Shown: one piece after another, positions 1-64,000 of the stretch
Numbering within the stretch: position 1 is the stretch's first letter
How the letters are laid out: every line of letters begins with the position of its first letter
Assembly (NCBI GenBank): GCA_004431415.1
Contig: QPMI01000138.1
Span: 1 to 64,000, forward strand
DNA length: 64,000 bases
DNA from: Cyanophora paradoxa CCMP329
Lineage: Eukaryota > Plantae > Glaucophyta
Direction: 5' to 3'
Notes under the pieces: generated by a model
Seen by the model: the letters and a program-made list of their open reading frames with translations, nothing else
What the model was told of the DNA's origin: nothing
Databases searched by the model: none
Made by a program: the position numbers and the translations under genes

Positions 1-1154
1 GGGTGCACCGCGACGCGCGTGGACGGGCTGCGGGGTACGCGTTCAAGCTTCCGGAGGGGGGGGAGAGGAAGGGGGGTACCTGGGCGTGGACGGAGAAGGT
101 CTGGGAGTGCGTCCAGGTGGGGCGGGCCCACGGGGCCGGTGGGGAAGGGTACGGGGACTGGCGGGGGGTACGGCGAGTGGAGAAGTCGGAGGGCGCCTCG
201 TTGGGGGAGGAGGCGGGGCGGGGTGGCGGGGTACGGGCGGAGGCGGGCCGGGGCTCCCAGGAGGTCGCCTCGAACTGCGGCACGGTCTCGAACGCGGCCT
301 CGTCGCCGCTCGAGTCGTCCATTTCGTCCTGTACCCAGGCTGGGGCGGGCCGGGGAGGGGGAGACGCGGAGCGGACGGGGGTGGGGCTCAGGCGGCCCCG
401 CGGCGGCTCCGGGCGCGAGGGCGTCGAGGCCGGCGCGGCGCTTCCGTCGGCGGCTCGGCCGGCCGCGGCGCCGGGCTGGTCGGTTCGGGTCCGCCGGGCG
501 GCGTTCCTCGAGCTGCCGGCGCAACCCCTCCACCTCGCGCCTCAGCTCGTCGCCCTCGGCGCGCAGCCGCGCCACCTGAGGCGACGCGACGCCCCGTGAG
601 CCGCGCGCCGGTGCGGGGGCGGAGGCGGGGCCGGCGGGGGCGCAGGCGCGCCTCGAGGCGGAGGCGGACGCGCTCCTGGAGGCCGTCGTCCCACTGCTCC
701 GAGAGGAGCCGCAGCGCCGCGCGCACGGAGACGCGCTCGCGCGCCTCCTCCTCGCCCTCCTCCGCGCGCCCCGCGCCGCCGCGCTCGGGCGAGGCCGGGA
801 TGCCGTACGCGCGGAAGAAGCTCGCGTCCTGCAGCTGGCTCGTCGGGTCCTTCAGGTTCGACTCGAAGATGGCGACGGGCCGCGAGCGCTCGTCCACCGG
901 GTGCCTGCAGACCGGGCACGTCGCCTCCGACTTCCGGCGGCGCGGATCGTCAGCCGGCGCGTGTGCGTTGCATACTGCGCGGCGCGCACCCGCAGCCATT
1001 GCGCGAGGTGGGCCTGGCAGAAACTGCGGCGCGTTTAGAAGAACAGGCGCGCTGAGAGCTTTCGCGGAGCGGCGGCGTTCGCTCACCCGTGGCCGCACTG
1101 CGTCACGATGGGCTTCACGCAGCCCTCGTGGCAGATCTGGCAGATGAGCAGCAT
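1..1154 (-). CDS. RING finger - coiled coil - WD40 protein, probable E3 ligase (COP1/RFWD3/TRAF7-like architecture); 3' end runs off the window
   Basis: Manual splicing from the ATG at 1154 gives MLLICQICHEGCVKPIVTQCGH.FCQAHLAQWLR.SEATCPVCRHP (RING). A later exon reads VARLRAEGDELRREVEGLRRQLEER (coiled coil). At the window edge WTHSQTFSVHAQ/PVH..VAVHP resembles the start of a WD40 repeat (needs a 1-nt correction). Confidence 0.7.
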
Positions 1155-1632
1155 TCCTCCAGCGCCGCCAGGGCCGCGGTCGCGTGGCCGAGCGGTTATC
1201 CGTACAAAACAGGCCTCCCGCGGCCGCGTAGGATGGCGTGTCGCGCGAGGTGAGCGCGCCAACTTCGGCGGGGAGAACCCGGGGGGGAGTACACGAGTGC
1301 CCGACCGGGTCCTGACCCAGCGAAGCAGCGACGGCGGCTGGTCGACCTGAGCCCCTAGCTAAGCTTTCCCAGGCGTTCGTACGCGTCAGGAGTCGGGGCG
1401 CGGCGGGGTGGCGGCGATCGAGCTCGGCAGCTCGGAGGGAGCCATCTACGCGGCTGGGGTGCGCTTCTCTTACTACTCGAGAGCTGCGCATAGGCCCGGA
1501 TCGACGGCCGTCGCTGCGGAGCCGCGGTCGCCCCGCCATTCGCGCGGTGCAGCGGAGCCCACACAGCTGCAGGAGGCCCCAGCGCGCTGCAGCGCTCCTG
1601 CCTTAGAGCCTGCTTATAGCTTAGCTCGTTCG

Positions 1633-3004
1633 ATGGCGGACGGCGCGCCCTCGAGCTCGGGCTCCGAGGGCGGCGGCGGCGCGCACCGTTGCCCGCTCTG
1701 CGGCGGCCCCGGCCGCTTCTTCGCGACGGCGCACAAGAAGGACTACCACGAGTGCACGGTCTGCCGCCTGGCGTTCATGCTCCGTGCGTGCGCTCCCAGC
1801 CCGCGGCCGGGCTTCGTCTGTGGCTGGCGCCGCGCGCCGGCCGGGCAGCCGCAGCCACTCCGCACCCCCCTGCTGACGCGGCCACGTGCGCTCGCTCGCA
1901 GCCGCGTTCTTCGTCACGGAAGCCGCCGAAGTCGGTGCGGCGTCCGCGGCGCCGGGGGGCGACGAGCAGATCGCGGCGGGCGGCTCGCAGCTGACCGCTC
2001 GCGCGCTCAGCGAGGTACAAGGAGCACAACAACAACCCCGAGGACGCGGGGTACAGGTGCGGGGTAGATGCGCATCTCGGGGGCTCTCTTTCTACATGCG
2101 GCTCACTTCCCCCTCCCCGCAGAGACTTCCTCCTTCGCGCCTTCGCCCCCGTCGAGGGGCGCCTACCCCCCGGCGCCTCCATCATCGACTACGTGCGCCG
2201 CGCCCTGTACCCCTGCGCCTCCCGATGGCCCTGAGGCGCCGCCGGCAGGGGTCGGGGCCGGTGCCGGCCCTCGCGGCGATCCTGCGGGAGCGGGGGTACG
2301 CCGTCGAGACGTACGACAAGTACTTCGCCCCCGACGAGGCGGCCCTCGCACGCCAGTACGACCTCGTCCTCTGCACCGAGACCGCGGTCCGCGCACCGTA
2401 CCCCCCTCCCCTCATCCCCCCTCACCCCCCCCCCCCCCCCCCCCCCCCCCAAATGGATCCCCGCAGGAGCACTTCCAGGACCCCGCGAGAGGCGAGCGGG
2501 GGCGGGGGCGGGGGCGCCACCTCCCGCCCCCTCGCCTTCTGAACCCACGCCGCAGAGTGGGAGCGGCTGGCGGGGCTGCTGCGGCCGGGGGGTACGCTCT
2601 CCCTCATGACGGGCGTCCTCAACACCGACGCCGACGGCTTCAAGAAGTGGTGCGGGGTAGAAGCAGCCGGCGGCCCGGGGCGGGCCCCGGGCCAGCGTCC
2701 CGAGCCGTCCCGACGGCTCGCTCACTTGCCCCGCCCCCTCTTCGCAGGTGGTACATTCGGGACCCCACGCACGTCGTCTTCTACCGGTCCGAGAGCCCCC
2801 CTAGGCCTCCGCCTCTCCGCCTCACCTTGGCTCAGGCGGGAGACGCTGGAGTGGATCGCGCGGGGGCGCGGCTGGGCGGTGCAGTTCCTCGAGAAGAACG
2901 TCACCCTCTTCTCCTCCGGCTCCGGGGGGCAGGCGCAGACGCAGACGCAGGGGCAGGCGCAGGGGGATCCGGAGGGGCAGGGGGAGGGGCAGGGGCAGGG
3001 GTAG
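1633..3004 (+). CDS. Class I SAM-dependent methyltransferase with N-terminal CxxC/CxxC zinc ribbon (Methyltransf_23-like), multi-exon
   Basis: Spliced exons give CPLCGG..YHECTVCRL, YKEHNNNPEDAGYR, IIDY.GSGPVPALAAILRERGY..YDKYFAPD, YDLVLCTETAEHFQDP, LRPGGTL, FKKWWYIRDPTHVVFY. Confidence 0.85.
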
Positions 3005-3806
3005 GGGTAGCCCCCGATCGCTCCCCTGTTGCAGTTGCTGTATTAACAAGACTTGTCAGATGCACTAAAAGTATTCTCGGATACACTAATCGCGACTTTG
3101 ACAGCGGCGACGAGCGAGCTCGAGCTGCTTACTAAGGTACTGCGTACACTCTGAAGTTAGCTGCCGTTGCACTTGGATTCGGGACTAATCAAAAATATAA
3201 GGTTCACATCTCGAGCTCTGAACACTACTGAGCTTCTTGTGAGGAATCTCTAACGTAATCACTCTCGCTTCCGCAACTTTAGTCTCAAGCCACACGTGAG
3301 GGAGAAGAAGCCGCACGAAAGACTTAATCTGTAATGCAAATCTAAAAATCAAAGAAAACCATTCTAAGCATCATGGCATAGTGAATGGGGTCTTAAGCTT
3401 GAAGAGTACAACAACGATATATAAAGTTTGACTGGCACTGAATCATGATCGTCGGATGCGCAAACATATTGCAATTGAAAAAAAAGTTTGAGAAAGGATA
3501 TCGATTTATGCAGCGGCAGGACGATCTAAAGCGAAGAAAAAGAAACGTAAGCTACATAGACCTACTAAGTCATTGCATATAAAGAAAAAGTTTGAGATCC
3601 CCGAGCTTGCGAGGCCCTGAGGGATTCATCAAAGGAGTCAACGTTTAAAAGACTAAGAACTCGAATGGTGGAGAGCGCGATGGCCGCTTCTGCAGCAGCC
3701 CACCATCATGGAATGAAAGAAAAATCCACGTGCATGCTTGAGCGACATTTATGCAAGCTGCCGCCTAACTGCAAGGCAGGAAACTATAGCTAGTACTACC
3801 AGCATG

Positions 3807-6800
3807 TTACGCCCCGCGCAGCCGCGCCAGGCGCTCGATGATCTCCGCAAAGCCGGGCCGCGCCCTGCGCGGGGCCGCGCGACCCCCCGGTCGGACGGGG
3901 CGGGGCGGGGCGGTGCATGCGAGCCCGGGCGGCCGGCCGCGCGGGCGCGTATATACGTACCAGGGGTCGCGGCGGAGGCAGTCGAGGATGAGGCGGCTCA
4001 GCGCCTCCGGGCATCGCTCCGGGTCTGCGTCCGGCGGCGCCGCCGCGGTCAGCGCGAGCGAGCGCCCGCAGAGCATCTTTCTCCTTCTCCTCCGGCGCAC
4101 GGCCCCTGCCCTATCCTTTGGGGGCACAGCGCTAGCACACGGGCGGGGCCGCGCAGCGCGGCTCAGACGCCCTAGCCCCAGTTCCCTCCTCATTATCCTT
4201 GTGAAGAAGGGCGAAGCACACGGGCGGGGTCCGGTGGGGCGGCCTAAACGCTCTAGCCTAATTATATACTGCGACTTAAAAAAATTAAGCTAAGCAGGCT
4301 ATGATCCTGATCAGATCGCAATAAGCTTAGAAGGGCGGGGCGCACGGGATGGGTCCGGTGGGGCGGCCTAAACGGTCTAGCCTAATACGATTATGAAGAT
4401 TGAGCTTAGCAGGCTATGATCCCAATTAGATCCCAACATATAAGAAGGGCGGGGCGCACGGGAGGGGTCGGGGAGGGCGGCGTCGCCGCGGGCGACGCGC
4501 TTGGCGACCTCGAGGGGGGCCAGCGCGCCGTGCGGCACCTGCCCCGTCGCGCACTCCCTGCGCCCGCCGGGGCCCGCGCCCCGCCCCGTCAGCGCCCCCT
4601 CTCCGGCTTCTAGCTTCTAGCTTCTAGCTTTTACAGCTAGCCCCTGCCCATGGATTCTCTGGCGGGAGAGGGCCGGGCGGATGAGGGCGGACCAGAGGAC
4701 GACGCCGAAGGAGTAGACGTCGAAGCGCGAGGCGGCGTCCCGCAGCGGCCCCGCCCCCGGCGCCGTCAGCACCTCCGGCGCCGCGTACCTTTGGGAGGCG
4801 TCGGAGGGGGAGAGTGGGGGGGCAGGTGGAGTACCGCACCGCGTGTGGCCGTGCGGCGACGTCAGCTCCCCCTCTAGGTCGACCGACTCCGAGAGGCCGA
4901 AGTCTGCGCCGGGCCGGGGTGCGCGTCGGCGCCGGGCAGCGTGAAAGGGGCCCGCGGGGGCTCGAACCGGCGATCTTGACCTGGCCGTCGACGTCGAAGA
5001 AGAGGTTCGCGGGGCGCATGTCCCTGCGAACGAAGGGAGGGGACCGAACGTGAGCGCCGGCGAGCGAACGACGAAGGCGAAAACAAAGGGGGGGAGGGTG
5101 GCTCGCCGGTGGGGGTAGCCGCTCATGCGGAGGTAGTGGAGGCCCGTGGCGACGGTGTGGGCGAGGGCGAGGGTCTCCCGCAGAGGCAACGGGCCCCCGC
5201 CCGGCCCGTGGATCCTCCGCACCAGCGAGCCCCCGGGGAGGTACCTGCCGGCCGCCCGCTCAGCCTCCGCCCTAAGCTCAAACAAACTAAAACTAGAACG
5301 GACTCGTTGACGATGAAGAGGCTCGGGGGCTGTATGGAGGCTCCCATGAAGAGCACCAGCGACGGGTGCCGCAGCATGCTGCGCGCCGGGCCGAGCCTGA
5401 GGCTGGGGGGCGGGGGGGGGGGTACGGGGCGCACTGGAGGGCGGCCACCTCGCACCGAAACTGCTCGAGGGCCTCCTCCGTCTGAATCGTCCGGATCTGG
5501 GGGGTGGGGGGAGGTGAGGGGGGGTACAGGAGAGGAAGGGGGGTACGACACCATGCGGACGACGACGGCGTTGGTGCGCCAGCGCCCGCGGTACACGTCC
5601 GCGTACGCCCCGTCCCCGATGTGCTCCAGGATCTGTTGGAGGGGATCGTTTGGGGGTGGGGGTACATGTAGGGCGCTGCGCGGGGAGGGGCACCTCGAGG
5701 CCGTCGATGCCGAGGGCGAGGTGGGGCATGGGGTCCCCGGTAAAGGCGGGGGAGGCGAGGGGGCAGGGCCCCGCGGGGAAGCCTGGGATGCCCACGAGCG
5801 GCGGCGGGCCCGGCGCCGGCAGTGGCGGCGGCCGCGGCGGCGCGGCGGCGGCGTTGGAGGGGTCATCGCGGCTGCTGTGGCGAGAGCCGGAGCGGGAGCG
5901 CGAGCGGCCGCCGGCGCCGGCGCCCCCGCGGCGCTCGGGCGGCGCGCGCCGGTGGCCAGCTCGTAGCTGCGCCGCCGCCGCTCCTTCTCGAACGAGCGCC
6001 GCCGCGGCGGCAGCGGCCACGGGGCGGCGCGTCCAGCGCTGGGTCCGGAGGCTGCCGCGGCGCGGGCTGCGCGCCGCCCGGCGCTGGCGACGGCCGGCAT
6101 GCTCCGCGGCGGTTTCCGAAGCCAAACCCGGGCGGGGCGCCGGCAACCATCGAGAGCGAGGCCCGTCGGCGGGGCCGGGCGGCGTGGCCGGCGGGGAGGG
6201 CCCGGGCCCCGCCCCCGCCTCCGCCTCGCGCTCCCGCGCGGCCTCGACGAGCTGCGCGAGGAGGGAGGCCGGCGGGGCCAGCGCCGCCAGCGCGGGGCTC
6301 CCCACCGGGCTCGCCTCCGGGCCCTCCATCGCCGCCGGCGCCCAGGCCGCGCCGTCTAGGCGAGCGAGGGCACCGCCCCACCGCCTGCCCCAGGCCCGCT
6401 GATCATGAGCAGGGGCGTCTGGGGGGCGGACCGGCGCCCGGGCCCCGCCGCCGCGCCGCCGCCCCCCGGGCGGAACCGAAGCGAGGGGGAAGGATCCGGG
6501 CGCCTGGGACCAGGGCGTCAGAGGGGTACCGAGGGCCGCGGTGCGAGGCGAACCGGGGGAGAGAGCCGGAAGGGGCGGCGGGGGAGGCCTGGGGCGCAGT
6601 GAGGCGGGGCGGGGCGGGGCGGGCGGGGCGCTGGCGGGCGGGGCGCACGGCATGCGGCGGGACGGGTACGGCCTCTGAGCCGCTCTCCGACTCGCGCTCG
6701 CGGCCCTCCGCGATGGACGCCATCGCCGCGCCCGCGCCCTGCCGGGGAGGGGGGGGGAGGGAGGGAGGGCCGCTCAGGAGGGCCGGAGAGGGGGCCCTGG

Positions 6801-8177
6801 GGAGGGGGTCGGGCCGCCCACCTCGCCGCCGCTGCTGCTCCAGCCCTCGGCCTCGGCCCCGCTGCTCGCCTCCTCCTCCTCCTCGTCGTACTCGTCCTCC
6901 TCATCTTCGTCGTCTCCCCTCTCCTCGAACAGCATCTGCGGGCGGGGCGAGCCGGTCGGACGCACAGCGGGGCGGAGCCGGGCGGGGCGGGCGGGGCGGG
7001 GGCGGACGGTGGCGAGGGCGGCGGGGCGGCGGGCGAGGCACTGGGAGAGGCGCTTGGAGAAGGCGGCGAGGAAGCGGCGCTCGGGGCCCGACCACTCCCG
7101 CCCGGCTCCGCCCTCGAGGGCCACCACGGCTCCGTAGAGCACGCCCCCGTGCCAGAGCTGCCCCCGCGGTTCCGGTTAGGCTGGATCAATTGTCGAATCC
7201 AAAGCCGCCGACGGGCGGGGCCGGGCGGGGCCGGGCGGGGCCGGGCCGCGTCGGCGCGGGATCTTTCGGGGGCTGGCTGGGACTCGGCGCGCGGTGGCGG
7301 ACGCACGGACCTTGCACGCGATGCCGCTGGAGGCGGAGTGGTCGGCGAGGTACGCGGCCCACTCGCCGCCCGAGCCCGAGCCCGAGCCCGAGCCCGGGGC
7401 CCCGGGGGATCCCCCGCGCCCCGCGGCGGCGAAGGCGACGGTGTGGCCGACGTCGGCGGCCAGCAGCGCGGCCACGGCCGGGCCCTGCGTGCCGCGCCGC
7501 TTTAATCTTCAGCCCGGCCCGCGCATCGAATCGCGATTTGATCCGAGCGAGCGCACTGCGGAGGGGGGGGCGTAGAGGGCGCCCCGCGAGGCCCCGGCGC
7601 GCCCCGGCGCCGAGTCGGCGTGGGCGCCGGCCGCGCCGCCTCTGTACTCCGCGACGCAGGCGAGGCGCATCGACCGCGCTGCCGGGCGGGGCGGTCAGCA
7701 TGGGACTAAGTTGGAAACGCCCGCTGGACTCCGGCCGCGGGACGCCCTGACGAGGCGCCGGCGCGCCGCCGAGCGCGCACCGGTGTCGAAAATATAGAGG
7801 ACGGCGCGGCTGCAGCGCAGGGCGTCTCCTGCCAGCGCGAGCGAGCGCCGCAGGCCCCCGGAGGCTGCGACGCGTACGCGTCAGCCGCGGCCGCGGCGGG
7901 GCCCGAGCGCGGCCGGGCCGGGCCGGGGGCGCGCCTGCAGGCGGAGGCGGAGCAGGCGTCGGCGAGGCACTCGGCGACGTGCTCCTGGCCTCGATGAGGT
8001 CCTCCGCGGCCGCCGAGCCGGCGGAGGCGCCGGCGAGAGCGAGGGCGAGGGCGCCGGCGGCGTGCGCGTGGCGGCGGGGCCCTCGTCGCCCGGCGGGGGG
8101 CTCAGCGCGCCCCTGCCGCCTCCGGCCTCCGCGCTGTTGAAGAGGCGGAGGAAGTCATGCAGGAGCGATGGCGCCAT
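3807..8177 (-). CDS. Tyrosine-kinase-like (Raf/MAP3K-like) protein kinase with long low-complexity N-terminus, multi-exon
   Basis: IGDGAYADVYRGRW, LRHPSLVLFMGA, EYLPGGSL, HRDMRPANL, KIADFGLS, YAAPE, DVYSFGVVLWECATGQVP, LILDCLRRDP..RPGFAEIIERL. The 5' start (8177, MAPSLLHDFLRLF) is uncertain; the ATG at 7701 is an alternative. Confidence 0.85.
4130..4470. repeat. Degenerate tandem repeat (about 4 units of 80-120 bp) in a kinase intron
   Basis: Recurring gaagggcg..gcac(a)cggg..gggtccggtggggcggcctaaacg.tctagcctaat near 4135, 4203, 4330 and 4444. Confidence 0.7.
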
Positions 8178-9409
8178 CGTGCGGCTGCCCGGGCTCCGGC
8201 GCCGGCGCGGCCGCGGCCGTAGCTGCAGCTGCGGTGCCGGTGCCTAGGCCTAGCGCTCCCGCGCGACCGGCAGCTTGGCGAGGGCCACGAGGCGCGTGCA
8301 AGTTGCAGGCTTGCTGCTGCCGCAAAGAAGCCTGCTCCAGCTCGCCGCGCCGAGCCACCTCCGCCGCTCGCCCAGTTGGAGCCCACTGAGCCCAGTTGGC
8401 GCAGAACGCACACGTGCCACCACAGTGGCACCACTGCCACGGCGCCGTGACGGCGGCCGCCGGCGAGTCCGCGGCGACTCCGCGCGCGAACAGCCTGCAG
8501 CGCGCCGACGTACGGTCTCGCGGCTCGAAGCTGCCGCGCCGACGCACCCTACGGTCTCGCGGGCCGTCGCGGGACTCGCGGCTCGCCGCCAATTTAAGTT
8601 TGCACTAGTACTGCCGCAATTGCAACTTGCGCCAACTTGCTGCAGGCAGCAGGCTGCATGCGTTGCGGCGAGGCTGCATCCTGGGATCCCTGGCATGATC
8701 CTGCTGCTATTGCACCGCCGGCGCCGGACGCTGCTCATTTCGTCGACGAGGAAAGTTCAACTTCGTGCGGCTGGCGCCCTTTCAGGTGGGCGGAGCCATG
8801 GGGTACGGCTCAACATGTGGGAAAGGGGTACATTGTGTCACAAAAAGGGGGTACGTAGCTGTGGAGGGGGGTGGAGGTGGTGGGGACTGAAACAGCTAGC
8901 GCTCCGAACGGCCGGTCGGAGCTCGAGGTGACACGGCTTCGAGTCTGTCACCGAGCAAATCGTCAAGTGCGCGCATTCTCTGCAGCGGTGCGCAATGCGC
9001 AATGCGCTTTTTAGCAATTGTAGCACCTAGCAGCCTGCAGCTGGGGGCCTGGGGCGCACGCCGCACGGCCGGCGCCGTGGTGCACGTGCACGTGTTCTAG
9101 ATCTGGCGGCGACTGGCGCTGTGGAAGCGCGCGGCTGCGGCTGGTAGTACTGGTGGGCAGTGGTGGGTCGTTGCACGTGCGTGCCCGGGAGACGGCGCTG
9201 GCTTCGGGCTCTCTGGATCATCGGATCTCTGAATTCCAATTGCAAGCGGCTACGCGGCACGCGGAGCGCGACGCGCGCGGGCCGGGCCGGCCGCGAGGCC
9301 GAGGTGACATTGGGCACTCATCCCAACGGGCGCGGCCAGGCCGGCCATGTGAGCCTGCCCGCCCCCGCGGCCGGCCCCACGCGCGCGGTACCGGTCGGCG
9401 CTTCTGCGC

Positions 9410-12116
9410 ATGCCCCGCCCAACCGGCATCGGCACCGCGCGGCGCAGGCCCGGCGCGGCGCAACGGGCGGCCTTCCTGTCGGGCCTGGCGCGGGAGGAGG
9501 CGGGGCGGGGCGGGGCCGGCGCGGATGAGCCGGCGGCGCCGGCCTCGCGCCGCCTCTTCGGCGCCGTCCTCCTCGCCGACATTGTCGGGTCCGAGCGCGC
9601 CGCGCCGCGCCGCGCCGCTCGGCCGTGGCGCCGCGCGCGCCGCGCGCTGAAGCTTCCACAGGAGCGTGCGGGCGGCGCGGGCGCTGCTGAAGGGCGGCGG
9701 CGGGCGGCGGCCGCGGCCGAGGGCCCGGCGCCGGCCGCCGCGCGCGGGCGGAGCTGCTCTCGCGCCGCCTCAACGCCGCGCTGCGGGACATCGTCGGCGT
9801 CGCCCGCGCGTGGGACGCCGGTCCGCACCTCCGCGCCCCTGCGGCCTGCGCCGGCGCCCCGTCAAACCCTCTGGCCCCGCCTGCGCGCGCAGACGTGCTT
9901 CGGTTCCTGGGCGACGCGGTGCTCCTGCTGGTGCCCTGCGCGGGCCGCGCGGAGCTGCCGGGCGCCTGCCGCCGGGCCCTCGGCGTCGCCTCGGCGCTCC
10001 TTCGGCCCCGCGAGCCCTCCGACGAAGTCCCGGAGCCCTTCCAGTGCGCCCCGCGGCGCCCCCGCGGCTCGGGACATTGTTCTGACGGCCCCCGCCAGGC
10101 TGCACGTGGCGGTGGCGGCGGGGCGGCTGGCGGCGCTCCGGCTGGGCGGGGTCGGGGGCAAGCTGGAGCTCGTCGTGCACGGGCGGCCCCTTGAGCGCAT
10201 CGCCCGCGGCATCGGCCTCGCCGGCCCCGGCGCCGTCTGCGTCGCCCCCGAGGCGCGCTCCCGCCCCGCCCCCTCCCCCACGTTTCCCTCCCCGCCTCAC
10301 TCCCCTCGGGCCAGGTGCTCGCGGCTGTCGGGGCCACCCCGCAGCCGGAGCCCCGCACCCGCCCCGGGTCGCGGGGCGCGGAGGGGTACGCCGTGCTGGA
10401 GGGGGGGTCGCCGGTGCTGGCGGCCGCCCTCGAGGGGGGCGAGGGGCCCGCTTCGTTCGCCTCGCCCCTCTCGCCCATCTCGGGCCCGGGGCTGCCGAGC
10501 ATGCCGCTGAGCCCGGGGCCCCCGGCCGCCGTCACGGCGGCGGCGTCGCTCCTCCCGCTCTCAGGGCCTGAGGCCCCGAGCCCGAGCCCCGCCCCCGACG
10601 GGGGTACCGGCCCGGACGACGCGAGCCTGCGGCCCTTCGTCCCGCGGGACGTCGAGTGGGTCCTCGAGAACGGCGGGTGCGCAGCGGGCGGGGGCGGGGC
10701 GCTGGGCAGAGGAAATCAAAGCTTGAGCGGGCTCTGATCTCCGAGCCCTGCACAGGCGCTTCCTGACGGAGCTGCGGCTGATCACGGTGGCCTTCGTGCT
10801 GGTGGCGCCGCCCCGGGCCGCCCCGGGCGAAGACTCGGCCCGCGAAGACGACCCCCTCGACCCCGCGCGCCCCGCCCCGCCCGCCCCGCCCCGCCTCTCG
10901 TACGGTCCGGTCCGGTCTGAGGCGCGCGGGGCCGGGGCAGGAGGCGCTGCGGACGATGCAGCGGCGGGTGTGCGTGGTGCAGGAGGAGGCGGGGCGCGCC
11001 CGCGGCATCGTCAGGGCCTTCTTCCGCGACGACAAGGTCCGCCCCGCAAGGGAAGAAAGGAAGGAAGAGTCTAATGGAAGCTAGAACCCTGAAAACCCCG
11101 CGGACGCTCAAGCTGTATATAGCCCAAGAGTCTGCGTCGGCCGCCTGTGCGGCAGCTGACGCTGCCGTGGCCGCGCTTAACTCAGGCCTGGCTGGGCTAA
11201 TTATATCAGCCCATCCTAGAGCGATGCTGTATGAAGCTAAAGATAAAGAGCGCGATATCGGAAGCAGGCCAGCCAGGCTGACGCTCGCGCTCGGCCGCTG
11301 ACGCTGCGCAGGGCTTCGTGGGGCTGGTGACCTTCGGGCTGGCGGGGGCCCCCGGGGGCGGCGGCGCCGACGACCCCCTCCGCGCCGCCTCCTTCGCGGT
11401 GCCCCCTCCCCCTTCAAGGCCAGAGCGGGGCGGGGCGGCTGAGGCTGGGCAGGTGCACGTGCGGGACGCGTTCGGGGCCGAGGAGCTCGGCCCCGTCTCC
11501 GTCGGCCTCGCCACGGGCCGGTGCGCCCCGGGCCCGCGCCGCGCCGCCCCGAGAGACGGGGAGCCCGCCCGGCCGCCTTGCGGATCCCGATCCCGATTTC
11601 GAGCAGGGTCTTCTGCGGCCTGGTGGGCGACGAGCGCCCGGGCGGCCGCTGCGACTACACCGGTGCGCCCCCGCCTCCCGCCCCCCACCCCTCCCCTGCT
11701 TCACGGCATCCATTTACGGCTTTCTCATACGTGAACGAACGGCAGTTCTCGGGGACAGCGTGAACCTGGCGGCCAGGTTCGCAGGCCACGCTTCCGCCCC
11801 TTAAGCCTTCACTCAGCCGCTGACGGGCGTGCGCCCCGCAGGTTGATGGCCCTTGCCGGCGGCGCCGTGTGGGCGGACCGCGCCACGCAGGCGAGCGAAG
11901 CCGGGGCCCCGCCGAGCCGCCGGGCTGGGCTGAGCTGAGCGCCCCGTTCCTGCAGGAGGCGCTGGGTACGGCGTACGCGACGGAGGAGCTGCCGCCGCTC
12001 GCCATCAAGGGCTACGAGGGCTTCACCCGCGCCTTCGCCGTCCTGCGGCGCTCCCGCAGCGACAACAGCCTCGGAAGGTGCGCTCGCCTCGACGCTTCAA
12101 TCCGGGCCGAGCACCG

Positions 12117-12154
<38 letters not shown>

Positions 12155-15100
12155 TCGCGGCTGACAGCAGGCGAACGTTCGTTCGTTCGGGGCGCAGGCG
12201 GGCGCGGTCGCTGCTGCAGCTCTCGGGCCGCTCGGGCTCCCGCCGGAGCCTCGCATCGGCCGGCTCCACCTCCGGGGCCCTCCTCGCGACGCCGCAGGGC
12301 GCCGACACCGACGCGGAGGGCCCGCCGGCGGACGGCGCGCCGACGTCTGCCGCCGATCGCGACCGGCACGTGCACAGCGCAAACGCGGTGCGCCCTTCTC
12401 TGAGCAGCAAACTTGAGGGGGGGCGCGCGCGTCTTTACTTAAGCCTCGCGCTCCGGTCCGCACGCGCACGTGCGCACAGTCGGTCTCGGCGGTCTCAGCG
12501 GTCTCATCGCACCTGACGGAGGACGCGGCGGACGAGGGCGGGGGCGGCGTTCGCCCCTTCGGCCGCCGCCCGCAGCTCCTCGCGGCGCGCCCCCTCCCGC
12601 CCCGCCCCGCCCCGCCCCGCTTTGTCGGCCCGAGCTCACGGTGGAGCCGGGGCGCGCGCAGATACGGGAGTTCCTCGCGAAGGCGAAGGCTGAGGAGGGC
12701 CCCGGGGTCCTCATCCTCGAGGGCGAGGCCGGCTCCGGTGCGCCCCGGCCCCGGCCCGCCCCGCCGCCGCTCCCTCTGTTGACGGGCGAGCAGGGAAGAG
12801 CGTGCTGCTCTGCGAGGCGCTGCGGCTGGCCGAGGCCGCGCGCGTCCCCGCCGTCATGGTCAGGTGAGCCCCGGGCCCCCGCCGGGCGGGGCTGCTCGCT
12901 CGGAGGGCTCGGGAGCTGACGGGGGCCCTGCGGGGCGGGGCGGGCAGCGGGGACCCTCTGGAGGCGGCCCCGCCCCTGCATGCCCTCCGCTCCGCCCTCC
13001 GCCTCGTCATCCGCGGCGGCGGCCCCCGCCCCGACCTCGTGCGGCCACTCCCCGCCCCGCCCTGCCCCGCCCCGCCCCAAACGAGCGCCCGGGCGGCAGG
13101 CGGCGCCAGACGACGAGGTCGCCCCCGCGGCGGAGCCGCCCCTGTCCGTGCGCCGCTTCGTCCCCCAGCAGCGCGCCGCCGGCAAGATCCCAAGCCTCCA
13201 GGTACCCCCCTCCTCTTCGTCCTTTCCCCCTCCTCTGAGCTCCCAGTGCGGCAGCTGCTGGATTTTGAAGAGCCGTCAGAAGAGCCGTCCCAAGCCCAAG
13301 ACCAAGCCCCTGCGCACGGCCAGGGCCGAAGCGCGCGCCCCAAGGAGACGCCGGGGGGGCCGGGGCCCGCCGCCCTCCCCGAGGAAGACGGCGCGGAGGA
13401 CGGCGTGCGGCCGGCCGAGGGGACGGCGTCAACCGGCGAGCTCGAGGGCGGGCGGAGGGCGTCAGAGGCGCCGGAGGATTTCTCCGAGTTTGCCGTGACG
13501 GCGCGCCTCAGCGCGAGCAGCTCCCGCCGGAGCTTCCAGTGGACCGTCGAGCCGGCCGCGGGCGGGGACCCCAGCGCCAGGGACGAGCTCGCCGCCGGCC
13601 GCCTGCAGTCGATCCTGCACCGCATCGACGCGCGCCTCGCCACGCCGACCAACGCGCACCTCCTCAAGGCCCTCCTCGAGGAGCCGCGCTCGAACTCCCC
13701 GCGCCCCGCCGCCTCGGGCGGCGCGGCCGCCGAGGCCGGCCCCGACGCGGACGCCATGCTGGCCTTCGCCGGGGCGCTGCTGCTAGCCGTGATGCGGCGC
13801 CTCGGGGCCGTGCTGGTCGTCGACGACGCGGCGCACCTCGACTCGGGCAGCCTGACCCTCCTCGCCTCCCTCGCCGAGGCCCCGGGCTCCTCCCTCCTCC
13901 TCGCCTGCCAGGCGGCCCCCGCCCCGGCCCCGGCCTCGAGCTCGAGCCTAGCTTCCGGCCCCCACCACCCCGGGCCGGGCACCCCGACCCCTTCGAACGC
14001 GCCAGCCCCACGCAGCCTCGAGCCCTTCCGCGGCTGCCCCCGCACCCGCGTCCTGCCCCTACCCCCGCTCTCCCCCACCGAGACCCGCGCCTTCATAGGG
14101 CACCTGGTCGGCCGCCCCGCGCTTCCCTTTACTTACCCGCCCTTCCAACTCACGCGTACCCCCAGGTGGACGTGGCCGTCGATGCGGTACCCCCCTGGCT
14201 GGCCTCGGAGCTGGCCGAGCAGTCCCGCGGGAACGCCCTCGTGATCCAGGAGATGGTGCCCTGCAGCCGCCCCTACCCCCCCAATCCTCCCACCACCCCC
14301 CAATCGCGTCGTACCCGGCAGCTGGCGCACCTGCGGGCGGAGCACGTGGTGGCTCGGATGCCCGACGGGGCCCTCGTGGTCTTCGACGAGGGCGGGGCGA
14401 CCCTGCCCTTCTCCCAGGCCCGCCCGCCCTCCCCGCCCCGCCCCCTCCGATCCCGCCCGACCCGACCCGATCCTGACGTCGAGCACGGGTGCCGCAGAGC
14501 CGGGCGGCGCTGCCGGTGCCTGTCTCGCTGGAGCGGCTCGTGGTCTCCCGCCTCGACCGCATCACGCCGGACGCGGCGCTCTGCTGCAAGCTCCTCGCCG
14601 TCCTCGGGACCCGCTTCGAGGCGCCCCTCGCCCTCGCCGCCCTCGCCGCCGACCTCGACCCCGCCACCGTCCTGCGCGCCCTCGCCGTCCGCCCCCGAGC
14701 CCCTCTCTTTTCACCGCTTCTCTCTTCTTTCCTTCCTTCTCACCGGGCCCCCCGCGAAGATCCTGGAGGCGAGCGGGGTACTCGCCCGCGACGACACGGG
14801 GAGGGGTACCCCCGAGTACCGCTTCGCGTCCGCCGCCACCGCCGGCGTCCTGTACCGGGTACCGCGCACCCCCGTTCGCCGCGGTACCCGTCTTAATTTT
14901 CGGCTCAGCTGCTGGCGGAGTCGGACCGGCGGCGCGTGCACTGGCGGGCGGCGATGGAGCTCGAGGCCCGCCCCAACGCCAGCGCCGCCGCGGTGCTTCC
15001 TGTACCCCCCCCCCCCGCACGCGCGCGCCCCTGACGTCGTACCCCGGAAGCTGGCGCACCACTGCACGCGGGCGGGGGCGGTGCTGGCGGCGGTGGGGTA

Positions 15101-17726
15101 CCTGGACCGCGCGGCCGCCGAGGCGCTGGGGGCCGGCGCCTACGCCGAGGCTCTGTACTTTTCCAAGAAGGCAAGCATTCCCGAAATTTCCCCTCCGATT
15201 TCCCCGCATTTCCCTGAGCGACCGGCCGCCGGGCGATGGGGTACCGCGCAGGCGGCGGAGCTCGCGGCGGCGAGCGCGCGCGGGGGCGGCCCCGACGCGC
15301 CCCCTCCGGGCACGGCCTGGCGCCCCTGCGCGGCTCCGGCACCGCGGCGGGGCGCGCCCTCGCCGGCACCCCCGCGGCGGCCGCCCGGCGCTACGTCGCC
15401 GCCGCCCGCGCCCTCCTCTCCCTCGGCAACCTCGCCGAGGCCGCCAGGGCGCGCCGTACCCCCCTCCGGCCCGTCCTCCGTTCCCTCCCCGAATAACCGT
15501 ACTCCCAGAGCCTGGAGGACGCCCTCGGGCTCCTCGGTATCCCCCTCGCCAAGGACGTCTCGAACCTCCTGGGAGCCGGCGGCTCGCTTTTGAAGGTGAG
15601 CCGATACCCCAGTATTCCTCCCTGTTTTCGCCTCGCCCGAGAACCGGCGCAGCTCATAATGGCGGGGCCCGCGCGTGTACCCCCCTCGGGCCGGACCGCC
15701 CCCCGCGCCGAGGACACGGCGGATGCGCTGCACAGAAAGCGCGTACCCCGTCACCCCACTTTCTGGCGCGCTAATGTACCCCCCAGGACGGCGGCGGAGG
15801 CGCTGAATCTGTACTCCCACATCCTCGTGCACCGGGGAGACGCCCTTGGATCCGCGTACTACTCCGTCCGCAACGTCCTCGTGCGCACCGCTGTACCCCC
15901 TTTCTGCTCCCGTACCCCCCGCCGAGCCGCCGGCCAGATCGCGAACCGGGACCCGGCGAGCCCGGAGTACGCCGAGGCATGCGCGTTCGTCTACAGCCTC
16001 CTGGGGGTGCGTACCCCGGTCTCCTCCCCTCCCCTCTTCCCCTCAGGCTTCTCATGTACCCCCCTCGTAGCGGATGGGCATGCTGCGCAAGGGGAAGATG
16101 TTTCTGGATAGGGCCCGCGAGATCTCCCGGCTCCCCGGCTGCGGCGGCGCCCTGGGGTACATCCTCTCCAACCAGGTGCCCCCGCACACCCCCCACGGAA
16201 CGCCGGCGCCGCATCGATTCGCGTACCCCCCGCAGGTGACGATGCTGACGCTGCTGGGGAGGCTCCAAGCGGCGGAGGAGATGGGCGTCCGCGGGGCCGT
16301 CGAGGTCCGCCGCCCCCCCCCCTCCTCTGGGCCGCGCCGTACCCCCGCTTTCTTTCCCCCCCCCCTGATTGGCCTCCGCGGCAGCTTGCGTCGGCGGGGG
16401 ACCTGCGGGCGGCGTTCGAGGCGTCGATGAACCACGCGGCGGCGGCCGTCTTCCGCGGCCGCTTCTCCGCCGCCGACGAGGCCTGCCTCACCGTCGTGCG
16501 TACCCCCGCCCTGCCTCCCCCCCCTCTTTCTCCCCCCATCGAGCTGGACCGCTCCCCTCAGATCGAAGACTCGCGTATGGGAGCGAACCACGTGCGCGCC
16601 CCGCGCCCGCCGCAGCGCCTCGCGGTCCCCGCGCCCCTCTCACGCGCCCGGGGCGGGGCGGGCGCGTGCGCAGCTGCGGCTGCACTGGAGCCTCGTCTCG
16701 TGGGCCTTCAGCTGCATCCTCCGCGGCTGGCCCCGCCCCGGCGGCTCGCCCCCCGGTGGCCTCTCCGTGCACTCCCCGGAGCCCCGGTACAGCCTCGCCG
16801 ACGTCCAGCGCGCGGTACCCCTCCCCGCCCCACTTCCCCCCCCGCCTCTTTTCACGTACCCCGTCGCAGGTGGAGGAGGCGCGGCGGCTCCCGCTGGACC
16901 CGAGCGCGGCGATGGACCGCATGGTCTCCGCCGCCGCCGCCGCCTGCGTCGCCGCCCTCGCCGCCCGCCCCGCCGTGCCCGCCTTCGCCCCCCCCCTCCC
17001 CCCCCCCCCCCGACCATCCCTTCGTTCGCAGGAGGCGATCGGGGCGGCGCTGGAGAGCCTGCGCTGGCTCGAGCGGCACCGCCGCGTCCGCCTCGCCGGC
17101 CGCGTCCTCGTCTACCAGGTCCGCCCCCTCGCGCCTGGTTTTCATTTAATCCTGTTAGCTTCTATTCTATTCATGGCTGGTCGACCCCCCTTGATTCTAA
17201 AGCTCCTATGCTTCCAAGCTCGCGCCTGATTTCATATTAATCCTGTTAGCTTAGCGGCTTTCCATCGCTGACGCCGCGCCCGCGCCCGCGGGGGCATGCG
17301 CAGCTGGTGCTGCTGCCGCTGTTCCTGCTCGGGGACGTGCTGGCGAGCCTGCTGCGGGAGCCGGAGGCCATCGAGCCGACGACGCGCGCCGCCCTTTGGG
17401 AGGGCCTCCGCTCCGTCGTGCACGCCCTCGAGGCTGGCGAGCGGCCGTACCCCCTCGTCCGCGCCGCCGCCCTCCTCCAGCGCGGCCGCTGGCACGCCCT
17501 CTGCGGCGCCTGCGCCAAGGCCGCGCGCTGCTGGCGCGAGGCGGCGCGCCTCTCCGCGGCGATGGGCGCCGCCTACTTCGAGGCGCGGGCGTACGCGCAC
17601 CTCGCGGCCTGCCCCTCCTGCGACGAGCGGGAGCGGCGCATGGCGCTGGGGCACGCCTCCTGGCTCCTGGGCTCCATGAGCGCCCACCCGCCCGCCCTCG
17701 CCGACGCCCCGCCGCCCTGCCCCTGA
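9410..17726 (+). CDS. Soluble adenylyl cyclase ADCY10-like: two class III cyclase domains, STAND/AAA NTPase and helical/TPR region, many introns
   Basis: C1: AVLLADIVGF, GAELLSRRLN, DVLRFLGDAV. C2: FLTELRLITVAF, FFRDDKG, ADDPLRA, VGLATGRVFCGLVG, CDYTVLGDSVNLAARLM. Walker A GEAGSGKS, Walker B LVVDDAAHLD, and SRGNALVIQEM. Confidence 0.9.
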
Positions 17727-19043
17727 CCCCTGCACCTCTCTTCCCTCCCCCCGGGGCGGCGCGGCGTGGCGCGGCACCTCTCTTCCCCCCCCCCCCCTGT
17801 TTGCTATCTGATCGCGTCCAGTTTGCGTATACGCACGTATATACGTAGATGCTCACAGCTGCCAGGCTTAGCTTGCGATATTCGTTTGCATTGTATGCCG
17901 TAGTACAATCTCTTTCATTTCCTCGTAACTTCGAATATTCTCCGTTTTATTTCCCTATCGTTTCACCTGTCCTTCGTCTGGCTCTCTTTCTTCGCATATT
18001 CAATGATGATTATCGCTGAGCACTTGCGCACCTCGGATCGACAGAGTCGTCAGTTATTGAATATATATAGTTCCTTTCTTTCTTTTTTGAGGCACTTTCT
18101 TTACAGATTCCTTGATATGTAATTGGTTTCTTTGGAGACCCCTTCGATGATGGATGATGGATGATGATGCATATGGATGCTTAGCTTAGCCGAGCTTAGC
18201 TTGGATGATGTTCGCCGAGCTTAGCTAGGATTATGTTTTGCTCTTTGCATGTGGGCTCAATCAAGCTTAAGCTTAAGATGCAAACGAGTCATGGACCTCG
18301 TGTCATGCATGCGATCAGGGTGTCGACTCTATGACTTTCTACGACGTGCACGCCTCGGGGTGTGATCAGGGTGTGATGGCGACGTCGACGTGCCACGCGC
18401 ACGCGTACGGTGCATTGCGCATGCCCTCCAACAAACTTCCGGCCGCGGAAACTATTTATTCATGGCTTTCCTACACACACCGTCGCAGTGGGACCGGTAT
18501 ATATCTGGGAAGTGCGTGATTAAAAAATTAACCCCGCGATCATGACCCGACGTCGACCGGCCGATATAATTTGAGAGCTGTATACACTGAACTTGATCTT
18601 TTTGACAATCACCGGTCACGATCAAATGCGCTGCGGCACTCAAGCTGGAATATATACACACTTAAGCAAGTGTGTCGTGATAAATGTTAACCACTAATCT
18701 ATGGGCGCAACAAAGTAAGTGATGCGATAAATATATTTGAGCTTGAAAAAAGTGAAACACTGTTGCGATTGGGCTGTAGAAAAAGTACAACTCTTGCTGC
18801 GCATGCGTGTCCGTGTATAAAATATCCACGCGAAACAAATTCTAATGCAGAGAGCGAGCACTATAACTCCAAATCATGATCACGAGTTTGAACGGACTCG
18901 AAGGGGCAGGGGCATTCAAATGGCAGGAAAGGGAAGTTCGCGCAGGGAGCCGTTCGGCTCGCGAACGCTCGCGAATCGAGGGGAGCATATACGTACAGCT
19001 GCGGGGCTGCAGCGGGTCTGGTCTAAATAAATCCAGGCAGGAG

Positions 19044-22000
19044 CTAATACTGGCAGGAAACGGGCCCGAGGTTGAGCCAGGGGCCCGCCATCTCGCGGTT
19101 GGCGAAGCGGAGAGGCAGGCCCCCGGGCAGCGGGTTCACCACCTGAGGCGGCGGCGGCGCGTGAAGAGCAGAAATCGGGCGGGAAGGGTGGCCGGGACGG
19201 GCTCGCCCGCATGGCAAGGGTGTAGTCGCCGGGGCGGACGAGGCCCGAGGGCGGCGGGAGCGCCGCCGCGAAGGTCGCCGACGCCGACGGTGGCACCACC
19301 CGGATCTGAGGGAGGGAGGGAAATTGAGCTGAAATTCAGGGGCGGGCGGAAGGTGTCCCAGGGCGCACGTCCCAGTCGACGCGCCAGGTGTAGGCGACGA
19401 AGCCGGCCGCCGTCCGCAGCGCCACCTCCACGTCCCACCTGCGAATACGAATCCGGGGGCGTGAGCCCGCCGCAAAAATAGCGCGAAATTCAGGGACGTC
19501 AGATTCGAGCCAATCGCAAATTAAAGGGACCTGTAGTAGAAGGGAGCGATCTGCAGAAACGAAATATATGTTCTTCAAAGGATCGGAGAAGCGTCTGGAT
19601 CGGAGAGGATCGGAGGGCGGGGCGGGGGCGCACGCCGCGGTTCTGGACGTCGACGGAGACAACGGCGGCCGCGCCGTCGCGGAAGACGGCGGGGTACGTC
19701 GCCGCCGCGACGTGCAGCTCGTACCCCATCCGCCGGCTCGCCGCGTTCACCCGCGGAATCTGCGCATTCCCGTCGATCGAATTCGAATTCGAAGTCAGCT
19801 CAAGCATCTTCAGATCCGGGGCCGGGCGGCTCTGGGCGGACGGCGGAGCGGGGGAAGAAGCCGTTGGGCTCGAAGGCCTTCGCGAGGATCATCCACGAGA
19901 CCCGCGTCGCGTTGATGCACCTGCCGCCCCCGGAGAGACGCGGCTCGACTCTCCATCGCAAATGGGTGGCCATATGCATGGGCCGGGGGCGCACTGGTCG
20001 AGGGACCAGCGGCCGTTGCCGGGCGGCTCGACTGCAAAGAGCGTCTGCTGCAGCTCCGGGAACACCTGCCGACCGGCCACGGCGCCTCAGGCGGGGCCCG
20101 AATCCACGCGAGCGCGGGCACTTGCGCGCCTCGCCGCCGATCTGCTGGGTCTGCCAGCGGGTCATGGCGCCGGCGGCGCGCATGAGGGAGAGGAACGTCT
20201 TGTCCCCGTCCCCCTCCATCGTCTCGTGCACTGCACATCACGTCCGACTCAATTTCGCGACGATTTAATTTTTCGCGGCGCGGCGCGAAATTCGAAGAAG
20301 CGGACCAAAGGCGTCGTCGTGGAAGCCGAGGGGCAGGGAGGCGGGGACGCTCCCGGGGTACCGCGCCACCAGCCGCGTCCGCGGGAAGGCCTTCCCCGTG
20401 GGAAGGCACGCGCGGTCAGACGCGACGTCGACCGCAAAGCTTCTAGACCCGGCGGACCAGAGCGTCTAAACGTTTTATGCCGAATAATCATCTCCGAAAG
20501 AAACTTAGTAAAACTGAAGCTGCACGTGCTTTCTAAAAGGCAGGCTTTAATCAGTAGCTGATTATTGCCGGAATGTAGTATATTGTGTTGCCTAATAGTT
20601 TATATTGTATTAGGGGGCACCTTGACGTAGGCGTCGGCGATGCGGTCCTTGAGGCGCTGCGGGATGGCGATCTCCGTCGGGAACTGCACGCCCCGCCCCG
20701 CACGCCCCGCGCGCCCCCGCGTCGGACGCAGAAAACGTGGAGCGCTCTAGATCTACCCCCCAGGTCTTACACGCACCGTGTGCCACTCGCCCCAGAAGCC
20801 TGCGCGGGTGTTTGCATTAGTATCGCATTAATTAAATTAATTTCAACTTTCAACTTAATTTTCAACGGGGGCGAAGCGGGGGCGAAGGCGGGGGCACCGA
20901 GGAGGCCGAGCATGATGGAGGCGATGCGGGGGTCCCCGTCGTGCACCGCGCCCCACGCCGCGACGAAGTCCACCAGCGCGCCCTTTATAAGGGAAATGAG
21001 ATGAACCAGAGGCGGGGCGCAATGTTAGATAACCATGTGAGAAACCAGAGGGCGGGGGGGCCTTTATATGGAAAAGAGATAAACCAGAGGCGGGGGGCAA
21101 TGTTAGATCTTGATATTCACATTAGAACGTTATTAGAACGTTAAGTCCAGCAGCGCGCCCTTTATATATACGGAAAAAGAGATAAACGAAACGAGGGAAT
21201 TTACTCTAGATCTTAATTATAAGTGGTCGCACCTCGAGGAGGGGGCTGGTGTAGTCGGGGCTGGCGCCGCCGCCGTACGCGCCGTAGGCGGTCGTCTTGA
21301 GGCCGGCCGCCGTGAGGTGCGCGGGGATCGCCGAGGGGCGCCCGGGGTAGTCCATGTACAGCCGCACGAGGCTCTGCGGGGGGAAAGCGAGCAGCGGGGG
21401 GCGCGCGAGCGCGAGGCGGGACGGGGCATCAGCGCTGGCGCGCGACGGCCAAAAAAGGCCCTATTCCGACGTTTATGGAACCTGGTGGCCGCGGGCGGCG
21501 ACGTCGTTGAGCTTGGAGTCGAGGGCGTCCCAGTCGTACGTCCGCGGGCCCACGATGACCAGCGAGAGCGGCACTGCGCGGGAGGTCGGCGGCGGCGGCG
21601 TGCGCAGCGTGCAATTCCAAAATCAAATTGTGCGGGCCGCGGGAGATTAGATAGAGCCGGAGCCTCAATTTAAACGCTCAAGAGCATATCAAGGCCTAGG
21701 TTCGAATTCTTTCTACATCATGATCATCTAATACTAATGCGCTCTTGATATTTAGTCATTTAGTACTGGCAAGGGAATAATATTCAAAGCTTATGATTAA
21801 TTATAAGCTCAAATGCAAGCGCATGCACGCACCGTAGACAAACTCGAGGGAGAGGTCGGCGCCGGGCATGTAGCCGCGCGAGGAGGAGCCCGGCTCCCAG
21901 AACGCCGCGAACCCTACCCCATGCATATGGTCAGCCGGCAGGAAGATACCAGCCAGAGAGCAGTCAGCGTTGATCACATGTACGAAGGACGGGCTATAGC

Positions 22001-23530
22001 TAGGCGCACCTTTCAAGGGGTTGGGCCCAGCGACGGGGGCGTAGGCGAGGGGCGTCCGGGGCGGCGGCGGGGGGGGCGCCGCGGCAGCGGAGGCGACGAC
22101 GGCCGCCGCCGCCGCCTGCTCCGTCAGAGCGAAGCCGAAGCTGAAGTGCTTCGTGAGGTCCTCCATGCCCCCGTCCCACGCTGCGAAATTATCGCAGCGC
22201 CTCAGATTCGCGCGCGAAACGCCGCGAAATTGCAAACGACGAGGGCTTCAAATTTTCGCACTGCGGGCGAGGACGAAGTAGCGGTGGCCGGCGGCGACGG
22301 CGACGGCGGCGGAGCACGAGGCGACGCCGCACTCCATCGTGGCGCACCCGCGCGCCCGGCCGCCCGCGCCGGCCGGGGCCTGCGCATGCGGCGCCTCGGG
22401 CTCGGACTCGAGGAGCCAGAGGCTGAGGTCGCGATCCGTCGCGTTGGAGGAGCGGCACGCGCGGATCACCAGCACCCTGCAAAGCAACGTAAGCTCTAAT
22501 TGAAGCTATATGTACTCTGTTTAATTATAAGGCGGTTCTAGAGTATAAATTCTAGCGCTAGCGCGGTCTTGCGCGCACCCGCTGGTCTCGGGGCGGAAGA
22601 CGGTGATGACCTGGGAGCCCGGGGCCTTCGCGCCGGCGGCGAGCGCCGGGGCGCGGGGGCAGGAGTCCGGCGCCGTGATGCCGGCGAGGGTCGGCGAGGT
22701 GGAGCAGGGCGGGCGCGGCTTGGGGCGCGTGGCGTCCGGGCGGAGCGCCGAGCGGAGGGAGACGAAGGAGGGGAGGTAGACGCCGTAGACGTGGAGGTAG
22801 AGGCGCTCCCGCGCGTCCTTTAGGTCCTCCGCCGTGTACGCGGTACCGTCAGCGGGCTGCGATGGCTCAGGCTGCGGCGCAGAGGGCGCCTGCAGGAGCG
22901 CGCGCGACAGCCGGCCATAGCTAGCGCCTTCTACGGCCGCGGGCGATTTGGCTACGGGCTCGCTATCGGCGAAGCCGACGGCCGCGGGCGCGGGCGGAGC
23001 CGGCAGCGAGAGCGGCGGCAGCGGGCCTAGGGCTCGCCCGCGCGGGTCCGAGTGGTCTGCAGCACAGGGCATCAGCGTACGCGATGGGAATGTGAGCCAG
23101 GCGCCCAGGCACGCACCGGACGGCGCGCTCTCGTTCGAGATCGAAGGCGCGCGCATGCTGGCGAACGGGGCTGGCTCCAGCAGCGCATCGTTTTCGCGGC
23201 GCGAATCTGCATTCGCATTAATATTCGCTTTCGCGCACGCGTTGACATTAGCGAGAGGAGTGGCTACGGCCAGCAAACGCGCTAAGTGACAGCTGAGCGT
23301 TCTCCCCGCGGCTATGTAGCGGAGCGAATTTCGCGAGCAAAAAACGCGCATTTACATCAAAGCTAAGCATTCTGAGCATTCTGGAACTCACCAGAAGCGT
23401 CCAGCCCGTCAAGCGCGGACGCGTACGCGCTCTCGGCGGGTTGACCGGCCGCGGACGCGCCCGGAGAGCCCAGCGCGCACGCGCAGCCGACGACGAACAG
23501 GCCGAGAAGAAGGCCGAAGGGACGACGCAT
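19044..23530 (-). CDS. Secreted DUF4832/DUF4874-type glycoside-hydrolase-like (TIM barrel) protein, multi-exon
   Basis: Signal peptide MRRPFGLLLGLFVVGCACALG at 23530; GPNPLKGF, LEFVYVPLS..YDWDALDSKLNDVAARGHQSLVRLYMDYPG, HDGDPRIASIMLGLLGFWGEWHT, GFHDD, IGGE.RPELQ, RRMGYEL, VQNRGV, VVNPLPGGLPLRFAN. Confidence 0.75.
20965..21190. repeat. Degenerate tandem repeat in an intron of the DUF4832-like gene
   Basis: Repeated cagcgcgccctttata..ggaaa.gagat.aaccagaggcgggg..caatgttagat units. Confidence 0.7.
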
Positions 23531-24169
23531 GGCGCTGAGGCTGCGCGCGCGGCCGCGCGAAAACGCAAGGCAGGCGAATCCGACGAACGAATGACTAACC
23601 GACGCGGCGGTTCGTCAAGTCGCTCAAGGGGATTTTAGAGGGGGTGGGGGGGGGGGGGGGGGGGGGGGGGTTCGAATCGTAGAGATCGAGATCATGATCA
23701 AGAGGGGATATATCATATATAGATATATACTGACCGCGTACGTATCGTGGACAGAGAGTTCGAGGAGAAATTTATAGACAGAGAGATCGAGGAGGAATTC
23801 GAACTTAGATTTTTCGGTTGGCCAGCTATAGACTCGGGATGATAGACACTAGTAATTTAGTATACGTAGTAAATAATGGACTTACTATTCCAGTATACGT
23901 ATACGGTCCAGTACCCTCGTATACGTACCAGTAATATAGGTCCAGTATACGTATACGAACTAGCTATAGCTAGTCGCTTGTCGATTTTGGCTTTTTGGCT
24001 CTTTGTCTTATCTTTCTTCGTGCTCTTGTCTTAGTTATTTTGCTTTTTTGTCTTTATGCCCCCTGGGCAGCCCCCGCAGTGCTGGTGTCTAGAGACTGTG
24101 GCCGGTAATTCACCAAAAAAAAATAGAGAGTCGCACTAAATTTAAAATTAAACTGCAGACACAGACACA

Positions 24170-25640
24170 GGGACTCCCGGGACAGGCTGCCAGGCTGCAG
24201 GCTGCCATGCACTGGCATATGCATATGCATATGCATGCAGTGCACTGTGCAGTGTGCACGTGCCACGGTGCCATCACTGCCCATCAGTGGGATTCAGTGC
24301 CCGTGGCCATCATGGCATGCAGCCTCAGGGCCTGCAGGCTGCAGGCTGCAGCCTGCAGGCCACGGTGGCACGGGCGGCGGGCCAGGCTGGCAGCTGCAGG
24401 CCCTGAGGCTGTACTGCCGCAGCACTGGCAGCTTAGGGCCTACCGGTAGGCCTGTAGCCTGCAGGCTGCCGCAGTGCACTGCGGCAGGCTGCATGCCGCA
24501 GGCCCGCAGTGCGCAGGCTGCAGCCGGACGCCGGCCCGGCGCCGGCCGCAGCCTGCAGGCTGCAGCCCGGCTGGCGGCCCAGTGGCGGGCCGCCCAGCTG
24601 CAGCGAGCGCGGCCGGCTCAGCCCGGCTAGCGCTGGCGGGCCGCGGGCCCGCGGCCCGCGGGCGGCCGCGCCGACGTGGCGCCGCGGCCGGCGTGCGGCC
24701 GCGTGCCGCTGGCCATGGCGCGCGCGGCACGTGCACGGTGCACGGCGAGTCGGCGACTCGGCGTCGACTCGCGCCGCGGCGCGCGCGCGGCGATCGGCGA
24801 CCGTCCGAGGACGGTCGGCCGCCGGGGGCCGGGGCCGCCGGCGCCGGCGGCGCCGGCGCCGCGCGCGGCACCGCAGGCGGCGCGCGCCAGGCGCGCATCA
24901 TGGCATGCATATATATGCATATGGGCCATGCATTATGATGCATATATATGGCCCATGGGCGACTCCAGGGCGAGCCGCCGGCGAGCCATGAATCGCGACG
25001 ATCCAATCATGATCATTGTCCCCGGTCCCGATTCATCGATTTTTCATAATCGATATCCGTCAGATATCGATCCGATCCGATTCACGTCCCCGTCACATTG
25101 TTTTTCCAATTTTTATCAAGCACGTGCACGCCAGCGACCGTTCATCATGATACGCGTCACCGTCAGCAAAGATTCGCGATCGTCGGACGGCGGACGCGTC
25201 GATCGCGACGGTCCCGGGCCCCCGGCCCTCCCGGCGGCGGCCGGGCGGCCCGCCGGGCCGGGGCCGGCGGCGGGCCCGGGGACCCGGGGGCCGGGACTCC
25301 GGGACTCTGCCGGGCCCGGGGAGGCGACTCTTCATCATCATGGCCCAGTGGGCCTCATGGCAATGATGGCATGTGTGATCATCATGGCATGACAGTGTAC
25401 TACTAGGCTACCGGTACTGACAGACAGTGACAGTACCGTGCGGTACGTACTGCATATATATATACATACTTACCGGTACTCGCCAGGCTGTGCAGGCTGC
25501 AGCAGCAGCTGTACAGCCTGTAAATTGGCTGTAATACGGTACAACCGGCCCGGCGGGTACGGTGCCGATATACTCCCAGTATATATATATACGCACGCGC
25601 CGCGCGCACGTACCGGTATACGGTATACCGTAGTACTCTT
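24170..25640. repeat. Non-coding low-complexity region built from short palindromic words
   Basis: Successive blocks dense in CTGCAG/TGCA, CGCG/GGCC, ATGCAT, GATC/TCGA, CCGG, CATG and GTAC/ACCGGT/TATA. No credible protein is encoded. Confidence 0.6.
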
Positions 25641-25847
25641 TGGCAACTTTTTGGCAACTTCGTCGTTCTTGTTCACTCATACTTGTTGCAATTGCGACTG
25701 CGTCAGTCTTCAAAGGTCTAGGCTTCAACTTGGCAAGGGCTTAAAGCTTGGGCGGAAGTTTAGCTCCTTCAAAGCTTACCGTGCTTGTATCCGCAGCCGC
25801 TGAGCGCTAGGCGCTGCGGCACCGCACGCGTATACGCATCAAAGTGC

Positions 25848-28800
25848 ATGCTCGCGAAGTCCATGCAGACCGCAGCTGGTGCGCGTCGACGTCGTATGCA
25901 TGTATATACATAGACGTGATCATCGATATCGGATGTATATGAACGTAGTGTGCTCACGTGCACGCTTCGAGAGGCTTAGCGCGTACGGTTGCGCAGATCA
26001 ACACGCCGACAAGCTTAAGCCCGCTCTGGGAGTGGTAGCTCCGCGGAAGACGTCGACTGATCATGATAAGCCTGCCAACGTCAAGAAGACTACCGCCGAT
26101 TCGATGCGCGATGAGTACGAGCGACAGCGAGACGAGATCAAGGCCGACAGCGCGGAGTACATCCTCGAGTATCACCTCGATCGCGATTTCCTGGCCAACT
26201 TCGGAGACAGTCGTCGTATTCTGGCTGCATGTGCGCATGCGTTATTGGCGCGCATTCCTTTGCATGCATATGGCATCGACACGGCTGCGGCTAGCTCTGT
26301 ACATGTATGTAATGCTGCGCTGGCGGCTTGCAATTGAGGGCATATGCATAATGCCCGTCTAATGGTTTAATGTTTCGAACTCTGACCGTATACTTTCTCG
26401 GCGCATGCATATACGTATGCGCAGTTGCAGTAGGCGGCCTGATGGTGCGCGCATGCAATTGAAAGACAATGTTAATGCTTTAGTATTCTCATGCCAATTC
26501 TCGAGCTCTTTATAATGAAATGTCACGCTTCGTGTACAGATTTTCTGCATTGTTATGCTAAATCTCCCGTCTGGCGTTTACGAAGATTCCATTCCTGTGA
26601 AGTCTGCGAAGCCGCTCTTCATCTGGAGCGATAACTGTCAGATCGTTCTCGAGCACTCTTCGTACAGCAGAGCTGCAGCTGCGAGCCTCAGGTTGAAAGT
26701 TCAGTACACTCCTTCGCAGTGGCCGATTTCTTTCTACCGCCCGCCTTTGCGATGGTATGGTCCAGATGACCCCGAGTTCCCGAACACGCTCACTGTTCAG
26801 GTGGACCAGTTGAATTTATAATTCCCGAGCTCTAGATCTGGCGCTTAAAGCTTTTTAATATTCGCGCTCAGAATAATCGCAAGAAGAGCGAAGATGCTCC
26901 GAGTGACTTCTCTGAGTGGAGCTGCAAGATTACAGTTTCGGCCGACGGACTGTTTCCCTCAATCCACATTATTTCTGACCCCAGCTTCGGAAATCGTGAC
27001 ATCCTACCTGGGACAGCAGTTCGGAACGGAATAACGAGTTGCGAATCAGAGCGTTCCATCGCCTTTCGTGATGGGGCGGCTCTCTCCCTTCTCGGTACTC
27101 GTACTGTTTGTTTGAGCCTTGATGATTTCAAATAAACTCTGAGTGCTATGAGCGTAGGTCCGGATCTGCACGTCCAGCTCAACTGTCTTCGCGTGTCTGA
27201 GCTCACAGTCGTTGATAAAGGGATCTCTCGGATTTCTATCAAGACAACGGCGCCAGTAAATAAGACAAGTGTCGAGCTACATGCTGGGCACTTCGAATTC
27301 TGGCAGCCGGAACCTTACTGTGCTGTCATCTCCCCTGAAACAAGCTTCTCTTCTTCCGGCGGCGGCGGAGCCTGCTTCTTCGGAGAATCTGTCGAACAGC
27401 GGCCGCAGCAATCCGGTCTTTGGGCTATCGGGCCAACCGATTGCATTCGCTTTGAGACAGTCCCCACCGAACACATCACGCGTGCAAGCAACTCGTCCGT
27501 CTGCTCTTCTATTCAATCTGGGGACCGCAGCGCACAAAACTACTCCCTGTGTTACAATATTACATATTCAACCCATGTTTCATCTTCCATTCATTACTCG
27601 ACTGAAATTAAAGCGAAGTCAGGACTGGCATTCATTCAGCTGGAGTCCGTGCTTGAGTTTGAATTCAACGGCGACAAAAGTAAGGCCTATCACGTCGATT
27701 ACAGGAATTTCCGTCGCGTGCGCATTTTCCCCATGCATAAATGCCAACGTATGCATTTTTACGTGTATTGCGCGATATTGTATCTCCGCAGGAAAGCGAC
27801 TTTGTTATTAAGAAGGACCTCGTCGCTGAGGTAAAGGCGACCGCAAGCGAGTTCGTCCTCACAGAAACGGAAGCCAAAGCTATTCGAGACGCGTTTTTCA
27901 AGGATGGGATTTTCCAGCTCCCAGCGGACTATATTCATCTTGTGCATCGGGGTGAGTCGCTTTCGATTAAATGTAGCAGTGCGCGTGATGATAGCCAGAT
28001 CTATGTTTTCGTTATCCGTTGTGATTGTGAGTGCACATGCATTGCCTGGCAGACCAAACCGCAAACGACGGGCAGTGGCTCATGGTGTCAAACAAGATGT
28101 ACGAGCTAGTTCGCCCTGAGAATCTCGTTCTGATGACTGCCTGGCTGCTGTCGCCGTCCCGCAAGTCGCTTCCCGTCTCTTTGCAACCGCCCTGTCCTCG
28201 GTGGTCAGCCGCGAGCAAGCGCGTCATCAACCCTGCTGCAGTTTTCCCTGCGGATGATCCATTCTTCCATCTCGTTGTGAAGGTATGAAAAACTCTGCTT
28301 CCATTCAATCCCCACTCTCTCTGATTTTAGAGATAGAAAATGGGAAATCCCCGCGAGCTATTCGTCTATCAGAACTCCACGTCTTCCCTTGCTTTGGAAA
28401 ACGAGGGAATAGTTGCTGGCACATCCGACGCTGTGTGGCGTCCAATCAACATGGCTCAACTTCGCATGGAATCGCGGCTGTTCATGGCTTTAATCGTATT
28501 AACTGTACTCCTTGCATTTATCATGTTTTGCATCATCACTCGGGTGGCATTCAGGTGCTAATAATCAAATAAAATTATATTGAATGTATTTTAGAATATG
28601 ATGATGAAGTCCGCAGAATCTCGAGGAGCACCAGCCGAAATTTGATCAACGATGCCAACCGCATCATCAAAGCGTTGAAAGGCTACAAATCTGAAGAGCT
28701 GGGTGCACAGAACCGGAACGGCATTGAATCCGCGGCCGGATCTGGATCGGCCCCTTCCCGAGTATATCCTGCATCAGCTGTGGGATCCGGTGGCGAAGAA

Positions 28801-31488
28801 AAGCTTTCGAAACGACCAAAACCGCATCCGGAAGTCTTGGTTGAGCCGACATTCTTGAGCTCTCTCTGGTGGACGAGCCTTCGATACAGGCTGCTTCTGT
28901 GGATGTGGTCTTTCCTTGTGACGTGTGACACAACCCGCCTGTTTATTCTGACAGACGTCGCGCTGAGGCTCAAGAACATGCAAGACAATGCAAAAGAAAA
29001 AGCTCGCAAGGATGCCGAAGAAATGGGCGACGAATGTGCGAGGGAGGCGCATGCGTTCATAGATGATGTGGAGCAGCAGTCTCCATATGCAAGTAAGTAA
29101 TGTTCATATTCACGTCTAAGGGATATATTAGAATAGATTTGCTTGATCTTACGTGCATTGCAGATGGACACGTGACCGGCCGCGTTTATTCGACTGCAAG
29201 CACGGGCACTGAAGTCAGCGCTAGCGAGGGTGCGTGCACGTGTTATTGATCTCGAATTCACATCGATATATAACAATCAGCGTTTTCAACGGGGGTGGCT
29301 GTACATGTATATATATTCTGTTGATCATGATTCCATTCGCAGGTGAGACTTTGCTACAACAATCGCAACCAGCCTCTTGGTGGAAGCGAGCGCTCCTGTT
29401 ACCGCTGAACACCAGCTTGAAAGTGGACATCATGTCGTTCGTTTTACATCTTGGGATCATCGTCTTGCCAACATTACCGATTCTTGTCGCGACCTGGGGA
29501 TACAGCCAAACTGCCCGCGATTTTGACTTCGTGACGGGAACAACCGATGCGCGCAGTGTAGATAGCGCTAGTGGGCACGCGCGCGCATTCGCTGGCGCCT
29601 CTCGGACATCGGTCGGAATTTACTTTTGCAACGGAGTTGCGCTCGTCTACTACTACGTCCAAAATGTCTCGTACGTCCACGCTCTCAAAGTAAAGGTATG
29701 CCCCTATGCACAACTTGAAAACATGACATTTCCTCCGTAGCGCTAATTAATACTTATATTTATCTTCATGCTACAGTATTCAGGACTTCACAGTAAAATG
29801 CACGGTTTTTGGGGCCTTTGCCGAGTATGCATCACAGCTGGCTTGTTCGGATGGATCGTCGCCCTCATTATATCTCTCGTGGGCGCGAGCGTCATGTTTT
29901 TGTGGGTGTCGCTTGGTTCGTGCTTAAGCTTCATTTATCTTATCAAATGCAGCTAAAAAGAATTCAAACTTAAAGAGAGCAATTACGCGTGTGCAGGCGT
30001 GATCTTAAAGCCGGAACGCGTGATTCCTATTTGCATCGGTAAATACAGGCTGCCTTCATAATCTTAATGTCTCATGTATGAGCGTTGTTACAGCTATCAT
30101 CTCATTTTTCTGGCACATATGGCGTTTCTGGGGATTCCTTAAGCGTCTGAGTGGACAAATCACAGCAGAAGTGAACAAAGCACGCAATCTTCTGAAGGAC
30201 GTTGCCACCGATTTGAGAAAGATTCACAACGCGATACTTGCGAACGGCTACAAATTTGATCAGTTACAATTGAATGGCTCCGACAGCGCCCAAAAGTCAT
30301 CGAATTCGAAGTCCGACAGTGAACACGCTCGTCGGAAAGCCCTGTTAGAATTACTAATCAGCGACAAGAACCGTTGGAGGAAGCTTCTTCTGGAGAAAGT
30401 TCGCCAGAGACTGCGTCAGCAGAGCGCTGTTGCGAATGTAGAGCAAGTTGCGCAAGAAATCTTCTTGGAAGTGCAGCAGCAGTTGACTGTGCTGGATACT
30501 GCGCAAGCGGATCTCGCTAAAGTCGACGTCGCTTCCAAGGCTCAGGACTCTGAACCCAAAAAGGCCGAGATCCCCGCAAGTGAGCAGCTGTACATCATAA
30601 TTAGCTGTAATACTCGAAGATATAATGCGTGAGAGTAATCGCGTACAGGCCTCGACTCGCAGATTCAGACGATACAGAAAATTATCGGCACCCTTCTTGG
30701 CGAGAGGAAGGTTTCAGCGGTGCACAAGTTCTTCGCGGCGGAAGAGCGCTGCCCGTGAGCAGTCTCGATCTCTCGCATCGCTTTTCGTTTCCTCGCAGCT
30801 AACCAAGCTAACCTCGCAGTCTGGGAGACATCAGTCTCTTGTATGAAAGCTGTCTCTTCCTCTGCCTGTTCCTCATCTTCATCTTTGTGGGAATCGCGGT
30901 GAGCTCGCTGAAGCGCCCCCGCTGCCTCCGGATCCGATGATCGCCTCTTGCGTCTCGCTTGATTCTCGAATGGCTTCAGGCCTTCGGAGTGCCAGGATAC
31001 ATCACGACGGCCATAAACAGTATTCTTGCGGCCGGAGCAGCTTTCTTCGTGAATCGAAACTCAACCTCGCGGGTGCGCTCACCGATATATATCGTCCTCT
31101 TTTCTCGAGTTCGTACGAATACGTATGCCTGCTCCGCGGTGGCACGCAGGCGCTCTCCGCGGTGGACGACAGCGTGCAGGCCGGGATGAGCCACGTCGAG
31201 GCTGCCTCCAAGCGCCTCCTCGCGAAACTGGACGAGGCGTTCGCCAGCTTGAACGCGTACCGCAGCTCCGCCACCACGATCGGGCTCGTCTATGCAGCGC
31301 TCGTCGAAGTCGGCTCGCTCATCGAGCAGGAGGTCGCCGAGCAGCTCAAGCCGAAGCCGAAGCCAAAGGATCCAGAGCGGCGGCTGTCGGCCCGGACAGC
31401 ATGGACGGCCGCCGCGCCTGCAGGCCTAGGCGTAGCTGCAGCGGGCGCCTTGCAATCGGAATCCAAGGACGATATCTGCAAAGCTTAA
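25848..31488 (+). CDS. Uncharacterised large multipass membrane protein, lower GC than neighbours, multi-exon; boundaries uncertain
   Basis: Long non-repetitive open exons (26555-26800, 27148-27680, 28642-29090, 30078-30580) and hydrophobic segments: LFMALIVLTVLLAFIMFCII, FVLHLGIIVLPTLPILVATW, GLFGWIVALIISLVGASVMFLWVSL, CLFLCLFLIFIFVGIA/AFGVPGYITTAINSILAAGAAF. Confidence 0.6.
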
Positions 31489-32092
31489 ATTAAACCAGCT
31501 AGGATCAAGTGATATTCTTTGACATTGAACGATTTTTCGCATTTGACAAGTAGACAGAATTTTGGTTTATCGAGTCTCGTTTATATATATATATAATTAT
31601 GTGTGTAAGCGTACTACGGTACACGTACGCGCGCTGGCGATGTCGATGTCTTGATCTCTTTCAGATATACTTGTACCGTACATACATGTTTCCGTTCGGC
31701 GCGGTACTAAAGTATGCCCATGCATGTTTCAGATTTCAGATGTCAGAATCGATTCAGGATTATAATTATATCATAATATACATCATTTGCATCCACAAGA
31801 CGGACTACGGACAGGCTATGGATGCTATGATGCTGTGGTGCTGAAAGAGCGAGTAACTGCCGGTGAGCGAGTAGTAAATGGTGGTGGGCGGACGGGGAAG
31901 AGGGTGGTGGTGGCTATAGTTGGGTGAAAGATGCGGGTGTCGGCAGTGTTGAGGGGGGGAGGGGGGGGTATGTCGTTGTTGGAGGGGACGAGGGCTAGGC
32001 GGCAGAGAGAGAGAAAGAAAAGAGAGAAGAAGGGACGAGGCTACAGGATTACTGGGAGGCTGGATCATACGCGGGGCAGGCCTAACCTAATA

Positions 32093-32770
32093 CTAGGGGC
32101 CCGGCCGCGATTCTCGCGCCGGGGGTGCAAGGGGGGAATTGGGATCTAATGAAAGAGTCGTAGTGGCACGAACATGCAAGGGGCAGATCTAGATCGACCC
32201 CGGCCCAGCGCGCGCGGCAGTGAGAGAGAAGATGGTTTTCCCCTCGAAAACCACCTTTCGATTCGCGAGTTCGAGAGAGCTCTCGCGAGCTAGGCGGCCG
32301 GCAAGCTTGATGCAGTGACAAGTAGTCCACGCGGCACGGGTACCATGCAGCGTACGCGGCGCAGTGCGAGTAAGCGGAAATCTAGAGGAGATCGAGCAAG
32401 ACAGCTAGGGAGAAGTGGTTCCATGCAGAACCGCGCAACGAAGAGCAAGGCGTACGCGACGCACTGCGAGGAAGCCGAAATCTAGAGGAGACAGCTAGCT
32501 ATAGGGAGAACTGGTTCCATGCAGAACCGCGCAAGGAATTCGAAGACCGGAATGACAGAGAAGTTGGTTTCCAGGATTCAAGGCGAGAGAAAACTGGTCT
32601 TCGCCCTCGAAAACCCCTTTTTGCATGGACGGCCGCAGCGACAAACACGTGTCGCAACCCAATTTTGGCACATTTTTGTTGCAAACTGGACCTCGAAAAC
32701 GGCCTCATAGAAAAATTTTGGCTGAAGCGAGGGAACGGGAAGCAAGGGGGTCCCCTTCCCCCCTTGTATA
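32093..32770 (-). mobile_element. Non-autonomous Helentron/DINE-1-like rolling-circle element, short copy
   Basis: Both ends are homologous (inverted) to 49984-52244. On the minus strand it has 5' caagggggg, a subterminal ccccccttgca, a 3' hairpin cgcga-gaa-tcgcg and then CTAG-T, with an internal minisatellite at about 32340-32540. Confidence 0.7.
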
Positions 32771-32795
32771 ATCGGGGGGGCAGGTCCAAAAACAA

Positions 32796-35700
32796 TTACA
32801 TTTGCATCATCGGGGGGGCCTCGAGCTCGAGCTCCCCCGCGGCGGCGGCGGCGAGGGCGGCGTCGCGTAGGGAGCAGAGGCGGGCGACGCGGGGGTGCGC
32901 CCCCCCGAAGACGAGGGGCCAGCGGCCCCGCAGCAGCGCCAGCGACTCGGCGAAGCACGCCGCCGCCGCCCCGTGCGCCCCTGCCGGCCGGCCCGTCTTA
33001 GAAGGGGCCGGGCAGGGGAGGCGGGGGCGGGCGGGGCGGCCGGGCACCGGCGCGCTGGTGGAGCTCGCCGTAGCGGGCGAGGGCGTGGGCGCGCAGGGGC
33101 GTCGCGTCGCGCGGGTCCGAGCGCTGCGCGGGGCGCCGGGCGGCGTTCAGAGAATTCAAGCAAGGGAGGGCGCGCGCGCGCGCGGCTCCTCGAGCTCGCC
33201 TTTATGAGCGCGAGCACGAGCCGGAAGAGGCGGGCCAGCGTCTGCGGCCTGCGGGCGGGGCCGGCCCGGTCGGCGGCGCGCGAGCGGGGGAGCTCGAGCC
33301 CGCAGCAGCGCACGAGTGGATCTCGTTACCGTCGCCGCGGCCGATCCGCATGCAGTGGTCCCTGCGGGGCGACGTGAGGGCCCGGCCGGCCAGCCCGAAA
33401 ACGGGGCCCCCGCGGATTCGAACCCGAGGAGCGACGCGACGTCCCAGAAGACGTCTCCGGGGCCGCTGCAGGCCTCCTGCGGGGAAGGCCGGGCGGGCTT
33501 AAGACTCCGCGATGGACCGTGCCGCGTCGGACCTGGCCGGGCGGGCGGGCGGGCGGGCGGGCGGGCGGGCGCCCACCTGCAGCAGACCGAAGGCGCGCGC
33601 CCAGCTCCTTAGGGCCGCCACAAACATGCCTCCTGCGCGGGGCCGTCGGGAGGGGGCGCGGGGGTTTCGGCGCGGGCCGGGCCGCACGGGTGTGGAGGCA
33701 GCCAACTGCCTTCGAGAAGAGGGCCCACGCGAGGAGGCCCTTCGCCGCTCCCGACCGCGGCGCCAGGCCCTGCCCCGCCCTCGTACGATCAGCCAGCGCG
33801 GCGCCAAGAGAGGTCGGCCGCGCGGCCGGCCCGCGCTCGCCTCGAGCGCGTCGACGGCGGCGTCGATGAAGGGCGCCGCGCCGGAGAAGTCGCCCCGCAC
33901 GCTCCGCACCACCGCTGCGGGGGAGGCCGGGGGTCAGGGGGAGGGGGGCGGAGTGGAAGGGAGGGTGCAGGGGGGTACAGAGAGTCTGAAGGCTGACGGC
34001 CCTGTCGACGAGGTCCTCGTCCCCCCCTTCTAACCTGGGGGACCGGTGTTCAGAGGTGAACGGGGGGGAGTCCCGGGGAGGGAGGAGGGGGGGGGCGGGG
34101 GACGGGGGTACCAGTAGACGCGGTTCTCGATGCTCGCGGCCTGGGGCGTGTGCCCGGGTACGCGGAGGCCGAGGAGGAGGCAGCTGCGGACGAGGCGCGC
34201 CTCGACGCGGGAGGGGTACAGGCGGTGCCGGATGGCGCGGGCTCGGCCCTCGTAGCAGAGCTCGAGGGCCCTCGCCTCCTGCCCCGCCTGCATCGCGAGC
34301 ACCGCCCGGCGGTACAGCAGCTCGCAGCACGCCAGCGGCGCCTGCGCGGCGCGGCCGTCAGGATTAGAAAGCTTAAGCTCGGGTCGGGCCTGGAGGCGGC
34401 GGGGGCACCGCGTCCTCGTGCCAGACCAGGAGTCTCCCCGCCTTCTCCAGGAGCTGGGGGGGTACGCATTGCGTCAGGACGCGTTTGGGTGAGCAGGGGG
34501 GTACGCCCACTCGCCTCGGCGGCGTGCTGGGGGCGCATGGGGAGCAGGTCTGCCGGCGCGAGACCCATCCACGACGTCACTGTACCCGTCGCCGTCAGAA
34601 AGCGGCGTGGCCCGGCCGCGAAGGGGGGAAGGGGTACGGCCAACCCGCCGTGACAAACTCCATGATACCCGTCGCCTCCAGCGCGGCCTCCTCGCTGCAA
34701 GGGCGCGGGCGTGAGGAAGAGGGCCGGAGCCGAGCTCGGCCCGCGAGGCCGGCGGCGCGCACGGGTCGGGGGTCGGGGGCAGGGCGAGCAGGCGCGCGCG
34801 GTGGGCCTGGAGGACCGCCTCGACCTGCCCCGCGGCCGGTCGGACCGCGGCGCGGCGTGGAAGGCGCGAGCGGGGCGGGGCGGGGCGGGGCGGGGCGCAC
34901 GACGGCGCGCTGCCCGGCCTCCTCCAGACGGCAGAGGATCGTCTGTACCCCTGCCGAGCGAGCGCGCGGGTCACGATCGCGGGCTGAAGAAGGGGGGGGG
35001 GAAGGCGGGAGAGGGTACAGGGCGCACGGAAGCAGCCCTCGAAGGAATGGAAGAGCTCCGTCCCGAGGAGCCGGGGGTCCGACAGGGCCTGAGGGGCAAA
35101 GCGGGTCAGGAATCCGGAAGCGGAGAGCGGGGCGCGGGCCCGAGGCGCGGGGGGCGGAGAGCGGGATGGCGCACCGAGGCGAGGGCGGCGAGGACAGGGG
35201 GAGATCTCAGGGCGTCTGGGGAGCTGTACGCCGCCTGGAGCTGGGCCGCCGCGAGTCAGGGGCGCAGCGGCGCGGGCGCGAATCCGAAGGCCGTACCCGG
35301 GAGAGCGCCGCGTCGGCCTCGGCTTTGGAAGGGCGCAGAAAGGCCTGGCGGGGCGGTGAGTCCGGCCGGCGGGCACAGCAAACCGGGGCCAAGCGCGCGC
35401 ACGGCAGAGCCGAGGGGCGGCAGATCAGGGGACATAAAGGGGCCGGGGACCCAGCTGCAGGAGACCGGCGCCGAGACGGCAGGGGACCTGTGCGGCGCCG
35501 GCGTGAGACGGTGCACTCACCCCTGCAGGCCATGGAAAAGGGGTACAGTTGCTCGGCACGATCATCGATGTCGGGCTCGCAGGGGTATGCGATCCTGCCT
35601 AGCTCCTGCTCCATCTCGCTGAGGATCTGGGGTACACAAAACGTCAGATGGATCGGGCCCCAGCTCCGGCATCGCGGGGTGTGCGGCTCGCCTTCGAAAA

Positions 35701-36889
35701 GTGGTCGGCCCGCGCCGCGTGGGATGGAGCCTGCCGTGACGTCTCGAAAGGGGAGGGGGAATGAACGACGCGGCAGGGGTACGTGGCACACCGGATAGAG
35801 CTCCTCGAGGTCGATGGCGTCGTCTGACCATGAGCACGGGTCCTCACTGCGGCCAGGCCCGCGTGAGGCGGCAGGAGGGAGGGAAGCAAGAGCCCCCCCT
35901 TCCCCCCTCCTCCTCTCTCTCTAAGGGCCCGCGCACAAATGTGGCCAGTCGACGGCGCGTTCGAAGACCTGCGATGTACCCCCCACGCGTCAAAACTCTG
36001 TACCCGGGCGACGGGCAGGAGCGCGTGCGCGTGCGCACTTCGTCGCTGGAGCCGTCGTTGGAGGTCTCCTCGAGCTCCGTTGCCGGAGAGGGGTACGACG
36101 AGGAGGACGCGGGGGAGTGGGGTACGACTCCGAAGTCCAAGGGGTCGGCGATGGGGCCGTCGGCGCGGCGCGGGGGGGAACGGGGCTCGGCGGGCCACGC
36201 GGGCGGGGCGATCCCGTCCAAGCTCGGGATCGAACTCGAGGGAGGGGGCAACACCAGCGCGGGCTCGAACGTCAGGGGCGGCTGCGGCTGCGGCGGCGCC
36301 GGCGGCGCCGGCTCCGGTCTGCCGGCGCGCGCGTCGCGTCAGCCGGCGCCGTGGGCGAGCGCCCGGCGCGAGCGAGCGCACTCCGACGCCGGCTGGGCGC
36401 CGTGCGTCCTCGGGCTCGACCCCCGCCTGCCGCGCTTGCCGAGCCCGCCGCCCGCCGCGAATGAATCGGGCGGCTCCGCCGCCACCGCCGCCTCTTCTAT
36501 GCCAGCGGCGAACGCGCCGTCGTCGGAGGCGGCGTCCCCCGAGCCGCGGCGGTCTCCTGCGGGCGCGGGGGCCGGTGAGCGGGCGGAAACCGGCGGAAGT
36601 CTCGCCCGCGGCCGCGCACGGGGCTTCCGGGCCAGCACGGAGCACTCCAGGCGCCCCGGGACGTCGACGAAGCGCGGCGGCCCGCCCGGATTCGTGTCCA
36701 CGGCGACGCGCAGCGCGAAGGGCCGCCGCTCGTGCCGGAACTGGGGCCCGCTGAGCGGAGGGCGGGGCGGGGGCGGGGCCGGGAGATCTAGAGGCCTGCG
36801 GGGCGGGAGGCACCGACGTGGCGAGGATGCCGAAGGTGCCGACGGTCTCGCCGTCGGCCCCCAAGCGCAGCAGGACCTGCGGCCGCGCT

Positions 36890-36921
<32 letters not shown>

Positions 36922-38055
36922 TTCGGGGCGGAGGAACGGGCGGCGCGCCTCGGTGCAGGGGGCCGGCCCGCGCGAGGCGAGCGGGCTCTGCAGCTGCGAG
37001 GCCAGGTCGTGGTAGGCGAGGAGCGGCGGCGCGTCGGGGTCCGACAGCTGAAGGGCCCCGGGCCCGCCCGCGATTTGATCCTCGGCTGCGCGCGCGCGCG
37101 CGTGCGAGCGCGGAGCAGCGCGTCTGAGCGGGACGCCACAATACATACGGTCAGGATCGCGAGGAGCCTTTGAGCTTACGCGGCAGAGACTTTCGACGTT
37201 TTCCATCTGCGAGCGCGAGCAGCGTCTGAGCTCGAAAGCTATACTTGAACGAAAAGCTCAAAGGGACGCGTACAGCGGTCGGGGCGGCCTGCAGCTGTGA
37301 GTACGGCTTCCCCGGTGTCTGCGACCGCGGCCGGCCTCTTAGAAATCGAGACGCGCACGCAGCAGGCTAGCCGGACCGAGAGGCGTACCGGCGAACGCCA
37401 ATGTTACTCTTAGCGTAGCGCCCTGCCAGGCTGCACACGCCTGCGGATCGCAGACCACCAGGCTGGCCATGGCCATGGCATCGATTCAAACGATTGATTG
37501 ATCGCACGCGCAGAGGGTCTTGACCTCACCGCAGTTTATACTGCCGCAGGGACAGCAGCGAGTAGCGCGCACCGCTCCCGCCCCGCAGCGGAACGTATGG
37601 AGCGTCCACGAAGGCTGCACGAAGCGGTCCAGAACGTAAGCTTAGCGAAAGCTCGCGTACGAGCCACACGCGCACGCGAAGAGATGTTCTGTCCTCTCCG
37701 TTGGACGACGACAAAGGCCGCGATCGCCGCCGAGCCCGCCATGGCCGCAGCTGAGCGTGATATGGAAGGCAGCTGCGGGAGCTCCAGCGCTTGGTGAGGG
37801 CGCGCGCTGCGCATGCTGCTCGACGCATGCGCGGTCCTGTCTCGCGAGCTCTGACCAGTGCTGCCTATCTTCAGGGTTTGCGGCGTTTGCGCTGGGCACG
37901 GAAGTTTTGACCGCCCGCGCGCAGCATCGCTGAAGGGAGCTAGGGAGCTGGAGCGCATTCATACTGCAATTGGAGCGCATGAACCGAATTCGAAGGAGCA
38001 TCTCCAATTCAAAGGGGTAGAGCCTGAATTGGTGGGAGGGATCCAGGCCATTCAC
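32796..38055 (-). CDS. Uncharacterised protein with C-terminal TPR-like helical repeats, multi-exon; start uncertain
   Basis: Spliceable exons such as QEARALELCYEGRARAIRHRL, RAVSLQTLAVVRSVRGDFSGAAPFIDAAVDALE and GAAACFAESLALLRG..FGGAHPRVARL (kinesin-light-chain-like TPR ending). Confidence 0.55.
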
Positions 38056-38452
38056 GGGTATTCATATTCAGCGCTGTTGCCGGCGCCCTGCGAATTCGAA
38101 ATTAATATTGAACCTGAATTCGAATTCGAAGCCTGAAGGTCGCAAAGACAGCTGCGAGCTGCGCATCCATGGCCAGCTGGCAGCTGCACTGCGGCATGCG
38201 CGCACACATGCACACATCTGTAGCTAGATCTAGATCTAGATTTAGCGATATCGATATCTAGGGCTAGCTATAGCTAGCGCTATCGGCAGCCCCCGCGCGG
38301 CCGCGCGCCGCCCCGCGCAACGTACGCGTACATGTATTCGCGTACGTAGCAAACCCCTAGAAGGCGCAGCCCCAAAGAGCTCAAGCTCGAGGCACAAACT
38401 TCAGCTTGCGTGAAGCGATGCCTTAATGTCGCCCAAGCATATAATGTCGCCC

Positions 38453-40296
38453 TCACGACCTTGAGGAGAGGGCACCCCGTGCGGCGCGGACAGCGGCGCG
38501 GGCCGCGAGGGCGGCAGCCGCGAGGGCCGAGGCCGCCACGGCGCCCGCGACCGCTTCCTGGCGGGCCCCGTTCAACAAAAGTGAGCTTGGACGGGGAGAT
38601 CTAGAGGCCTGGGCGGGGCCGGGGGCTGCAGGACTCGCCTGTACCCGGAAGGACCACAGGATGGAGGAGAAGGGGGTACAAGATTGTTGGGAGGCCTCCA
38701 TCACGTCGAGGCGGAGCATCTGGACCGGGGATACGCGTCACAATCTGGGGGTAGTGAAATGTGGCCGAGCCGCGCACCTTCGGGAAGCACGACGCGAAGC
38801 CCTGCGGGGTACGAGTCAGAGGCAGAAGACGCCGAGTGCCCAGCGGGGTACGCGGTTCTGGGGCGCGCCAGGAGGGCGAGGCGGAGGGGGCGGAGGGGCC
38901 CGCCCCGGAAGGCGTAGGAGAGCTCGGCAGCGGCGTCGCCGTCGGCCTTGCGGGCCGCCGTCCAGCCCCGCACCGCCGCCCGCAGGTCGCCCCCCCTCTC
39001 CTCCACCAGCCTGCGCGGGCCGGGGTACCCCGCCCTCGGCGCGCGCCGGCGGGCGATCCGCGTACCCCGCCCCGCCCCCCTCACCGGTCGAACGCGAGGG
39101 CGTCCTCGAGGGCCGTCCTGCAGCCGACGCCGACCGTCGCCAGCATCGCGTGCGCCGCGTCCTGCGCGCCCGTAACCCGGTGTGGGCGGGGGGGAAGGAA
39201 GCGGACGGGGGTACCGCGCACCCCGAGGAGGAAGGCGGAGTCCTCGTGGGCGTACCCCGAGGCGCGGAGGGTGGAGGGGCGCCAGGGGCGGGCGGCGGCG
39301 AGCTCGCGGGCGCGGGGGGCGAGGAGGCCGGCGAGCTGGGGGAAGCAGAGGGCGGAGAGGCGGGGGGCGTCGTCCGGGCCCGCGAGGAGGTGGGAGGGGA
39401 CGATGAGGGCGGCCCGCACGGAGCGCGGGGCCGTGGAGGGCATCAGCATGGCGAAGACGGGCGCGCTGCCGGCCCCCGGCGGGCGCGCCGCGCAGAGGGC
39501 CATCGTGACCGCCGCGGGGTCGAGCGCGGCGCAGGGGCCGGCGGGCGGCAGCTCGGCGGGGCACGTGACGACCGAGCTGGAGCCGACCTCCCGGGTACAG
39601 GAGAGGGAGCCGGCGGCAGCCATGGCGTCCCGCGCGGGGCTGTGCACGCCGTCCGCGCCGGCCAGCACGTCGTACCGGACCGCGATCGCCGCCGCCGAGC
39701 CCGGCCCACCCTCCATCGCGAACGAGGCGGTGCGGGCGCGCAGGTCGACGCCCGTGCAGCGGTGCCCGAAGAAGAAGCGGACGCGCGGGTAGAGCCGCCG
39801 CGTCCCGTCGACGAGGGCCGCCACGAGCGCCGTGCGGTCGACGGTCGTCATCGGCCGCGCGTACCGCCGCGCGCGCCGCACGCTCCCGTCCGGCCTCATC
39901 ACGTTGACCGTGTCGTACTCCACGAGCCGCGGCTCCACGAACGGCATCAGGCCGGCCTGCGCGCGCGCGCGATATCAGGCCATGCATGCTCGAGCCGCCT
40001 CTGGCGAACGCACCGCCTCTATTGCCGGGAACGCTCTCTTTCCCAGGATGATCGAGAACGAGGCGGGCGCCTCATCCCCGCACGGGTCGCCCCTAAAGTC
40101 GTACACCTGCAGGGAGCAAGCGGCGATGAGCGCTCGATTGATACAAAACCGTAGTACGCATTGAACCCGCAGCCGAGCGCTCGAGCTCAAGACTCGAGCG
40201 CACCTCCACGTCGACCTCGTTTGTGGTATCCCGCTTGGCGAGGAGCGCGGCGAGCAGGGCACCCGCCGGCCCGCAGCCGACGATGACTACCCGCAT
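38453..40296 (-). CDS. FAD-dependent monooxygenase (kynurenine 3-monooxygenase-like)
   Basis: MRVVIVGCGPAGALLAALLAKR (GxGxxG), YDFRGDP..SFSIILGKRA, YDVLAGADGVHS (DG motif), FLLGDAAHAM..VGVGCRTALEDA (GD motif). Confidence 0.85.
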
Positions 40297-40388
40297 CGCG
40301 GCTAGCTGTGGCTGTACCGCCGGGCCGTGTTCACAATCCAATGCATGCGTACCCCGGTGGACTGGATCAAATTCGGTGCGGCCCGGCG

Positions 40389-40906
40389 ATGCGCCTCCTG
40401 CTCCACGCGCCCACGGGCGCGCGCGAGCTATCGATTGGCGATGACGCAAGCGTCGGCGAGCTACGCGCCGCGGCCTCGGAGGCGACGGGCATTCCGCGTA
40501 ATGTGCGGGAGCCCGTATACGTAAAGTGCCGGCGCCGCGCACGCTCCCCTCTAGTTCTAAAACCTTGGGTCTTCGCGCACTCCTGACGCTCGTTCTTCCC
40601 TGCGCGTGCGCAGCACCTTATCCTCGTCGTCCCGCATCAGAGGAAGGGGACGTGGCCGATTACGCATGCACGAGCGCGAGCTCGAGGGCGCGCGCTGATG
40701 AAGGATAAGGCGAGCCTGCGGGCGGAGAGGATTTCGGACGGCACGCATCTGTACGCGGGGGGCGACCTGAAAGGCGGTTCGCAAAATCTATCTAGACATT
40801 TTCCAACAGCGTTTCAGCTCAGAATTTTGCAGGTTGCTTAACATCGATTGCCCTTTGCTTTCTGTGCTTCAAGGCACTTGATTTAGATTCGCTGATCGCT
40901 GTTTGA
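40389..40906 (+). CDS. Ubiquitin-like protein, copy 1 (Ubl with insertion, LKGG, Cys-containing hydrophobic tail)
   Basis: Exon 1 MRLLLHAPTGARELSIGDDASVGELRAAASEATGIPRN; exon 2 (40614-40776) ends ..DGTHLYAGGDLKG-G; putative exon 3 (40833-40906) CLTSIALCFLCFKALDLDSLIAV*. Clear paralogue of copy 2 with the same intron positions and phases. Confidence 0.65.
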
Positions 40907-41453
40907 TAATTGTACATGTACATATGATCGTGATTATATGTGAGCAGCTGCGCATGCCCAGTATGCTCCGTTCACAGGGCCTGCAGCTAACCGCGGCGCC
41001 CGCCGGGCCGGCGGCCCTGCGGGATCGATGCGCCTCCGGCCGGCGGCACTTAATTTTCGGCCGCCGCGGGCCCCTCCCTTAATTTTTAAGCACCCTAGCT
41101 AGGCCTTAATTAATTCGAACGACCCGGCGGCCATGCATGTGCACAGCCATTCTGAGACTCATGATCATGATCATGCATGCGCATGCACTTTAAATTTCAA
41201 GTTCCCTAGCTTCCGGCCTTCGTTCGAATTCTCGAGCTCTTATAATTAGAATTTCCTTTTCCGAGCTCGAGGCGATATCCTCTGGTGCAAACTCCTGGCT
41301 AGCTAGCTGGCTAGCGGGTCATGACGGTCCGGATCCGGATCCACTGCATGATTCTATCCCCTCGAGCTCGATCCCCTAGATCTCAAATTAATTCTGGTTC
41401 GACTCCGGCCGGCCGGCCCTCCGAATTTCATTCGGTTTTCCTTTCCAGCAACC

Positions 41454-42117
41454 ATGCACCTTTTACTCCACGCGCCCACGGGCGAGCGCGAGATCGAGAT
41501 TGAAGACGGGGCAAGCATCCATGAGCTGCGCGCTGCGGCGTCCAAGGCGACGGGGATCCCGCCCGAGGTGCGACGCAATTTCTCGACCACGGGAGCCGCG
41601 GCGCGAGCCCGCGCCATCCCACGCTGATTGGAAAGAATAGAAGCCTATAAACGAGAGATGGGCTTTGCAGGCGGCTCAAACTGGTCGCAGCGTAATTATG
41701 AATTTCAAGCTTCCAAAAATTGATTTCGCGCGCATGCGCAGCATCTGCTTCTCTTGAACGGGCGGCGCGCGCTTGCGAACGAGAGGGTCTCCGTGAAGGC
41801 TGCGGGCGTGCGCGACGGAGATCACCTCGCTGCGGCGGGAGACCTGAATGGAGGTAAGACAGCGCTGCCAGGGCGCAGCGATATGATTTAAGATCACTTA
41901 AGCTCTATTTCCTTTCTAGGATGCGGGATGAGCTGCCGTCTCTGCGGGGCACGCGGCGGAGTTGGATGCTCCCTCATGTGAAAAGTATCCGGATCTCCCC
42001 TAGAGCCTTCCCGCCTCGCTGCGCGTAATTGGCTTCGAATTTTTCTCCGCAGGCTGCGGCGTCTCTTGCCGAATCTGCGGCGCGGGCGGTGGGCTCGGCT
42101 GCTGCACGGTGATGTGA
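41454..42117 (+). CDS. Ubiquitin-like protein, copy 2, with two alternative CaaX-encoding terminal exons
   Basis: Exons 41454-41567 and 41742-41853 give a 76-aa Ubl (GIPPE; ..GDLNG75G76). Terminal exon A (41920-41981) CGMSCRLCGARGGVGCSLM*; terminal exon B (42053-42117) CGVSCRICGAGGGLGCCTVM*. Confidence 0.8.
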
Positions 42118-42509
42118 CGGCCCAGCGCCCGCGAGCACGAGAGAGGCAATTAATGTACAGCTAAACTAGCTTCTATCCGTAGGCCGTGCGCGCAGCTTAT
42201 AATATTAGAGCCATCGAGCGCCGACTCATTGTAAAGTCAACTCGGTAGCTAAAGTAGCAGCCAATCGATCTCGATGATTACGCACACTGGCCATAGGCTG
42301 AGCGCTGATGCGGCTGCTATTTGTAGGCGTGCCATCGCCGGGGGAAGCATGGAAATCTGCAGGTCCTACAGCTAGGAAGCGCCTGGGTGCGGGCTAGGCT
42401 CCGGTCGAGGCCTCCCTCCGCTCCAAAACTCGCGATCAAATTTACACGGTCGCTACCTACTGGGACGGAGCTCCAGGCTGGAGCCTGGCGGCTCGGTGCA
42501 ACCTTGCGG

Positions 42510-43281
42510 CTATCGCATGTCATTCGGGCCGAGGACTCCCTTCTTCAGGCTGCGCGGGGCGGGCGTCGGCGGCGGCGGGCGGGGCAGGGGCGGGGCGGCC
42601 CGCACATGATGTTGCCGTAGAGGTTGGACTCGGACGTGGCGATGACGCCGAACGCGTTCTTCGCGCGCTCGTAGAACGCGAAGCGCTCCAGCCGCTCCAT
42701 GTACACCGCGCGGCCCTCCGCCCGATCCAGCAGCTCCTGGAAGTCCGCCCAGCTACGCGGCGAGCGCGTGGGTGCGCGGCGAGGCGGCTCCGCGGCGCGG
42801 CGCTTACACTGGGGCCAGCTTCGTTGGGTCCTCGACCTGCTCCATCACCGCCGCCGGGCACTCGACGTAGGAATCCAGCGGGAGAAGCTCGAGAATCGCT
42901 GGCGGCTAGCGTCAGCGCGCCAGCGGACGGGGCGTGGCCAGAAGAGCGTACCGGCGAGCAGAGTAACCACATCGCAGCCTTCGCACCGCACCAGCCGCTT
43001 CCCGCAGGTCTCGGAAGGGAAGTTTGCGTCGGCTAGGACGAGCTGGCGGGAACGTTAGCTCTGGGGCAAACGGCGCGGTTTGCGGTCCTCCAACACTCTG
43101 CACACCTCGTCCCCGTGTCCCTGCGCTCGCGTGAGCTAGCGAGGGAAGCGCGAGGGCGAAATCGGCCTACCATCCGCGCGATGAGGTACAGGACCTCCGG
43201 GCTCAGAACCCTGCCGAACCTGTCGGCAGAGACCCACAGACGAAGGAAAGAGGCTGACCTGGGAATCCGCTTCAGCACCAT
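42510..43281 (-). CDS. FUOM: L-fucose mutarotase (RbsD/FucU family)
   Basis: MVLKRIPRVLSPEVLYLIARMGHGDELVLADANFP, AILELLPLDSYV, LERFAFYERAKNAFGVIAT, LYGNI.LKKGV. Confidence 0.92.
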
Positions 43282-43319
43282 GTCGCCGGCTTCTTGTGTG
43301 CCTGTACCCGTCCGCGGCG

Positions 43320-49726
<6,407 letters not shown>

Positions 49727-50319
49727 TCCATGGCCAACGCGACCGAAAGCAGCGGCAGGCCCCTCTGGTCCCGATTCGCGCGGTGCAAGAACCGTTTTGT
49801 CATGCCAGAATGCGATTTCCCGCTGTGATGGTAAATCACGAACCAAATCTTAGCCCCCGAATGCTTTGATTTCCTTGCCGCTTGTGTTCGTGGCAACTTG
49901 CAATTGGTGCAAGTCCTGCATGCAAACGCTTTAATTCTTCGAATTCGCCGGCCGATATTGATCATTTTCGCGACACGGATTAATTGCAAGGGGGGAAAGA
50001 AGACCGAAGGTCTTCCCCCCTTGCTTCCCGTTCCCTCGCTTCAGCCAAAATTCTTCTATGAGGCCGTTTTCGAGGTCCAGTTTGCAACGCAGGAAAAAAA
50101 TGAGCCAAAATGGCGTTGCGACACGTGTTGGTCGCTGGGAGCGTGCACGCAAAAAGCGGTTTTCGAGGGGGAAAACCAGTTTTCTCTCTTTCGATCTTGT
50201 ATATACGTAGTCTCTTCGCGACAGCTCTCATCTCCTCTCTCCAGTCTGCAGCTGCAGTCAGAACTCGAGTCTAGAGCAGGTTGCCCGGCGGTCTGCAGGA
50301 ACTCGGGGAAAACCAATTT

Positions 50320-50735
50320 CTAGGCTCTAGATGTAGATCTGAGCTCTCCGGGCCTCTCCTTCGCGCGGCGCTGGGGTGTCACGCGGCGGTTGTGCATGGC
50401 AACCACTTCTCCCAGCTGTCTCCTCTAAATTTTGCTAGCCTCTCCTTCGCGCGGCGCGGGGGTGTCACGCGGCGGTTTTGCATGGCAACCACTTCAATTC
50501 TAGCTCCCAGCTGTCTCCTCTAAATTTTGCTAGCCTCTCCTTCGCGCGGCGCTGGGGTGTCACGCGGCGGTTTTGCATGGCAACCACTTCTCCCAGCTGT
50601 CTCCTCTAAATTTTGCTAGGCTCTAGCTGTAGATCTGAGCTCTCCGGGCCTCTCCTTCGCGCGGCGCTGGGGTGTCACGCGGCGGTTTTGCATGCCAACC
50701 ACTTCTACCAGCGCTAGCTGTCTCCTCTAAATTTT
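50320..50735. repeat. Minisatellite (about 4 units of 80-110 bp) inside the Helentron-like element
   Basis: cctctccttcgcgcggcgctggggtgtcacgcggcggttttgcatggcaaccacttc..cagctgtctcctctaaattttgc repeated; related to the repeat in the 32.3-32.5 kb copy. Confidence 0.85.
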
Positions 50736-51231
50736 GCGCGGCAGTCACTGAGTCCAGACTGTAGCTAGTCTCTTGCTGCGCTCAGCAAGCCGCCGACATC
50801 GCGTGCGCCGCAGAACCGCGTGATCATGAGCCGGCCGAGCACGCCTGCTGGGCCGGGCGCTCTTGTTGCGCTCGGCACCTGGCCAGCAGACTAGTTCGCG
50901 TGCTGCGCACGACGTGGCACTTGTATCCTTAGTCTGCGCCCCGCGTGTGCCCCGCGTTGCGCCGCGTGCCTGCGTACCCGCCGTCTGCCACCCGGCCAGC
51001 AGTCCAGCTCGGTGGAGCTCGAGTCTAGATCTCCAGCAGGTCGTACGCCGGTCTGCAGGAGCTCGAGTTTCGAATAGCAGAGATTGGCCTGTCAACCGCG
51101 AGAAACTTTGACAGCGAAACTGTTCCGAGTTGAATCCGGGTATTGAGCGCGTCAGCGGCAAGCTGAACAGCGAACGCAAGTGTGCTGCACCGGCGGTCTG
51201 GAGCGAGCACTCGAGCTCGAGTTGCGAATAA

Positions 51232-51410
51232 CAAAGGCGAGAGCGTACAGTTCCAGCGTTAACGTTGGAGCGTGTGTGCAGCTGCAGCGCAAGGCGAGAG
51301 CGTACAGTTCCAGCGTAGTAGCTAACATGGGACGAGGCCGCAAATTAAAAACTGGTGCAGAACTGCCTGAAGGCATCGTTGAAGGCGAGAGCGTACAGTT
51401 CCAGCGTTGT
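51232..51410. repeat. Three copies of aaggcgagagcgtacagttccagcgt inside the element
   Basis: Identical 26-mer near 51233, 51291 and 51382. Confidence 0.8.
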
Positions 51411-52774
51411 AGCACTAGTACTGGGGCTTGCAACGGCGGTTATATATTGCCTTCTTTGCCCAGCTGCGGGGCGCAATCATTTCTGTATGCGCAAGAATCT
51501 CTTCCGGCACGTCCGCAGTCATCAAAGCGGATTACGGGTGCGGAGTCCCAAGCAAAGGGCCGGGGCCTATAGGAGTGCGGTGAGGTGTGGCGCATATATA
51601 GCTGACATTTTCACCCTTTAATTTCATGATCAGAGCGCTCCATTACCTGTAGGGGAATATGTGTCTGACTCATCTAGCATTCGCTGTGCTGTGCAAGTGC
51701 GTCGGTTGCATGAATGCATGCTGTCTTTACACAACGTTTCTCATAAAGCGGCTTGCAGGGTCGTCCTCAACTTAAAGCAAACGTCTCCACAGGCGAAGTT
51801 CCTGGCTCTCGGTTCTACTCTCATGTGCACTATTGCCGGCTCTGCAATGCAGTAAAACATGCTGATATCAGCACGCGATTAGTGTCCTCCCCAGATAACA
51901 TTTCAACCGCCGTTCGGCGTCGCTGCGAACCCTGGAGGAGTGCGTGCACAGTCTCTTCGCAGCGTGCGAACTTCGGAACACAGTTCACACAGTTCACAGA
52001 GAGTTAGTTAGGTTTTCTTTATTCGGTTTGATCGCAGCGAGTGCTTATCGGGCCTTTTCTATTTTTTTCAATCATAATCTGTGTTTATCTTTACACTTCA
52101 ACCTGCCGCGCGCACTGGGCCGGGGTCGATCTACATGATGAGACTACATCTGCCCCGTGCATGTTCGTGCCACTACGACTCTTTCATTAGATCCCGGATC
52201 CCCCCTTGCACCCCCGGCGCGCCAAAACGCGGCCGGGCCACTAGTATTTGCACATATTACGATGATATTGCACACACAGACGTTCTCCGAGGCTCACACA
52301 GACGTCGACTAGTACTTTCTAAAAAATCTATTTAATTTGATGCTGCGGATACGATTCCAAAGCTTAAGAATGAAGCTCGCGATCGAGTTCTGCAAGACTA
52401 GACTAGCTGCAGATCGATATATAATGCACACGCTCGAATTCGAACATTCAAATGTACAAGTACAGAAGTTAACGCCAGATATGCAGCTACGATGGATGTT
52501 CTAGAATGAAAGATTGGATCCGGATGAATTCAAGATCCGTTGAATTAACTGTACAAGCACAGGAACTACAGGGCAGCCTGGCAGAGCTGCCCTCATCTGT
52601 GCCCTATCTAGATCTGCGGCCAACGCGATTCGATGATGGCGATAGCTTGGTGCTGGATGATGATGTACATCTGATCATGATGATCATGCGGCAGGATTCA
52701 TTGATCGTTTGCAATGCAGCGCCCGGCCGTAGCCGCTGAGCTGCAGCTGAGTTGAAGACCGACGTGCCTCACCG

Positions 52775-55700
52775 TTAGACGGCGTGCGCGGTGAGCGACT
52801 GGCGGCGGTTGAGCGTCGCGATCTCCTGGACCTCGGTCTCGGGCTGCTGAGCCGGGCTCGCGGTACTGGCCGAGCGCCGGCGGACATTGATAGTGCTGAA
52901 CGACGCCGGCGCTGGCGGCAGAAGCTGCGAGCTCGAATTGATGCCGCTGTTCAACGCCTGCGGGAAGTTCACGATCATGATCAGTGACTGATTAACTCAA
53001 GTGTACAATGTAGGTGCCATGTGCATGCGAACCTTAGCGTGTGTGGTGGCAGCAACGGCAGCAACGCGGACTTGCTTGCGGGTGATGATCATGGCGGCGG
53101 CGACAGCGCCGATGGCGAGGCCCGCGATGCCAACAGGAACAGCTGCGCATCCGTGAGTCGAAGACCGTGAGCGACGGAAAACGATGCGATGGGAGGGGCG
53201 GGGCACAAACCGATGGCAACGGCGAGAAGGGTGTTGGAAGTGCCGGCCGAGGCAGCGGGGGCGGCAACGCCCGCGACTCCAGAGGCAGAGGCGCCGGCGG
53301 AGGCACCGGTGGACGCGGTGCCAGCCTGGGCGCCGGCGGCGCCAGCGTCGACCCACGCCATCTTCACGCCGATGCCGCCAACGGCGCTGCTGCTGTCGGG
53401 TCCCCTCCACGGCTTGAGGTTCGTGCAGGTGAGCCGGTCCTGCGGCTCAGCCGAGCCCTTCCTGCTGTAGGTTTGCGCTGCGCATGCAAAAGAATCGGGA
53501 GCGTGAGCATCGAGAGAATGCAGAATGCAGAGATCTGGGGCGCTCACAGGGCTGGAACCAGGAGCCGGAGACGGTGCCGAGGTCGAGGTCGAGGCCGTTG
53601 AAGTGGCCGGGCATGCAGCAGCCGGCCGAGTTGCACAGCTCGACGGACATCGAGTAGCAGTGCCTGGGATCCCGGAGGCGCTGCTACTCAGTGCGCCGAA
53701 CAAGGAACCGGGGGCGATGTACAGCTAAGGCAGCGCACGAGGGCTGGACGTTGTTCGCGAGAGTCGGCGCGTAGAAGCGGCCATGAGTGGGGAAAGGTCC
53801 GGACTGCGCAGGGGCCGAGCGTCAGCGCCGCGCCGCGTCGAAGTTCAATTGAGGCCAGGCGGATGACTTGCCTCGAAGGTCTGGTACTTGTTCTTGTCGT
53901 ACCCGTTGATGCCCTTGATGTAACGGTTGAGGGTCAGGTTGTACTCTGCCCGCCGAGTCCGTTGTACAATTAATACAAAAGAACGCGCTCGCGTGCACGT
54001 GCACGTGCAGGCCAAAAGTGGAAGCGCACCGTAGGGGGCCTGGCCGCCGCTGTAGGAGACGCTGGGCCAGAACACGACGGCGGTCTTGAAGCCGAGGTTG
54101 TTGAGGTAGTCCAGGTCGATGGTGGGGTCGGTCGTCAGCACGTTGTTGAGCTCCGTCTCGAGGCGCTGGAGGGCGTCGTAGTCCTGCACCGTCGAGCCGC
54201 CGTAGGGGCCCGTCGAGAAGCCCTGGGGGGCCACGGCGGGGTACGGGGGCGGAATGCCGCAGACAGGCGGCACAACTGCGCATGCAGAGATCGGTCACGG
54301 ATGCCGATGCGCGCGCTAGCTGTATTCGGTGCCGGGTGACGTACTCGGGACAGCGGCGATCGCCTCAGAAGATCCGGAGGCGGAGAATTCGCTGCAGCGC
54401 CCCGCGGTGGCCTCGCTCTCCCCGTTGCAGGCCTTGACCTTGAAAGTGTACGAGAGACCTGCCGCGCGCGTGCCCAACGTTTGGCATAGCTATAGAATGC
54501 AATGCACAGAACAATTTGCGGCTGCGAACCCGGGCAGAGTCTCGCCGCCACGCTCATCGGGCACGCGGGGTTTGAGTTCGCGCACGCGGCCTTGGCGGCG
54601 CCGTTGGCGAACTCGAGGCCTTGGCCAGAGACACCACTCTTCAACGGGCAGTCGCCCAGGTCCTCAGGGATGACGATCTCCACCTCGTACTGCGCAACGG
54701 AGAACGCGAAATTAGCGCGGAATGCGCGGTTTCGGTTTTGCGGCGGTGTGCACCTTCGAGATCAGAGCGCCGCCGTCGTAGCTCGGGCGGTTGTAGGTGC
54801 CCGTCACCGGCGTGCCGGACTCGCTGATCGGGTAGAACGCGAACTGGCCGAACGTGAACGCGCTGTTGAAGGTCGCCTCGGTCGGCGGCACCACTGTCGG
54901 AGGCGCGAGGTCGCGCGTGAGCGGTGCATCGCGGTCAACAGTTACTTGAATACTTAAAGAGTACGCACCATCGGGGACGAACTCCTCCATGGCGGGTTCC
55001 TCGGCGCAGATGGCCGGAGTCGCGGTGGTGCAGGCCAGCACCGAGACCTTGTACTTGTAGCCTGTGGACACGGGGAGATCGATCAGAATTCAGGACCGAA
55101 AACGTTAACGCCCTCGATGAAATTCGATCTTGTGACCATTGCAGCGCACCGGGGCAGAGGTAGTTGAGGGCCAGGGAGCCGGCCGAGGTGGTGACGGGGG
55201 TCCCGAAGGCGAAGTCCGTCGTGAAGGGGCACGCGTCGATGCCGGCCACGGAGGCCTCGGGCGCGCTGACAGTGACAGTGTACTGCGCGCATGTGCCCGT
55301 GATCAGGTTCATGAAAAGAAGCGAAGCTCGACTGCAAGGCACAATTGCAAACGGACCGCGAGGTTGGCTTCCGTGTCCCACGACACAACGGCGGGGTAGC
55401 CCGAGGCGGTCAGATCCTTGACGGGCGGGTTGGCCGCGGGCTTGTAGAAGATGTTCTGCATGCGCGGGGCAGGAGAAGTCGGGCGGGGGGTGGTGTCGGT
55501 CCCGGCGCCGCCGTCGTCGGGGCAGCCGGCCTTCTTGCCGATGACGGGGTTCACGAACTCCCAGTCGTTGGTGCAGGTCAGCTCCGTCGCCGTCTGGCTG
55601 GCGAGAGTCCTCTTCTCGCCCTGCGATACGCGACGTTGACCGTGAGCGGTAACGAATTTTTCATGTTTGATTTCGAATCGAATCGCATCAGCTGACCATA

Positions 55701-56858
55701 ACGAAGTTCTTGATCATAGCGTCGCAGAACATGTCCGTGGGGGCAGTGATGGTGTACTCGATCGCGGTGACCGTAGCCGACGACTCGAGCTCGAGAATCG
55801 CAAGCTTGTAGGTGAAGCCACCGGCGTTGGTGAGCGTGTTGACAAACTCCACCGGAGTGGTTGCGGCGGCGAGGGGGACGAACGGAGTCCGGACGTACTC
55901 GATGATGCTCGCCCCTTGGCTCGTGCCTGTGATCCAGAAGGACAACTTGAGGCCATTGGCGTTGACGTACTCAGAAGAGCTGCGCAAGTGCGAGGTCTTT
56001 GAGGTCAGGGACCCAAAGTTGAATATATATATCGTTTGAGCATGAGCGTATTTATTTCTAAAAGAAGAAACGAACGTGTCGATCTTGGCGACGCAGGTGA
56101 CGGAGTTGGGAGTCTTGGTGCAGCGCTCGCCGTCGTTGACACCGAAGTTCGAGAACCGAGGAACTGCGCATACGGTCAGGAAACTCTTAGCTCTGACGAC
56201 CGCGAAATATATATATCTATTGCAAGTTACATATATATAATTAAACACGCACGTTTCCACGGGGAAGACTCGCCTGCGCGATTGTGAAGAAAATTGCAGT
56301 CAGGCCTTGCAATTGCAAGAATTATAAAAAGCTAATCTGCGTCATCCTTCAACTTACATGAGCAGACCGCCCCGTAGGTACCGAACGTCTTGAAAGCGCC
56401 GAAGCCGCAGCCAGCGCCCGTGCGCGAACCCTATGTATCCGAGCAGCAGCTACATAAGTATATATTGCGAAGCAGACAGAGCGCAAAGCAAGCGCTAGTG
56501 ATACGCACCTTGATCTTAAGAGTGACCAGCTTACAGTCGAGGTCGAGCGTGGAGGTCGTGAAGGTGAGGGTCGACCGGTCGGCCGAGCGGGTGAGGCTGA
56601 ACGCGCTCGGGGAGGTCCTGGAGTCGACGGCGCCGGCGATGGTCGTGGGCTTCGTCGCCTGTGTGACGTCGACTTCGAACTCGAACTGGTCCGCCCCGTC
56701 AAAACTGCGCGGCGCGGCACAACCGGACATCAGTGCTAGTTGCCGCGACCCCAATGGATCCGCACATGCGCCGCTCACTTTACGTTGGCCGCGCAAGTGA
56801 GGGTGGACGTGCTGCCCGACTTGACAAGGGAGCAGCTGGACGAAGAGACGGCGATGTT
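52775..56858 (-). CDS. Type I cell-surface protein (Thr/Cys-rich, beta-sandwich/Fn3-like ectodomain, C-terminal TM); 5' part missing at the virus junction
   Basis: Many spliceable exons (YTVTVSAP, GYKYKVSVLACTT, YTFKVKACN). TM NTLLAVAIAVPVGIAGLAIGAVAAAMIITRKQ followed by a short cytoplasmic tail ending at 52775. No start codon or signal peptide before 56.86 kb. Confidence 0.75.
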
Positions 56859-57360
56859 AAAAAATGAGAGAGGACCTGATTCTGTGGCCCACCCCTCTTC
56901 ACCACCCTCACCTCTCCGAACCCACCCCAACCCACCCAATCCAGCGTCTTCCCAGCCATCACTCTCGCCAACCCTTCCGCTACGTCTACCGCCCTTCTCT
57001 CCCTCTGGTCTACCTCCCCTTCCATCCAGCAACCACTAGGTAGTATCTAACGTCTACTCCAATCGATCTTGCAAAAGATATAGCAGTGATTTGAGACGGG
57101 CCCCCAACGCGACGGTCTGCAGAGATAGCTTAATCAGCAGCTAGGCGTTAATACTGTGTTCTTCCTATCTAAATAGCGGAGAGGTTTCCAGGTTCTAGCT
57201 AGACGATAAAACTATATAATCGAAGCTGATTGCATATGCGAGTTTAGGTTCTAGTTAGTCAATAATACTGTGTGGATGATAGCGCCAGTAGCAATGTTGA
57301 AGATTTGGACAGGAAGTCCTAAAAAACGAAAAGATCGAGAGATGTTGAAGATTTGGACAG

Positions 57361-57605
57361 AAAGTATAGTAATGTAGACGAGCTTCTATGCGCTGGCATA
57401 AAAGTATAGTAATGTAGACGAGCTTCTATGCGCTGGCATAAAAGTATAGTAATGTAGACGAGCTTCTATGCGCTGGCATAAAAGTATAGTAATGTAGACG
57501 AGCTTCTATGCGCTGGCATAAAAGTATAGTAATGTAGACGAGCTTCTATGCGCTGGCATAAAAGTATAGTAATGTAGACGAGCTTCTATGCGCTGGCATA
57601 AAAGT
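57361..57605. repeat. Perfect 40-bp tandem repeat x6
   Basis: aaagtatagtaatgtagacgagcttctatgcgctggcata, six identical copies 57361-57600 plus a partial aaagt. Confidence 0.97.
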
Positions 57606-57770
57606 GATAGTGCGCTGATAGTGCGCTGATAGTGCGCTGATAGTGCGCTGATAGCTAGCCGGAGACAAGCCGGAGACAAGCCCGAGACAAGCCCTGTGCC
57701 AAGCCGGATCCCGGAGACCAAGCCCGAGCCAAGCCGTCAAGCCAATCGTTACAGGCATCGTTACAGGCAT
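57606..57770. repeat. Adjacent short tandem arrays (11-12 bp units)
   Basis: gatagtgcgct x4, cc(g/c)gagacaag x3, atcgttacaggc x2. Confidence 0.9.
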
Positions 57771-58427
57771 TCACTCCCAGCGATGCCGGAGCCCTAGCTT
57801 AGTGAAGCCGCTCAGCATTGGCTTGTACTCGATCGCCGGCCCGACAGGATCAGCACTGCTAGAGGCGATGCGCAGGATCGATGCGTTAGCTACAGGCAGC
57901 TCGCTAGCATTCTCATCGACCTCGGGGATCGCAACAATCGTCTTAGCAGGAACAGCAGATGCAGGAGGGGCAACCTTCTTATCGACCTTTGTCTTCGTGA
58001 TCGGTTCATTTAAAATCTTGTTCTCCATCTTAGTCTCAGCCGCGATGCCAGCTATAAGATCACTAGCTCGCTTCTTTGAAACTGTTTTAAGACCGGTCAC
58101 AGTTTTAATGAAATACCTGCTACGATTAGCCGTCTCTGAGATGTACAGCGGCCCATCGTCGGTATCCCTTAGCTTGCTAGTCTTGGTCTTCTTAGTCCGA
58201 GAATTCGGGATCTTATCAAGAATAGCGTTCTCATCGGCGGTAAGAGCATAGTCGTTGGATGCACCCTCACCGCCACCAGCGCGACGGGCTAGCGGGTAAG
58301 CATCAGTATCACCACTCAAGAACTCGATGTGATTCTTCTTAGTAGGGCTGGAAGTGCGCAGCCAAGACTGCATGTCTGTCGACTTCTTTCGCGGAGTGCG
58401 CAGCCGAGACTGCTTGTCTGTCGACAT
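57771..58427 (-). CDS. Viral hypothetical Lys-rich protein (218 aa)
   Basis: Uninterrupted ATG-initiated ORF directly downstream of mCP on the same strand, with an N-terminal duplication STDKQSRLRT/STDMQSWLRT. Confidence 0.7.
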   Translation of the reverse strand: MSTDKQSRLRTPRKKSTDMQSWLRTSSPTKKNHIEFLSGDTDAYPLARRAGGGEGASNDYALTADENAILDKIPNSRTKKTKTSKLRDTDDGPLYISETANRSRYFIKTVTGLKTVSKKRASDLIAGIAAETKMENKILNEPITKTKVDKKVAPPASAVPAKTIVAIPEVDENASELPVANASILRIASSSADPVGPAIEYKPMLSGFTKLGLRHRWE

Positions 58428-58452
58428 CTTTTAACTAGTAGTGGGAAAAAAC

Positions 58453-59329
58453 TTATGCGAACGATCTGTCGAAGGGGACGTACTCGCTGGCTGCATTCTT
58501 GATTGCGGATTTAGCAGCAGCAGACGTGTAAGAGACATCCTCGATATCGAACTCTAGCACGAACGAGAACTCCGTGTTTGTGACAGCGTCTGTTCCATTA
58601 TGATAGCGCAGCGATATGTCAAGTTCAGACAGCTCAGCGTTTCGATCGAAGCCTGTGACGGGAACACGATCCTCAGATGTGAACTTGATGAGCTCCCGAA
58701 TTTTGAGTCGATGTGAATCTTTGCGATCGAGCCCGTTGTATAGGGGTTAAGTGTCAAGATCGAGCCTTTGATCTGCTGAATGTACAGGAACAAATACGTG
58801 TGATAAAGTAGATCAACTGGCATATCGCTGAACAGCTCGTACGAATATTGTACGCCATCGATTGTCTCAGGTGTGTCAAGCTCACTGGAAAGGTCACTGA
58901 GAGTCTTCGCAAACCCGAGCAGGTTCGCTAGTTCGGCCGATGTGAAGCTCAAAATAAAGTCCGCTTCACACAGGAACCTAAGCCGCATTGAGATCTCTTC
59001 GAACTGAACGACGAACTTGCGCTGATAAGTAGTTCCACCGTAACTATACTGCTGGGTTTTAAGAAGCGTGCTTAGATAGTTTGCAAGGGAGGTTGGCGTA
59101 TAGACTCCGGGCTTGAAAGTGTTGGCACGTGTTTTCTCAACGCCAGAGGGATCAAGGGTGCCGGTGATAATTGCGGCTTGTGTGGACAGGTTGAACATGT
59201 TATGAAACAGTTCTAGCGAATCAACTCGCACCGACTTTACATTAACGAGGGCCTTGGGAGATTGATCTTGAAATTCGAGGACGTGCCTTCGAACCGGTCC
59301 CTAGAATCGACATTTACGCGGAGCTTCAT
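58453..59329 (-). CDS. Minor capsid (penton) protein, two apparent 1-nt frameshifts
   Basis: Corrected N-terminus MKLRVNVDSRDRFEGTSSNFKINLPRPLVNVKSVRV and C-terminus LSELDISLRYHNG..EFSFVLEF, typical of polinton/PLV/virophage mCP. Shifts fall at C/G runs near 59250 and 58695. Confidence 0.85.
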
Positions 59330-59373
59330 CTTTACAACAATATGCATGAAAATTTTCTGGTCTATAATAGCAA

Positions 59374-60601
59374 ATGGCGCAAGCAGGAACAACTCTAAAG
59401 GAGCTCCTCACTACCAAAGGTTCAAGCGAGCTTTATCTATCCCCGGGTCTCACTGTCGGTGTCAGCCCCAAGTTCAAGCCTTTCCTTGAAACGATCCGTC
59501 CGCGAGGCAACTCGTACGGCTTCGCGCAGACTGCCGCTTTCGACCTTCCGCGCAAGCAACTTCTAAACGGTGTCTCGCTATACTTTAAGGTCAGCGTCGC
59601 TGGCGGAGCGGCCGCCTCAGTGCTGCCGAATGGCGCAGGTGCATTTATTGAAAACGTGCGCTTTGTTCATGGATCCTTCAAGATGGTGATCCCAGGAGAC
59701 TGGCTTACTGTGAACGCGCTCATCGATAATAGCGTTGCATCCGCCCAGGCTTTTGCTAGCAGCTACGGCTTTGGAAAGGACGCTGCTCTTGAGATTCTCG
59801 ATGCCAGTCGCGAGTATGTGCTAAAGATCCCTCCCAGCTCTGGGACAATTCATACTTCCCGCTCCTCGCACTGGCTGACATGCCCACCGTCGAGATTGAC
59901 TTCCGTTCGGCTTCGGTGGTTGGAACTGTCGCTAGTGCTGTTGCAACTCTAACGGATTGTGCCCTGGTTTGCCAGTTCGTGAATATCCCTAGCGAAGAGG
60001 CTGAGTCTATGCTTAAATCTGCAAACGAGAGCGGTGGTATTCGAATTCCTTTCACCGAGATTATTTCAAAGCGCTCGAGGCAGTTAAAGACTGACGACGC
60101 GGGAATGCAGTCGAAATCTCCCTTGCCAACGTCAGCGGCCTTGTGCACGCGATCCTGATGACAGTGCGTAATGCGAATCACCTGGGCACTCGCAATCACA
60201 ATTCATTTGCTGGCAACGGAAATGCGCTGAAAATCGATTCGTTTGAGATCATGCACAACAACCGAACTCTCGACATCAGCAATAAGCCAATCTCTGGGTT
60301 TGTATCATCGTGCTATCACATTCCAACTCAATACCGCGGTGCAACCACTGGCAATTCAGCTCTTGGCTTCGAGGACGGAAATGTCTATGGGATTGTGCTT
60401 TCGAAATCTGGCAAAGACTCACTGCATAACGCTGTCCTCGGCTACACAGACTTCTTTAATTCCAGCAGCAGCTACTGCTCGCTAACTGTGACCGGCTGCA
60501 CAAACGCAGCGCCAGCAGTTGTTGACTTCCACGTCCTGCGCCACAATGTTCTCGTAATTAACTCGTATCAAATGTCAACTCTAAAGGTAAGTAACTTCTA
60601 G
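59374..60601 (+). CDS. Major capsid protein (double jelly-roll, divergent, about 410 aa), two apparent 1-nt frameshifts
   Basis: Three consecutive ORF fragments join at short C/G runs (about 59835 and 60100). Motifs GFAQTAAFDLPR..LLNGVSLYF, YFPLLAL, VEIDFR and LVHAILM, plus position between mCP and the ATPase. Confidence 0.8.
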
Positions 60602-61306
60602 ATGGATATCAAACTGTTTGATCCTACAGAAATAAAACTGCCTAAACGGTTCTTGTTTGTCGGTCCAACAAACTCGGGCAAGAGCACCTACGTAAAACAC
60701 GTGCTAAATGCTGTAGCGCCACAGTTAGACGATATTTACGTCTTCAGTACGACCGCATTTACTGGGCAATGGAATGATACAACACGACCAAGTAATATCC
60801 AGGAAGAATGGGATCCAGTTTTGGTTGAAGCGCTGCTAGAACGACAAAAAGAAAGAAGACGCAAAAATGATGATCGCAAGATTGCAATTGTTTTAGACGA
60901 TTTACTTGACAATGACCTAGTAAATGTCCACAGTGACAGACTCATGCAAAAGCTATTTACTTCTGGCCGTCATTACAACACCACCCTTTTCATAACGACT
61001 CAACGTCTTTGTGGCATCAGTCCGACGATTCGGCGGAACTGTGAGTACGTTTGCTTTTCGTCGATTTTGAGCAATGTTAAAGAGTTCAACACTTGCTTCG
61101 ACGAATATAATGCCGGAGCGAGTCGAGCAAATCTAATGCGTCTTTTCGTTGAATGGGGTCATTCGTTTCAGGTTTTGATATATGAAGGCGTGAGCGCGGA
61201 CCGCGTTTATGCTGTTGACAAAGCCTCTGGAACGACTTCGGCTCTATTGCGCTTTGTGCGCGTAAAAAAGCAGCGCGATCGAAAGTCGGTAGCCAGGACT
61301 GTTTGA
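60602..61306 (+). CDS. A32/FtsK-HerA-type genome packaging ATPase
   Basis: Walker A GPTNSGKS, Walker B IAIVLDD, LFTSGRHYN, ITTQ, ISPTIRRN. Confidence 0.95.
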   Translation: MDIKLFDPTEIKLPKRFLFVGPTNSGKSTYVKHVLNAVAPQLDDIYVFSTTAFTGQWNDTTRPSNIQEEWDPVLVEALLERQKERRRKNDDRKIAIVLDDLLDNDLVNVHSDRLMQKLFTSGRHYNTTLFITTQRLCGISPTIRRNCEYVCFSSILSNVKEFNTCFDEYNAGASRANLMRLFVEWGHSFQVLIYEGVSADRVYAVDKASGTTSALLRFVRVKKQRDRKSVARTV

Positions 61307-61469
61307 GCAACCAACTTGTATATTCTGGACGTGATGTCGCGATCCACAGGTAGGAGGCTCCTTTAAAAATACCAAAGCTGATGCAGTGACTTGGGGTGAG
61401 TTGACTCCTGCCTGGCCAACAGTCTTCTAGATTTAACTCTTCCTCTGCCGTTTCGAGTTCGAGTTCCAT
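61086..61469 (-). CDS. Small viral protein with FGx.KG..P.Y..WL motif (DUF3820-like); true 3' end uncertain
   Basis: ISFGIFKGASYLWIATSRPEYTSWLLKQ. ATG at 61469 follows the HNH gene; the 3' part overlaps the ATPase antisense. Confidence 0.55.
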   Translation of the reverse strand: MELELETAEEELNLEDCWPGRSQLTPSHCISFGIFKGASYLWIATSRPEYTSWLLKQSWLPTFDRAAFLRAQSAIEPKSFQRLCQQHKRGPRSRLHISKPETNDPIQRKDALDLLDSLRHYIRRSKC

Positions 61470-61500
61470 TAAAAAGATAAAGGGGTGTTATTCCCTTCAT

Positions 61501-62030
61501 TCAAACCTGTGGGAAGTTCAGCCGCAGAAACGGCTTGTCCTCTTCGCTGGTATGTTCTATAACGTAAGCATCACGAGCTTGAGCTGCTGCTTCGGCGGTT
61601 GCAAAGTAGCCGATGTTCTTTAGACGGCCATTGATCCTGTAATTTGCTTTCCATTTACAAAGTCGCTCATAGAAGCTGACGCCAATGAATCCTGATGTGT
61701 TTGTGAGCCGACGGTTTTGGTTCAACATCTGCTGACGCTTTGTCGCCAAACGTAGATTCTCGCGACGATTATCGAGTTTGTTATTATTAATGTGATCTAC
61801 AGTAAGGTCATTCTCAAGTCTCCCAACAATGAACGTATGCAAATACATATTCTTTCCATTGATCTTGCTCGAGGTATAACCATTGTTCAAACACCATCGT
61901 TTCTCCAGCACTCGATCAGCATCATCCTGTGATACAAAAGCGTAGGCGACGATTACTTTGCGCGATTGCGAATACCGCCTAACGGAATCAAAGCAGCTCC
62001 CTCTGGAACATCTGGAACGATGACCTCCAT
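61501..62030 (-). CDS. HNH endonuclease with C-terminal AP2 DNA-binding domain (one apparent frameshift near 61960)
   Basis: YLHTFI..TVDHINNNKLDNRRENLR (HNH_3) and TSGFIGVSF..KWKA..NIGYFATAEAAAQARD..LNFP (AP2). Confidence 0.9.
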
Positions 62031-62161
62031 CTGCGCAGCGAGCTGCTTGTCTGCGACTTTTTCGTTACATTTACAGTTTGCATTATCTTTAAGACTTAAA
62101 AGTCGCGCTAATTTGTCTTAAAAGGATTTATGTCTCTTATTATTGAGAGACAAACCGAACA

Positions 62162-62503
62162 ATGACTTCTGCAATTACTGCGGATTGCGTTGCGGTTAAA
62201 CGTGGCCGTGGGCGACCCCTAAGGTTCGTCTTTTAACAATGGAGCCTTATCAGCCGAAGAAGAAGGGCCTAAACCGATGGAGGTCACCCGGAGATTTTAG
62301 CAGAGCGACGCAGAAAGAATGCTGAACGCAATCGCAAACTGCGCCACACGAACGAAACATACCGTTTGAAACAGCTTGCCATCACAGCGAAGTATCGAGC
62401 TGAGAATCCTGATAGGATCCGGGAGTACCACAGGAATGCTATTGCGCGTAGATGCCTCGCGAAGAGCGGAGCTTCTGTAGAGCTCGAGGTGATGCAGCTT
62501 TAG
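62162..62503 (+). CDS. Small basic protein with AT-hook, frameshifted in this sequence
   Basis: MTSAITADCVAVKRGRGRP, then EILAERRRKNAERNRK..KYRAENPDRIREYHR in shifted frames. Confidence 0.5.
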
Positions 62504-63389
62504 CACCTGCTCGTAGCTTTGGCTCCCCTGCAATCTCAAGCTTCTTGAGCTCTCGATACTGCCGGCTTTGACCGCTGTATTTTTTTGTTTCGATCAAACC
62601 CTCACGTCTCAATCGTCTCTGCTGTCGCATTTGCACTTCTTCTTTTTCGATTCGTGTTTGAGGTGCAAGCTCACGCGGTTGACGTATTTCCGATGGTTTA
62701 ACACGTCTAGAAATTTCCACACCCTGTTTTGTAACGAGTCGAACACGGTTCTTGTCTGCGCCAGCAACTATGTACGTCTCCTTGCTTGGCTTTGTGGTTC
62801 CCTTCGCAAAAACGCTTGGCTTCGGCTCCAGGACTTGCACTTCGGTCCCTGTGCGCGGTATGTTCGAATTGTCTCGTTCAATATCGTTCTGTCGCTGTCT
62901 AACTTGATGCAGCTGCTCGGCTACCTGTGTATTTTCCCGCATCCACTTTGGTGAGTGCTCCCCGCCGAAAGAGCTGTGGGCTGTTTCATTGTACGCCTTG
63001 ACAATTGCCGGCAAACGTGAGAGGAAATGCGGGGAGCCACGAGCTTCTGTATCAGTCTGAATCAGTGCTCGCAATGTCCTCGCGAACCTGTCGATAATTC
63101 CCAGCTTGGAGCCTTTTGAAATGTGATCATCCTTAGCCACATCAGTGTGCATTTTCAACGAGTTCTCTTCAGCCATTTCCCGAATTGCTGCTGTGTTGAA
63201 GCCGTTGTCTCCTGAAAAGCCCCATATTCCAGGTAGCTGCTCGATCATTTTTGGAAGCTGCTTAAAAGTCTCGAGCTTACGGACCACAGCGAAACGGGTT
63301 GCAATCTCGACCGCTGCGAACAGGCGAAATCTCCCAATGAACAGCACGTCAATTTGCCACGCACCGGGTGGCGCAGTAATCTGGTACAT
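62439..63389 (-). CDS. Retroviral-like (rve) integrase of Polinton type
   Basis: WQID, VEIATRF, SGDNG, GIIDRFARTLR, LPAIVKAYNETAHSS..SP. Confidence 0.9.
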   Translation of the reverse strand: MYQITAPPGAWQIDVLFIGRFRLFAAVEIATRFAVVRKLETFKQLPKMIEQLPGIWGFSGDNGFNTAAIREMAEENSLKMHTDVAKDDHISKGSKLGIIDRFARTLRALIQTDTEARGSPHFLSRLPAIVKAYNETAHSSFGGEHSPKWMRENTQVAEQLHQVRQRQNDIERDNSNIPRTGTEVQVLEPKPSVFAKGTTKPSKETYIVAGADKNRVRLVTKQGVEISRRVKPSEIRQPRELAPQTRIEKEEVQMRQQRRLRREGLIETKKYSGQSRQYRELKKLEIAGEPKLRAGAKAASPRALQKLRSSRGIYAQ

Positions 63390-63398
63390 CTTTGTAAA

Positions 63399-64000
63399 TC
63401 AGGCGCGATTTTTATAATGTCCAATCGCTCGGGTGTTGATCCCGTCAGTCTCGAGGAAGCGTTTGGTATCAAGGGGATGTAGAGCCTGACGCGAGGTTCG
63501 TTGTAAATAAATCTCATGTAGTTTCGAGCGGAAACCGAGAATTCCTTTGATGTCATACGATTGCTTTTCTCCCTCTTTAGGGCAGACGCACCGGAAGAAT
63601 ACATCCCTTGTGAGTCTGTTGTAGTACGTCTTTTGAATACCCTTGCATACCTGCTTGTCCGTGGAATCTTCACGCGAATAATAGTAAGATTTCGGCCGGT
63701 TAGCGATCCACTCTGTCATTTGCAGACCATGGAGCTCATCCTTGAATAATCCGGAGTTTTCCCCATCGATCGTAGAGCTCGAACCTCATCGGCTGTCATG
63801 CCATCGAAGAATCGATGTGTCTCTGGGTAGTCGCTAACATCCAGCTCATGCTTGATTGAGCGTAAATCAGCATAGATATCTTTGGTGCGAACCTCGATGA
63901 TGAGACTGTCAGTATCCGTACCTAATAGTGTCAGCCGCTGGCCCCAAAGCAGCTTGAGCACCTGGTAGTAAAAGCGGTACATGTGCAGCTTGGAAAGTTC
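63399..64000 (-). CDS. Protein-primed family B DNA polymerase, C-terminal part (frameshift near 63750)
   Basis: ELSKLHMYRFYY, LLGTDTDSL, GLFKDE, RPKSY, CKGI, ALHPLDTKRFL..DGINTRAIGH. Confidence 0.93.

Follow-up and report, generated by a model that had tools for sequence, protein, structure and literature searches.

A small gene of Cyanophora paradoxa that may encode a cleavable ubiquitin-like precursor of two alternative cysteine-rich CaaX peptides

In this study, a window of 64,000 nucleotides of Cyanophora paradoxa DNA (the whole stretch that was analysed), which is GC-rich, intron-dense and eukaryotic in character, was found to hold a small unannotated gene on the plus strand that comprises a ubiquitin-like (Ubl) domain, a ubiquitin-type cut site at the end of this domain and then either of two Cys-rich tails with a CaaX end. 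Our tentative reading, to which we give a little less than an even chance, is that the gene encodes a conditionally expressed Ubl precursor which would be cut after its Gly-Gly (GG), releasing a Cys-rich peptide that is farnesylated and made in two versions by means of alternative splice acceptors. Ubl-GG precursors, CaaX farnesylation and alternative last exons are each known, but our literature searches turned up no account of a Ubl-GG leader joined to a CaaX peptide.

Structure, surroundings and expression of the gene

The Ubl gene is flanked by two minus-strand genes, for an FAD monooxygenase on the left and an RbsD/FucU mutarotase on the right, both of which are transcribed and spliced. 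Its first coding exon (41454-41567, plus strand, as are all features of the gene) comprises 38 codons, ends at the donor GAG/GTGCGA and carries beta1, beta2, alpha1 and the GIPP loop, that is, the first half of the Ubl. A predicted phase-0 intron of 174 nt (41568-41741, GT..GCGCAG), matching in position an intron of the paralog described below, separates it from the second coding exon (41742-41853), whose 37 codons plus one nucleotide supply the second Ubl half and end in D-L-N-G and the first base of Gly76. From the donor at 41854 (GAG/GTAAGA), two forms of the phase-1 intron 2 are predicted, a proximal form of 66 nt (41854-41919) that reaches acceptor A at 41919 and a distal form of 199 nt (41854-42052) that shares the donor and reaches acceptor B at 42052. 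Terminal exon A (41920-41981) completes Gly76 and adds a 19-residue Cys/Gly-rich tail with the spacing C-x3-C-x2-C and the CaaX end CSLM, and terminal exon B (42053-42117) likewise completes Gly76 and adds a paralogous 20-residue tail ending in CCTVM. A 5' UTR intron of 52 nt (41397-41448; donor CTG/GTTCG), whose acceptor is strong, rich in pyrimidines and 5 nt ahead of the ATG, is predicted from sequence only and is comparable in size to RNA-confirmed introns of 53-57 nt.

The phase-1 donor with two AG acceptors that the preliminary description had claimed is present in the sequence, and these predicted junctions, like the other donors and acceptors of the gene, resemble five RNA-confirmed introns of the neighbouring genes. 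The same description had given the Ubl as 76 residues ending in LNGG, the length of ubiquitin; the count is correct, with exons 1 and 2 encoding 75 residues and Gly76 split across the phase-1 junction and followed by Cys with either acceptor, whereas the equality with ubiquitin is only the net result of one residue fewer in exon 1 and one more in exon 2. The reading frame is open and the splice sites are intact in each of the four exons, whose GC3 values of 0.70-0.86 are coding-like. The precursor would be 95 or 96 residues long, and a hydrophobic N-terminal leader or signal peptide is absent from it. When all YAG/G.TGY sites on both strands were inspected (n=41), a short ORF with a CaaX end followed only from acceptors A and B, and in the six frames of the 64-kb window the ending C-[STAVLIC]-[VLI]-M-stop occurred only in tails A and B, so a chance origin of the two CaaX-Met ends is unlikely. 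Searches and folding were done exon by exon, and the spliced protein was translated only for a frame check.

With regard to expression, three RNA runs, each from a different study (culture conditions unspecified), gave no contig over 41192-42180, and because contigs show presence and not absence, we describe the Ubl gene as silent or rare in the sampled cultures. A search of indexed RNA runs with the stretch of the Ubl gene also returned no match. The same three runs showed the spliced neighbours, with contigs of the left neighbour at a depth of 3-7 and a contig of the right neighbour, at a depth of 440, stopping 65 nt from exon B. With no RNA contig on the gene, the junctions 41853>41920 and 41853>42053 are neither supported nor refuted by the three runs.

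The mutarotase gene (PF05025; 42182-43213, minus strand) is strongly expressed, with RNA contigs in two runs, and part of its conserved G-H-G-D stretch comes from a micro-exon of 12 nt (43108-43119), and the FAD-dependent monooxygenase gene (PF01494; about 38900-40328, minus strand) is weakly expressed and spliced. A further intron-rich gene stands at about 43700-48400 on the plus strand, whose ORF pieces, read by eye, resemble a putative SNF2/BRM-type helicase. A stretch of lower GC content extends over 56860-64000, and no link between it and the Ubl gene was found.

The ubiquitin-like domain, its tails and the upstream paralog

The first half of the domain is clearly ubiquitin-like. Exon 1 matched the Pfam family PF21403 (OTU1_UBXL) above the cut-off (E 6e-5) and aligned with ubiquitin 1-39 at z 7.9, with 11 of 39 residues identical. 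Its AF2 model, not fully independent in that the alignment included a ubiquitin row, gave strands at 2-7 and 10-15 and a helix at 22-33 with a pLDDT of 88, and ubiquitin made up nearly all of the top 50 Foldseek matches of this model (TM 0.72-0.79, E about 0.1). In exon 2 the likeness to ubiquitin is weak: the exon scored z 2.0 against ubiquitin (0.7 with GG fixed) with 7 of 37 residues identical, Pfam offered YukD at E 0.11, the Atlas gave a lead to Rad60-SLD/ubiquitin at 0.77, and the exon holds G47, L67, L73, G75 and G76 in ubiquitin register. With exon 2 alone, a PDB search and an hhalign profile comparison gave no match, and the exon folded alone into a helix (pTM 0.36), which is uninformative for a half-domain fragment. 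The claim of a Ubl, for which a beta-grasp prediction had been proposed as the check, stands for exon 1 with its beta-beta-alpha model but rests on weak similarity in exon 2; a full beta-grasp over the joined exons is what we infer, because the exons were searched and folded singly.

The residue at the position of ubiquitin Arg72 is Asp in both Ubl copies of the locus, which end alike in G-D-L-x-G-G. The specificity of E1 is a ground for doubting the conjugation of a freed Ubl lacking Arg72, and the exposure of a conjugatable Ubl, as previously proposed, is doubtful with Asp in this place; conjugation of the freed Ubl by ubiquitin E1 seems unlikely.

The tails had been described as paralogous, different in nucleotide sequence and alike in keeping CGxSCRxCG and a CaaX box ending in Met, and their comparison bears this out. 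Thirteen of 19 residues are identical between A and B, and pS (0.75) exceeds pN (0.20) with a Fisher p of 1.5e-4, the synonymous sites being saturated and the p value somewhat flattered because the tail exons were chosen for their similarity. All eight four-fold codons of identical residues (8/8) have changed, one serine is AGC in one tail and TCT in the other, and the 40-nt flanks of the two exons are unalike, with 12 and 8 matching positions on the two sides. The homology of tails A and B is not in doubt, and the codon comparison shows an old duplication, long kept under protein-level selection. This signal spans the whole time since the duplication and does not prove the present-day use of both tails through the donor at 41854. 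Four or five Cys fall within the 19-20 residues, the three motif Cys are invariant between A and B, and conservation starts at the first residue, with C-G-x-S-C-R-x-C-G kept. No family match for the tails was found in Pfam or NCBIfam, and the ESM Atlas gave no usable match for tail B.

A second Ubl copy, absent from the preliminary description, was detected 1065 nt upstream as a direct repeat at 76%. Its exon 1 (40389-40502, plus strand) shares 27 of 38 residues with that of the main gene and matches PF21403 at E 2e-7, and pN (0.18) is lower than pS (0.47) between the two, indicating that Ubl exon 1 is itself under selection. The paralog exon 2 (40614-40776, plus strand), 50% identical to exon 2 of the main gene, contains an in-frame insertion of 17 codons and ends in D-L-K-G and the first base of Gly76; an intron inside this exon was considered and rejected, since no GT-AG intron takes the insertion out in frame. 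After an intron of 56 nt, the usual size here, a probable terminal exon (40833-40906, plus strand) would supply Gly76, followed by C-x2-S-x2-L-C and by a tail that is hydrophobic and lacks a CaaX box. The likeness of this tail to A and B is equalled by 11-16 of 2458 control frames, the middle Cys of the A/B motif is missing, and its GC3 of 0.46 is non-coding-like. Because the tail is hydrophobic, lacks a CaaX box and has such a GC3, this copy may have become worn, or may be anchored in another way, and the want of a CaaX box also means that conservation of the lipid tag does not extend to the whole local family. The junctions of all three tails (A, B and the paralog) have in common that GG precedes Cys and that an intron splits the codon of Gly76, and we regard this as the best sequence evidence for the importance of the site.

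Two further observations concern the position of the paralog. The oppositely transcribed monooxygenase RNA starts at 40328, a mere 60 nt or so from the ATG of the paralog. The paralog donor at 40777 is in frame with the acceptor at 41448 before the main ATG, so that a two-Ubl protein could be formed across a 672-nt intron; such a di-Ubl is unlikely because of this length and because the 52-nt UTR intron from 41397 better explains the acceptor.

Relatives outside the locus were sought in several collections. Nothing came from a word-indexed protein search, whether the query was exon 1 itself or a two-copy alignment of either coding exon, and phmmer with exon 1 against 1.8 billion representatives gave three weak matches, one of them a polyubiquitin from a fish and the others repeat proteins that are unrelated. 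A degenerate DNA pattern of the shared tail motif had 53 matches in metagenome contigs, 52 of which were off-frame chance matches with neither a preceding Ubl-GG nor a similar CaaX end, the remaining one, from a human-gut assembly, being left out. The viral contigs searched held no relative, and one DNA run searched at 80% likeness held no further copy of 41192-42479. The homologue search proposed earlier yielded none in the protein collections or the metagenome and viral contigs, and GG and the CaaX box were compared within the locus. This lack of relatives is weak evidence of uniqueness, because only short pieces of exons served as queries and the genomes of other glaucophytes lay outside the search.

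Cleavage, anchoring and other readings

Under the tentatively preferred reading of a cleaved precursor, transcription would take place in a state outside the sampled RNA runs, and the joining of one donor to two acceptors, as suggested by the sequence and by selection, would yield Ubl-peptide A or Ubl-peptide B. The cytosolic precursor, without a signal peptide, would be farnesylated at the CaaX Cys and then trimmed and methylated, as expected from the CaaX-Met rules. A deubiquitinase or Ubl protease would cut after Gly76, as in FUBI-eS30 and SDE2, and release a lipopeptide of 16 or 17 residues that would start with Cys-Gly and hold three or four further Cys. The peptide, and not the Ubl, would be the working product, acting either as a signal, whether membrane-bound or exported, or as a metal/redox ligand, with the Ubl as a disposable carrier that permits a very short peptide with an exact N-terminus.

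The sequence argues for this in that the spacing of GG from L67 and L73 is that of ubiquitin, in that all three acceptors would restore Gly and then Cys despite the split Gly76 codon, and in that the conservation of the tails from residue 1 seems to exceed the needs of a tether. Ubls less than 20% identical to ubiquitin are cut by USPs, SDE2 by USP5 (PMC13572447), FUBI keeps GG and is removed from FUBI-eS30 (PMC8122580), ubiquitin fusions are numerous in algae (PMC6332867), and a CaaX box with Met as X favours farnesylation (PMC12197051). The FUBI-eS30 (FAU) and SDE2 precursors resemble the present one in having a divergent N-terminal Ubl with a final GG fused to a product, which in their case is freed by cleavage (PMC8122580, PMC13572447); they differ in that the product here is a 19-20-residue Cys-rich CaaX tail in two versions, that Asp replaces Arg at ubiquitin-72 and that cleavage is here a prediction. 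The nematode proteins GrUBCEP12 and Hs-UBI1 likewise join ubiquitin to a short peptide, which is released and active alone, but they are secreted effectors with a near-canonical ubiquitin and no CaaX box described for them (PMC5632807), whereas here the Ubl is divergent and a signal peptide is lacking. The algal fusions of ubiquitin with NiSOD, actin and P1 also place a ubiquitin domain before an unrelated product, but theirs is a recognisable ubiquitin joined to full-size proteins, and the survey mentions neither CaaX nor Cyanophora (PMC6332867).

Several points weigh against cleavage. The cut in SDE2 requires R73, the equivalent of ubiquitin R72, five residues before the cut; because Asp occupies this position here, ordinary USPs may be unable to cut, and cleavage after Gly76 would call for a protease that is dedicated or of SUMO type. 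Other Ubls also lack Arg at the ubiquitin-72 position. That three studies yielded no RNA for the gene while its neighbours were seen spliced also counts against the preferred reading, as do the failure of exon 2 alone to score against ubiquitin, the missing CaaX box of the paralog tail and the lack of a homologue in which conservation could be checked; GG could moreover be a linker, because the tails are Gly-rich. Two variants were rejected: A and B as one tandem peptide, since a stop follows A and none of the donor-like sites inside A that were inspected by eye reaches B in frame, and a self-cleavage of Hint/intein type, since 19-20 residues follow GG as against about 140 for Hint and Pfam gave no Hint match.

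The strongest rival, which we consider doubtful but well ahead of the others, is an uncut, membrane-anchored Ubl that would work like MUB/UBL3 and would have evolved independently, in which the two exons would switch the strength or location of the anchor, form B having a second, palmitoylatable Cys beside the farnesyl anchor, and GG would be a relic or Gly-rich linker. The layout of a small ubiquitin fold with a C-terminal CaaX box and an extra upstream Cys is that of MUB/UBL3 (PMC10511055), here with the ends CSLM and C-CTVM; the Asp at the Arg72 position, which may block cleavage, the hydrophobic paralog tail, which could be another kind of anchor, and the selection on the Ubl half itself would fit as well. 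However, MUBs are without C-terminal glycines, which are present here at 75-76 and followed by Cys in three independent junctions, and the MUB lap-bar loop (K/R)xPFG, which is 3-7 residues longer than the loop of ubiquitin and binds E2 enzymes (PMC4996978), is absent, the alpha2-beta5 loop being of ubiquitin length. No MUB model matched. Membership in MUB/UBL3 was rejected on these two defining features, GG and the missing lap-bar loop, and the contrast with that family drawn in the preliminary description holds. The conservation of C-G-x-S-C-R-x-C-G would also go unexplained by a tether.

It is improbable, in our estimate, that the tail, with its C-x3-C-x2-C and an N-terminal Cys left free by the cut, is a small module that binds metal or Fe-S, is lipid-anchored in the manner of plant HIPP proteins and is made under metal or redox stress, a reading that parts from the preferred one in the job of the peptide and not necessarily in cleavage. 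Ubiquitin-NiSOD fusions expose an N-terminal metal hook. Such fusions are widespread in algae (PMC6332867), farnesylated plant HIPP proteins bind cadmium, silence in standard cultures would fit an induced gene, and the four or five Cys of each tail, three of them invariant, would suit metal binding; against this, the tails match no family, the paralog tail lacks the middle Cys and no neighbour gene is metal-related.

Equally unlikely, we think, is that two farnesylated pheromone-like peptides of a cryptic sexual or stress stage are cut from the Ubl leader and chosen by alternative splicing, in which case a Ubl protease would take the place of the fungal leader proteases. The leader of a-factor is a short unstructured extension cut by Ste24/Axl1. 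Fungal a-factor-type pheromones share with the present gene a short cytosolic precursor, no signal peptide and a CaaX end, and their N-terminal part is removed (PMC3068285, PMC2134810), but here the leader would be a folded Ubl with a GG site and the peptide is richer in Cys. No receptor or exporter gene was seen among the neighbours of the Ubl gene, and no mating link was found.

Least likely of all is that one or both of the gene models are no longer in use, the locus being a decaying three-copy array in which exon B was left behind when a third gene was lost, or the gene being silent as a whole, for while the lack of RNA on the gene, the worn look of the paralog (17-codon insertion, tail GC3 of 0.46) and a selection signal dating from the whole period since duplication would fit it, the four exons are intact and coding-like and the 71 nt between A and B hold no trace of a third Ubl.

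Implications

Without cleavage, the protein would be of more modest interest, as a counterpart of MUB/UBL3 that arose independently and whose anchor could be switched. With cleavage, lipopeptides would have a new route of biosynthesis, and the gene would stand for a class of tiny genes missed by annotation, nothing in the protein collections having matched the Ubl gene. To our knowledge, sex has not been observed in glaucophytes, and if the peptides are signals, they would offer a direct handle on glaucophyte cell-to-cell signalling.
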